Shown here: positions 1 to 64,000 of the stretch, in pieces
Layout of the letters: every line of letters begins with the position of its first letter
Numbering within the stretch: position 1 is the stretch's first letter
Virus record (IMG/VR): IMGVR_UViG_3300009187_000021
Location: 1 to 64,000 of that record
DNA: 64,000 nucleotides
Source of the DNA: a virus
Reading direction: 5' to 3' (one strand)
Notes under the pieces: model-generated
Told to the model about the DNA's origin: nothing
Seen by the model: the letters and a program-made list of their open reading frames with translations, nothing else
Database searches by the model: none
Made by a program: the position numbers and the translations under genes

Positions 1-170
1 AACTCTTTGAGTGGATCTTCACCATAGATTAGATCTCGTGCCTGATCATTAGTGTTAGGAATGTAGTAACAATCTACACCGTATATTTTTATTGATTCTA
101 CCATCAAATCTTCAATGAGTCTTTGCTCCGGATTTGATGCATAGTTATTGAAATATACGTTAGTTGCCAT
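1..170 (-). CDS. gp14: Neck protein gp14, N-terminal part (runs off the window edge)
   Basis: Manual translation from ATG at 170: MATNVYFNNYASNPEQRLIEDLMVESIKIYGVDCYYIP...DLIYGEDPLK, typical gp14 N-terminus; directly follows gp13. Confidence 0.88.
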   Translation of the reverse strand, partial: MATNVYFNNYASNPEQRLIEDLMVESIKIYGVDCYYIPNTNDQARDLIYGEDPLKE

Positions 171-174
171 GATA

Positions 175-954
175 TTAGTTTAGGTAAAAGTCAACAGGCA
201 ATGAATAAGAATCAAGCATTTCTTGTTCTAACTTTGCAATCTCTTCAGATGCTTCATCAAAGATCTTATCACCATTCAACATTACGCCACCAGGCAATTG
301 AACACCTTGAAATTTCTTTAAGTTTGCACCCCAATTACGTTTGATTAGTGCAGTTGCATATTCTTTTAACCAACGATCATTCCATACAGAAACATAGTCT
401 TCTGGTTTTACTAGTGCATGACACTCTGCAATCACAACAGTTCCTGCATTGACTGCTGTACCCCAACCCCAATCACAGAATAACTTATGCATGTGACGTT
501 GGAATCGAATAGGAACTTCACCAGTAAACATTAACTCTAGTGATCTAAGATGCTGCATCGTCAATGTGTAGTTAATATATGATGCAGAAGTGAAGTCATA
601 TAGTTCGTTCAATCTAAGTTGATATCTCAGATCGAACATATTGTTCTGTGCAATCGAATCGGAGATTGGAAATATTCTTGTGACACCAATAATATTAACA
701 GATGCGTTTGTCGTATCTCTTGTCACATCTGGTGACATGTTGATGTATTTGTTTGTAATATCAGTAGCGTCTAATCTTTTGATATAGTATACTTTCTGGA
801 GTGCATCAAAGTGGTAGTCTTGCCAGTATTGGAGTGCATCATCAATTCTATCTTCTACCTGATCATCATCAACGTTAATTTCAATAACAGGAAATCCAAG
901 TCTCCTTAGACAATAATCTTTGAATAGATTTCTTGTAGATACTAATGTTGCCAT
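175..954 (-). CDS. gp13: Neck protein gp13
   Basis: Motifs YCLRRLGFPVIEINVDDDQVEDRIDDALQ, WNDRWLKEYATALIKRNWGANLKKFQGVQLPGGV; gp13-gp14 synteny. Confidence 0.93.
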   Translation of the reverse strand: MATLVSTRNLFKDYCLRRLGFPVIEINVDDDQVEDRIDDALQYWQDYHFDALQKVYYIKRLDATDITNKYINMSPDVTRDTTNASVNIIGVTRIFPISDSIAQNNMFDLRYQLRLNELYDFTSASYINYTLTMQHLRSLELMFTGEVPIRFQRHMHKLFCDWGWGTAVNAGTVVIAECHALVKPEDYVSVWNDRWLKEYATALIKRNWGANLKKFQGVQLPGGVMLNGDKIFDEASEEIAKLEQEMLDSYSLPVDFYLN

Positions 955-982
955 GGTGCATTTCCGAAAATATGTATTATAC

Positions 983-990
983 TATTTATC
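983..990 (-). promoter_or_regulatory. T4-type late promoter variant GATAAATA upstream of gp13
   Basis: tatttatc on + strand, in the intergenic gap between the upstream stop and the gp13 ATG. Confidence 0.6.
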
Positions 991-992
991 TA

Positions 993-2549
993 TCACTGGT
1001 ATCGATAACGAATGACAACTATACCTGATCCTCCTGATCCACCAACTTTAGTTTCAGATCCATTACCGCCAACCCCGCCTCCACCTCCACCAGTATTAAC
1101 AGTGCCAGGGAAACCATTTAGTCCCGCTTCAGTGCCGCCTGCTCCGCCCCCACCTATTCCCCCTGAACCATTAGGAGTTACACCATAAGCGTCTCGTTGT
1201 CCACCCCCGCCTCCACCAGCATAATAAACACTAGTGCCAGTTATAGTTGATGATAGTCCTGGACCACCGTTTATAAAGGCACTGATAGGATATCCACCAA
1301 AACTGCCAGCGTAAGCACTACTACTAGCAGGAGCAGTCTGTCCAGGACCACCTGCACCCCCACCCCCGCAACCTGCTGCATAAACATAACCACCACCATT
1401 ATTACCTTGTCCTGCTGTTCCCAATCCAGGGGCGCCGCCACCTTGAGTACCACCACCACCTGATCCTCCGTCCTTTCCCGCTTGTGGCCCATTGTGTGTA
1501 CCACCTCCACCTCCACCAATAGATGTAATAGCAGAGAATATTGAATCTGATCCATTTTCTCCTCGAACATTACCCCCAGCGCCAGTACCGCCAGCTCCTA
1601 CGGTAATACTGTAAGATTGTGCGCTGACACTAATGGTACCAGTTCTAAATCCACCAGCACCACCACCACCGGCGTTCGACTGACCAGCACCACCACCTGC
1701 GCCTCCTCCAGCTACTACTAGATATTCAACACTACTACTAGTAGGTGTAATAGAATTAACATTGAAAGTACCGCTTGATGTAAAAGTGTGTATTTTATAA
1801 TTACCATCATAAGTGATTGTACCGCCAGTAGCCGACAAATAACCAATTCCTAATAAAGGATTCCATGTACTGTTATAGTATACTTCCAAATAACCAGTTT
1901 GACTATTAATTCTAGTATAACCATTATATGCGGTTGCGGGACGTTGCGCTGTATTACCCACTGGTAAAGCGAATGCACCATTGCTTGAATTTTGTTGATC
2001 ACTAACTGCCGTTGGCGTAACACTAACATTAGCCCATGATGCAGTGGTGCCATTTGTTGTCAAGAATTTACCAGAATTAGCAGTTTGCGTTGGTAATGTA
2101 GTTACATTTGACCAACTTGAATTAGTACCATCAGTCGTTAAGTATTTACCAGAGTTACCACTTTGAGATGGAAGTGCCGAAACATTCGACCAAGATGATA
2201 CACTACCATCAGTAGTTAGATACTTACCAGAGTTACCTGTTTGAGATGGCAATGTATTTGATGCACTTATTCTACCGTTTGCAGCAACTGTAATGGTTGT
2301 ACCATCTGCAATTACACCACCTAAAGTACTTGTTGTTGCTGCAGGTAATGTGTAACTTGATCCAGACACAAATGGTGCAGAATTGGCATAGTAATAATTG
2401 GCAGCATACACTGCTGTTGCATATAGATTGCCTCTAATTCCTGCTCCACCTGCAACAATCAGAGCACCAGTTGTGTTACTTGTACTTGATGTTGTGTTTG
2501 GTAGAGATAGAGAATCTATCGCAGTGGTAATTAATCTTCTTATTGCCAT
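993..2549 (-). CDS. Fibre protein with three LPSQTGNSGKYLTTDG repeats and a C-terminal glycine-rich adhesin-like domain
   Basis: Fibre motifs (TGALIVAGGAGI, LPVGNTAQRP); VEYLVVAGGG...GSGIVVIRY domain preceded by YKIHTFTSSGTF. Confidence 0.75.
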   Translation of the reverse strand: MAIRRLITTAIDSLSLPNTTSSTSNTTGALIVAGGAGIRGNLYATAVYAANYYYANSAPFVSGSSYTLPAATTSTLGGVIADGTTITVAANGRISASNTLPSQTGNSGKYLTTDGSVSSWSNVSALPSQSGNSGKYLTTDGTNSSWSNVTTLPTQTANSGKFLTTNGTTASWANVSVTPTAVSDQQNSSNGAFALPVGNTAQRPATAYNGYTRINSQTGYLEVYYNSTWNPLLGIGYLSATGGTITYDGNYKIHTFTSSGTFNVNSITPTSSSVEYLVVAGGGAGGGAGQSNAGGGGAGGFRTGTISVSAQSYSITVGAGGTGAGGNVRGENGSDSIFSAITSIGGGGGGTHNGPQAGKDGGSGGGGTQGGGAPGLGTAGQGNNGGGYVYAAGCGGGGAGGPGQTAPASSSAYAGSFGGYPISAFINGGPGLSSTITGTSVYYAGGGGGGQRDAYGVTPNGSGGIGGGGAGGTEAGLNGFPGTVNTGGGGGGVGGNGSETKVGGSGGSGIVVIRYRYQ

Positions 2550-2574
2550 TTTTTTACTCTAAAAGTTTATTCTA

Positions 2575-2582
2575 TATTTATT
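2575..2582 (-). promoter_or_regulatory. Late promoter variant AATAAATA
   Basis: tatttatt in the intergenic gap upstream of the 993..2549 gene. Confidence 0.5.
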
Positions 2583-2942
2583 TTATACCATATCCGGAGT
2601 AGTAAAAACATAATTATAACTTCTTCTTATTCCTCCGTTATCACACCAGAGTTCTAATGTGTATGTCGTGTTTGATTCTAGATAAATTCTGGAGTGTTCT
2701 ATGTAGTTATCAAATAATACATTCTCCGTTGAAATATATTTTTTAGTAATACCAAATGTTTCAGTAAACAGTTGTTCTGAATCTTTTTTAAGTTTAACAC
2801 CAAAAGTTAGATTGTTAAATATGACAACTGATTCACCATCGGAGAAATAGAATCTCACATCTGCATAGTGAGATTGCATATCTTCTTCTCTGACTGTCCA
2901 TTCACCACTTTGTAAATTGCAATTAACTAGAATTTTACTCAT
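2583..2942 (-). CDS. Hypothetical protein, 119 aa
   Basis: ORF fills the gap between two fibre genes; AGGAGG ribosome-binding site upstream. Confidence 0.7.
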   Translation of the reverse strand: MSKILVNCNLQSGEWTVREEDMQSHYADVRFYFSDGESVVIFNNLTFGVKLKKDSEQLFTETFGITKKYISTENVLFDNYIEHSRIYLESNTTYTLELWCDNGGIRRSYNYVFTTPDMV

Positions 2943-2964
2943 ATCAACCTCCTATGATATAAAA

Positions 2965-4437
2965 TTATGGATAAGGGTATCTAATTACCACTACTCCTGG
3001 ATATCCGGCAGATGGACTTGCACCACCCAATGGACCATTGCTTCTACCACCACCACCGCCTCCATAATATGATCCTGGCGAAGCTCCTCCACCGGTTGGA
3101 GCTCCGGGTCCACCTCCTCCTGATCCACCAATTCCACCGGGAGCACCACCCTCTGCTGCTACTCCTCCAGGCGCTGGCCAAACTCTGTTTGATGCGCCAC
3201 CGCCACCACCGCCACTATATGTGTTTCCATCAAAAGGTGAATATTCTCCATTTCCGCCTGGTCCACCAGCGCCTGGATCTGGCGACGGTCTAGGATCCTG
3301 TGCTGGCGGTGAAGATGCTTTGTTTCCTCCATTACCATCGCTGCCAGCACCTCCTCCGCCACCGCCTCCCCATCTATTATATTGGTTGAATGGACTATTA
3401 TCTGCTCCGGGTAATCCACCCGCATGTGCTCCTTGATTACGAAATTGAGATCCGGACCAACCACCTTGAGTACCACCGCCGCCGTCCCAACCAGTATAAG
3501 AACTACCAGCAACTAACTGACTACCCACAGGCGACGGTCTGTTGACTCTTGAATTATCTGCGCTGCTCGGTCTAAATACAGCTCCTTGTCCGACGGTAAC
3601 TACTCTTGATTCCGTTGTGGGTATTCCTATTCCATAAGATGTAATAATTTGTCCGCCCCCTGCACCTGCACCTGGACCCTGCCCGGCATTACCACCTCCA
3701 GCTCCAACAAGTAGTATATCAAATGAGTGTCCTGCTTGATTTGATGAAACTGAGAACTCTCCTGGAGAATTAAACACATGGAATCTATATCCAGCAAAAG
3801 AACCGGTGCCATCATATACTGATCCTCCACCCGCAGATATTGGAGCAAATAATGGTCTAACAGAATTGCTTGATGAACTTTGTGCACCTTCACCAACAGA
3901 GTTAGTTGCTGATACCGTAAATGTGTAGTCCGTGTTTCCGTTCAAACCAGTCACTGTTATAGGTGAACTAGATCCTGTTACAGTGTGTCCACCTGATGAT
4001 CTGACAGTGTATTGTGTAATCGAATCGCCGCCACCCCAAGATGGAGCGGAAAACGAAACAGTTGCTTGAAGTGTGCCTGGAGAACCAACAACAGCAGATA
4101 CACTAGTAGGTGCATCAGGCACGCTCCAAATTCTTGCAGAGTTGGAACTAGCAGAAGATAATCCAGTGCCGATTAGATTTCTTGCTACTACTGTGAATGT
4201 GTATGTTGTACTTGATGTTAATCCAGTTACAGTAATCGGTGAACTAGATCCGGTTGCAGTAATACCACCGGGTGATGATGTAACAGTATAGTCAAGAATA
4301 GGACTGCCGCCGTCATATCCAGCAGTAAATGTTACAGTTGCAGAACTTGTAGATATTGCAGTAGCAGTTCCTATTGTAGGTGCAATTGGCGTTGATATAC
4401 CACCACTCGCTGCAAACATACCTAAAAAACCAGACAT
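2965..4437 (-). CDS. Adhesin-like protein: two fibronectin type III-like repeats plus glycine-rich domain
   Basis: Two P.APT....A...ATV.F.A...GG..I..YTV.SS.G...YTFTV.A.N..G repeats; YRFHVF...FDILLVGAGGG...GVVVIRYPYP. Confidence 0.75.
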   Translation of the reverse strand: MSGFLGMFAASGGISTPIAPTIGTATAISTSSATVTFTAGYDGGSPILDYTVTSSPGGITATGSSSPITVTGLTSSTTYTFTVVARNLIGTGLSSASSNSARIWSVPDAPTSVSAVVGSPGTLQATVSFSAPSWGGGDSITQYTVRSSGGHTVTGSSSPITVTGLNGNTDYTFTVSATNSVGEGAQSSSSNSVRPLFAPISAGGGSVYDGTGSFAGYRFHVFNSPGEFSVSSNQAGHSFDILLVGAGGGNAGQGPGAGAGGGQIITSYGIGIPTTESRVVTVGQGAVFRPSSADNSRVNRPSPVGSQLVAGSSYTGWDGGGGTQGGWSGSQFRNQGAHAGGLPGADNSPFNQYNRWGGGGGGGAGSDGNGGNKASSPPAQDPRPSPDPGAGGPGGNGEYSPFDGNTYSGGGGGGASNRVWPAPGGVAAEGGAPGGIGGSGGGGPGAPTGGGASPGSYYGGGGGGRSNGPLGGASPSAGYPGVVVIRYPYP

Positions 4438-4438
4438 A

Positions 4439-5434
4439 TTACGTCAATCCTATTCCAAAAATATACCAAGTATCTGTTGCAACTTTCAAACATGTTGCAA
4501 TACCATTTGATGCAAGAGTTCTATTACCAGTAGAAACAGAGTTTGCCCACTTCAACGTAACACCAGAACCTTGTGTAATTGTAAGTGATGTTGCATTACT
4601 AACGACAGTGATTACTGCACCGATTTCAAATGGTACAGAAGAGTTTGGTGGTATTGTTACACCAGAACTAACATAAACATGTTTACCTGAATCACCAAGT
4701 GCTAAGTTACCCGATGATGTACCACTCTGAGGCATGTTTCTAAAACCAAACTGATACTGAGTACCAGAGAAATCTAATACTGTACTTACGTTTGCAAGTC
4801 CAGTGAGTGTTTTGTTTGTTAATGTCTGAGTACCGGTGAGTGTGACTGCTACGTTTGCATCAAGAGATATAGTCGTTGCTGATGTTCCATTATAAGAAGA
4901 ACCGACTGTAGAATTAATACCACTACCGAATGTTAGTGATGCAAGTGTGAAGTTATTACCAAGTGTAACAGTAGATCCATTAATAGTAATAGAAGAATTA
5001 GATAACTTAGAGTTGGGAATATTTCCTGACAACATCGTGTTACTAATAGTACCAACGTCATTTGATGTAATCATTGCACCAGATGTTGTTGGGAAAGTAA
5101 TTACATTACCACTTGATGTAGTAATCGTAGATACATTTACAGTAGTTGCTGTGATTGTTCCGTTCGCAGTGATTGATCCATTACTAATAATCGAGTTACT
5201 AGTGATTGATCCATTACTAATAATCGAGTTACTAGTGATTGATCCATTACTAATAATCGAGTTACTAGTGATTGTTCCTAATACAGTTACATTAGAGAAC
5301 ACGTTTGATATTAGTGGTACACCATTAGCATAGAAGTATCCATTCGCATACATGCGATCCGTTATAGCAGCATTAGATGCAACTATAGTGCTTGCTATAT
5401 TGATGTTGTCTGTAAGAAATGAATAGTTTGCCAT
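4439..5434 (-). CDS. Tail fibre-like protein
   Basis: Fibre motifs IPNSKLSNSSITING and TLTGTQTLTNKTL; C-terminal knob-like segment ending ATCLKVATDTWYIFG. Confidence 0.7.
   Translation of the reverse strand: MANYSFLTDNINIASTIVASNAAITDRMYANGYFYANGVPLISNVFSNVTVLGTITSNSIISNGSITSNSIISNGSITSNSIISNGSITANGTITATTVNVSTITTSSGNVITFPTTSGAMITSNDVGTISNTMLSGNIPNSKLSNSSITINGSTVTLGNNFTLASLTFGSGINSTVGSSYNGTSATTISLDANVAVTLTGTQTLTNKTLTGLANVSTVLDFSGTQYQFGFRNMPQSGTSSGNLALGDSGKHVYVSSGVTIPPNSSVPFEIGAVITVVSNATSLTITQGSGVTLKWANSVSTGNRTLASNGIATCLKVATDTWYIFGIGLT
5168..5274. repeat. Perfect 33-nt intragenic tandem repeat (three copies plus a partial), encoding SNSIISNGSIT
   Basis: agtgattgatccattactaataatcgagttact at 5168, 5201 and 5234. 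Confidence 0.95.
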
Positions 5435-5439
5435 GTTTT

Positions 5440-5447
5440 TATTTATT
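5440..5447 (-). promoter_or_regulatory. Late promoter variant AATAAATA, 5 nt upstream of ATG 5434
   Basis: tatttatt on + strand in the intergenic gap. Confidence 0.55.
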
Positions 5448-5463
5448 TAACTCCACTTGATGA

Positions 5464-7257
5464 TTACCAGGTCACTGTTCCAGTACCAGATGTGAATTTA
5501 TAAATCTTATACCCAGCGCGACTTGATGTATCGGGCGTTGGCACCGAAGGCCCAGTAGTTCCATTACACACCAATGATGATGTCATTGCAGTGATATTTG
5601 GGAAAGAACTTGGATAGGCAATGATGACTACGCCAGAACCACCGTTTCCGCCAGCTCCATCGCTACTTCCGTTATAACCGCCTCCTCCACCACCTCCGCC
5701 AGTATTTGTAGCTCCAGCACTACCGGCTCCACCCTGACCACCAGCGCCGCCAGATGTTGGAGATGCTGGAGCTGTTACGGTTCCAGTATATCCACCGCCG
5801 TTTCTTGCGCCACCAGAACCGCCACCTGCATAAGTTACCGAAGTGCCAGTAATACTGGAAGCAAAGCCAGTCCCGCCAGCGCCCGATGCGGAACCAGAAC
5901 CAGCGCCGCCAACTCCAATCGCCCCTCCTCCGCCACCAGATGGGTAAGGCGTTGCAGCAGTTGCAAGTCCGTTGCCCCCAACTTGTCCTTGCCCAGCAAT
6001 AGCTGAACCTCCATAAAGCCCGTTTAAACCAGCCGTTGCTGCGCCACCACCAGATGCCCCTGCCAAACCGTTTGCAGTTCCGCCTCCACCTCCACCTCCA
6101 CCAGAAGCAGTAATCCCTCCAAATACAGAACTAGAACCATTAGTTCCATTTCCTTGAGATGCTCCTCCGGTTCCGTTTGCACCAACAGTGACGGTAATTG
6201 CAGAACCAGAAACAACACCAAAGTTACTATGTGCTAAGTAACCACCTGCACCGCCGCCACCACCCAAACTACCGCCACCACCTCCACCACCAACAACAAG
6301 CAGATCCATGCCAGTAATGGCAAACTGAATCGGTGAAGTCCTTGGAGTTAATGTGCTTGAAGATGTAAACACATGCACAACAAAGTTACCGGACACATAA
6401 ACTGTTCCACCATCGAAATACTGAGTTGTACCAGGATAACGAATGACTACGATGCCTGATCCACCTGCCGCAGCAGCACTTGCAGCGGCATACCCTGATG
6501 CGCCACCACCACCACCACCTGTATTGACTGCACCAGCTTCTGTAACCCCATTATTACCGTTGCCGCCTTTACCTCCCCCACCATAACCGCCAGCACCACC
6601 ACTATTCGCCGCATTAACATTTGCGCCACCACCACCTCCACCAGCATAAGCGACTCGGGTACCCGTGATATCAGAAGCAATACCGGCGCCGCCAGCACCT
6701 CCAAAACCAGTGCCGCCACCCGCCACAGTAAACGAACCGGGTAACCCTACTGTTCCTGCACCACCACCACCGCTTGCGCCACAACCAGTAGCGTTTGTGC
6801 TAGCGGCAGCGCCACCAGCATTGCCTTGTCCAGAAGTCCCCGCTCCCGGCTGTGTTTTTTGCGCACCACCGCCACCAGAACCACCACTTAAACCATTTAT
6901 GCTTGTACTGCCATCCCAATTTCGACAACCGCCTCCTCCGCCTATTGCAGAAACTAGTGTAACCCCACTTAAAACAATAGTTGTATTGACTCCAGATGTG
7001 CCGACCAGGTCGTTTCCGCCGCCAGCACCTCCAGTACCTATGGTGACAGTGAAAGATTGACCTGTAGCTGGGGCGCCAATATATCCTTGAAGTAATCCGC
7101 CACCGCCACCGCCGCCAGAATAGTATCTACCACCTCCACCTCCGCCTCCGGCAACAGCTAGATACTCTACCACAGTAGGAGGGACACCTATCCAATCTAA
7201 ATTTTTAATTGCTTGTGCAACTTGACTTAGTGTCCACATCCCGCTGTATGCTGGCAT
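5464..7257 (-). CDS. Adhesin-like protein with two tandem glycine-rich domains
   Basis: VEYLAVAGGG...VVIRYP followed by MDLLVVGGG...VIIAYP...YKIYKFTSGTGTVTW; N-terminal SGMWTLSQ...W motif. Confidence 0.78.
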   Translation of the reverse strand: MPAYSGMWTLSQVAQAIKNLDWIGVPPTVVEYLAVAGGGGGGGRYYSGGGGGGGLLQGYIGAPATGQSFTVTIGTGGAGGGNDLVGTSGVNTTIVLSGVTLVSAIGGGGGCRNWDGSTSINGLSGGSGGGGAQKTQPGAGTSGQGNAGGAAASTNATGCGASGGGGAGTVGLPGSFTVAGGGTGFGGAGGAGIASDITGTRVAYAGGGGGGANVNAANSGGAGGYGGGGKGGNGNNGVTEAGAVNTGGGGGGASGYAAASAAAAGGSGIVVIRYPGTTQYFDGGTVYVSGNFVVHVFTSSSTLTPRTSPIQFAITGMDLLVVGGGGGGGSLGGGGGAGGYLAHSNFGVVSGSAITVTVGANGTGGASQGNGTNGSSSVFGGITASGGGGGGGGTANGLAGASGGGAATAGLNGLYGGSAIAGQGQVGGNGLATAATPYPSGGGGGAIGVGGAGSGSASGAGGTGFASSITGTSVTYAGGGSGGARNGGGYTGTVTAPASPTSGGAGGQGGAGSAGATNTGGGGGGGGYNGSSDGAGGNGGSGVVIIAYPSSFPNITAMTSSLVCNGTTGPSVPTPDTSSRAGYKIYKFTSGTGTVTW

Positions 7258-7262
7258 TTCTA

Positions 7263-7658
7263 TTACTCCTGAACTGGCGCTGTTTCTTCCGTTGATGGCA
7301 CAACTGGAAAGACAAATTCAATCCATGAAGTTGTTGCTTCATCCCATGTATACATCTTGCCTTCCTCAACAGGCATAGGAGTTGGTGCATTCCACAAACA
7401 TGTTTCTTCATTCAATAACCAAGAAGCATATGGTTTAGGTGGAATAAAAGCATCTCTTACACTATCATAAGTGTAACCAACGCCGGCATAATTCTTACGT
7501 AATGGTGTACCACCTAGTGTATGTACTCCACCTTGTGTATTATATGAAGTCTGAACCCAAGATGCAGGATCACCCCAATGACCTAGATCAAGAACTTCTT
7601 TTTCAATTACAATCACTTGTGTGACTACACCGTTTTCTACTTTAGCAAAATGTGCCAT
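7263..7658 (-). CDS. Small Trp/Pro-rich partner protein (tail-fibre-assembly-like), paralogue of 14404..14805
   Basis: Start reassigned to MAHFAK at 7658 (GGAG RBS, no overlap with upstream gene); TSYNT.GG.H..GGTP.RKNYAG.G...D..RDAFIPPKPY.SW...TC.W.AP motif. Confidence 0.72.
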   Translation of the reverse strand: MAHFAKVENGVVTQVIVIEKEVLDLGHWGDPASWVQTSYNTQGGVHTLGGTPLRKNYAGVGYTYDSVRDAFIPPKPYASWLLNEETCLWNAPTPMPVEEGKMYTWDEATTSWIEFVFPVVPSTEETAPVQE

Positions 7659-7672
7659 ATTAAAATCTCCGT

Positions 7673-8545
7673 TTAGAAAGTAATAGAACCAGAACTGGTC
7701 CAAATATATATCTGATATCCGTTGTTGTATAGTATTTGTGGATTGCCTGTTGTACTTGCGGGTGGTGCTAGATTTTGTGGGTAACGAATAATAACGATGC
7801 CGGAGCCGCCGTTTGAAGAATTGCCAGAGCTATAGCCGTTACCCCCGCTGCCGCCACCTGTATTGGCTTGCCCCGCAGTAGATGACCCATCATATCCACC
7901 TACACCACCGCCACCGGCCCCACCCAATCCCCCCGGTCTTGGACCGCGATTGTCGCCGCCGCCACCTCCACCGCCAGCATAAAAAATTCTTGAGCCAGTA
8001 ATAACTGAACAAAATCCTGTCCCACCGCTTCCACCAGCGGAAGATGACCCATTCACTCCTACAGAACCCGCGCCACCGCCACCACCGCCGGTCGTATAAC
8101 TTGAATTATCTGTGCTATACAAACCCCCTGAGTTTCCCTGATCTGCGGTTCCAGCACCGCCTGTAGTTAAACCGCCGCCACCGCCAGAACCTCCAGAGCC
8201 ACCAACGTAACTATTTCCATTTGAAGACCCAAAACCACCGCCAAGTGATTTAATCCCGGTGCCGGTGCCGCTACTTGTCAAATAAAATTCTGAAAACCCA
8301 CCAGCATTGCCAGCATTGCCAGATGCAACTCCAGCCCCGCCAGCACCAACGGTAATTGTGTAAGAAACACCTGCGGTAATGTTGTAACCAGAAGCAGTTA
8401 AAACACCACCTGCACCGCCACCGCCAGCCGAATTAGAACCACCAGAACCCCCGCCAGCGACAACAAGATACTCAATCGTGCTAGTCTTTTGGTCTGTGAA
8501 GGGGTTAAATGTTGCGCTTAGAAAACCTCCTAGATATTGACTCAT
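7673..8545 (-). CDS. Stand-alone glycine-rich adhesin-like protein
   Basis: IEYLVVAGGG...GSGIVIIRYP...YQIYIWTSSGSITF. Confidence 0.78.
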   Translation of the reverse strand: MSQYLGGFLSATFNPFTDQKTSTIEYLVVAGGGSGGSNSAGGGGAGGVLTASGYNITAGVSYTITVGAGGAGVASGNAGNAGGFSEFYLTSSGTGTGIKSLGGGFGSSNGNSYVGGSGGSGGGGGLTTGGAGTADQGNSGGLYSTDNSSYTTGGGGGGAGSVGVNGSSSAGGSGGTGFCSVITGSRIFYAGGGGGGGDNRGPRPGGLGGAGGGGVGGYDGSSTAGQANTGGGSGGNGYSSGNSSNGGSGIVIIRYPQNLAPPASTTGNPQILYNNGYQIYIWTSSGSITF

Positions 8546-8555
8546 ATTATAATCC

Positions 8556-10079
8556 TTAGAAGGTTATAGAACCAGAACTGGTCCAAGTGTATACACGATT
8601 CTTGTATCCTAGACCGGTTGCAAATGGGGAGAGTTGATTCCATGCGGGGGAACCTCCAGTGGACGATAAAGTTAAACTACTGGCAGAACTGTCTGCTAAG
8701 AAAGATCCAGATACATTGCCCATTAATAGAACTGTTGACGCCGATGGAACAAAAGGAGCCGTTGGAACCGTATAAGTAGTTAGCGTAGGGTCATACATAG
8801 CCACGTTAGACATTCTGATATTGCTAATGTACGCATTTTTTGCGGGATAAGAGCCTGGAGAAGTATTATATGTGGAAATATAATAATTAGTCAAACTGGT
8901 TGAAGTCGAATTAGTTGTGGTTCCCACCCGGGTGCCATTAGAAAATAATGCCACATTGACACCAGAACGAACTAAAGCAACATGATTCCATGTGTTTAAA
9001 ACAATAGATGTCGAAGTTCCGTTACGAATGCCTGGAAAATTAGAATATAAATATTGACTTGGATGAAATCCAATTTGAAAGTCGTTTAAAGCAGCACTTG
9101 CCGAAAGATAAATGTCTAAATCTCCCGATCCCGGTGCTACTGTTGGATAAACCCAAAATTCAACGGTGTAATTTCCAGTCCCAAAATTTAATGCCGATGT
9201 AGTAGGCCCAACCAAATAGGTTGAACCGTTGAAAAACATACTCCCCGACCCGCTGGTGCTGACTGTTGGGCTACCAGTGGTTGATGCTGCGGCAGCGTAG
9301 ATGTCTGGGTAACTCACGATGACAATACCGGAACCGCCGGCAGCATTACCACCACCACCACCTCCGGTATTAACTCCTCCTGCGCTGCTTTGATTCCCAC
9401 CTCCGCCTACTCCTCCAACACCGTATACAACATAAGCACCACCTGCTCTGGATCCAGAACCGCCGCCGGCATAAGTTGTTACAGTACCGGAAATAGCGGA
9501 AGCAATACCCGCTCCTCCACCGTTAAATATGTTGTCATATTGAGATGAACTGCCGCCGGTAAACCCAACGGTGCCAGCACCACCTCCACCGCCACCAGCA
9601 TATGGTTGTCCATTACTTAAATGTCCAATACCACCACTATTACCTTGTCCAGAAGTGCCTTGACCGCCTTGATTTAACCTATAAGCACCAGATATTGTTG
9701 CTCCACCTCCGCCGGAACCACCACTTATACCTGCTTGACCAGTCGTACTACTACCATTATATCCCCCGCCACCACCACCGCCTAAAGCGGTTATTGAACC
9801 AAGTACTGAGTTTTGACCAGAACCGCCAGTTGACCCGTAATCAGAAACAGCTGCTGCTGCACCACCACCACCAACGGTAACTGTGATAGAAGTGTTGACG
9901 TTGACCGGAACGGTCCCTTGCAACAAACCTCCTGCTCCGCCACCACCACCGGCAGATCCGCCACCGCCGCCACCAGCAACTACAAGGTAGTCTACTGCTG
10001 GGGTTGACATCGTACCAGTCCACGCCTTCTGTTGTAGACCTTGTAGTTGTTGTTTTAAGGTAAAAAGACCTCGTGCCAT
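8556..10079 (-). CDS. Glycine-rich adhesin-like protein with an inserted concanavalin A/laminin G-like lectin domain
   Basis: Glycine-rich domain, then FGTGNYTVEFWVYP...WNHVALVRSG...YISNIRMS, then terminal RVYTWTSSGSITF. Confidence 0.78.
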   Translation of the reverse strand: MARGLFTLKQQLQGLQQKAWTGTMSTPAVDYLVVAGGGGGGSAGGGGGAGGLLQGTVPVNVNTSITVTVGGGGAAAAVSDYGSTGGSGQNSVLGSITALGGGGGGGYNGSSTTGQAGISGGSGGGGATISGAYRLNQGGQGTSGQGNSGGIGHLSNGQPYAGGGGGGAGTVGFTGGSSSQYDNIFNGGGAGIASAISGTVTTYAGGGSGSRAGGAYVVYGVGGVGGGGNQSSAGGVNTGGGGGGNAAGGSGIVIVSYPDIYAAAASTTGSPTVSTSGSGSMFFNGSTYLVGPTTSALNFGTGNYTVEFWVYPTVAPGSGDLDIYLSASAALNDFQIGFHPSQYLYSNFPGIRNGTSTSIVLNTWNHVALVRSGVNVALFSNGTRVGTTTNSTSTSLTNYYISTYNTSPGSYPAKNAYISNIRMSNVAMYDPTLTTYTVPTAPFVPSASTVLLMGNVSGSFLADSSASSLTLSSTGGSPAWNQLSPFATGLGYKNRVYTWTSSGSITF

Positions 10080-10090
10080 TGTATACTACC

Positions 10091-10981
10091 TTAAAAAGTT
10101 ATTGTGCCACTGGCAGTAAATACATAAATGCGCCAGCTTCCGGTTACATAAGTTTGTGGACTACCAGTGGTTGCAACGGCTGGGGCTAGGTAACTTGGAT
10201 AGCGTATAACTACAATACCACTGCCGCCTGCTCCACCGCGCATTGATGGATTTGCAGAACCACCAGAAGCATCATAAAACCCGCCGCCTCCTCCGCCGCC
10301 TGTATTGGCAAACCCAGAATAACCTATTAATTGACCAGAAGCTACCCCACCTACTCCACCTTGCCCACCGGCATTACCACCACCGGCTACACCAAGTCCT
10401 GGTCCAGTATAACCACCGCCACCGCCACCACCGGCATATTGAGTTGGTGTTCCTGAAATAGAAGATACTAATCCTGTACCACCACTTCCGCCATTTATAG
10501 AATTTCCGTTAGTTCCAGCAGAGCCAGCACCTCCGCCCCCACCACAACCATTAGAACCTGATACTCCCGCTGTCCCGCCAGAAAACCCCTGTCCGGCCCT
10601 CCCCGTTCCACCAGAACCACCTTGAACTGCACCGCCACCAGAACCACCATTTGTCCCGGGATTGCTTGAGTTAAAACTTCCACCCCCACCGCCCCCAACT
10701 GAGGTAATAACGCCAAACACGGAATTTGCGCCACTACCGCCTGGGCTAGAATCTGAAGTAGAACCGGCCCCACCAGACCCAACCGTAACAGTGATTTGAG
10801 AACCTGGTGTAATTGCATATCCTGTGGCAGTTAATAAACCGCCAGCACCTCCACCACCACCAAATCCGTATCCACCACCACCCCCACCCGCAACAACAAG
10901 ATATTCGACAGTGGTGACTGGACCGTTTAGTCCTGTGACACTTCCATTAGAAAGATAAGAACCATTATATCTAAGAGACAT
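10091..10981 (-). CDS. Stand-alone glycine-rich adhesin-like protein
   Basis: Start reassigned to MSLRYNG at 10981, just after the upstream stop at 10983-10985; VEYLVVAGGG...VVIRYP...WRIYVFTASGTITF. Confidence 0.78.
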   Translation of the reverse strand: MSLRYNGSYLSNGSVTGLNGPVTTVEYLVVAGGGGGGYGFGGGGGAGGLLTATGYAITPGSQITVTVGSGGAGSTSDSSPGGSGANSVFGVITSVGGGGGGSFNSSNPGTNGGSGGGAVQGGSGGTGRAGQGFSGGTAGVSGSNGCGGGGGAGSAGTNGNSINGGSGGTGLVSSISGTPTQYAGGGGGGGYTGPGLGVAGGGNAGGQGGVGGVASGQLIGYSGFANTGGGGGGGFYDASGGSANPSMRGGAGGSGIVVIRYPSYLAPAVATTGSPQTYVTGSWRIYVFTASGTITF

Positions 10982-10982
10982 G

Positions 10983-11354
10983 TCAGGTAATTGCTTCGTA
11001 GGTGGCAGTATATTCAATTGCAGAACCAGTGCCAGATGTGACTACAACGCTCTGATTTTCATTGACATAGAATGAAGTAGTCTTATCGACAACAATAAGT
11101 GCAGCATTTGCAGGTACTGAAATCTGATAACAGATTCGATATGCTGTACCACCACCAGCAGTTGCAGAGTTAATACTGACTGTTGTAGTTGCAGGACTGC
11201 CAGTCACGTTAGTTGCAACGATACTATCAATCTTGTTGACAGTATTAGAAGCAGGAGTTAATGAAGTCCAAGTAGTTGCAGCTGTATTAGCTGGAATTAG
11301 ATATACAGTATTGCCGTATATCGATGTTACGTTTACGATATTAGGATTTGCCAT
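10983..11354 (-). CDS. Small beta-rich putative adaptor protein (MANPNIVNV type), paralogue of 13447..13800
   Basis: Shares PN.....G.T, NV.G, AYR...QI.VPA...L.VV.K..FY..E and YE.I with 13447..13800. Confidence 0.7.
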   Translation of the reverse strand: MANPNIVNVTSIYGNTVYLIPANTAATTWTSLTPASNTVNKIDSIVATNVTGSPATTTVSINSATAGGGTAYRICYQISVPANAALIVVDKTTSFYVNENQSVVVTSGTGSAIEYTATYEAIT

Positions 11355-11363
11355 TTTTTCCTC

Positions 11364-11759
11364 TTAGAATCCAAAAATCAATGCCATGGCAATACTTTTG
11401 CCTGTTGAGATGCCCGATACTCCGTTTGCACCATTCGTGCCGTTTGTACCGGCTTGTGCAAGAACTGTCCAGTATGTATTCGCCGTTGCTGGATTTTGAT
11501 TTGATCCTGCTAGTATTGATATATAGCTAGATCCAGAATATGTTACCATATCATTTACAACATATGATGTTGAATTTGACCATGCACCTTTAGGTGTAAA
11601 TCCTAATGAATATGATAGATTGTTCCATGCAGTATTACCAGTACCAACTTTGAATCGATTCGTGTCAGTTTCTACACCAACTTCACCTATAGCCAGAAGT
11701 GTATTGGCAGAAGTCCATTGTGAATATGTACCATTTCTGAGTTGAATTTGTTGTGCCAT
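11364..11759 (-). CDS. Short fibre: Mtd-N/hyaluronidase-N-like domain, CBM5/12-like module, C-terminal KSIAMALIFG motif
   Basis: IQLRNGTYSQWTSANTLLAIGEVGVETDTNRFKVGTG..AWNNLSY; KGAWSNSTSYVVNDMVTYSGSSY...YW. Confidence 0.7.
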   Translation of the reverse strand: MAQQIQLRNGTYSQWTSANTLLAIGEVGVETDTNRFKVGTGNTAWNNLSYSLGFTPKGAWSNSTSYVVNDMVTYSGSSYISILAGSNQNPATANTYWTVLAQAGTNGTNGANGVSGISTGKSIAMALIFGF

Positions 11760-11935
11760 TATGGCGATCCCCCGTTGACTGTTGTTGTTCCGCCATAATT
11801 CGTTGTTGGTGTTCCACCATCTATGTTGGCAGAAACGACTGATCTAACCCAACCATATCCATCATACACCCAGACTTCACCATTGATTGTGGTTGTTGTT
11901 CCTGCCGTTGGATTATTTGGAAAGTTTTGTGCCAT
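11759..11935 (-). CDS. 58-aa fibre-linker protein missing from the ORF track
   Basis: Manual translation MAQNFPNNPTAGTTTTINGEVWVYDGYGWVRSVVSANIDGGTPTTNYGGTTTVNGGSP*; fills the gap exactly, and its stop overlaps the next start (TAATG). Confidence 0.8.
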   Translation of the reverse strand: MAQNFPNNPTAGTTTTINGEVWVYDGYGWVRSVVSANIDGGTPTTNYGGTTTVNGGSP

Positions 11936-11941
11936 TTTAGT

Positions 11942-13447
11942 TTACCAAGAAATTGTACCTGTGCCACTGTAGAATCTATACACTCTATAACCAGATCTAG
12001 AAGGTTGATCATATGATAGACCACCAGAAATTGAAGTAGGTGCTGTATATTGATTTGAATATGCGATAATCACTACACCAGAAGAACCGTATCCTCCGGC
12101 ACCACCATTATATCCACCAGCGCCTCCACCACCACCACCCGTGTTAGAGTAAGGCGCATTATAACCTCCACCATTTGTGCCACCTGAACCACCTATTCCT
12201 GATCCACCACTACCTACTGTTCCTAACTCATTTCCGCCTCCGCCACCACCAGCATATGATGTTGATGTACCAGTTATAGAACTAGAAACGCCTGCACCAC
12301 CTGCACCACCACTGTAATTACCGCCTGCGCCACCTGCGCCACCACCACCAGCAGCACCATATGGCGGACTACCTCCAGGTTGGCCATGCCAACCGCCAGT
12401 ACCTCCTGAATTTCCCCCACCATAACTTCCGCCACCAGAACCAGGTGAACCATCACCCCATCCACCGCCGCCACCTGAACCACCTGCAGTTCCATTTTCA
12501 CCAGCACCGTGAGTGCCAGTTCCTCCAGTACCACCACCATATGCATAAATTGCTGCAAATTGACTTGGTGATCCACTACCATTATTTGAACCACCACCAC
12601 CCACTGTCACTGTATAACTAGTAGATGCAGATATTCCTATTGTTGAATTGTAGTAACCACCAGCACCACCGCCACCAGATGATCCAATTGCTGTACCACA
12701 ATCTCTGCCACCACCTCCACCAGCAAGAACTAGATATTCAACTGATGACGGTGTTGTTGCTGGTGTTGTTATCTGATTACTTGCAGAACTTGCAGCACCT
12801 TGACCAACAGCATTTGTTGCTCTTACCGTGAACGTATAATTTGTTATTGGACTAAGACCTGAAACAGTAATTGTACCAGATCCTGCTTGAGATAATGTTC
12901 CTGTTATATTACCAGGTGAAGATGTTGCCGTATAAGATGTTATCGCAGTACCACCATTACTTGCTGGTGCAGTAAATGTGACGGTGGCTGAGAATGGTCC
13001 TGTGGCAGTAGCTGTACCAATCGTTGGCGCGCCAGGTAATGCCCATGTTGTTATACTGCCAGATGCAGAAGAACTTAAACTATTACCTGATGCATTTGTT
13101 GCATACACTGTGAATGTATAACTCGTTCCTGTCGTTAGTCCAGTGACTGTGATTGTACCAGAACCTGATTGGCTTAGTGTTGCGGTTACTCCACCTGGAG
13201 ATGATACGGCAGTATAAGATGTGATTGTACTACCACCACCATAAGATGGTGCAGTAAATGCAACAGTTGCAGTTGTCGAACCAGTAGTTGTTGCTGCACC
13301 AATCGTTGGTGCATCTGGTTTATTAGATGGCCAAACATTAGCACCTTGAGCAATTTGGGCTTCTTGTACTGACCAAATCCCAGAACCACCAGTCGAAGTG
13401 GTGGTTACTTTTCTCGGTCCAATAATGCCGCCATTGCCTTTACGCAT
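11942..13447 (-). CDS. Adhesin-like protein: N-terminal GIWS..Q...WP motif, two FN3-like repeats, glycine-rich domain
   Basis: MRKGNGGIIGP...SGIWSVQEAQIAQGANVWP; VEYLVLAGGG...YRVYRFYSGTGTISW. Confidence 0.78.
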   Translation of the reverse strand: MRKGNGGIIGPRKVTTTSTGGSGIWSVQEAQIAQGANVWPSNKPDAPTIGAATTTGSTTATVAFTAPSYGGGSTITSYTAVSSPGGVTATLSQSGSGTITVTGLTTGTSYTFTVYATNASGNSLSSSASGSITTWALPGAPTIGTATATGPFSATVTFTAPASNGGTAITSYTATSSPGNITGTLSQAGSGTITVSGLSPITNYTFTVRATNAVGQGAASSASNQITTPATTPSSVEYLVLAGGGGGRDCGTAIGSSGGGGAGGYYNSTIGISASTSYTVTVGGGGSNNGSGSPSQFAAIYAYGGGTGGTGTHGAGENGTAGGSGGGGGWGDGSPGSGGGSYGGGNSGGTGGWHGQPGGSPPYGAAGGGGAGGAGGNYSGGAGGAGVSSSITGTSTSYAGGGGGGNELGTVGSGGSGIGGSGGTNGGGYNAPYSNTGGGGGGAGGYNGGAGGYGSSGVVIIAYSNQYTAPTSISGGLSYDQPSRSGYRVYRFYSGTGTISW

Positions 13448-13800
13448 TAACTAATATCCTCATATGAACATATTGCTTCTAATTTATTGTTAGCACTAGC
13501 AGTAAGTCTGAGTGCATCACCCTCTTCAAGATAAAATGATTTAGAGACAACATCTAATGTTGATGCAGCAGGAACTATAATCTGAGAACCTAATCGATAC
13601 GCAGTCGCACTTCTATAAAGATCCATTGTTAATGTGTAGTTATTTGCACCATCGACATTACTAATATATAAGGCATTTACTTTAAGAACTTTATTACTAC
13701 CACCAGCGCAAGATGCGATTGCAGTTGCTGAAGTAGTCACTAATTGTACTGCTGTTTTTCCATTTACATTCGTGGATACTAATACATTTGGTGCTGTCAT
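13447..13800 (-). CDS. Small beta-rich putative adaptor protein, paralogue of 10983..11354
   Basis: MTAPNVLVSTNVNGKT...VPAASTLDVVSKSFYLEEGD...SYEDIS; TAATG coupling to the downstream adhesin gene. Confidence 0.7.
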   Translation of the reverse strand: MTAPNVLVSTNVNGKTAVQLVTTSATAIASCAGGSNKVLKVNALYISNVDGANNYTLTMDLYRSATAYRLGSQIIVPAASTLDVVSKSFYLEEGDALRLTASANNKLEAICSYEDIS

Positions 13801-13803
13801 TTT

Positions 13804-14400
13804 TTAAGAACCCCCGAATAAAATTGACATCGTATACGCTTGACTTGCAGTGAATGATGTTACATTAGCCCAAGATGCTGAACTGCCATTAGTAGTTAAA
13901 TACTTACCAGAATTACCAGTTTGAGTTGGCAATGCTGACACATTAGCCCATGATGCAGTAGTACCATCTGTCGTTAAGTATTTACCAGAATTACTTGTCT
14001 GTGATGGTAGTGCAGAAACATTAGCCCATGATGCAGAAGTACCATCTGTCGTTAAGTATTTACCAGAATTAGCAGTTTGCGTTGGTAATGTAGTTACATT
14101 AGCCCAAGTAAGATCTGAACCATTCGTCGTTAAATACTTACCAGAGTTGTTTGTTTGAACTGGAATAGAACCAGAACCACTAACTATCGATCCAGCAGAA
14201 ACCCACTGAGAACTATCGCCATCAGTATAATACACATATGTATTTAGATTATTACTGTTTAACCATAGACTTCCATTCTTAGCGCCAGCAGGTGCAGTAT
14301 CACTAACTGTTAGACTACCAGATACTGATGATCCATCAGCGAGAAAGAAACTATTCGCTGTTATCGATCCAGTAAGAGCTAGTGAATTTCTTAATGCCAT
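13804..14400 (-). CDS. Short fibre with four 26-aa LPTQTxNSGKYLTTxG..xWANV repeats and a C-terminal AYTMSILFG motif
   Basis: Repeats visible in protein and DNA; VSDTAP...GSLWLNS...YVYYTDGDSSQWV module. Confidence 0.72.
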   Translation of the reverse strand: MALRNSLALTGSITANSFFLADGSSVSGSLTVSDTAPAGAKNGSLWLNSNNLNTYVYYTDGDSSQWVSAGSIVSGSGSIPVQTNNSGKYLTTNGSDLTWANVTTLPTQTANSGKYLTTDGTSASWANVSALPSQTSNSGKYLTTDGTTASWANVSALPTQTGNSGKYLTTNGSSASWANVTSFTASQAYTMSILFGGS

Positions 14401-14403
14401 TTT

Positions 14404-14805
14404 TTATTCTGTTGGTGGTGTTGGTGTTGGAATTACAAACTCTTCCCAATTGAGTAAGTCTTCATTCCAAATATAGAACTTGCCATCATCTGGTCGTGCA
14501 ACTGGTGCTTCCCATTGACATGTAGATTCTACTAGTGTCCAAGATGGATATGGTTTCGGTGGAATAAATGCATCTCGTGCTTCATCCCATGTGAATCCAA
14601 TACCAGCATAATTCTTTCTAAAAGGAGTACCACCGTTCCGATGTTCACCTCCAATCGTATTGTATGATGTTCTCCGACAAATCATACCTTCACGAAACTG
14701 TGCATAATGGACTTCCCAATCTGGTTCAGTCTTATCTGTTTCGTCCTTGCCTGTAATTACTTCAGTTACAATATTTTGATCATTAATAAAAGCATAATGT
14801 CCCAT
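14404..14805 (-). CDS. Small Trp/Pro-rich partner protein (tail-fibre-assembly-like), paralogue of 7263..7658
   Basis: TSYNTIGGEHRNGGTPFRKNYAGIGFTWDEARDAFIPPKPYPSW; AAGGAGG RBS and its own late promoter. Confidence 0.72.
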   Translation of the reverse strand: MGHYAFINDQNIVTEVITGKDETDKTEPDWEVHYAQFREGMICRRTSYNTIGGEHRNGGTPFRKNYAGIGFTWDEARDAFIPPKPYPSWTLVESTCQWEAPVARPDDGKFYIWNEDLLNWEEFVIPTPTPPTE

Positions 14806-14828
14806 TTAAAACCTCCTTGATAATAATG

Positions 14829-14836
14829 TATTTATA
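14829..14836 (-). promoter_or_regulatory. Canonical T4 late promoter TATAAATA
   Basis: tatttata on + strand, 1 nt after the stop of 14838..17147. Confidence 0.8.
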
Positions 14837-14837
14837 C

Positions 14838-17147
14838 TTACCAACTAATCGTTCCTGTACCACCAGTAAAGCGATATACTCTATAACCGGATCTTGTTGG
14901 TTGATCGTATGATAGTCCACCAGATATTGATGATAGTGCATTAAATGTATTTGGATAAGCGATAATTACTACACCAGATCCGCCAGAAGCACCTGCTCCA
15001 TTACTTCCAATATATGCTCCACCACCACCTCCTCCACCTAGATTAGGAGTTCCGGCTGACACATTAGAATTACTTTGACTACCACCTCCGCCTTGACCGC
15101 CTCCTCCAGTACCGCCTGCACCACCATTGGTGATGCCACCTGGACCGCCGCCGTCCGCTGATCCACCGCCTCCTCCACCGCCTGCATATGTTACTGATGA
15201 TCCTGTAATAGAACTAGGTGAACCATTTCCACCAACACCATATGAATTATAAGGTCCTGCTGCTCCTGCTCCGCCTCCGCCGCCACCGTTGTATGATACT
15301 GATCCAGCATCTTGTCCAGGTGTAGAAGCACCGTTATTTCCTTGACCGCCGGTACCACTACCACCACTACTATTAAATCTTCCTGATCCACCACCTCCAG
15401 ATCCACCTGCTCCACCAGCACTTGTATCACCGTATGCTCCATAACCACCACCAGTTGATGTTATCGATGCAAATATCGAACTACTACCTTGAGTACCTCT
15501 GTCTGCTCCACCAGTTCCAGGACCAGTGAAACTTGCTCCACCTGCGCCGCCGCCGCCAACTGTAACTGTATAATTAGTACTCGCTGAAACCGATAAAGTA
15601 GAAGTCAACATACCACCAGCACCACCGCCTCCACCGAATCTGGAACCACCACCGCCTCCACCAGCAACCACTAGATATTCAACTGATGATGGTGTTGCTG
15701 CAGCTGTCGTTATTTGATTGGAAGCAGCACTTGATGAACTATTACCAGCAGCATTAGTGGCGTATACTGTGAATGTATAACTTGTATTTTGAGTCAGTCC
15801 AGAAATAGAAATTGTACCAGAACCTGCTTGCGTCAACGTGCCTGTTATACCACCAGGAGATGACACGGCAGTATAAGAAGTGATTGGTGAGTTACCATTC
15901 GAAGCGGGTGCCGTGAACGTCACGGTTGCTGTACTGGTGCCAGTCTGTGTCGCGGTGCCAATAGTTGGGGCACCAGCAACTGATTTTGCATACCACAATA
16001 AAGTTCTCGTTGCAGTTCTATTCGTTGTCGCAGATGTTGCAGTAATTAAAGATGTTGTGTTTGCAACCGTATTGGGTGTACCAGTGATGTTACTTCCAGA
16101 AATACTTAATCCACCAGGTAATGTATTTGCACTATATGTTATAGATTTACCTGCGGCACTTGACGCACTTAATGCTTGAGTAACAGAACCACCAACTGTG
16201 ATGTTATACAGAGTTTCGTTTGCAGGCGAAGACCATGTAACAACATCTGGATTAATTTGAAAATTAATATTTCTAGTTGCAGTTTTATTGGTTGTATTTG
16301 ATGTTGCCGTAATTAATGAGTTGTTTGTTCCAACAACAGAAGGTGTTCCAGATATAGTGTTACCACTTATACTTACACCAGTTGGCAATGTGTTTGCCGT
16401 ATATGCGACTGAGCGACCAGTTGCGCTTGTTGCATTCAATGCTTGACTTATTGATCCGTACTCATATGCAGTTACAGTAGTTCCGTCTGCGGGCGAAGAC
16501 CATGTAACAACATCTGGATTAACAGTAATCGAAAAGTTTCTAAGTGTTCCCTGATTCTCTTGATCTTTTGCTTCAATAACAAAGTTATATGCTGTCTGTG
16601 AACCAATTGCACCAGTATTGCCAGATATGACACCTGTGTTTGCATTTAATGTTGCACCCGGAGGTAATGATCCAGAGTTTACAAGATAATATACAGTTGA
16701 GTTTGATGATGCAGATAATGTTGTTACATTACCGGTAAAACTTGTCAATTCATATGTTGTAGATATTGAACCCGATGCAGTTGACCAAGTAGGAACACCA
16801 GAATAATTTATACCAGGAATGTATGTTGCAGATCCAGATCCATCTGTGTTGTATAGGTATATAATATATGAACCCGCTGCCTTAGCAGGAGATGTAAATG
16901 TTAATTGAGTTGGTGAAACATATGTAACAACACTTGCTTGTGTTCTATCAACATACACGGTAGTGTTGGATGTAAATCCAGAACCATTTATTGTAATTAC
17001 ATCTCCACCGCCAGTGTTCGCGGCAGTGTCATCACCAACATATCCAATAGATGTTACCTTTAAGGTCAGAAAAGAAACATCTGAAGAAAACTTTGCTGCG
17101 GTAACTGCATTATTAGCAATTGACTTTTCTTTAATCTTACTTACCAT
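14838..17147 (-). CDS. Multi-domain adhesin-like protein: IPT/TIG-like, three putative Ig (He_PIG-like), one FN3, glycine-rich domain
   Basis: GGDVITINGSGF..YVSPTQLTFTSPAK; LPPGATLNANTGVISG and LPTGVSISGNTISGTP; paralogous to 17181..19997. Confidence 0.78.
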   Translation of the reverse strand: MVSKIKEKSIANNAVTAAKFSSDVSFLTLKVTSIGYVGDDTAANTGGGDVITINGSGFTSNTTVYVDRTQASVVTYVSPTQLTFTSPAKAAGSYIIYLYNTDGSGSATYIPGINYSGVPTWSTASGSISTTYELTSFTGNVTTLSASSNSTVYYLVNSGSLPPGATLNANTGVISGNTGAIGSQTAYNFVIEAKDQENQGTLRNFSITVNPDVVTWSSPADGTTVTAYEYGSISQALNATSATGRSVAYTANTLPTGVSISGNTISGTPSVVGTNNSLITATSNTTNKTATRNINFQINPDVVTWSSPANETLYNITVGGSVTQALSASSAAGKSITYSANTLPGGLSISGSNITGTPNTVANTTSLITATSATTNRTATRTLLWYAKSVAGAPTIGTATQTGTSTATVTFTAPASNGNSPITSYTAVSSPGGITGTLTQAGSGTISISGLTQNTSYTFTVYATNAAGNSSSSAASNQITTAAATPSSVEYLVVAGGGGGGSRFGGGGGAGGMLTSTLSVSASTNYTVTVGGGGAGGASFTGPGTGGADRGTQGSSSIFASITSTGGGYGAYGDTSAGGAGGSGGGGSGRFNSSGGSGTGGQGNNGASTPGQDAGSVSYNGGGGGGAGAAGPYNSYGVGGNGSPSSITGSSVTYAGGGGGGGSADGGGPGGITNGGAGGTGGGGQGGGGSQSNSNVSAGTPNLGGGGGGGAYIGSNGAGASGGSGVVIIAYPNTFNALSSISGGLSYDQPTRSGYRVYRFTGGTGTISW

Positions 17148-17171
17148 AGTGAATAGTCGCCTTTTTGTACA

Positions 17172-17179
17172 TATTTATA
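17172..17179 (-). promoter_or_regulatory. Canonical T4 late promoter TATAAATA
   Basis: tatttata, 1 nt after the stop of 17181..19997. Confidence 0.8.
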
Positions 17180-17180
17180 C

Positions 17181-19997
17181 TTACCAACTGATTGGTCCAG
17201 ATCCACCATAGAATCTATACACTCTATAACCTGGTCTTCCACCCGGAACATCATATGCAAGTCCTGGACTAATATTTGTGATGCCAGGATAAGCTGTCGG
17301 ATATGCAATAACGACTACTCCTGATCCACCTGCTCCACCCGGATTACCTGGACCACCATCTCCAGCTCCACCACCGCCTCCACCTCCAGTGTAAGAACTA
17401 CCTGGATTTCCGGAACTAATTGATCCGCCTGGACCACCACCGCCATTACCACCAGATCCTCCTGGCGCATTTTGACCTCCACCACCTCCACCGCCAGAAT
17501 AATATATTTCTGGACCTGATATGCCTGGCGCTAATCCGGTGCCTCCAGGTCCAGCTGGAGAACCTCCTGGTGAAGTTCCAGCTGATCCCATTCCACCACC
17601 GCCGCCGCCTACCCATGGTCCAGGTCCACCACCATCTCTTCCATTTCCACCTGGATAACCTTGATTGCCTGGTGCTCCTCCCATATTTCCATTTTGTCCA
17701 CCACCACCACCGCAACCACCAGACTGTGCGGGCGTTGAGTTTTGAAATGATGTACCACCACCTCCACCACCATTTCCTGTGTAAGATGCAAATGTTGATG
17801 GTGAACCAGGAGAAGATGGACCAAAGTTTGGTGATGCTCCAGCTCCTCCACCAATAGATATACTATATGGAGTTCCTTGTGATATTGGTTGTGTTCCTGT
17901 CACCATTCCACCGGCACCTCCTCCACCACCTCCTCTATCACATCCACCACCACCGCTACCACCTCCTGCAACAACCATAAATTCGACTGATGGTGGTATG
18001 GCTGCCTGTGTTGTTATTTGATTACTAGAAGAAGATGATGAACTATTACCCACTGAGTTAGTCGCATAAACGGTGAATGTGTATGACGTAGATGCAGATA
18101 AACCAGAAATGGAAATAGTACCAGAACCTGATTGTGATAGTGTTCCTGTCACTCCACCGGGTGAAGATACTGCCGTATAGGATGTGATTGTTGCACCACC
18201 ATTAAATCCTGGCGCAGAAAATGATACGGTTGCTGTTGTTTGTCCAGTCGCAGATGCAGAACCAATTGTTGGTGCGTTAGGTACAGTTATAGGAGTTACA
18301 CTATTACTAGAAGAAGATGATGAACTATTACCCACAGAGTTAGTTGCATAAACAGTAAATGAATATGTTGTTCCTGGAGTCAATCCGCTGACATTAATCG
18401 TACCAGATCCTGCTTGACTTAATGTGCCAGTAATATTGCCAGGTGAAGACACTGCCGTATAACTCGTAATCGGTGTACCACCATTTGATGCAGGAGCAGT
18501 AAACGATATAGATGCTGTTGTGGAACTAGTCGCTGTTGCAGATCCAATAGTTGGTGCACCAGAAATAGAGTATGTCGTTATAGAATTACTTGATGAACTT
18601 GCATTACTTTGTCCAGCAGCATTTACTGCCTTAACTGTGAACGTGTAAGATGTTCCAGTTGTTAATCCTGTCATATTAATTGGTGAACTAGAACCTGTTG
18701 CAGTAATATTACCAGGTGATGATGTTGCAATATATTGTGTGATTGGTGAATTACCATCATAAACAGGTGCAGTAAATTCCACAGTTGCCGTTGTTGAACC
18801 TGTTACTGTTGCGGTACCAATCGTGGGTGCATTTGGCACAGTTTTAACATAAAATAGAAGTGTTCTAGTTGCAGTTCTATTTGTTGTCGCAGATGTTGCA
18901 GTTATTAGACTTGTTGTGTTTGCTTGAGTTGATAGTGTTCCTGTAATGGTGTTTCCAGAAATACTCAGTCCGCCTGGTAATGTATTTGCAGTATATGTTA
19001 TTGATCTACCTGTTGCACTTGTTGCATTCAAAGATTGTGTGATTGAAGATCCAACATTACTATTAATTAATGTATTATCTGCTGGTGAACTCCACGTAAC
19101 AACATCTGGATTAATTTGAAAATTAATATTTCTAGTTGCAGTTTTGTTAGAAGTTGCCGCCGTCGCAGTAATTAATGCATTAGTTGTTCCTGTTACAGTT
19201 GGTGTACCAGAAACAGTATTACCACTTATACTTACACCAGTTGGTAGTGTGTTTGCCGTATATGCAACTGAACGACCAATCGCAGAAGATGCAGCAAATG
19301 CTTGACTTATTGAACCGTATTCATAACTAGTTAATGTTGTTCCGTTCGCAGGTGAACTCCATGTAACAACATCTGGATTAATTGTAATACTGAATGGACG
19401 AATTACACCTTGATTCTCTGCATCATATGCTTCAATAGAAAATGAATATGTTGTTACTCCAGAAACTGAACTGGATATACCAGTTATTGCACCCGTGTTT
19501 GCATTTAATGTTGAACCAGATGGAAGTGTTCCACTCGATAATCTGTATCTAATAGTGGAGTCACTTGATGCAGATAGAACAGTAACATTAGAAGATAACT
19601 CTACGGTTTCATATGATGTGCCAATAGATCCAGATGCAGTTGACCACGATGGTGTACCAGAATAACTAACACCAGGAATATAGAATGCTGTACCACCGTC
19701 TGGATTATAAACATAAAGATCATATGTTCCAGCACTCTTTGCTGGGGCAGAGAATGTTACTTGAGATGAAGAAACATATGTTACAGGAGTTACTATTGAT
19801 GTGTCTAGATAAACATAACAACCAGAATTAAAGTTTTTACCATTGATTGTTACAGTCTGTCCACCAGCAGTATCGGTTGCAGTATCATCACCGACATATA
19901 CAACAGAAGATATTGTGGGAATATCTATCTTAATAGATATCTTATCTGATGTTATTGAATTTGAACCAAACGCACTTGTTCTTGCTTTATTTACCAT
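17181..19997 (-). CDS. Multi-domain adhesin-like protein: IPT/TIG-like, three putative Ig, three FN3, Pro/Gly-rich domain
   Basis: Colinear paralogue of 14838..17147 with two extra FN3 repeats; ends GGRPGYRVYRFYGGSGPISW. Confidence 0.78.
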   Translation of the reverse strand: MVNKARTSAFGSNSITSDKISIKIDIPTISSVVYVGDDTATDTAGGQTVTINGKNFNSGCYVYLDTSIVTPVTYVSSSQVTFSAPAKSAGTYDLYVYNPDGGTAFYIPGVSYSGTPSWSTASGSIGTSYETVELSSNVTVLSASSDSTIRYRLSSGTLPSGSTLNANTGAITGISSSVSGVTTYSFSIEAYDAENQGVIRPFSITINPDVVTWSSPANGTTLTSYEYGSISQAFAASSAIGRSVAYTANTLPTGVSISGNTVSGTPTVTGTTNALITATAATSNKTATRNINFQINPDVVTWSSPADNTLINSNVGSSITQSLNATSATGRSITYTANTLPGGLSISGNTITGTLSTQANTTSLITATSATTNRTATRTLLFYVKTVPNAPTIGTATVTGSTTATVEFTAPVYDGNSPITQYIATSSPGNITATGSSSPINMTGLTTGTSYTFTVKAVNAAGQSNASSSSNSITTYSISGAPTIGSATATSSTTASISFTAPASNGGTPITSYTAVSSPGNITGTLSQAGSGTINVSGLTPGTTYSFTVYATNSVGNSSSSSSSNSVTPITVPNAPTIGSASATGQTTATVSFSAPGFNGGATITSYTAVSSPGGVTGTLSQSGSGTISISGLSASTSYTFTVYATNSVGNSSSSSSSNQITTQAAIPPSVEFMVVAGGGSGGGGCDRGGGGGGAGGMVTGTQPISQGTPYSISIGGGAGASPNFGPSSPGSPSTFASYTGNGGGGGGTSFQNSTPAQSGGCGGGGGQNGNMGGAPGNQGYPGGNGRDGGGPGPWVGGGGGGMGSAGTSPGGSPAGPGGTGLAPGISGPEIYYSGGGGGGGQNAPGGSGGNGGGGPGGSISSGNPGSSYTGGGGGGGAGDGGPGNPGGAGGSGVVVIAYPTAYPGITNISPGLAYDVPGGRPGYRVYRFYGGSGPISW

Positions 19998-20000
19998 ACA

Positions 20001-22454
20001 TCATACAACGATATAATTCTTCTGTAATTTAACTGTGCTTGTATCTGATGCACTTGTGCCTGTTAACAATACATTACCAGAAGAAATGCTAGAAGTAAAA
20101 TTCACCAGTTGAGAAGCACCAGTATATATTGTTCCGTACGTGACTATGTATGATGTTGTTCCATTATGAAGAATAATTACTTCAGATGCTTGATATTGAC
20201 TTCCGTTTGTAATCGAGAGTATATATTTACCAGTTCTATACTTTGAAATTTCAAATTGATCAATTGTAGTTGCAGATGTTCCAACGGAAACTGCTGCAGC
20301 AGAACTACCCGAAATTAAATGTGAAAGATACTGTGTATCACTTATTGATGTATTTGATCCAGCAGTTGAAGTAAATGTGATTGTATTTGTTGACGGATTT
20401 GTCGTGATTGTCATTCCAAAACCAGCAGCGAATGTCATTGTCGAATTATTACTATTCGCTACAACTGGAGATTGGCCACTCACTACAAAATTAGAGAAAG
20501 TATTTCCTATAGTTCCACCACCACCAGATGATGCAAACGTAATAGTTCTTGTAGATGCATTTGTTGTCAATGTCATTCCAGAACCAGAAGCCAGAGTTAA
20601 TACTGATGGTCCTTGTGGAAAAATAGAAGATTGTCCAGACACATTAATCGATGTGAATGTGTTTGTTGCAAGAGGAGATGTTGCAGTGAATGTTCTAATC
20701 TCAAGAATAGAATTTGCAGGAAGATTACTATCGAATGTTAGAATGTTTCCGTTATTGACCAGATATGCATTTGTTGGTTGAACTAGTCCATCAACTACAA
20801 CAAAGATATCATTTGCAGATGCATTATTTGCTAGTGCAAATCTTGATTGTGATCCGTTTGCAGTGAATATTTGATTGACTTGTGGATTACTTGCAAAAGG
20901 AGTGCCGTCATAGAAATAATATCCACTTGAATATACTGTGGAAGAATAAATTTTATCTGTATATACATTACCAGTAATGGATGTGTATCCGTTGCCCGCA
21001 TACGAGTTACCGAATGTACGAACATCGATAACAGCATTAGCATCAGGCGCTGTATAAAATTTAAGATTTAATCCATCAACATAATAATGATCTAATGGCT
21101 GTTGAGGTACAGTATCGACAAGAACTAATATATCAGTTGCAAGAACATAACCGTTTAGACCAAAAGATGTTTGTGATCCATTTGCAGTAAATGTCTGTGC
21201 AAGAATTGGAATAACATTCGACAGTGGTGTTGCAGTACCAAATGTACGAACAGAGATAATAGAATTTGCATCTGGTGCTGTATCAAATGTCATTATTGCG
21301 CCAGACATTGTATAGTCAACGTTTGGAATCTGTGGAATATTCTCAACAGTTACGAGAATGTCAGTTGCAGAAACAGTTGAACTTAAAACAAAAGAAGTTT
21401 GCGCACCGTTAGCCGTGAATGTTTGACTTAGAAATGGTACTGTATTACCATAAGATGAAGATATGGTGATTGTATTTGATGTACCATTTGTGGATAACGT
21501 AATGCCAGAACCAGCAGAGAATGTTAGAACTGCATTATTACTGTTAGCGATTGCAGTCTGTTGTCCAGACACTGCAACACGAGTAAATGCATTAGATGCA
21601 CCACCAACTGTACCGCCCGAAGATGTGAATACGTTGCCGTTTGCATCAAAGTAATAAGAAGCATAAACTGCATTTGCTCTTATTGTTGTTGTTAGTATAC
21701 CTGTACTATTGATCGATGTATTGCTGTTGCCGATTACAACGTTGCCAGTAAAAGTAGATGTATTACCAGTTACTGTAATGCCATTAGATGATTGAACACC
21801 TGATGTAACATTCAATGAATAAACAGTTAAAGAATTACCAGTAATATTACCTGATACTGTTAGATTATTTGATGTTAGAATGTTAGCAGTTAATATCTTA
21901 CCGACAGTTACATTGCCAGTGAAAATAGAATCTGTGCCACCAACGTTTAGATTTCCACCAATACCTGTGCCACCAACGACAGTTAATGCACCAGTTAAAT
22001 TAGAAATAGATGCATCTGCACCAGTAACTCTTAGAACAGGACCAGCAGCACCAACATCTTTAATAAAGATGGTGCCGGTCATTGCAGGAGTATTCTGCGA
22101 CTTATAGAATAGTGTGTCTGGTGCATCAAATGGAACTGGGAATGTTATCGTCCCCGCATCAGTTCCGTTATTGATTACATTTGAATATGCGTTTGTGCTA
22201 CCAGAAGATTGATCTGTCTTGATCCAGAGTGGATTACCAGTAGATGTTACTGCAAATCTATATGTGAAACCACGAACAAGTGATAGTGTTGGATTATCAG
22301 CACCATTAAATAGGAATGATGATGTACCATTGCTCGTGACGTTGTATGTGTTTGCACCATAAAAATACCCAGTGAATTCACCCTGTGTATTAATGATACC
22401 AACATCACCTACCGCAATGCCACTATCTATATTAAACGCTTGAATTATAGCCAA
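20001..22454 (-). CDS. Virion fibre/structural protein with three FTANG.Q..F.L repeats
   Basis: TTG start; three ~75-aa repeats; C-terminal IDQF...YRTGKY...YQASEVIILHNG domain shared with 22485..31151. Confidence 0.72.
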   Translation of the reverse strand: MAIIQAFNIDSGIAVGDVGIINTQGEFTGYFYGANTYNVTSNGTSSFLFNGADNPTLSLVRGFTYRFAVTSTGNPLWIKTDQSSGSTNAYSNVINNGTDAGTITFPVPFDAPDTLFYKSQNTPAMTGTIFIKDVGAAGPVLRVTGADASISNLTGALTVVGGTGIGGNLNVGGTDSIFTGNVTVGKILTANILTSNNLTVSGNITGNSLTVYSLNVTSGVQSSNGITVTGNTSTFTGNVVIGNSNTSINSTGILTTTIRANAVYASYYFDANGNVFTSSGGTVGGASNAFTRVAVSGQQTAIANSNNAVLTFSAGSGITLSTNGTSNTITISSSYGNTVPFLSQTFTANGAQTSFVLSSTVSATDILVTVENIPQIPNVDYTMSGAIMTFDTAPDANSIISVRTFGTATPLSNVIPILAQTFTANGSQTSFGLNGYVLATDILVLVDTVPQQPLDHYYVDGLNLKFYTAPDANAVIDVRTFGNSYAGNGYTSITGNVYTDKIYSSTVYSSGYYFYDGTPFASNPQVNQIFTANGSQSRFALANNASANDIFVVVDGLVQPTNAYLVNNGNILTFDSNLPANSILEIRTFTATSPLATNTFTSINVSGQSSIFPQGPSVLTLASGSGMTLTTNASTRTITFASSGGGGTIGNTFSNFVVSGQSPVVANSNNSTMTFAAGFGMTITTNPSTNTITFTSTAGSNTSISDTQYLSHLISGSSAAAVSVGTSATTIDQFEISKYRTGKYILSITNGSQYQASEVIILHNGTTSYIVTYGTIYTGASQLVNFTSSISSGNVLLTGTSASDTSTVKLQKNYIVV

Positions 22455-22481
22455 GGTCTATTCTTCCCTTTAATTTTATAA

Positions 22482-22489
22482 TATTTATT
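22482..22489 (-). promoter_or_regulatory. Late promoter variant AATAAATA overlapping the stop of the giant fibre gene
   Basis: tatttatt on + strand. Confidence 0.45.
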
Positions 22490-25400
22490 TGCGAATTGTT
22501 GTTCGGTGCATCTTCAAAGTGGTTGCTGAAAATACAGGAGTAAACTTCAGAGTTAACGCACCAGCAACAACAGAAGCATCAAATGTACCAAGAACAACAG
22601 AACTCTTTACTGTACCAAACTGTGATATGTATGCATTTGTATCATCATGAATCATCGTTAATTCAGTTGCATGATATCTAGTTCCAGAAGTCATTTGAAT
22701 AAAATACTTAGCACTTCTGAAATTAGCAGCAGAGAATTGATCAACAGTAACTTGAGATAATCCTGACGTTGTAAATGTGTTTGATGACATCCAAGAGATT
22801 GGATTCAAATAGATGCCATTGTTTGCAGTAATAGAATTTACGTTTGATGTTCCATTTACTTTACTGTTTCCAAGAACTAAGATATTACCGTTAGCTGTTA
22901 TATCATTATCTGATTGAATGAAATTGGCACGTAGATTCGATGTGGTGGTAATATCACCCGATACAGATAGAGCACTTTGAATCGTAACATTACCAGATAG
23001 GATTGTGTTGCCGGTAATCGTTGCTTCATCTAACGTAACTTTGACGTTACTTGTTAGTACAGAATCTCTAATGATGGAATAACTAACAGTAGACATTCCA
23101 AGCATGTTGTTGCCAACAGTAACATGCTTGAGTGTTACGTTGCTGATCGCACCACCGATGATATTGACTGCATCAGCATTCTGCATACCAAGTGTGCCGA
23201 TACCTAAGTCTCCAGCAGGAATTGATGCCACGGCAGTGAATGCACCAGTACCATTACCTTTGATATAACCAGTTAGATTGTTTGTGCCAGTACCACCCTG
23301 TGATACAGCTAATGGTGTGACAAGACCAGTTAGACGAGTAATATCAGAGTTGACGCCAGACTTTGCAGCACCAAGATTAGTTCTCGCTGCACCGATTGTT
23401 GTTGCAGCAGTACCACCTTTAGAGATAGGAACTGTACTTAATGCAAGATTGAATGTTCCTGCAGCAGTGATTGGCGATCCGGATACAGAGAATGGTTCAC
23501 CTGGATCAAACTCAAGACCGACAAATGTTACTGTACCAGTTCCAGGAACTGATTGCCAGTATGCATTTCCACCATCTGTAAAGAGTACATAACCATTGTT
23601 ATTTGCCTGAGAAGGCAACAAATTGTTGATTGCATTCGCTCTGGCAGTAGCACCAGTACCACCATTCGCAACTGCAAGTCCATTGAAAGGAGTATTGATA
23701 AAAACAGTTTGTCCAACATTCGCTGTCGTTACTGTGAAACTTGTACTAACTACATCACGAACAACACCTTGTGATGTTGCAGTCCATGCAAGTTCATTAT
23801 TGCCAACGTGAGTAAGAACTGTATTCGAGATACCATTTGGAGAAGGATATGGATATTCCCACTCAAGAGAAATATCAGAACCTGGATCATATGGATTAGC
23901 TGGTCTATATCGTAAGAATGGTGCCAACAAATAATTATTTGATGAACCGTTAGTATAATTTATACCACGTGTGTTTGCAAATACGGCATTAGAAGAGTGT
24001 GTATTTGGAGTGGTGTATATTGAACGCCAAGTAATCTTATCTAATGTAGCAGACGCTGGTGGATTCCAAAATGTTAGAACTTGTCTATGTGTGGGCGACT
24101 CGGAGTCTAGTTTTAGTAAATTCGATTTCGCATTTCTTCTATTGATATCATTATCAAGTGAACCACCCGCTCCTGTTCCACCATTCGTTAGTGGAACAAC
24201 AACGCCAGGAATTAATCCACCCGCAGCACCCGAGATGTTACCTGAGATAACACTACCGGGAATATGAATGTTCGATGTCATCCGTGCGCCGGCAGTATTG
24301 CCATTCACATAGACATAACCAAATGATAGTGCGCCGTTACCGGTGCCACCATTTGCAACTGGTACTTCACCCAGTTTCATTGTGATGTTACCGGCAGCAG
24401 TAATTGGCGAGTTACCGATTACAATAGAGTTATCTGCCGGTACACTAATACCAACAGATGTTACTGTACCAACACCAGAAACGGATACCCATTCAACATC
24501 AGACGAATCTGATTTAACAAGGAGTGCTTTACCATTATTACCGTCATATGATGGCAACAGATTGATCATAGCGCCAATTCTGTTATTAGCGCCAGTACCA
24601 CCGTGTTGAACATTCATGTTTGATAACAACAGATTGCCAGAGATTGTATTACCTGGAATATGAATGTTAGCAGTTACAATCGTTCCATTACTGGATAGAT
24701 AACCAGAACCCATGTTTGGATTACCAGTACCACCCTTCGTCAACTGAACGACTGGCAACTTCGAATGAGTAATAGTATTCAGAGCAATGTTAATTCTACC
24801 ATTGCTTGTGATATAACCTACTGAATTGCCAGCAGTATTATAGTTGATGATAGTGATATCAGAATCAGTTGCTTCACCGCGAACACCAATAACAGTACCA
24901 CCACCAGCTAATGTATTCCATTGAATCTGACCATACTGGTCCATCATCAACGCCATACCGACGTTAGCAGTATCATATCTGTTATTTGCGTAGTCGTAAC
25001 CAACATCGATTACTGCCTTCCACTGTGCCTGACGAGTCCAGTAATTTAAATCTTGATTGTATGTTTCAGTAACAGTTAACTTCTGACCATTTTTATTCAC
25101 CATCGTTGGATATGGTGACTTAAAGTCTATGAAATCACTAGTGCCAGCATATGTTGCACCGATTGGAGCATCTGGCATTTTCAAAGTCAGAACATAATCT
25201 GTGCCAAAACCTTGAGTATAAACTGTGGCACTATTTTGTGATGGCCAAGATAGTTGATCACCATATGTGCCAGAATATGTTACGCCATATTGATCTGGTT
25301 TTAATAGAAGATTCTTCTTAGCGCCCAATCTACCATAATAAGCGCCACCGGAACCTACTCGTCCATCATATGCACCAGTGCCACCATATGCAACTCTTAT

Positions 25401-28400
25401 ACCTTTGGTTAATCCAGCAAGTTCTGTGATATTTGTGTTAACACCTGCACCTGCAACACCAAGTGCATCAAGGAGATCGGCAGTATTTGTTACACCTGTG
25501 CCACCTCTATTGATTGGAATTACTGAAACATCAATTTGTGGATTACCATTTGCACCAGTTCCATTTGTTACAAATAAACCCGCTTGTGCATTTGCGGTAA
25601 TTGTTCGTTGGACAACACTACCATCTTGAGTTTTAGTTAAAAGACCAGCTGTGTTACTGAGATTGCTTATGGAAACACTATCGCGGCTGATTACTCTTTC
25701 CCACAATAATGGATCTGTATCAACAACAATTGGATCAAGAGTTTTTAATATCCACACGGACTCTTGATATTGAATACCATCGGAGACTGCAACCATCGTA
25801 CCACCAACTGTGTTAGAGTCGATGTTCATATCAGTTGATCTGATATAATTTTGTCCCTCACCTTGGAACACATAGATACCGTTGTTTATCGGACTATCTT
25901 GACCTGTGAATAGAACACGATCATATAGTTGTAGAACAACACCATCATATACACTCAAATTCGATCCGTTATTTGCAACAGCAGATACAGAAGTGTTTGA
26001 TGTTACAACCGATCTGACTGGTTGAAGAACTGCACCGAAAGGAACTTTGTCTGAGGTTGCAACAGCTCTTCTATCATTATCTTCAACAGTAATATAAAGT
26101 TGACCGCCATCAAACTCAAGATCACCATTTAGAGGATCAGTCTTTAGTGTACCTGCTGTAAACTTGAATGGAGAATCTGTCGTACTACCACGCCCAGGTC
26201 TAATCGTAGTATTGTTTGCCATGGATATATCACCATTGACAGTCAATCTAGATCCTACATTAGCTTGTCCAGCAACAAATAATGTATTCGCAGAAATTCT
26301 ATTTCTAGATGCAATACCACCATAGACAATTAGTGCGCCTGTTGTAATTCCTTCAGATGTAGTATTATTTGTAATCTGAACAGGAATAAATGTCGATGCA
26401 CCTTGTTCAGTGACCGATTGTAATGTGGGCGTTATGTTTGCCGTAGCGAATGCTGCATCAAGTCTTGTAGCAATATTAGTACCATCACTCAGCGTAATCG
26501 ATCTCGCATTTACAGAGTTTGCTGATACGTTACCTGTGATGATAACTGATTTACCAGTATTGGCACCTGAAGTGAAACGAACAATCTCACTGCTCTTGCC
26601 CATGCCGTTTGCGGAGATAACAACATCATTGTGATAAGATCCAATGATTGTGTTACCACCACGAGTTGTGGTATTGCCGTGTGTGAATAAGTATCCGTCA
26701 TTCTTTTGAATGATATCAAACTCTTCACCAACATAGTTGTAGTTGCTACTTGCAAGGCCTAAGTCTAGATATCCATCTGTTGGTGAACCATTGTCAGCAG
26801 TAATGAACACATCAAACGATGCATTAGCGCCAGAGTTAATATTTTGCATATTAAGTCCAGCATAACCATTATAGTTTGCAGACAACTGCTGAACCATCTG
26901 TGGTTCTACAAGATATCCTACTGGAATACCAGCATACAGTGCATTGAATCCGTTAGCAGTATAACCAAAGAATTGACCAGCGTTACCAGAAACAGTAACA
27001 GATGTTACGTTGCCGATGAAGTTGACGTTACCTAAAACACTCAGATCATTTTGGATGATTACGTTGCCAGAAATTGTGCCGCCAGATAAAGATAACTTCG
27101 TATTCGCAGCATTAAACGCAGCTTGTGCCAGTACAGATCCTGAATTAGCCTGACCTGATCCAGAGTTAGCAACAGCAAAGGCTAGATTGGCAAGATTGTT
27201 TGCAGTAACTGCCTGTGCATATGCTAAATTTGCGATTGCATTTGCAGTATTAGCCTGTGCATATGCTGCATTTGCTGTAGTTGTATCAATGTTTGCAGTG
27301 CTTACATTTGAAATTCTACCATCAGTGCCAATCGTAATGATAGGAATCTGATTGTTTGCACCATATGTTCCTGCATTAGATAGAATTCTTGACAACGAAA
27401 GATTTATTGTCTTTGTCGTTGTATTTGAAACAATTATAATACCATTTGCTACGTTAGCATTAATGTGTACCGTATCTGCATTCGAGGTTGCAGTAATCGC
27501 ATTACCGTTTGCAACAATTCTATAGAATGCAAGTGATGCTTTCGAGTTTGCAATTTGTCTTGCAACTCTATCAATTGCACTTGGTGGTGCGGTACTGACA
27601 AGAAGATAAACGGTCTGACTCTTGTATTGTGGAACTGAATCCGAAACTGTAATAACGTATGGTGAATTAACAGCAGTAACTGAAGATACACCACTAATCG
27701 TACCAGTAATCGTATCAAATATTAATCCTGTTGGCAGAGTACTTGGAGAAATTGCGTACTTGTATGTTCCAGTACCACCTGAACCAGCGACAGGTGTAAC
27801 ACTGGTGATATCTCCTTGATAAATGTCTACGTTTGAAACTTGCAGCACTGCCTCTAGAGGAATAGGCATAGTTTCGGCAACAGTCATAAAGAATGTTGCT
27901 TGTGCAGTCTGATTTGCACTATCAGATATATTGACAGTATATAAAGTATTCGCTGTTGTGTAATCTGATTTTCCTGTAATTTCACCAGTTGAAGTGTTTA
28001 ATTTCAGAATATCAGGTAAAGCAGGAGATATACTATATGTTAATGGATCAAAACCACCAGTAGCTACAATCGGAGTAAATTCATCAACAAGTTTATATTT
28101 AACTACAGTCTTAGTTGGAGTGTTTACAGTTGCAGACAATAATGGAGCAGAAGCTGTAAGAAAGAATGTACTACTCGTACTATTATTTAAAATGTCTGTT
28201 GCTGTGATTGTGTAAGATGTATTTGTGCTGAGTGAGGTTGTCAGACCAGTAATTGCACCGGTTGTTGCACTTAATTTTAATCCAGTTGGCAAACTTGGAC
28301 CAATAGAATATCTTAGTGGTTGATATCCACCAGTTGCAACAACTGGAATAACTGATGTTAATGCTAGTGATGTTGTAACATTGACCGAAGGAACAACTGT

Positions 28401-31151
28401 ATTTGCAACCAATGCTGGTGGAACTGTAACACCCATAATAAATGTATTGGTGTTTACTTTTCCTTCAGAGTCAGTAATAGTAATTGTGTATGTTGTATTT
28501 CCAACTATACTTGCTGAGTTACCAGTAATAAGACCACTGTTACTATTGATCTCAACATACTCTGGCAAAGTAGGCGAAACAGAATATGTGTATGGTGTAA
28601 ATCCACCTTTGGCTTCTACTGGTGTAAATGGTGTTAATACCAAATATCGGTACAACTGAGTGTTGCCGGTCGTTGTTCTGTTTGCCAATAATGGTTGATT
28701 GATCGACGTTAGATAGAATGAACTATTACTGTTTTGACTTATAGCATCAGTAGCAGTAACAACATACAAAGCGTTCGCGGATTTCTCAGACGATAGACCA
28801 GATATTACACCATTGTTTTTATCGAATATTAAACCAGTAGGTAATGTTGGTGTTATTGAGAATGTAAGTGTTCCAAATCCACCAGTTGCTGTGACTGGAG
28901 TGAACGGTGTATCATCTACTAACTTGATGACAGTCTTGACTGGAATTACAGTAGTTGTCGCCAATACAGGAGGAACTTCAACCGTCAATACAAATGATTT
29001 AGATCCAGATTTGCCAGATGAATCTGTTACTGTTATAGTATGAGTAGTTGGACCAACAGAAAATGTTGCAGTTCCAGTAATTTTACCAGTCGTTGCAGAT
29101 AGTGACAGTCCTGCTGTTAGTGCAGGAGAAACTGAGAATGTATATACTCCAGATCCACCTGTCGCAGTGACAGGAGCAAACTCTGTTGTTGCAACGCCTC
29201 TAAATATTGATTGTGTTGGTATTGCTTGTTTTACTACTAGAGTTGGACTATCGATTGTGAGTGAGAATGTACTGTTACTAATTTGTTGTGCTTGATCACG
29301 AACGGTAACAATATAATTATTAGCATTTGCAAAAGATGCAGCAGTTCCAGAAATCGCACCAGTGGCAGCATTGATTGCTAATCCAGATGGTAAAGTTGGA
29401 GTAGTGCTCCAAGATAATGTGCCATAACCACCAGTTGCAGTAACTGGAGAAAATGCAGTTGCCGGTTCGCCTGCCACAACATTCTGCGAAGGAATTACTG
29501 TGGTTGTAACAAGTGGAGTTGGTGCATTAACGGTTAGATAGAATGTCTTATTAACACTGGTTGGTGTTTGATCTGTTGCCGTAATTACATATGTTGTATT
29601 CGAATGTACTGCATTGGCTGTACCATCAATCTCACCAGTTGTTGTTGAGAAAGTTAATAGTGGATGTAATGCAGGCGAAATAGAATATGTAATCGTACCT
29701 GTTCCACCCGTTGCCGTCACTGGAATGAAAGCATTTACTTCCACATTTGAAGTAATAATTTTTGATGGAATTTCTAGAGTAGAAGATAGTGCTGTTGCCG
29801 CAACAGAAAGTGAAAATGTTTTACTACTAGTTTGTGATGCTTGATCCGTGACTGTAACAGTATATGTTGTTACAGAACTGGTTGCAGTTGGAGTTCCAGA
29901 TATTGCACCATTCGTTGTAGAGAATGTCAGTCCTGTAGGCAGTGCTGGTGAAATAGCATATGCTAGTGTTCCAAATCCACCGGATGCGGTGACTGGTGTA
30001 AACGTTGGTGCTAAAATATTCTTAGTTAATGTAGTAGTTGGAACTACTTGTGTTGTTGTTAATGCAAGTAGTGCATCAACTACAAGCGTGAAGGTAGCAG
30101 TCGCTGTTAATGGTACTGCACCCGCATCTTTAATTGTAACCGTATACAGTGTTGAAGAACTTGGTACAGTTGCAGTACCAGTAATTGCACCAAGTGAAGA
30201 GAAAGTTAATCCAGCAGGCAGTGCTGGTAAAACTGTAAATGTTAATACTCCTGTACCGCCTGTTGCGGTCACTGGAGTGAACGATGTTGTTGCAATGTTC
30301 TGTTGTAACGTCTTAGTTGGAATAACAGTCTTTGCAATCAAAGGAATGGATTCAACTGATAGTGAGAATGTTTCAGATTTAGATTGAGGAGGAGATCCAG
30401 AATCTGTAACTGTTACTGTGTATGTCGTTGCAGGCGATGCGGTAGCACTAGTACCTGTGATTTCACCAGTAGATGTGTTGAGTGTGAATCCAGTAGGCAA
30501 CGGTGGAGCGATTGCGAATGTTATTGCACCGGATCCACCAGATGCAACAACTGGAGTATATCCCGATTCGGCAACACCAACCGTTTCAGTCTTAGTTGGA
30601 ACTGATTGAGTTAATGCTAAAATAGATGCAGTTGCTGTACTTAAACTAAATGAAATTGATCCAGATAAACCAGAAGAATCTGTTACTGTGACTTTATAAG
30701 AAGTTAGAGGTGTTGCTGCTGACGCTGCACCTGTGATCGACAATTTAATACTATTATAAAGTGATCCATTAACTGTGATTGTCGAGAATACTTTATTTAA
30801 AGTTAGTCCAGCAGGCAGTGCAGGAGAAATGCTATAGTTTAATCCAACAAATGTACCAGATGTGCTATACGAAGTTGCAATTGCGCCACCGCCATAGACT
30901 GTTCCAATATCAAAGTCAACAGTTTGTGATAAATTTAAATTCTTAGTTGTTATTAATGCAGAAGAAACTAATGGAGGAACAGAAGTTGGAACAACTGGAT
31001 TTGTTCCAGTATACTTACTCCATAATTTGATAACAGCAGGTTTTGTTAAAACAACCGGAGCACCATTGACTACAAAGTAATCACCAATAGAATATTGAGG
31101 TAGATTCGTTGAAGGTTGTGTTGCTGGATACGGAGAATAAAAAATTGCCAT
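22485..31151 (-). CDS. Giant tail fibre (2888 aa): about 12 N-terminal putative Ig/cadherin-like repeats, Ala/Asn coiled coil, GGTG fibre repeats
   Basis: Twelve ISPALP.GL...TG.I.G motifs at ~92-aa spacing; many P..xGGTG motifs; C-terminal VDQF...FRSAKYFIQM domain. Confidence 0.8.
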   Translation of the reverse strand: MAIFYSPYPATQPSTNLPQYSIGDYFVVNGAPVVLTKPAVIKLWSKYTGTNPVVPTSVPPLVSSALITTKNLNLSQTVDFDIGTVYGGGAIATSYSTSGTFVGLNYSISPALPAGLTLNKVFSTITVNGSLYNSIKLSITGAASAATPLTSYKVTVTDSSGLSGSISFSLSTATASILALTQSVPTKTETVGVAESGYTPVVASGGSGAITFAIAPPLPTGFTLNTSTGEITGTSATASPATTYTVTVTDSGSPPQSKSETFSLSVESIPLIAKTVIPTKTLQQNIATTSFTPVTATGGTGVLTFTVLPALPAGLTFSSLGAITGTATVPSSSTLYTVTIKDAGAVPLTATATFTLVVDALLALTTTQVVPTTTLTKNILAPTFTPVTASGGFGTLAYAISPALPTGLTFSTTNGAISGTPTATSSVTTYTVTVTDQASQTSSKTFSLSVAATALSSTLEIPSKIITSNVEVNAFIPVTATGGTGTITYSISPALHPLLTFSTTTGEIDGTANAVHSNTTYVITATDQTPTSVNKTFYLTVNAPTPLVTTTVIPSQNVVAGEPATAFSPVTATGGYGTLSWSTTPTLPSGLAINAATGAISGTAASFANANNYIVTVRDQAQQISNSTFSLTIDSPTLVVKQAIPTQSIFRGVATTEFAPVTATGGSGVYTFSVSPALTAGLSLSATTGKITGTATFSVGPTTHTITVTDSSGKSGSKSFVLTVEVPPVLATTTVIPVKTVIKLVDDTPFTPVTATGGFGTLTFSITPTLPTGLIFDKNNGVISGLSSEKSANALYVVTATDAISQNSNSSFYLTSINQPLLANRTTTGNTQLYRYLVLTPFTPVEAKGGFTPYTYSVSPTLPEYVEINSNSGLITGNSASIVGNTTYTITITDSEGKVNTNTFIMGVTVPPALVANTVVPSVNVTTSLALTSVIPVVATGGYQPLRYSIGPSLPTGLKLSATTGAITGLTTSLSTNTSYTITATDILNNSTSSTFFLTASAPLLSATVNTPTKTVVKYKLVDEFTPIVATGGFDPLTYSISPALPDILKLNTSTGEITGKSDYTTANTLYTVNISDSANQTAQATFFMTVAETMPIPLEAVLQVSNVDIYQGDITSVTPVAGSGGTGTYKYAISPSTLPTGLIFDTITGTISGVSSVTAVNSPYVITVSDSVPQYKSQTVYLLVSTAPPSAIDRVARQIANSKASLAFYRIVANGNAITATSNADTVHINANVANGIIIVSNTTTKTINLSLSRILSNAGTYGANNQIPIITIGTDGRISNVSTANIDTTTANAAYAQANTANAIANLAYAQAVTANNLANLAFAVANSGSGQANSGSVLAQAAFNAANTKLSLSGGTISGNVIIQNDLSVLGNVNFIGNVTSVTVSGNAGQFFGYTANGFNALYAGIPVGYLVEPQMVQQLSANYNGYAGLNMQNINSGANASFDVFITADNGSPTDGYLDLGLASSNYNYVGEEFDIIQKNDGYLFTHGNTTTRGGNTIIGSYHNDVVISANGMGKSSEIVRFTSGANTGKSVIITGNVSANSVNARSITLSDGTNIATRLDAAFATANITPTLQSVTEQGASTFIPVQITNNTTSEGITTGALIVYGGIASRNRISANTLFVAGQANVGSRLTVNGDISMANNTTIRPGRGSTTDSPFKFTAGTLKTDPLNGDLEFDGGQLYITVEDNDRRAVATSDKVPFGAVLQPVRSVVTSNTSVSAVANNGSNLSVYDGVVLQLYDRVLFTGQDSPINNGIYVFQGEGQNYIRSTDMNIDSNTVGGTMVAVSDGIQYQESVWILKTLDPIVVDTDPLLWERVISRDSVSISNLSNTAGLLTKTQDGSVVQRTITANAQAGLFVTNGTGANGNPQIDVSVIPINRGGTGVTNTADLLDALGVAGAGVNTNITELAGLTKGIRVAYGGTGAYDGRVGSGGAYYGRLGAKKNLLLKPDQYGVTYSGTYGDQLSWPSQNSATVYTQGFGTDYVLTLKMPDAPIGATYAGTSDFIDFKSPYPTMVNKNGQKLTVTETYNQDLNYWTRQAQWKAVIDVGYDYANNRYDTANVGMALMMDQYGQIQWNTLAGGGTVIGVRGEATDSDITIINYNTAGNSVGYITSNGRINIALNTITHSKLPVVQLTKGGTGNPNMGSGYLSSNGTIVTANIHIPGNTISGNLLLSNMNVQHGGTGANNRIGAMINLLPSYDGNNGKALLVKSDSSDVEWVSVSGVGTVTSVGISVPADNSIVIGNSPITAAGNITMKLGEVPVANGGTGNGALSFGYVYVNGNTAGARMTSNIHIPGSVISGNISGAAGGLIPGVVVPLTNGGTGAGGSLDNDINRRNAKSNLLKLDSESPTHRQVLTFWNPPASATLDKITWRSIYTTPNTHSSNAVFANTRGINYTNGSSNNYLLAPFLRYRPANPYDPGSDISLEWEYPYPSPNGISNTVLTHVGNNELAWTATSQGVVRDVVSTSFTVTTANVGQTVFINTPFNGLAVANGGTGATARANAINNLLPSQANNNGYVLFTDGGNAYWQSVPGTGTVTFVGLEFDPGEPFSVSGSPITAAGTFNLALSTVPISKGGTAATTIGAARTNLGAAKSGVNSDITRLTGLVTPLAVSQGGTGTNNLTGYIKGNGTGAFTAVASIPAGDLGIGTLGMQNADAVNIIGGAISNVTLKHVTVGNNMLGMSTVSYSIIRDSVLTSNVKVTLDEATITGNTILSGNVTIQSALSVSGDITTTSNLRANFIQSDNDITANGNILVLGNSKVNGTSNVNSITANNGIYLNPISWMSSNTFTTSGLSQVTVDQFSAANFRSAKYFIQMTSGTRYHATELTMIHDDTNAYISQFGTVKSSVVLGTFDASVVAGALTLKFTPVFSATTLKMHRTTIRK

Positions 31152-31160
31152 ATTTTTCTA

Positions 31161-32084
31161 TTAAAACCTAACTGTTAAGTCTTTGAAATCATTATATGTA
31201 GTGAAGTCAGTATAGATGTAGATGCTATCTGTTGTGTCATCATAATAGAAGTCACCAGGTATCAAAGTATTTATATCTAGATTTGCAGCCCAGTCAACGT
31301 TCGTTATGAATCTCGCCGCACGATTACTTTGTGCCCATGTGTTGCTGCCAAAAAATATTGAGCCACCAATATTAATTGATACATTAGCGAAAGCAACATT
31401 ACCTGAAATGATATTATTTGCAAAAGCGAATGCTGCATCTGCATTAATTGTTGCAATATTTGCCTGACGGTATGCAGCATTCGCAACAATGAATGCTATG
31501 TTTGCATTTGCAGTAGCACTATTAGCCTGACGGTATGCAGCATTAGCAATCGTTAACGCATTATTTGCATCGGTGGTTGCAATATTTGCTTGTGCGTATG
31601 CCGCATTCGCAACAGTAAATGCAATGTTTGCGTTTGCCGTCGCACTATTCGCCTGTAGATATGCAGAGTTGGCTATTGTGAGTGCGTTGTTTGCATCTCT
31701 TGTTGCAGTATTTGCCTGAGTATACCCACTATTTGCAATTGTCAGAGCATTGTTTGCATCTCTTGTTGCAGTATTCGCCTGTTCATAAGACGCATTAGCA
31801 ATTGTTCCAGCATTATTTGCATCTTTTGTTGCAGTATTCGCCTGATTATACGCAGAATTGGCAATTACAATTACGCTATTTACAACACCAAATACAGTAT
31901 TGATTGTTTCTAATACTGATTTACCACCAATTTCAATAATAAAAGATCCATTAGTGGTAGTGTTCGAACCGATGTAAAGAGTATTCGATACGAACGAGTA
32001 TGCTAACTGACCATCTAGAAGATTATTTGGTGTCGTATTGGCATACGATCTTAATATTTGAACTGATGAGTTATTTGCTGCCAT
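31161..32084 (-). CDS. Fibre protein with seven 21-aa Ala/Asn coiled-coil repeats
   Basis: N-terminal VQILRS...LLDGQLAYSFVSNTLYIG; IANSAYxQANTATRDANNALT-type repeat x7. Confidence 0.75.
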   Translation of the reverse strand: MAANNSSVQILRSYANTTPNNLLDGQLAYSFVSNTLYIGSNTTTNGSFIIEIGGKSVLETINTVFGVVNSVIVIANSAYNQANTATKDANNAGTIANASYEQANTATRDANNALTIANSGYTQANTATRDANNALTIANSAYLQANSATANANIAFTVANAAYAQANIATTDANNALTIANAAYRQANSATANANIAFIVANAAYRQANIATINADAAFAFANNIISGNVAFANVSINIGGSIFFGSNTWAQSNRAARFITNVDWAANLDINTLIPGDFYYDDTTDSIYIYTDFTTYNDFKDLTVRF

Positions 32085-32302
32085 TAAAAATATCCATCAT
32101 CGATTACGTATGGACTAAAAACAAAAGTATTAGTATTCGCTTGATATACTAGAACATAACCATCTTGAATGCCAGTAATACTAACATCAGATAGATTTTT
32201 TAGTTGCGATACACCACCACCACCGGCAGTACCGATTGTAACTCTAGCAGTCTCTGGTCTTTGTGATCTAACAGAAATTGTACCGATCGTTTGAGTTGCC
32301 AT
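32084..32302 (-). CDS. Small fibre-linker protein ending VIDDGYF
   Basis: LKNLSDVSITGIQDGYVLVY motif; TAATG coupling to the next gene. Confidence 0.7.
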   Translation of the reverse strand: MATQTIGTISVRSQRPETARVTIGTAGGGGVSQLKNLSDVSITGIQDGYVLVYQANTNTFVFSPYVIDDGYF

Positions 32303-32308
32303 CTTTGT

Positions 32309-32644
32309 TTACCTAGTTACGTTAGGAGAAACTTCAGCAATACCCTCAAGAATTCTACTCTTATTTCCAGTGCCATCATTGATTAAAAGATCATAAACAT
32401 ACCGACCGGGTGCAATATTAGATGTGGTATTAGCATCTAAAGTTAATGTTATTGATCCAGTGGAAGTATTTATTGCAGTCGTAAAAGTTGCAGTCGTGTT
32501 TGCAGAGTAGTAAGATTTTCTAATCTGACTAGACGCAGAAAAATTCATTAGATTATATGATGCACCATAAGTGTCATCTAATGTCACACTTGTTGAGAAA
32601 GAAGAACCTTTCTCAATATACAGGTAATAATAAGAAGCACCCAT
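32309..32644 (-). CDS. Small conserved virion structural protein (BppU-N-like)
   Basis: LYIEKGSSF...SQIRKSYYS...GRYVYDLLI...RILEGIAEVSPNVTR, a pattern typical of T4-like baseplate/fibre anchor proteins. Confidence 0.65.
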   Translation of the reverse strand: MGASYYYLYIEKGSSFSTSVTLDDTYGASYNLMNFSASSQIRKSYYSANTTATFTTAINTSTGSITLTLDANTTSNIAPGRYVYDLLINDGTGNKSRILEGIAEVSPNVTR

Positions 32645-32668
32645 TCGAATCCCCTCTTCTTTAAATGA

Positions 32669-32676
32669 TATTTATG
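32669..32676 (-). promoter_or_regulatory. Late promoter variant CATAAATA
   Basis: tatttatg in the intergenic gap. Confidence 0.55.
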
Positions 32677-34560
32677 TCAAGAGGGATTCTTTAATTTCTC
32701 TATTTCTTCTTTTAAAGATGTTACCTGAGAATTTAATTCTTTGATGGATTCAATCAATAATCCTACCATGTTTCCATATGCGACAGTATACATGCCACTG
32801 TGAGTTGTAGACACAGCTTCTGGTAGAACATTAATCAATTCTTGTGCAATCACACCAGTCTGAGAACCAACATCAATATCAGTTCTTTCAAAAGTATATC
32901 CAGATATCTTATTCACTTTTTCTAGAGCATTTTCAATAACTTTGATATTTTTTTTCAGTCTCGCGTCAGAGTATGCAGTTACGTTGCCGCCGCAAGTTAA
33001 GTCTGTTCCATTATAAGTTAGTCCAGAACCAGTTGCTAGTGCTGATCCAGAAGATGCATACACAACACCACCAGAAGTAAATGAACTTAGTCCAGTACCA
33101 CCTTGGTTTGTCGGTACTGTTCCAGAAGATGTTAACTTCTTGTTTCCATCCGTGAATACTGGTTTGGTTGCAGTGAGTGTTGCAGCAGTAATATCACCGG
33201 TGATTACTGCCTCAGATCCAACATATAGTTTTTTAATAATGCCAACGCCACCACCAACAACTAATGCACCAGTGCTAGTTGAAGATGAATCTGTTGCAGA
33301 GAAAATTGTTGCATTAGCACCAACGTTTATAAAACTGTCAGTAGAGATGCTTCCGTTTGAATATATTCTCTTAGCAACGCCAAGACCGCCTTTTACTACT
33401 ACTGCACCAACAATTGGACTTGCTGCATCTGTAGTATTATTTGCATAAATAACACCGTTTGATGAGATGCTTCCAGTAACATTCAATCTCAGTGCAACTC
33501 CAAGACCGCCCTTAGTCTGTATAGCACCAGTAGAATCACTGAAAGATTCTGCTGCATAATTTACATAGAGTGGACCGGAAGAACTTATAGATCCATCTGA
33601 ATGTATACTAGTACCTGCAATTAAATTAGCAACACCAAGACCACCAGCAACTACTGCTGCACCATTATTGTATGAAGTTGATTCTGTTGTGTCATTTACC
33701 TTGAATATGCCGCCAACATTCAACCTTTTAGTAATACCAACTCCACCAGCAGTTACTATTGCACCCGTTGATACAGATGTTGATTCATTTGTGTTAGCAA
33801 AATATGCTGAACCAGTTACTGCTAAATTTGCACCAAGTGTTGTGTTGCCAGAAACAGTTAATCTTTGACCAATATCTACGTTTGCAGAAACTATCATCGA
33901 GTTTGAGATGTTAACTTTACCGCCAAGTTGAATCTCAGCAGTTGATTGTACCTTCATAGTGCCACCAATATAGATATCACCACCGATACCCATACCACCA
34001 GTGACAACAAATGCACCAGAACTAATTGATGTCGAATCTCTACTGTTAGGAATTACAACTGTACCAGATGCATCAAGATAAATGTCATCACTTGTGTCGT
34101 TAGTAACTTGAATGTGTAACTTTCTTGCATCACCAGCAGTCGCATAGTACTTAATGTTTGCAGAATCGCCAGTCGTTCCGCCCAGAAATGAAATACCATT
34201 TGATCCAGATCCAAAAGTTGGCATAATCATACCGCCAACTAGAAGATTACCAAGAATGTTTGCAGTACCATTAGCTAAGAAACTAGTTCCTGTATTCGAA
34301 AGATAAAGTTGTCTTTGTACAGTTAAATCATTCTGAACTGTTGCAGATGATCCAGAACCGGCAACAGTTAAGACACCCTGTACGATTGCATCATTCTTGA
34401 CCAGTAGACCCGTGCCAGAACTATTAATTGTGAACGTGCCAGAATCTTTGATGTAGTTGTTCGCACCAATATCATTGGTTTCTGCCAGAACTTTGTTCGT
34501 CGTGACAACCCAATCACCAAAAGTATTGGCATATCCTAATGGTACTACTTGATTAGACAT
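32677..34560 (-). CDS. Tail fibre with C-terminal intramolecular chaperone (Peptidase_S74-like)
   Basis: Repeated S....GA.V..GG.G motifs; GNVTAYSDARLKKNI...GVIAQEL..VLPEAV...VAYGNMVGLLIESIKEL. Confidence 0.85.
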   Translation of the reverse strand: MSNQVVPLGYANTFGDWVVTTNKVLAETNDIGANNYIKDSGTFTINSSGTGLLVKNDAIVQGVLTVAGSGSSATVQNDLTVQRQLYLSNTGTSFLANGTANILGNLLVGGMIMPTFGSGSNGISFLGGTTGDSANIKYYATAGDARKLHIQVTNDTSDDIYLDASGTVVIPNSRDSTSISSGAFVVTGGMGIGGDIYIGGTMKVQSTAEIQLGGKVNISNSMIVSANVDIGQRLTVSGNTTLGANLAVTGSAYFANTNESTSVSTGAIVTAGGVGITKRLNVGGIFKVNDTTESTSYNNGAAVVAGGLGVANLIAGTSIHSDGSISSSGPLYVNYAAESFSDSTGAIQTKGGLGVALRLNVTGSISSNGVIYANNTTDAASPIVGAVVVKGGLGVAKRIYSNGSISTDSFINVGANATIFSATDSSSTSTGALVVGGGVGIIKKLYVGSEAVITGDITAATLTATKPVFTDGNKKLTSSGTVPTNQGGTGLSSFTSGGVVYASSGSALATGSGLTYNGTDLTCGGNVTAYSDARLKKNIKVIENALEKVNKISGYTFERTDIDVGSQTGVIAQELINVLPEAVSTTHSGMYTVAYGNMVGLLIESIKELNSQVTSLKEEIEKLKNPS

Positions 34561-34786
34561 TTTTATCCTTGATTAATTCTGCTAGTAATTGTTTAATCTC
34601 TGACATATCACTCTTGATCGTTGAAAGTTCATCATTTAATTTATTTATTTCTTGTTTCTGAGTCTTCAACAATCTGACCTTCAAGTAGTATTCATTTCTT
34701 TCCGTATAGTCAGTGCTTGAGAGTTGCATTGTTCTAATGTCTCTGACAAAATTAGCACCCTCAATCTTGACTAAGTTTTCAGACAT
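34553..34786 (-). CDS. Small coiled-coil protein
   Basis: Start reassigned to MSENLVKIEG at 34786; FVRD motif and heptad-rich C-terminus INKLNDELSTIKSDMSEIKQLL. Confidence 0.65.
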   Translation of the reverse strand: MSENLVKIEGANFVRDIRTMQLSSTDYTERNEYYLKVRLLKTQKQEINKLNDELSTIKSDMSEIKQLLAELIKDKNV

Positions 34787-34787
34787 A

Positions 34788-36446
34788 TCAGATATCACCC
34801 GTAGGTAATGCAATAACTCTCAAATCTTTGACAAATGGTGAGAAAGTCGAATCTGCCGATGCCATTACAATTTTAATGGCATATTTGTAGAAGTCATTAA
34901 ATATTAATCCAGTCTTTGGATTAGTATATGATACATAGTTTTGTGAAACACCAGCAGTACCTGGTGCCAATTCAAATTCAATCAAATCGTCTCTTGTTGC
35001 AGAATATCTAATAGATTTACTAATCGAAGTCATTTGTTGCCAATTCGCTTCTTCAATAATCAGAGTATCATCTCTCGAAATAATCTTATAGTAAACAAAG
35101 ATCTTTGTATTCGTTGGGCGATATGCAGTAAGGAATACACGTAGATCACCAGAATCATTACCGGCAGCGAGAGTGACTGGATATGTTTGATATCTAACTA
35201 GTCCATTACCACCAGAGACTGATGTTTCACCATATACTACTACGTTTGCAGGAGTAGTGTTTGCGGCAGAGATCGAGATTGTTGGATTCTTAGAGTATCC
35301 AGAACCAGGAGTAGTGACATACACACTAGTTAATACACCTGATGTAATATAACCCTCAACGATTGCCTGAACACCATCTGCTTCGTTTGGCGCCGACACA
35401 GTGATATTGCCCGATATCTTTCCGTTAGCGCCGCTTAAATATCCTCCACCTCCACCAGTAATAGTAATTATATTATTTGATATAGGCATATTATTAATAA
35501 TGTTCTTGATCACAAAGATATTAGTGCCATCATCAGAAATAACCGGTGAAACTCTTTCATCTTCAGTTGTTAATTTTGCATTTAAATAAAAAGAATTTCT
35601 TGTATCGTTAAGAGTAAGAACTCGTTTGCCGTTGTTATCATTCAAGTAGATGTTATTGACAGCTCGAGTTGCATAATCACCAGGATTTACAATCTTAGAA
35701 GCTTCAAGTAAGAATGTAGTATTCAACATTGTTTGCGATGTGTATACAATATTTGTTTTCTCTGGTTTATGGTGTGATGTTGAAAGATTGTATTGATCGT
35801 ATACAACATTGGCTGAATACTTTTTGTTCGCACTCGATTCAACGATGTTAGTTTTTTGTAATCCATCAGAAACAATAAACTTTAATGTTGGTGAAACAGA
35901 GGTATCAAAACTACATCTGTTGATTACAAACATTAAGTCTCTTGTTTGATCCGCATCATAGTTAATACCATTCTGAGATTCAAACAATGTTCCAATGTAA
36001 GGACTTTTTGCAATCTTAGATAGTGTTGTTGGTGTAGGATCTGTCGATAAATCTTTGACAGAAGATGCCAATGGTGTATCATTCTGTTGGGCGCACCACA
36101 AATTATAACCAGATGAATTGGTTCTTAGAACGAATGCATACAATTCACCAGATTTCACATACACTGGTGCTGGGAATTTAAATTCCGTGTATGTCGTTGA
36201 GTCGATATACTGTGGTGAAGTTGAAACCTTAATGTCAACTGGATATAAAACAACCTCAGAAAAGTCCAACATCTTTGCAGTTGGATATGCACTTTGAGTT
36301 GTTACGATAGCAAGATGCACTGGAATCTGAACAGTTGGTTTCGTTTTGAAGAACAATCGAATAGAACTTAGAAATACACCGTACGGATAAGATGCATCAT
36401 CAATAATAAATGATTGTGCTAACGGATCTAAGATAGTTATTGCCAT
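34788..36446 (-). CDS. C-terminal third of a DUF4815/VrlC-like virion structural protein
   Basis: DPLAQSF...GVFLSSIRLFFKTKP...TEFKFPAPVY...GTLFESQNG...SPVI...KDLRVIAL. Confidence 0.75.
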   Translation of the reverse strand: MAITILDPLAQSFIIDDASYPYGVFLSSIRLFFKTKPTVQIPVHLAIVTTQSAYPTAKMLDFSEVVLYPVDIKVSTSPQYIDSTTYTEFKFPAPVYVKSGELYAFVLRTNSSGYNLWCAQQNDTPLASSVKDLSTDPTPTTLSKIAKSPYIGTLFESQNGINYDADQTRDLMFVINRCSFDTSVSPTLKFIVSDGLQKTNIVESSANKKYSANVVYDQYNLSTSHHKPEKTNIVYTSQTMLNTTFLLEASKIVNPGDYATRAVNNIYLNDNNGKRVLTLNDTRNSFYLNAKLTTEDERVSPVISDDGTNIFVIKNIINNMPISNNIITITGGGGGYLSGANGKISGNITVSAPNEADGVQAIVEGYITSGVLTSVYVTTPGSGYSKNPTISISAANTTPANVVVYGETSVSGGNGLVRYQTYPVTLAAGNDSGDLRVFLTAYRPTNTKIFVYYKIISRDDTLIIEEANWQQMTSISKSIRYSATRDDLIEFELAPGTAGVSQNYVSYTNPKTGLIFNDFYKYAIKIVMASADSTFSPFVKDLRVIALPTGDI

Positions 36447-37967
36447 TTAAAATAGTTCCATATTCGTTCGTTCTGTTGACTTAACATTGTGTGAAATCAA
36501 TCCTTCTGTGATATATGTATGCGCTTGATCAATCTCAAATTTAATGACTTCACCGTCACCAATGTCTGTAATAGAAACAATTTCTTTACTACTCAGATCA
36601 TAAATTACATCATAGTTCATTCCCATTACAGATTCACCAACGGAAATATCACACACTTTTTTCCAAGAATCATCAGACATTAAAAATTTATGCGTAGAAG
36701 AGACTTTAAGTTTTTTACCATTAGCAAATTCAATTTCAACTTTAGGTTGAATCATTCTTTCTGCTTCTAGAATCTTGAATGTTCCAGGTTCTCTTGAGTG
36801 TTCGTGAATCGTTATAACTTTATCGCCAACATTTAAATCGCCGGCACGAACCCAATGTGAATCTTCACAGAAAATTAGTGTGTCTGGATCTGGACAACCA
36901 CCACCATATGAAACATCGTTAATAGGAACTAATGTACCATTAGTGATAGCATCGAGTGCACCATCTGATTGACGATATATTTCAGTTGCTGACGTGGTTG
37001 TTCCTCGACTTGTTGTTGTCGTAGAAGCACCAGTACCAGCAGAGAATTGTGAATCAGCAGCCTTATCAAATGTACCAGAAGCAAAATAAGTTGCCTGTGC
37101 ATATGTTGTTTCAGATCCTAATTGATTCACATAATTACCGGTGGTTGGATCAGTGCCAACATATCTGTTATCAAGTCTAAAGATTCTGTTACCTGTTGGG
37201 AAAATACCACCACGAAGATAGAATACACCGGAACATTTACCGATTTCATTACTTGATGGTTTTCCAATAGAATATGTACTCTGACCAGCAATAAAAGATA
37301 GTCCACCTGCACTTAATGTTGCAACTTTTGTTGTTCCATTATATGCAGTAATTGTTCTGACAGGATAATCCGCAACAACTTCATCTGTGTATGTGGTGTC
37401 GGATGAAGTATTTGTTGAAACAGTAATGATGTTAAACGTATTACCATTGTAGTAATTATTTACAGAAGATGCTCTGCCATTCAGTGTAACGTATTGTGTA
37501 GATGTATTTGATACAGCAACTTTACCAGATAGATGACCGAAAGCAGAAATAGTACCAGAATCGGTAGAGTTTACATATACACCATATGAATCATAGTATG
37601 CATTATAAAGAGTACCACCCACAACTAAATCGGTAGGAATATTATCAAAGTCATCAATGATGTAAAGTCTCATATCAACTATAGTACCAGAACCTTTCTT
37701 ATATACGTCAATAATTGTTCCGGTCTTGATAAAACTAGAATTTGTTGGTTTGTATCCAACGACATCGCCGACTTTAAAATTACCAGATGTGTTTGTAACA
37801 TCGATGGTATTTGGTCTTCTGATTAATCGTGTGACGCGATACTCATCAAACCATGCATCAAGTTCTGTGTCAGAAAGTAAATTCGACACATTAAAAGTGA
37901 TTTGTTTCTCACGGCAGTATGGAACTACTGGTGGTATTGTTGCAGTTGTCGTTATAGTTGTTGCCAT
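36447..37967 (-). CDS. Middle part of the DUF4815/VrlC-like protein, with a C-terminal Hint domain
   Basis: VPYCREKQITF...AWFD and GVFYL...F.TG.RIFRL...AQATYFASG; Hint domain at the end. Confidence 0.72.
   Translation of the reverse strand: MATTITTTATIPPVVPYCREKQITFNVSNLLSDTELDAWFDEYRVTRLIRRPNTIDVTNTSGNFKVGDVVGYKPTNSSFIKTGTIIDVYKKGSGTIVDMRLYIIDDFDNIPTDLVVGGTLYNAYYDSYGVYVNSTDSGTISAFGHLSGKVAVSNTSTQYVTLNGRASSVNNYYNGNTFNIITVSTNTSSDTTYTDEVVADYPVRTITAYNGTTKVATLSAGGLSFIAGQSTYSIGKPSSNEIGKCSGVFYLRGGIFPTGNRIFRLDNRYVGTDPTTGNYVNQLGSETTYAQATYFASGTFDKAADSQFSAGTGASTTTTSRGTTTSATEIYRQSDGALDAITNGTLVPINDVSYGGGCPDPDTLIFCEDSHWVRAGDLNVGDKVITIHEHSREPGTFKILEAERMIQPKVEIEFANGKKLKVSSTHKFLMSDDSWKKVCDISVGESVMGMNYDVIYDLSSKEIVSITDIGDGEVIKFEIDQAHTYITEGLISHNVKSTERTNMELF
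36486..36896 (-). other. Hint (intein-like) domain, 137 aa, no endonuclease
   Basis: C1-PDPDTLI..., DLNVGDKV, block B-like LKVSSTHKFL, block G-like HTYITEGLISHN; the +1 residue is Val. Confidence 0.85.
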
Positions 37968-37977
37968 TTTTTATCTC

Positions 37978-40900
37978 TTAAAAATCAATTACTTGTTCAA
38001 ATTGGACATACATAACATCACCGTAGTATGCAATTCTAAGTGCCATACATCCTATATCAAGTGTGTTTGTTGCGTCATAATACAATGTGTGATTGCCAGC
38101 TGTAACATATATAGAGGTCGCGTATACATTAGAAGGTGCATACACCGGTGTGTTGAAACCGTTAGTTGTTGTTACACCACCAGCATAAGCCATTCCAGAT
38201 GAACCAAAAACATTAGTGCCATCTAGTGTTACGGTTCCAGTATCATCAACTGAACCTTCAAATAGATAGTATCCAGATTTAGTAAATGTGACGGTATATG
38301 TTCTGTTGAATGTTTTATTTGTTCTACCTAAATCTGCATATCCCCAAACACCAAATTCATTTCTAAATTGACCAGCATCTCCCTGTTGTGAAGTGTATAC
38401 CGCAGCACTTCCAGTTGGTGGATTATTGCTCGTGAATATTGCATTAATTGATGTGCCAGGAATGGGACCAACCTTGATATACTCAGGTGGAGGTATATCT
38501 TTAGTCACAGGACCTTGACTTGATGGAGGAGTATATACATCTATCCAGTTATCAATAGCTGGAGAAATTGTCATCAGACCTTCGACGTTTCTGGTAGTGA
38601 AAGAGTTGATGTTAACTTCGCGTGATGCTAATTTCTGAACAACCAATTCTTTCTGTGTGTATGGTAGAGTGAAAACGTTTGTTGTTCCAACTTTGTGTGG
38701 TTGATAGAACAACTCAGAAACTGCCTGTTCAACTGAAATAGGTTTAGCAACAACAGGATCATAATCTTTATTGTAAAGATCGAAAGATTCTGTTGTAGTT
38801 GCAGGAGATAAAGTTCCGTTTGTCGTATCAATTTGTGCAAAGTAACTATTATTATAAGTATCTGCGACAGAGAAAGTTGTGAAGTTGTCAACAAGAATAC
38901 CATTCTTGAATCGATTCAAACCAAAGTTATCTTGGATTTGTAAAGAAGTTGCAGACTGTTCAAGAAGATTTAATGATGTGTAATACTCTAGGTTCTCAAT
39001 TCTTTCATTCAGTCCAGAGATATCTTTCATCAACCATGTCCTATGTGTGATAGGAATGATCGATAGATTTGGAATAACACCAGGATACTCGCCAGGAATG
39101 TATGCTGTGTATGGATCATACACCAGTTTTGCAAGTATAAGACTATTCGATTCTTCTGGTGGATATGCAGGTGTCAACGATGGTACACCTTGAACCAATT
39201 TGATAACAGAATCTTTAGTGAGAACTAATAGATCTTTTCTACCCAAATAGTAGTAGTAATCTGAAGTAAACGAAGACTCATCTTCTGGTAACAATGAACC
39301 ATAGAAATTACTTGTCGTAGGAGTTACAGAATATTTAAATAAGTTTATATCAGATTGAACATTCCTAACTTGTGGTCTGAAATCAATACAATCTCTTAAT
39401 TGATATGTTGTGCCGCCAGAAGATGTGAATGTTCCAATCTCTGCATAATTTTCATTTGAATATGAATTAATATTAAAGTATCCGTCACCGCCAGAATGTT
39501 CATAGTAATCAAATAGAATCCACAATCTAGTTGGAACTGGATAACCAGGTTTCAATGAAATCGATGCGTGACCATAGTATGTGTCACGTTGACCATTATC
39601 AAACGAGAAGTTATTAGTGACATCTTTATTAGTATCAGTCAACATCGATAGTGTCGGTGTTGCTGCACCAGGATCAACAATCTTGACGATTTTCTTAACG
39701 TCAGACACATAAAGAGATTGTGGAAGTCCAGATGTGACGATTGCAGAACTACTGTTAACGTAGATTTGACCCTTAGATAAATCTATTAATGTGTTAGTGT
39801 TAACAATCCCAGAAGCACCAACGATACCTAATCCATAGGTATTTGCAGTAGCTAAAGTCTTAGTCTTTCTGACATAACTTGTGTTGTCAGCACCAATAAT
39901 ATTCATGCGTGAGTAAATCGATGCAGTAAATGGTAACAAATCTGGTGCAGAGAATGTTGCTGTAGTCTTCTGTGAATTGACAACAACAGTTCTATTAAGT
40001 CCTGCGATTGCATTTCCAACAAAAGGAATAATCTGACCATTAGTCAAGTTTGCATTCGACTGTTTATCAGTACATACGACAATAAAGTTTTGTTTAATCG
40101 AATCGATGCTTTCAGCAGAACCAGTTCTAATAAAGTTCAATACAGATTGTGCAGCAACATCAATCGTAAGTGCTTTGTAAACACCTGTAGTAGTTGTTGT
40201 GAATGCTTGACCTCGATAAACTTGTGTAGAAACATATGATGCATCTGATACAGAAGATACATATGGATTACCAAGTTGAAAAACTAATTCTGCATCGCCC
40301 GCGTCTGCAACAAATGTATCACCAGTCGAAAGAGAACCAACCTTACTTCTGTTGTCGATCTGTGCAGAACCATAAACAGTAAATGGTGCAGATCCACCAA
40401 CTTTTGCAAAACTTTCAATGTCTTTTACTGCACTCTTGATAGAGAATTTTGAAGCGTTTGTTGGCAATACAGTAAAGACTGGTGAAACTTTCAATATTTT
40501 AATTGTTGAGTTTGCAAAATATGTTTCAATAGTTCTAGTTTGCCCAGCACCAGGACCGCTATCGATAGATAGAATCATGCCACCATATAAGTTTGCCACA
40601 CGGGTGCTAAATGTTGCGAGTGTATTATTATTAACAGAAACAGTGTTCGCATTAGCAAACTCAACATTTCCAGATAAAGATTTAACCGTTAAATCTGATA
40701 TGTGTGCTTTGTACACATAAGATGTTGTATCAGAATCAGTTCCGCTGGTATTATAACGAAGATAACGTAATCGACCAGTCGCAGCAAGAGTTGAATTATA
40801 TGTCATCGTATTCGTAGTTGTAACCATTGCTGTATTACAAATATGAAAATCGATTGCTTGTGATGTTGTCGTATCAATGTAGTCGCCGTTGGCGCCTGCA

Positions 40901-42054
40901 AGTGTATTCACATAGAAGTAATTACCATATGCAGGAGTAACAATATTGTTATTAATGTTTGCAGTTGTTCTTGCTCTATCGGCATCTAGTTTTAGAGTGC
41001 TTTGATTTTCTGTTCTGTAACCATGAACATACGCAAGACCAGGGCCAACATTAAGAATATACTTGTCAGTTCCTGAAGTGAAAGTATTCTTCGAAGGAAT
41101 TATACTAAAATTCTTGACAACAAAGTCACCATTAGTTTCAAATGTTCTCTTTGCAAAGTAGTCATCAATCTGTGAATATGACGTAGAATTAACTTGACGA
41201 ATGATTTCACCAGACTCAACTCGTGCCAATTCAATAAAGTTCGAATCAGCACCTGCACCATCAGTTGACTTCTTAGTTGTCAGAGTTAAATTGATTGTAT
41301 ATCTGTCTGCGCCTGGTCCTTGAAAGTTCGATGAACCTAATGCTGGATCCAACAATGTTGAATCTGTAACATAGTCTGTGACATACTCAACAATATCTAG
41401 ACCAATTCTAGCGTTTGGAGTATTATCATACTTGTTTAGAATGATTGTCTGTGGTAACACATCGACAAAGTTACCAATGGAATACTTGTTGTATGTACCA
41501 TCATCATTTTCTTTAGACGATGTTGAGTAACCATTGACAACATAAAATATGCCATTTGCAACTGACGCAATCGAAGATTTACCATTTGCATTTGATGTAA
41601 CAGTTGTTGCAACAGTACCATTCTCTATTGTGTCTAGTATTAAAACATTAGCACTGTTTGTAAACTTAGTCGAAGAAGAATATGTTAGAATTAGAGTAGG
41701 AGGATCGCCATCAGCTACACCCTCTTCAGTTGCAACAACATAAGCTATAACTTTACCTGTAGCGTCCGTGATATATTGATTTTTAAAATCAGATGCAACG
41801 ATTTCTGAACCAGCATACTCATAGTTTAGTTTTAGATATTCGACATTAGTGTCAATCGTTAACTTACCGCCTTTGATTGGCGTGTTCTGTGTGAAGAAGT
41901 GATCCGCAAAATTAGAGATTTGATTCTGAAGAATCGTCTGCGCCTGAGTTAACTCTCTTGCTTGAACTGCACGACCTGGTCTAAAAAGAATCTTGTGATA
42001 ATTATTACTTGGATCAAAATCGTCATAATAGGGATCCACATTAAAATTTAACAT
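37978..42054 (-). CDS. DUF4815/VrlC-like large virion structural protein (N-terminal part), with a C-terminal PA14-like module
   Basis: FNVDPYYDDFD...ILFRPGRAVQARELTQAQTILQNQI; PGADRY; RIENLEYYTSLNLLE; RFKNGILVDNF. Confidence 0.82.
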   Translation of the reverse strand: MLNFNVDPYYDDFDPSNNYHKILFRPGRAVQARELTQAQTILQNQISNFADHFFTQNTPIKGGKLTIDTNVEYLKLNYEYAGSEIVASDFKNQYITDATGKVIAYVVATEEGVADGDPPTLILTYSSSTKFTNSANVLILDTIENGTVATTVTSNANGKSSIASVANGIFYVVNGYSTSSKENDDGTYNKYSIGNFVDVLPQTIILNKYDNTPNARIGLDIVEYVTDYVTDSTLLDPALGSSNFQGPGADRYTINLTLTTKKSTDGAGADSNFIELARVESGEIIRQVNSTSYSQIDDYFAKRTFETNGDFVVKNFSIIPSKNTFTSGTDKYILNVGPGLAYVHGYRTENQSTLKLDADRARTTANINNNIVTPAYGNYFYVNTLAGANGDYIDTTTSQAIDFHICNTAMVTTTNTMTYNSTLAATGRLRYLRYNTSGTDSDTTSYVYKAHISDLTVKSLSGNVEFANANTVSVNNNTLATFSTRVANLYGGMILSIDSGPGAGQTRTIETYFANSTIKILKVSPVFTVLPTNASKFSIKSAVKDIESFAKVGGSAPFTVYGSAQIDNRSKVGSLSTGDTFVADAGDAELVFQLGNPYVSSVSDASYVSTQVYRGQAFTTTTTGVYKALTIDVAAQSVLNFIRTGSAESIDSIKQNFIVVCTDKQSNANLTNGQIIPFVGNAIAGLNRTVVVNSQKTTATFSAPDLLPFTASIYSRMNIIGADNTSYVRKTKTLATANTYGLGIVGASGIVNTNTLIDLSKGQIYVNSSSAIVTSGLPQSLYVSDVKKIVKIVDPGAATPTLSMLTDTNKDVTNNFSFDNGQRDTYYGHASISLKPGYPVPTRLWILFDYYEHSGGDGYFNINSYSNENYAEIGTFTSSGGTTYQLRDCIDFRPQVRNVQSDINLFKYSVTPTTSNFYGSLLPEDESSFTSDYYYYLGRKDLLVLTKDSVIKLVQGVPSLTPAYPPEESNSLILAKLVYDPYTAYIPGEYPGVIPNLSIIPITHRTWLMKDISGLNERIENLEYYTSLNLLEQSATSLQIQDNFGLNRFKNGILVDNFTTFSVADTYNNSYFAQIDTTNGTLSPATTTESFDLYNKDYDPVVAKPISVEQAVSELFYQPHKVGTTNVFTLPYTQKELVVQKLASREVNINSFTTRNVEGLMTISPAIDNWIDVYTPPSSQGPVTKDIPPPEYIKVGPIPGTSINAIFTSNNPPTGSAAVYTSQQGDAGQFRNEFGVWGYADLGRTNKTFNRTYTVTFTKSGYYLFEGSVDDTGTVTLDGTNVFGSSGMAYAGGVTTTNGFNTPVYAPSNVYATSIYVTAGNHTLYYDATNTLDIGCMALRIAYYGDVMYVQFEQVIDF

Positions 42055-42058
42055 TCTT

Positions 42059-43438
42059 CTAATATCCTAAAACTAGTTTAAATTGTTCAGATCCATCCGC
42101 ACTTCTTGTGACAGCTTGTCTATTTTCAACGTACATCAAATATCCAGAGAATGGAACAAAGAGTGTATCATTCTTTTGTAGTGCGACTCTTGCTGTTTTA
42201 GAAGAATCACCATAAAATATTTGATTTAAGTTTGCAGTACCTTGATTATTTAGTAACTTTAATTGATTCGTTGATGTGTCGAAACTTAATGTCGTTGCAG
42301 TAAAGTATGCAGTGGCCAGTAATCCGTTGTTAGATTGAAACACAGTTTCATCTTGATTATATGTTCCAGATCCAGTCGAAACCAGATAGTCGGTTGATAG
42401 TCTGTATGTCGTTGAGTTTGCGATTATCTTATCTGATCCAAAGTAAACATACGGATTTGAGATTAGACCGATTTGTCTAAAGTCAATGTCTGTTGGTATG
42501 GCACCAGATTCAGACTTATCAAAAGATGCAGTCACCATAATGTGTCTGCAACCTAATTCAGAAATTGGATTGAATCCATGTCCACCAATAGAAGAAGGAT
42601 ACACTACGGCAGTTGCATTAGATCCATTTGCAGATGAGATTGTGACGTTAGCAAAAGTATAGTTCGAACCAGTATTCGAAACTGTAATATCTGTAACTAC
42701 ACCGAGAGAGATTGTTGCATTTCCAGAAGCATATTTTCCATCACCCGTGATAGTTACAAAGACATCAACGTTTGCTGGATCATATCCAGAACCACCATTA
42801 GTCACGTTAATAACATCAATCGAACCAGATCCAGCAAAAGTGTCAACTGCATTCGGAACTGACTGTGGTAAAGGAACTGGCATCCATGTGTCATCTAGAA
42901 ACTTAATCTTGTTAGCATATGTAATCGTGTACATATACTTCCATTTGTATCCGTCACTACTTTGAAAGACATTGTTTGTATTAAATGTACCGGGTTCGAA
43001 GTATGGTTCTTTTGAAGTGATACCACCATTATTATTCCACAGGCACTTGAATACTTGATCAAATTTATTCTTGGCATAGAATCTTTTCGTAATAGTTCCG
43101 TTTGGATCACGTTGAAACATGTCAATATCATCACGATAGTAATCGTATACTTCACCTAAATTCCAATCGATTCTCTCTACAACCGGTACCATGTCATTTG
43201 AAGTAATCTTCTTCGCAATGAACATGTTTTTGTAAAGATCTTTGATGTATTTCTGTGTCTGCAATGGTGCAGGTGGATTAGTCTCAGTTGTCCACGTTTG
43301 CACCCTAGAAAGAAAACAATACATTGAATTCAAATACTCACCAGTCGAAGGAAGAATCACCGACGATGAATAATACGTTGACGTAGAATGAAATACGCCA
43401 GAGTTGTATGTTAAAAGACCTACGTTTGCTGATGCCAT
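42059..43438 (-). CDS. gp8: Baseplate wedge subunit gp8
   Basis: VVERIDW..G..YD.Y; VFKCLWNNNG; DGYKWKYMYTI; GHGFNPISELG; FRQIGLISNP; SGYLMYVENRQAVTRSADGSEQFKLVL. Confidence 0.88.
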   Translation of the reverse strand: MASANVGLLTYNSGVFHSTSTYYSSSVILPSTGEYLNSMYCFLSRVQTWTTETNPPAPLQTQKYIKDLYKNMFIAKKITSNDMVPVVERIDWNLGEVYDYYRDDIDMFQRDPNGTITKRFYAKNKFDQVFKCLWNNNGGITSKEPYFEPGTFNTNNVFQSSDGYKWKYMYTITYANKIKFLDDTWMPVPLPQSVPNAVDTFAGSGSIDVINVTNGGSGYDPANVDVFVTITGDGKYASGNATISLGVVTDITVSNTGSNYTFANVTISSANGSNATAVVYPSSIGGHGFNPISELGCRHIMVTASFDKSESGAIPTDIDFRQIGLISNPYVYFGSDKIIANSTTYRLSTDYLVSTGSGTYNQDETVFQSNNGLLATAYFTATTLSFDTSTNQLKLLNNQGTANLNQIFYGDSSKTARVALQKNDTLFVPFSGYLMYVENRQAVTRSADGSEQFKLVLGY

Positions 43439-43451
43439 GTTTTAATACCGA

Positions 43452-45338
43452 TTAAGAATATGATACTGAACAATATGTATTTGCAAGATCGCCAGCAAAT
43501 GAATAATATTTAATTCTCGCTGTTGTTAGACTACCCAGTGTGAATGTTGTTGCACCGACTGTAGAGTTAACAGCAGAACAACCGTGTGTGATTGTTTTAT
43601 TTGAACCACCACCGGTAGCATAATTAGTGATGAATAAAGTGATATCAGAACCTGTTTTAAAATTAGACAACGTAACTGCCATATTCGCAACAACGTTACA
43701 ACGAACCCATGTGTCTGTTCCAAAATCTAATGTAATCGCTGTTTGATTTCCTGCGTAACTTCTTGTATTGAAAATTAATCCATTTGGAACATATATGGTA
43801 GAATTTGCATCGTCAATGATCGCTGTATTACTTGCTTGAATTAGATTGTTGTTTGCAAAGAGAATAGCGCCGTTTGGTTTACCATACGCTTGCCGGGCCG
43901 CAATATCAATTTGAATTTTGCCATTTGCAGTTCCGTTTGATAGAATCTTTGCCACTTGATATACGGCATTTGCTCCAGTCGGTGCTACGTTTGTTGCTTG
44001 ACCAGGAGTAGTAGACAAGAAGATTATCTGTCCATTGTTGCCAAAAGAAGATGCGTCCATGTCAGACACGATTCCCTTTGTATACACAAATCCATATGCA
44101 CCATTTGCAATACCAACTTTAACAAATCCTTCGACTGTTGCGTTTGCAGCAGATCCTGCATCAGCAAGAACAACATAAGGAACAGCATTCTGAGTTACTA
44201 CACCAGCTAATCGTACCCATGAGTTTGAAGCAATTGCAGAACCAGTACCGTTATATATACGTTCAAATAAAACTTTCGAGATGGCTGGTCTATCACCAGT
44301 TACGTCAGTGTCTTGTACTAAAGAGATTGTATTTGCAGAGTACCAAACTTGACCAGACGTTTGTGTTGGTGAAATTAATTGTGGAAACCACTGAATAGAA
44401 TTCGAAGTAGACGTTGAAGAAATAATATTAGAGAAGAACACATTACCATACAAAGTATTACATGTTAATGTACCAGTAATATTTATATCTTTCGTAAACT
44501 GAGCAGTGTTTGCTCTAAACGTATCAACGAAAATACCTTGATTGGGAGAGTTCGCAACCAGATTACCAGATAGACGAAGTTCTTGTAGTTGAATGCTCGC
44601 AGTGTTTTGAACTGCCGTGTTTGATAGATTGAATGCAGCGTTTGCATGTGTGAATGTATTATTTGCTTTATCGAATGCTGCCTGAGAAGATAACGCTGAT
44701 CCACTGGCAGCAGTGGTTTGTGTAGTACCATCGGAGAACACAAAAGAACCAGTGGTCCTAACATTACTAGCCGTTAAGTTACCAGTCACACTCAATGGTT
44801 TCAAAAAATCAAAAGCAGAGTTGCTGACTCTACCAACAATGTTGTCTGAACTTAATCCACCAACCATGAAAATAATATTTGCACGAGTGGATGCTGTACC
44901 GATTATTAGATTACCTTGTGCGCTTGTCGTGGATGGACCGTAGACGTAGACATAACCATCATATGCTTTAAATGCGCTATAGTTTAATGGATCAGAGAAT
45001 GTTTTGCCACTGATACCAAAGTCAATGTAACTATTTGAGTTGTCACTATCACTCGTTGATGCAACAAAGTCAGAAGATCCATTTGAATTAAAATTCTGAA
45101 GATTAATTTGTAAGAATGTGTTACTGCTTGATGCAAACTGTCCGATTACGTTTTGATAAAGAATTGAATTATTGCCTACGTTCAGAACTTCATTAGAGAA
45201 TAAACCTCTGGCTAAAACATTAGCAGTAATTCTTCCAGTGATATTCGTGGGTAAATCCACACCCACAAATATTGTATTTGATGTATTACTTTGGATTGCT
45301 GCAATTACTGGCAGTTCAGAGATTTTTACTAATGACAT
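43452..45338 (-). CDS. Baseplate-associated fibre protein (VKISELP N-terminus)
   Basis: Located between gp7 and gp8; QINLQNFN..GSSDFVA...YIDFGI module also present in the giant fibre. Confidence 0.65.
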   Translation of the reverse strand: MSLVKISELPVIAAIQSNTSNTIFVGVDLPTNITGRITANVLARGLFSNEVLNVGNNSILYQNVIGQFASSSNTFLQINLQNFNSNGSSDFVASTSDSDNSNSYIDFGISGKTFSDPLNYSAFKAYDGYVYVYGPSTTSAQGNLIIGTASTRANIIFMVGGLSSDNIVGRVSNSAFDFLKPLSVTGNLTASNVRTTGSFVFSDGTTQTTAASGSALSSQAAFDKANNTFTHANAAFNLSNTAVQNTASIQLQELRLSGNLVANSPNQGIFVDTFRANTAQFTKDINITGTLTCNTLYGNVFFSNIISSTSTSNSIQWFPQLISPTQTSGQVWYSANTISLVQDTDVTGDRPAISKVLFERIYNGTGSAIASNSWVRLAGVVTQNAVPYVVLADAGSAANATVEGFVKVGIANGAYGFVYTKGIVSDMDASSFGNNGQIIFLSTTPGQATNVAPTGANAVYQVAKILSNGTANGKIQIDIAARQAYGKPNGAILFANNNLIQASNTAIIDDANSTIYVPNGLIFNTRSYAGNQTAITLDFGTDTWVRCNVVANMAVTLSNFKTGSDITLFITNYATGGGSNKTITHGCSAVNSTVGATTFTLGSLTTARIKYYSFAGDLANTYCSVSYS

Positions 45339-45341
45339 TTT

Positions 45342-48311
45342 TTATCCTAAAATTAGTCGTGTTCCGTTTTGTGTTGTAATCGTGTCTCCTACCTCAGTAG
45401 TCAATTCTGGATAGAAAACAGTACCCAATGAATTATATATGAACACATCATCCGACTGAATATCTCTTCCTGTAGAAATTAAAAGAGAATTGGCAGTGTT
45501 GGTAGCGATGTTAACAGATGGAGTAACAAAAAGAACGTTGTTCGAATAACTGACATAAGTTACCGTTCCTTGATAAAAGATATTTGCACTATTGCCAACA
45601 CGAATCTTATCTCCAGCACAGAAGATGTCTCTTACCTTAGTCAAAGGATACTTGTACTCTCCATTATTTATCAGATCATATCGTCCGGTTAGACTTGGAA
45701 GTGTAATCTTCGAAGACGAGTTAACTAAGTTTGCATATGCAACGTTTGCAAATCTGAGATATACATTATCTTTGATTACCGCAGTATTACTGGCATCACT
45801 AACAGATACGATTTCAGAGTACACATTTGGACCAAATTCATTATATGTAAATGAAATTCTTGCACCAACTTTTGCAATATTAGAAAGAATTGCACCAGAC
45901 AAATTAGAGAACTTAATTATATTGTTACTTGGATTTTCAAACGTCGCATACATCGCTGCATTAGATGCTGTCGTTCCAGTGTAGTACGACAATGCTTGAC
46001 TATTTGAAACAAACGATTCACGGTGTACAATAATCTCTTGTGTGTTTGCTTTAATGGTTGTAATTGGTTTGACTTTTGTTCCTGCTGGATGCAGAAGTCT
46101 ATACAACACAGTCCTATATGCTTCAAATGATTTTTGTACTTTGAGTTGATATGTAAAACTGTTGAAATCTTCACTCTCCAATACTTGAAACGAAGAAGGA
46201 AATCCATCTTCATTTAAATACTGCCCATTACCAATAATGATACCGCCAAGAAACTTTGCAGTTGCTTCTGCTAGTCCATTACCATATGTTCTAATACCAT
46301 TCTTAAATACATATTCACCTTCCGAATCAACAGTCGTATATGACGTATCAACATTCATATAAAGATTTGCAGAGTTACTTCTCGTTATAACTAAATGTCT
46401 ATCTGTCTTAGTATTCGATGTGTAATTGTACACTCTGAGAAGATACTTATCGTTTGTTCTTATTTCACCGCCTGATTGTATCAATTTGATCGAATCAACA
46501 TTTGCTTTGAAGACACTAGTGTTTACATTAGCACCTTGGAATACAATCTCACCTGTACGAGCGATCTTACTTCTATCTTCAATATTTGATACGATAATGT
46601 CACGAACTTTAAGTGATACTTTTGGTTGAGAGATGTAGTCTTCACCATAATTTTCAATTCTAAATGAAATGATCTGACCGATACCTCTGGCATCCATGAT
46701 TGGATTAATCTGTGCGCCTTCACCTAGAACAGTAGACACATATATGTTAGCGCGAACACCGTTCGCCGTTGCAACATTTAAAGTTGGCAACTTATTCTGA
46801 ATGTATCCTAATCCACCTTTTGGATATCTAATCTGTGGATTTGTATTTGCATAATTATAATCAATAGAAATGATTGTGCCAGATGCATTAACAGTAACAG
46901 ATGCATTTGCACCAACTCCACCACTATAATCATTATTGGTGAATGTTACAAACTGACCATTAGCATATCCTGTACCACCATCACGAATCTTAATAGGTCC
47001 AAGTATACCTAGATTACCCAGAATACCTTTTGTCGTAGTCGAAGAAGTTGTATCGTATAATGATAATGGTTTAACCGTTGGCAATCTCTTGTATCCACTA
47101 CCACCAGATTTCATCAATACGCCGCCGATCGGATACGTAGCGAAACCTGTGAATGTGAATGCATTAGCAAGTGTACATGAAACTCTTGCACCACTATTTG
47201 CTGGGAATATGTTATATGCAGAACCAATAACTTGGTTACGGACAGTATTGCTCAGATAGTCTTGTGGAATCCATGTGGTGCGAACTAATCCAGCAGGATC
47301 AATTGTTACTACGTTTGCTGCAGCACCTCTACCTCCACCACCTGTGATGGAAATAAAAGTATTTGGATCCATTCTATATCCATATGATCCGTTGATCATA
47401 TCAAGACGATCTAATGAACCAAGTGTAGTCTCATGTACATATGCATTAGCAGAAATTGGATTTGCAGTATTAGGATTTAATCCACCATAGAATACAACAG
47501 GATCACCAGGATAACCAGATGATTGGCCAAGATAAAGTAGTCCGCGTCTATTTGGATTAACTTTGAGTGATGAGATTGAACCTAATACTTTTGCTCTCAA
47601 CAGAGTTGCACCAGAAGTTCCTTCTGCAACGATTGCACCATTCTTAAAATAAAGATTCTGATTATTGTTGTCTACGACACGAATGAATTCACCAGATTGA
47701 AAGACACGTTCCACGGTCGAGATGTACACTTCGATGTTATCATCAACTCTTCTCGATCTTTCGACTACTGCAAAAGACTTAGATGTTTCACCAAACAGTT
47801 TTAAATTATCTATTCCAAGAAACTGTCCGTCATTCGTATCAATCTTTAAACTTTTAGAGATGTACCATTTACCATCCGATGCACGAAGAACTGCTTCACC
47901 CGTAGGAAACAATTCAACATCAGAGTTATAGATTGCTCTAAAGATGAACTTGTATGCAGCAGAAGTACCTTTAGTGGAATAGAACTGCTTACCAATTTTA
48001 ATTAACTTTGCTTTATCTGTCAAGCATTCTGTTGGAAAACTAGGCAGAAAATTATTAAAGAAGTAATCAATAAATCTATTGAAACTTGTTGGATCTTCTG
48101 AGAAATCTACGTCATTATAGTTGAGTAGATTCTGAGATCCATAGATAGCACCCTCAGAGTTTGCAGAATCTTTTATATCACTTTGTTCTGCCCACTCGTA
48201 GTATGCTTTAAGAAAAGCGATAAACGTCTGATAGTTATTATCTATCCGAAGGAATTCAGGTAACTGAAACGGTACCTTAATCGATGGTTTGTTATTAAGA
48301 TAAGTTGCCAT
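45342..48311 (-). CDS. gp7: Baseplate wedge initiator, gp7-like
   Basis: QLPEFLR...FIAFLKAYYEW; FYSTKGT; LRASDGKW; LLHPAG; lies between gp6 and gp8. Confidence 0.78.
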   Translation of the reverse strand: MATYLNNKPSIKVPFQLPEFLRIDNNYQTFIAFLKAYYEWAEQSDIKDSANSEGAIYGSQNLLNYNDVDFSEDPTSFNRFIDYFFNNFLPSFPTECLTDKAKLIKIGKQFYSTKGTSAAYKFIFRAIYNSDVELFPTGEAVLRASDGKWYISKSLKIDTNDGQFLGIDNLKLFGETSKSFAVVERSRRVDDNIEVYISTVERVFQSGEFIRVVDNNNQNLYFKNGAIVAEGTSGATLLRAKVLGSISSLKVNPNRRGLLYLGQSSGYPGDPVVFYGGLNPNTANPISANAYVHETTLGSLDRLDMINGSYGYRMDPNTFISITGGGGRGAAANVVTIDPAGLVRTTWIPQDYLSNTVRNQVIGSAYNIFPANSGARVSCTLANAFTFTGFATYPIGGVLMKSGGSGYKRLPTVKPLSLYDTTSSTTTKGILGNLGILGPIKIRDGGTGYANGQFVTFTNNDYSGGVGANASVTVNASGTIISIDYNYANTNPQIRYPKGGLGYIQNKLPTLNVATANGVRANIYVSTVLGEGAQINPIMDARGIGQIISFRIENYGEDYISQPKVSLKVRDIIVSNIEDRSKIARTGEIVFQGANVNTSVFKANVDSIKLIQSGGEIRTNDKYLLRVYNYTSNTKTDRHLVITRSNSANLYMNVDTSYTTVDSEGEYVFKNGIRTYGNGLAEATAKFLGGIIIGNGQYLNEDGFPSSFQVLESEDFNSFTYQLKVQKSFEAYRTVLYRLLHPAGTKVKPITTIKANTQEIIVHRESFVSNSQALSYYTGTTASNAAMYATFENPSNNIIKFSNLSGAILSNIAKVGARISFTYNEFGPNVYSEIVSVSDASNTAVIKDNVYLRFANVAYANLVNSSSKITLPSLTGRYDLINNGEYKYPLTKVRDIFCAGDKIRVGNSANIFYQGTVTYVSYSNNVLFVTPSVNIATNTANSLLISTGRDIQSDDVFIYNSLGTVFYPELTTEVGDTITTQNGTRLILG

Positions 48312-50419
48312 TATCTTTGAATTGCAGTAACAGTTACTTCTACAGAGGTTGGATCAAACTCATCGATTGTTAATATTCTATTATATTCTGATGTGAGAAT
48401 AGTTGATGCAGGAACAGCAGATAACTTTAGATATCCAAATTCATTATTAATTGCAGATGCAGAGAAATCTTTGAGTGTTACAATTCCATCATTGTAACTA
48501 ATAGTTCCTGCGTTAGCGTTGATAGTTTCAGCAATCGCACCCTTATAATAAAATGTTTCAAGATTACCAGTTGCAGAATCAAGTGTTGCGGTGGCCGATG
48601 CTAATTGTCCTGTCTTATCACTAATTGATGGTTTTATAGTAACTACCGCATAGGTATAACCTAATCCTCCACTTGTAACATCAATTCTGATTACTCTACC
48701 ATTTGCGAGAACTGCTGTTGCTTCGGCAAAGTCACCATCACCTTCAATCGTAACAGTTGGTGTTTTGGTGTAATTAAAACCTTGATTAGTAACATTGATT
48801 GCCGTGACACTACCTACGATTTTACCATTAATTGGTGGAATCTCTCTGTAATATACACCAGTTCTTGTGACTGGTGCAATTAAAGCATTAGAACTATCGA
48901 CTACAGTAATATCTGGCTCAGTATAAAAAGAAGACTGAACCATAACATCAGAATAATTACGTTTAAGTGGGAATCCAAACTTTGCTTGATATGTTGCATT
49001 AGAATTCAACACAGGATATAGTTTCTTCTCAACTCTAAGTTCTGTTTCGTTTGTTAAAATTGAAAGATCACAGTATTGAATTGCTGTGATTAATTGTGGC
49101 AATCTTAACGTAGCATTAAATGTGTTCAGAGTTGTCGTAGAGAAGTTTCTAATTACAGAGATAACCAATTGTTTAAGTTGTCCAGGTGTCAAAGTTGTCT
49201 TCTTTGGATCATATAACACAGTAGTTCTTAACTTGACGTATGTGTAATCCGGATCAACAATCGTTGGCAATACTGTCATCACCGAAACTGGTTTGATAAC
49301 ATCGACAATCAACTTCTGTTTTTGTGATTCAGTTAATGAATATCCACCAGAAGGTTTAATCGAACAGAATACTCTACCATATACTGGAGGATCATTCTCT
49401 TCACCACCCCAAACAGTAACCGATTGGATAGGTAATGCAGTTGAATTCTTCTGAATCAAATACATATAGTCTTCTTTGGTAACCGCTCTACCTTGTGCAG
49501 AGTATGCTTTGGGTGCAGTATACTTGACAGAATTAATTGATTCTTTATCTTTGCCTTCAGTTGCAGCAGAAACAGAAGATACTGATACGTTAGAATAACC
49601 ACCCACTCTAGACATTATTGAGAAACTATTGGCACCAAATGAAACAGTACCGTCTGTTGCAACGTATGTGATATTGACAACATTATCATCTTTAAGTGCG
49701 TAGCCTAAAATTCCATCGCCGAAATAGATTTGATACTTTCCGTTTAGTCCTTCTTGTAAGAAGTAAACTTTAGTCGAAGGACCTAGTGCCAAGTAATCTG
49801 AAACTTGTGTGTATGTCTCAAATGTCAAATTAGTAGAAGACTCTTGTACATTAACAACAATCGTCGATGTATCGATTGTGGAATCTGGAATATCAAATGT
49901 CAACTTTGGATTCGTAGTCTTATTGACTGTGAAACTATATGATGCAGAAGTTCCTTGAATGATACTAACATCATCAAAGATTGCAGTATTCGCAGTTACA
50001 TTAGTTGTATATGCATCTGTCGTAACAAAAGTATAGTTAACAGAATCAATTGCTTCAGAAATGAATGGTGTAAATTTAGGTAATGTCAGAGACGCATCGG
50101 ATACACCATTAACCGTAATCTTAACAGTTGCACGTGGTGCAGATGCAGAAGATGGCATATAGTTCAACAACTTCGCATGAGAAATTACAGAGTTTCTTTG
50201 TACAGCAGAATCGAGAAACATCTCATTTGCAACCATATTTAAATAGTATGCATTATATTGAGTGTTGTATGCAAGAAGATCGATTAGAACGGATAGTGCA
50301 GATGCATCATAGTTATAGTCTTTAAGTTTATCCTGTTGTTGCAGAAACGTCTTAAAACTATCTTTAATAGAATTAAAGTCTAGATTGGTAATTTGAAGAC
50401 CAGAGTTTGCTGATGCCAT
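48311..50419 (-). CDS. gp6: Baseplate wedge subunit gp6
   Basis: LDFNSIK...DLLAYNTQYNAYYLNMVANEMFLDSA; FGDGILG; QGRAVTKEDY; WGGEENDPPVYGRVF. Confidence 0.93.
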   Translation of the reverse strand: MASANSGLQITNLDFNSIKDSFKTFLQQQDKLKDYNYDASALSVLIDLLAYNTQYNAYYLNMVANEMFLDSAVQRNSVISHAKLLNYMPSSASAPRATVKITVNGVSDASLTLPKFTPFISEAIDSVNYTFVTTDAYTTNVTANTAIFDDVSIIQGTSASYSFTVNKTTNPKLTFDIPDSTIDTSTIVVNVQESSTNLTFETYTQVSDYLALGPSTKVYFLQEGLNGKYQIYFGDGILGYALKDDNVVNITYVATDGTVSFGANSFSIMSRVGGYSNVSVSSVSAATEGKDKESINSVKYTAPKAYSAQGRAVTKEDYMYLIQKNSTALPIQSVTVWGGEENDPPVYGRVFCSIKPSGGYSLTESQKQKLIVDVIKPVSVMTVLPTIVDPDYTYVKLRTTVLYDPKKTTLTPGQLKQLVISVIRNFSTTTLNTFNATLRLPQLITAIQYCDLSILTNETELRVEKKLYPVLNSNATYQAKFGFPLKRNYSDVMVQSSFYTEPDITVVDSSNALIAPVTRTGVYYREIPPINGKIVGSVTAINVTNQGFNYTKTPTVTIEGDGDFAEATAVLANGRVIRIDVTSGGLGYTYAVVTIKPSISDKTGQLASATATLDSATGNLETFYYKGAIAETINANAGTISYNDGIVTLKDFSASAINNEFGYLKLSAVPASTILTSEYNRILTIDEFDPTSVEVTVTAIQR

Positions 50420-50814
50420 TATCGTGTTCGCTCTAAGATAAGATTGACTGATGTTGTTTGTACATTATTACCAATATAGAATTCAATCGTTATTGAATAT
50501 GCATTTCTATCTATGTCTTCGTCAATAGTAACCTGAACGAGACTTACTCTTGGTTCATGGTTTGTTATAACTGATTCTATCTCAGTCTTTAATGTTGCCG
50601 CGGTGATTGGACTAATTGGTTCAAATAATAATTGTTCAATACCAGATCCCAAATTTGGTTGAAATGGTCTCTCATAGTGTTTAGTCAGAAGTAAATAACG
50701 GACAGCCCGTACCACAGCCATGTCATCATAACTGAGTGCAATGTCATTCCGACCAGGGGTTTTAGTAAAACTAAAGTCCAAATCAGAGTAAAGTTTTGTT
50801 AGTGTGGTTGCCAT
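50419..50814 (-). CDS. gp25: Baseplate wedge subunit gp25
   Basis: YSDLDFSF...LLLTKHYERPFQPNLGSGIEQLLFEP...HEPRV...LERTR. Confidence 0.92.
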   Translation of the reverse strand: MATTLTKLYSDLDFSFTKTPGRNDIALSYDDMAVVRAVRYLLLTKHYERPFQPNLGSGIEQLLFEPISPITAATLKTEIESVITNHEPRVSLVQVTIDEDIDRNAYSITIEFYIGNNVQTTSVNLILERTR

Positions 50815-50818
50815 CTTT

Positions 50819-50826
50819 TATTTATA
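50819..50826 (-). promoter_or_regulatory. Canonical T4 late promoter TATAAATA for the gp25-gp6-gp7 operon
   Basis: tatttata, 1 nt after the stop of 50828..53830 and 4 nt before the gp25 ATG. Confidence 0.8.
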
Positions 50827-50827
50827 C

Positions 50828-53800
50828 TTACCATTGTATTGGTCCAGAACCACCATAAAATCTATACACTCTATAACCTGGTCTTCCACCTGGAGTATCA
50901 TAAGATAGTCCAGGACTGATTGATGATAGTGCAGTAAATGCTGTCGGATATGCAATAATTACAACTCCAGGTCCTCCTGCGCCAGCAGTACCTCCAGTAC
51001 CATTTCCACCTCCACCACTTCCTGTATATGAAGCACCAGGATTTTGTCCACCACCAGAACCGCCTATACCTGATCCTCCTGAACCTTGAGTGCCTGGATC
51101 AATCTGACCACCTCCACCACCAGCGTAAAATATACCCGGTCCTGCTATGCCTGGTGCAAGACCAGGTCCGCCAGGTCCGCCAAATGTAGTGTTTCCTCCT
51201 GTTCCTGCTCCACCAGCTCCTCCACCTCCACCTGATCCGAAGTTTGGATTAGTTATTCCTGGACCGCCTGGATAACCTTGACCTCCTATTCCTGGTCCAC
51301 CGGAACCATCATAGTGTCCACCGCCTCCAGATCCTCCTGGTAATCCTGGTCCTGTGCCGCCGCCATCATTACCTGCTCCGCCACCACCACCAGTTGATGT
51401 TATATTAAAGAATGTTGATGGATTACCAGGACTACCTCTACCGTTCACGCCATTTGATCCACCACCGCCACCTCCGACAGTAATACTATATGGAGTTCCA
51501 GCAGAAACTGATACTGTGGATGTTAACAATCCACCAGCACCACCACCACCTCCTCTACCTCCTGATGCACCACCACCTCCTGCACCTCCAGCGACAACTA
51601 GATATTCAACAGAACTAGGTGCGGATTGTGATGTTGTTATACTATTGCTTGCAGAACTAGATGAACTATTACCGGCAGCATTAGTCGCATATACTGTGAA
51701 TGTGTAGGAAGTACCCGCAGTTAATCCACTCACAGAAATAGTACCAGATCCTGCTTGAGATAGTGTTCCTGTTACACCGCCTGGAGAAGATACTGCCGTG
51801 TAAGATGTAATCGTTGAACCGCCATCTGACGCAGGAGCAGTAAAGGCAACCGTTGCAGTTGTTTGTCCAGTTGATGTTGCAGTGCCAATCGTAGGCGTAC
51901 CTGGAACTGTATAAGGTGTTGCAGAATTACTAGCAGAACTTGCAGAACTTGTACCCGCAGCATTCGTTGCAGTCATAGTAAACGTATAGGCAGTTCCATT
52001 AGTCAAACCAGATACTGTGATTGGACTTGTAGATCCTGTTCCTGTAATATTACCGGGAGAAGATGTAGCAGTATATCCAGTGATTGTATTGCCACCTGTG
52101 CTTGCTGGTGCAGTAAATGTAACTTGTACAGCTCCACTGCCAGATCTTGTTGCAGTACCTATAGTTGGTGCACCAGGTACTGTGTATGGTGTTGCAGAAT
52201 TACTGGCAGAACTTGCGGAACTTGTACCCGCAGCATTCGTTGCAGTTACAGTAAATGTATAGGCAGTTCCGTTAGTTAATCCAGTCACAGTAATTGGACT
52301 TGTAGATCCTGTTCCTGTTATACTACCAGGAGAAGATGTAACAGTATATCCAGTAATTGCACTACCACCTCCGTCAGGATAAGAGAACGTGACTTGTACA
52401 CTTTGACTTGCCGATCTTGTTGCAGTACCAATAGTAGGCGCTGCGGGTACTGTATAAGGTGTTGCTGAGTTACTTGCAGAACTTGCAGAACTCGTACCAG
52501 CATCATTTGTTGCGGTGATAGTAAAAGTGTAAGCAGTTCCGTTAGTTAATCCAGTCACAGTAATTGGACTCGTAGTTCCCGCCGCAATAATATTACCTGG
52601 TGAAGATGTGACAGTATAAATAGTGATTGTATTGCCACCATTGTTCGGCGCAGTAAATTCTACGTTAACTGCTTGGCTTGCATACCTTGTTGCGGCACCA
52701 ATAGTTGGTGCAGATGGTAATGTATACGGCGTGGCAGAATTACTTGCAAAACTGGCAGAACTTGTTCCAACTGAGTTTGTCGCAGTCACAGTAAATGTAT
52801 ATGCAGTTCCATTTGTCAGACCAGATACTGTGATTGGACTTGTGGATCCTGTCGCAGTAATATTACCGGGTGAAGAAGTAACGGTGTAACCAGTGATTGC
52901 GCTACCACCTGTGTTTGTTGGTGCAGTAAACGCAACTTGAATTGTTTGGCTACCAGTTCTTGTCGCTGTGCCTATAGTTGGTATACCAGGTACTGTAGTG
53001 GTTATATCTCCACCACCTGTAGTAGTACCCGCGATTCTTTGTTTTAGTTTATCTGTTCCAATTAAAGTGTTAACTAGATATTTTTCTGTTTCACCCATAC
53101 CAGAGAATTTCTGTCCGGCATTTACTTCAGCAACAATAGATTTAGATTGATTGAAGAAATTGACATCCGATGCCTCTTTTCCGGACATATATGTGTTTAT
53201 TGTATTTAGATTTGTAGTAATCGTGGTAACTAAACCGGCAGAAAGATTACTCTTTTTTAACATAATCTGTGGATCTGCTACATCAGGTTCATAATAAATT
53301 GTGTTTGCTATGACATTTGGATAAGTTCTAATAACAGTATAGTAATCCGCAAGATTGTTCGCGGTATAAAGACTACTAAAGTTCCCAATCATAGGTGCAT
53401 TATTTGTCACACCGTCACTTTGAAAGCACACATACGATAAAGTTCTACCAATAGCTATAGCCGTTGAAAGATGAGGTAATGATCCAGTATCAGCATTAGG
53501 TTCAACCATTCCAGATATTCTATTGGTGTGTGCAATAAAATTATTGGCAGTATTAACTAGATTGTTTGAAGCATTAGCAACTGATGTTATACCAATAGTA
53601 CCACTACTGTTTGCAAACACTTGTGTTGAGATGGATAAAATTAAATTAGCAGAATTCGCAACTGGATTTTGATAGTATGCACCAGTATTACTACTAGCAA
53701 TGTCTGAATATTGCCAATCACTCAATAATTTTGGAATAGCATTCATGTGTTTAATCGTTGAGTTTGAGTACGATATTGTACTATTACTCAAATCAGTAGG

Positions 53801-53830
53801 AAAAGATAATCTACCAAAAATACTTGCCAT
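50828..53830 (-). CDS. Baseplate-region protein fused to five FN3-like repeats and a glycine-rich adhesin-like domain
   Basis: ~270-aa helical N-terminal part, TTTGGG linker, five ~91-aa repeats, VEYLVVAGG...YRVYRFYGGSGPIQW. Confidence 0.78.
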   Translation of the reverse strand: MASIFGRLSFPTDLSNSTISYSNSTIKHMNAIPKLLSDWQYSDIASSNTGAYYQNPVANSANLILSISTQVFANSSGTIGITSVANASNNLVNTANNFIAHTNRISGMVEPNADTGSLPHLSTAIAIGRTLSYVCFQSDGVTNNAPMIGNFSSLYTANNLADYYTVIRTYPNVIANTIYYEPDVADPQIMLKKSNLSAGLVTTITTNLNTINTYMSGKEASDVNFFNQSKSIVAEVNAGQKFSGMGETEKYLVNTLIGTDKLKQRIAGTTTGGGDITTTVPGIPTIGTATRTGSQTIQVAFTAPTNTGGSAITGYTVTSSPGNITATGSTSPITVSGLTNGTAYTFTVTATNSVGTSSASFASNSATPYTLPSAPTIGAATRYASQAVNVEFTAPNNGGNTITIYTVTSSPGNIIAAGTTSPITVTGLTNGTAYTFTITATNDAGTSSASSASNSATPYTVPAAPTIGTATRSASQSVQVTFSYPDGGGSAITGYTVTSSPGSITGTGSTSPITVTGLTNGTAYTFTVTATNAAGTSSASSASNSATPYTVPGAPTIGTATRSGSGAVQVTFTAPASTGGNTITGYTATSSPGNITGTGSTSPITVSGLTNGTAYTFTMTATNAAGTSSASSASNSATPYTVPGTPTIGTATSTGQTTATVAFTAPASDGGSTITSYTAVSSPGGVTGTLSQAGSGTISVSGLTAGTSYTFTVYATNAAGNSSSSSASNSITTSQSAPSSVEYLVVAGGAGGGGASGGRGGGGGAGGLLTSTVSVSAGTPYSITVGGGGGGSNGVNGRGSPGNPSTFFNITSTGGGGGAGNDGGGTGPGLPGGSGGGGHYDGSGGPGIGGQGYPGGPGITNPNFGSGGGGGAGGAGTGGNTTFGGPGGPGLAPGIAGPGIFYAGGGGGQIDPGTQGSGGSGIGGSGGGQNPGASYTGSGGGGNGTGGTAGAGGPGVVIIAYPTAFTALSSISPGLSYDTPGGRPGYRVYRFYGGSGPIQW

Positions 53831-53840
53831 AATTTATTCC

Positions 53841-54677
53841 TTAAACCATCGATGGAATAGGTGGACCTGTTGGTCCTTTAGGTGATATATGTATATGCGA
53901 GTCATAAAGTGTTGTATTAACTATGTCTGTCATCATAACTGCTGACATTGTACCAAAGTTTGCTAATGGTGCATTTACTGATGTTACAGCATTAAGAGAT
54001 ATACCTGCGTTTATCATACCAATACAATTTATCTGTGTAGGAATTGCAACAGGTATACCAATCGCCAAACCACCAGTTACTGATACAAAACCTAAAGGAC
54101 CTGCACTAACTCCTGCCAATGCATCAATTCTTCCACTTGATGTAATCTTGTCTGCCGTTATTTCACCATCGACGTTCAAATCACCTCTGAGTGAGATAAC
54201 ATCACCCGCGGTTAATTTAAGTGATCCTAATAGTGTTGCACCGGCACGAATCTCCATATCATTCTTTGCAGTAATGTTTGCAATACCATTAACTAATTTA
54301 GAATAATTGCCACCAACTTTTAAATCATAATTACCCTCAACATACTCTGTCTTATCACCTTTGACATGAATATTAACATCACCCTCAACATTAATATTAC
54401 ATGATCCTTTAACTAAAACATTCTTATCTTGAATTGTAATTTCATAACCATTACCATATACTTTATGCACTTCTGATCCATCAGGATGCATCTCAATAAA
54501 AGTACCTGTTCTATGTTCTATACGAACACGTTCTCTATTTGGAGTATCATCCAATTGAATAGAATGACCAGATTCACCATTCCATGTCGCATTATATGGA
54601 TACATTGGTGGGAATTCTTCACTCGCTGGCGATTCAGGTTCTGACCATCCATCCCAAAAGTCTGGTTTATTTGCCAT
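53841..54677 (-). CDS. gp5: gp5 C-terminal part: beta-helix spike with terminal HxH motif
   Basis: YPYN...ESGHSIQLDDTPNRERVRIEHRTGTFIEMHPDG; V.G 8-residue repeats; YDSHIHISPKGPTGPP. Confidence 0.85.
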   Translation of the reverse strand: MANKPDFWDGWSEPESPASEEFPPMYPYNATWNGESGHSIQLDDTPNRERVRIEHRTGTFIEMHPDGSEVHKVYGNGYEITIQDKNVLVKGSCNINVEGDVNIHVKGDKTEYVEGNYDLKVGGNYSKLVNGIANITAKNDMEIRAGATLLGSLKLTAGDVISLRGDLNVDGEITADKITSSGRIDALAGVSAGPLGFVSVTGGLAIGIPVAIPTQINCIGMINAGISLNAVTSVNAPLANFGTMSAVMMTDIVNTTLYDSHIHISPKGPTGPPIPSMV

Positions 54678-54685
54678 TTACTTCC

Positions 54686-55633
54686 TCACGGTGGCGTAGT
54701 ATTTGCTGAATCGAATCCAGCATTTAAACTAACATCTTGATTAACATATGTGTCTGTGATATATGCTGATAAACTATCAACATTTGCAGTTGATGGTGAA
54801 TTAACAACTGCAATTAAAGAAGCAGGAACATTGGCATCTGCAACCTTTTTGTTAATCACAGAGAGTGCTGCCTCTGATGCTAGGGCTATGGTTCCTACGA
54901 CTCCAGACACCGTACTCGCCACTTCGTTTACTACGCTACCCACAACCTGACTTGCTACTCCACCAACCGCTGCAGCAGTGGATGCGACCACTGCACCAGG
55001 TAGTGCAGCGACTTGTGCTGCTGCATTTTTAACACCATTTGTAAAATTGACAAAACATTCTTGAATTAAAGCAAGAACTTTTGCCGGTAATGTTGTGATA
55101 AAGCTAATGATTTCTTGAATTTGAAATATCAAAGTCTCATACAATATTGCTGCCGCTACATATTCAGCAACTTCTTTTAATTTTTCATTGATCAGTCTGA
55201 TATATTTCTTTGCAACAGATACTGCTGATGATATTAATCCGGAAGGATCAAAGTTTAGTGCTACGATAATTCCTTTGATTGATAGTCTAAATGCATCTAT
55301 TGCCTGACCAATCAATGAACGAATAAGTGCGGCAGCAGCATTTCTACTATCAGCAATCGATTTCTTTATCAGAGTTACTGGATTTTCAATTACACCTAGA
55401 TTCAAATCTGTCGCTAGATTTATTGAAAACTTAAAGTCACATGAATGTGCCAAATCACTATTAGTTTTTGCAATAACAGTACCACCCATGAATGATCTTG
55501 AGATTGGCGGTGTTGTCTGAGCACCAACTGCACTAAAAGATATACCATCTGGTAAATATGGTATTAGAGTATTCCTAGTTTCAACTATTGTACTCTGAAT
55601 TCCATTAATTGCACTGGCTAATGTTTGTGCCAT
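54686..55633 (-). CDS. Hypothetical helical, Ala-rich protein between the two gp5 halves
   Basis: 315-aa ORF with tight spacing on both sides; amphipathic helical pattern. Confidence 0.7.
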   Translation of the reverse strand: MAQTLASAINGIQSTIVETRNTLIPYLPDGISFSAVGAQTTPPISRSFMGGTVIAKTNSDLAHSCDFKFSINLATDLNLGVIENPVTLIKKSIADSRNAAAALIRSLIGQAIDAFRLSIKGIIVALNFDPSGLISSAVSVAKKYIRLINEKLKEVAEYVAAAILYETLIFQIQEIISFITTLPAKVLALIQECFVNFTNGVKNAAAQVAALPGAVVASTAAAVGGVASQVVGSVVNEVASTVSGVVGTIALASEAALSVINKKVADANVPASLIAVVNSPSTANVDSLSAYITDTYVNQDVSLNAGFDSANTTPP

Positions 55634-55635
55634 AG

Positions 55636-64000: not shown

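Follow-up and report, generated by a model that had tools for sequence, protein, structure and literature searches.

A constrained Hint domain lacking a splicing nucleophile at a fission point of a VrlC-like baseplate protein in a pelagimyophage-like virus

What does a protein-splicing fold do in a place from which it cannot splice? Hint domains are known as inteins of replication enzymes, as bacterial intein-like (BIL) domains of surface proteins and toxins, and as the processing domains of Hedgehog proteins. The question is raised here by a 64,000-nucleotide stretch of viral DNA (IMG/VR record IMGVR_UViG_3300009187_000021, positions 1 to 64,000; hereafter the window), in which the ORF 36447..37967 on the minus strand encodes a protein of 506 aa. 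A first-pass annotation of the sequence had placed a Hint domain at the C-terminus of this protein, regarded the protein as a virion component, and proposed that the domain either cleaves itself off during assembly or leaves a thioester that could be ligated elsewhere, possibly to the product of the abutting next gene.

Translation of the window places a run of three glycines at residues 355-357 (36897-36905), and the DNA across the start of the domain reads ...N-D-V-S-Y-G-G-G / C-P-D-P-D-T-L-I-F.... The mini-Hint domain extends from Cys358 to Asn494 (36486..36896, minus strand), and is supported by profile, fold, family-invariant residues and dN/dS. Cys358 lies at 36894-36896, Ser423 to His426 of block B at 36690-36701, and His493-Asn494, which end the domain, at 36486-36491. 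The C-terminal reading is ...G-L-I-S-H-N, followed by the 12-aa tail VKSTERTNMELF (36450..36485), which is the only part beyond Asn494, and by a TAA stop codon (36447..36449). In this tail Val495 occupies position +1 and Lys496 position +2 (36480-36482). The intein blocks A (CPDPDTLIF), B (S423-x-x-H426), F (AHTY, 482-485) and G (SHN, 492-494) are all present, and the domain, with only 137 aa, has no room for a homing endonuclease. A split intein was rejected, since all four blocks are contained within one ORF, and an alternative intein end further into the tail was discarded in view of the lack of conservation there.

The assignment of this domain to the Hint fold is far beyond chance. The Pfam model Intein_splicing scores 41.7 bits (E 1.3e-10) against the Hint alone, above its gathering score of 35.8, and 34.9 bits against the entire 506-aa protein. 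In phmmer searches, the sequence matches the solved mini-inteins NpuDnaB (4o1r, E 2.6e-5) and Spl DnaX (7cfv, E 1.9e-4), and more weakly the Clostridium thermocellum BIL domain (2lwy, E 0.019). An AlphaFold2 model of the Hint, built from 45 family sequences, has a pLDDT of 91.3 and a pTM of 0.84; a model of the full-length protein (pLDDT 49.7) is unusable outside the Hint. Foldseek aligned the Hint model with NpuDnaB at E 2.2e-11 (TM 0.80/0.87), while BIL2 of BUBL (6y75; E 3.6e-10, TM 0.76-0.79) ranked 6th, 2lwy 19th and Hedgehog (1at0) 31st. The proposed 137-aa domain that follows GGG, begins with Cys, ends with His-Asn and lacks an endonuclease is thus borne out by the DNA reading, Pfam, AlphaFold2 and Foldseek alike.

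Canonical splicing can be excluded, as had been suggested, because position +1 is Val in the window and Val, Gln or Lys in the 16 close homologues aligned. A survey of this position in more distant homologues was made possible by an exhaustive phmmer search with the Hint against 1.84 billion representatives, which yielded 899 clusters at E<=1e-3 and 202 at E<=1e-10. Residue statistics cover the best 150 of the 899 clusters. Among these, Cys1 is found in 141/141 and the terminal His-Asn in 147/148. The family-invariant residues comprise C358, P361, G381-D382, T386-x-H388-E389, S423-x-x-H426-K-F, W435, A482-H-T-Y485 and S492-H-N494. At +1, in the same 150 representatives, Lys occurs 75 times, Val 18, Ile 12, Leu 9, Ala 8, Ser 5 and Thr 3; Cys is never found (0/147), and Ser or Thr account for just 8/147. 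Lys occupies +1 or +2 in 135/145 (93%) and Gly occupies -1 in 69/140 of these best representatives, in which the stretch after the Asn is <=20 aa long in 54/148, 21-60 aa in 29 and longer in 65.

The ten family representatives that were looked up are all metagenomic proteins, none of them cultured or named. A tblastn comparison of the 506-aa protein with 50,697 records of cultured phages recovered nothing but true inteins of actinophage terminases, at 23-29% identity; megablast of the region against cultured phages gave no match, and no viral locus was found for the family member P0041. The Hint family is also carried by unrelated IMG/VR proteins of 1345-1386 aa (L006 and L007), which end in GGGGG/C...SHN/K plus 8-14 aa, and by a group of proteins of about 1000 aa.

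Whether such a domain is still at work or is a functionless leftover can be judged from its conservation. Pairwise identity among the 16 close homologues averages 86% in the Hint, the most highly conserved region of the protein, and falls to 78% in the structural domain that precedes it, 58% in the linker and 33% in the tail. Values of dN/dS, calculated by the Nei-Gojobori method from the DNA of the window, of L010 (93% identical) and of L002 (70%), are 0.06-0.07 for the Hint in all three pairwise comparisons, while the structural domain gives 0.08-0.23 and the linker 0.38-0.58, and the tail beyond +2 is essentially unconstrained. The Hint is also retained in 28/28 homologues found at 70-99% identity. 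A single stop codon after Gly357 could delete it, yet all of them keep it, which argues for a selected function.

These observations bear directly on the idea that the domain is a decaying selfish mini-intein, which formerly spliced the protein to the product of the next gene and was left behind when a stop and a start codon separated the two. Its sequence and fold are nearest to true mini-inteins, its position would fit an insertion into a once continuous protein (see below), and its composition shows no anomaly, with a GC content of 0.35 like that of the flanks; the composition likewise gives no support to a recent horizontal acquisition. Nevertheless, the Hint evolves under stronger constraint than the structural domain, not one of the 28 close homologues found has lost it, and every close homologue aligned has kept all catalytic residues. 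In addition, the +1 nucleophile (as Cys) is missing across a family of 899 clusters and not as the recent accident of one lineage. Decay is therefore very improbable, and the comparative evidence supports the earlier view of an autoprocessing module and speaks against a relic.

The nature of the protein that carries the Hint was approached through its neighbourhood. The window contains a T4-like baseplate module in the order gp25, gp6, gp7, fibre and gp8, followed by three genes designated A, B and C, of which B is the 506-aa ORF. The gp6 of the window is nearest to those of the Pelagibacter phages HTVC008M and Mosig and of the Methylophilales phage Melnitz (39-40% identity); the IMG/VR contig to which the window belongs is 88.9 kb long. 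The gp8-like baseplate wedge gene (42059..43438, minus strand; PHROG 438, E 6.6e-87) lies upstream of these three genes and serves as the synteny anchor. Fragment A (37978..42054, minus strand; 1358 aa) matches Pfam DUF4815 (E 2.1e-53) and positions 5-1115 of the 2056-position profile PHROG 358, and fragment C (34788..36446, minus strand; 552 aa) matches positions 1421-1584 of the same profile. That one profile matches both A and C gave a hint that A, B and C are parts of one protein. Beyond C lie a small virion structural protein of 86 aa (34553..34813, minus strand; PHROG 473, E 3.4e-13) and, two genes downstream, a fibre in which Pfam identifies a Peptidase_S74 chaperone domain (32677..34560).

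Direct comparison with fused relatives confirms A, B and C as pieces of a single protein, which in HTVC008M and other relatives is one polypeptide of 1,942-2,119 aa. In the Ochrobactrum phage vB_OspM_OC the fused protein (1942 aa) is located after gp7 and gp8; fragment A is colinear with its residues 14-1123, fragment B matches it weakly but colinearly at 1214-1249, and fragment C corresponds to 1384-1940. Fragment A is also colinear with VrlC of HTVC008M (gp057, 2001 aa), a single chain without a Hint, to whose residues 1477-1999 fragment C aligns. A closer counterpart of B was found in a 2119-aa IMG/VR ORF (L004), in which residues 14-298 of B align to 1253-1528 (E 3e-16) and residues 7-548 of C to 1600-2117 (E 5e-76). 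This match supports a structural domain in residues 1-357 of B (36897..37967, minus strand), which ends in the variable linker and Gly355-Gly357. In another relative (L011) VrlC is again a single chain without a Hint. The order gp8 followed by VrlC is shared by HTVC008M and the Ochrobactrum phage, and in both the small virion protein also comes after VrlC.

Published descriptions (PMC7029224, PMC4621102) assign VrlC to the baseplate in cyano- and pelagimyophages as well as in A511-like phages. Judged by colinear homology and gene order, the host of the Hint is a VrlC/DUF4815 baseplate protein, which a marine, pelagimyophage-like lineage of T4-like phages has split into three genes, with B as the middle piece. 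The attribution of the Hint to a virion protein is accordingly upheld by homology, its N-terminal domain being the middle segment of VrlC/DUF4815 baseplate proteins.

The fused relatives also reveal where in this protein the Hint is located. Their B-equivalent passes via a low-complexity linker directly into the conserved sequence with which the C segment opens, the junctions being ...DLGGGTGGDGGGDGGA/DPLAQTFFVDE in L004, ...GSGGERGGGP/DPVAQTFLID in the Ochrobactrum phage and ...QQIQNNP/DPLAQTFSVDE in HTVC008M. In the window, B runs from ...DVSYGGG into the Hint, the 12-aa tail and the stop, and C begins with MAITIL/DPLAQSFIIDD. As the fused relatives continue at this point into DPLAQ(S/T)F, the Hint occupies exactly the old B/C junction. 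The suspected link to the next gene is thereby given a definite form, for the domain sits precisely where the fused proteins run into what is now the product of that gene.

In the window, the ATG of fragment C directly follows the TAA of fragment B in the same frame, and the same abutment is found in L010. This arrangement could allow readthrough of the stop codon, giving a polyprotein of B, Hint, tail and C that the Hint would then process in cis. The B and C genes of L002 also share one frame, but there they are separated by an 18-nt spacer that holds a second in-frame TAA, and among the close homologues aligned the tail after the Hint varies from 4 to 12 aa. Comparison of the window, L010 and L002 shows that the abutting in-frame stop-start is not conserved; moreover, abutment of TAA and ATG is the ordinary arrangement for translational coupling. 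Readthrough fusion as a conserved mechanism was rejected on account of the second stop in L002, and we regard readthrough in general as extremely unlikely.

Five members of the Hint family are themselves VrlC-like. Two of them, P0143 and P0149, carry the Hint within a Pro-rich linker directly ahead of the ...VLPYMRSRNIEFI motif that opens the B segment, and in P0180, P0156 and P0181 it comes after the A segment. The Hint of all five is consequently found at the A/B junction, the other split point of the gene in the window. In a FastTree phylogeny of 122 Hints, the five VrlC-like members belong to a clade of 24 (support 0.855) that does not include the Hint of the window, which is placed in a separate clade of 53 (support 0.78). 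Their occurrence in different clades suggests, with modest support from a 137-aa alignment, that the Hints at A/B and B/C were inserted separately. What is particular to the window is the placement of the Hint at a fission point of a VrlC that is split three ways and has a cultured, unsplit and Hint-less relative.

What has been shown so far concerns the domain and its residues, its place at the ancestral junction, the family to which it belongs and the purifying selection acting on it; from this we infer a chemistry and a biological role that can be put as follows. The Hint is probably a working BIL-type autoprocessing module on the new C-terminus of B, resolved mainly by cleavage. Once folded, Cys358 would attack the Gly357-Cys358 peptide bond in an N-S acyl shift aided by His426 of block B, and fragment B would be left as a Gly357 thioester. 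Asn494 is not followed by Cys, Ser or Thr, so that canonical splicing could not reach its branched-ester stage, and the thioester would for that reason be resolved mainly by hydrolysis, which would release mature B (residues 1-357). Cyclization of Asn494 would shed the short tail, and attack of an amine on the Gly357 thioester may provide a minor or alternative route. The net result would be a B protein that enters the virion without its Hint, the latter being a transient, self-removing C-terminal module that may, for example, hold or mask the old B/C junction until assembly.

This course is in keeping with what has been reported for BILs that lack a +1 nucleophile, in which the branched ester does not arise and the products come chiefly from cleavage at the N- and C-terminus; in type A BILs, where His-Asn is preserved, the alpha-amine liberated by Asn cyclization can attack the N-terminal thioester and so bring about splicing in low yield (PMC4031507, PMC7664689, PMC7765530). 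Further in favour of cleavage, the Hint fold is intact and all class-1 catalytic positions are present. Plain cleavage leaves without explanation the family-wide retention of Asn494 and of Lys at +1/+2, as well as the upkeep of a domain merely to discard it. The BIL reading also has against it that the Hint is nearer in sequence to true mini-inteins than to the characterized BIL, as seen from the phmmer values above.

Comparison with known systems helps to define what kind of Hint this is. With class 1 inteins it shares the fold, blocks A, B, F and G, Cys1 and His-Asn, and the class 1 mini-inteins NpuDnaB, Ssp DnaB and Spl DnaX are its best matches in sequence and structure. It differs from them in having Val where a Cys, Ser or Thr is needed at +1, and Lys476 at the F-block position that is usually Asp. 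While inteins rejoin their exteins, the Hint of the window is followed by 12 unconstrained residues and a stop, and what was once the C-extein is now encoded apart, by a gene that starts from its own ATG.

Type A BILs (Amitai 2003, Dassa 2004, and the C. thermocellum BIL, PDB 2LWY, as reviewed in PMC4031507 and PMC7664689) share with the Hint of the window the fold, an N-terminal Cys, a C-terminal His-Asn and the lack of a +1 nucleophile, so that the functional definition of the type applies. They also reside in variable regions of non-enzymatic surface-type proteins, and the present Hint follows the least conserved part of B, its linker. Membership by sequence, in contrast, is not seen, as evident from the weak match to 2lwy and from a score of 15.3 bits against a cut-off of 27.7 for PT-HINT (PF07591), in model libraries that include no dedicated BIL-A model. 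Unlike the hosts of type A BILs, the carrier is a phage baseplate protein; the family, unlike these BILs, often stands at the extreme C-terminus, and is set apart by a signature of its own, comprising Gly-rich positions -1 to -3, C-P/V-D-P, T-x-H-E, AHTY, and SHN followed by Lys at +1/+2. The domain of the window is, as far as its residues and profile scores tell, a phage-borne Gly-Hint-Lys module, a type A BIL in the functional sense that lies outside the sequence models of characterized BILs and PT-HINT.

Other Hint classes agree less well. The Hog domain of Hedgehog combines a Hint with a sterol-recognition region and has no C-terminal Asn cleavage, whereas here there are a 12-aa tail and a conserved Asn494. 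PT-HINT precedes a C-terminal toxin domain, whereas no domain follows here and the Pfam score is below the cut-off. Outside the Hint fold, the Peptidase_S74 intramolecular chaperones of phage tail fibres are likewise self-removing C-terminal modules on a tail protein, but they are unrelated in fold and chemistry, being proteases with a Ser-Lys dyad that form no thioester.

The lysine that plain cleavage does not account for leads to the comparison with BIL2 of Tetrahymena BUBL (PDB 6Y75/6TMM), which is reported to form an isopeptide between the C-terminus of the preceding domain and the epsilon-amine of a lysine and to be able to transfer the preceding ubiquitin-like domain to other proteins (PMC8616854). 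Both systems have a C-terminus of the Gly-Gly type before the Hint, no +1 nucleophile and a lysine in the C-flank; the lysine of BUBL is the reported acceptor, whereas an acceptor role of Lys496 is conjecture. The two Hints are 13-14% identical in sequence; the N-flank in BUBL is a ubiquitin-like domain ending in Gly-Gly, and that in the window is a beta-rich VrlC middle segment ending in GGG, modelled at pLDDT <50. By this precedent, an amine rather than water might attack the Gly357 thioester, and B would acquire a covalent bond to a peptide or partner with no ligase involved. The candidate acceptors are the epsilon-amine of Lys496 in its own tail, the alpha-amine of Val495 freed by Asn494 cyclization and, in trans, a Lys or the N-terminus of a neighbouring baseplate subunit, e.g. 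fragment C. A putative acceptor nearer than the product of the next gene is the Lys that recurs across the family at +1/+2, in the tail of the Hint itself.

Such amine-directed ligation is consistent with the family-wide preferences for Lys at +1/+2 and Gly at -1, with the rank of 6y75 in the fold search, with the splicing of type A BILs through the free alpha-amine of the C-flank (PMC4031507) and with the location of the Hint at a formerly covalent B/C junction. The fold rank does not discriminate, however, because mini-inteins score higher than 6y75. The tail past +2 is short and unconstrained, so that a product formed in cis would bear a seemingly useless peptide, and nothing singles out fragment C as acceptor. 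Ligation is, on balance, rather unlikely, though worth keeping in view. Equally tentative, and drawn from the analogy, is the notion that Gly-Hint-Lys is the phage counterpart of the ciliate BUBL, in which a virion Gly thioester would be passed to its own +1/+2 Lys or to a Lys of a neighbour and would thereby re-staple a split baseplate protein. Cleavage as the main outcome is the reading that we retain.

In the literature, no paper was found on a Gly-Hint-Lys module, and the searches returned nothing relevant on Hint or BIL domains in phage tail or baseplate proteins, nor on natural Hint-lysine isopeptides besides BUBL. The presence of a constrained, non-splicing Hint in proteins of the phage tail and baseplate suggests an as yet unstudied step of virion maturation, for which the instance in the window is a good test case because cultured HTVC008M has an unsplit, Hint-less VrlC. 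If the domain simply cleaves itself, it would be a second kind of self-removing C-terminal module in tail assembly, beside the S74 chaperones. If instead it directs its thioester to an amine or lysine, it would represent a natural, enzyme-free protein-ligation chemistry in viruses; it would bear on how genetically split structural proteins hold together, and a compact domain of 137 aa with Gly at -1 and no need of Cys at +1 may then find use in protein engineering. Should the BUBL-like reading be true, ligase-free isopeptide links would be formed across a genetically split baseplate protein after assembly, and the Hints at both split points of VrlC, at A/B in the relatives and at B/C here, would speak for a general strategy of 'split gene, covalent protein'.

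The end modules carried at the new C-terminus of fragment B, the Hint-terminated piece of the split VrlC baseplate protein, seem to be interchangeable. P0029 is a metagenomic homologue of fragment B with a length of 488 aa and 43% identity. The Hint is absent from P0029, in which residues 386-456 match the NCBIfam model NF041770 (CFI-box-CTERM; E 1.6e-13); this domain sits behind the same linker and, like the Hint, has Cys as its first residue. The C-terminus of a further homologue, P0031, differs again and is also Cys-initiated, GGGG being followed by CCVVATALN....

A T-x-H-E motif of the Hint (T386-x-H388-E389; 36800-36812, minus strand) is kept in at least 90% of the Gly-Hint-Lys family of metagenomic relatives and is not known to belong to any canonical block of inteins. 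Lys476 of the window's Hint stands at the site in block F where Asp is usual.

The C-terminus of fragment A is extended by about 180 residues (~1181-1358; 37978-38520, minus strand) that are without counterpart in the fused, single-chain Ochrobactrum phage protein, the alignment ending at residue 1180. Residues 1219-1348 are matched by P0059 (994 aa; 30% identity, E 1.7e-5), whose own C-terminal end is a Gly-Hint-Lys module.

The tail fibre encoded two genes downstream (32677-34560, minus strand) has a C-terminal Peptidase_S74 intramolecular chaperone domain (E 1.2e-14), which places two unrelated, putatively self-removing C-terminal modules less than 4 kb apart. In the unrelated viral contigs L006 and L007, the genes (6531-7964 and 6470-7174, respectively) that follow Hint-terminated proteins of 1345-1386 aa share a start motif (MANKILKRTSFGLIRTNPRL.../MSAILKRTSFGLLRTNPKL...).

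P0056, a metagenomic protein of 1784 aa, carries a tandem pair of family Hint domains at its C-terminus, separated solely by K-L-D-S (...VLSHN, KLDS, CPTPD...), and its last tail is AKAPQ. Many short family tails have in common a weak x-K-h-h-D-P motif (P0044, AKVIDPLA; P0041, IKVVDPELD...; P0103, IKVLDPDPNP; P0059, AKFFDPFD...), which is similar to the N-terminal residues TILDPLAQSF of VrlC fragment C. P0044, ending in ...DPLA, may be a contig-truncated fusion of Hint and fragment C, and the mobile unit may take in a few flanking residues.
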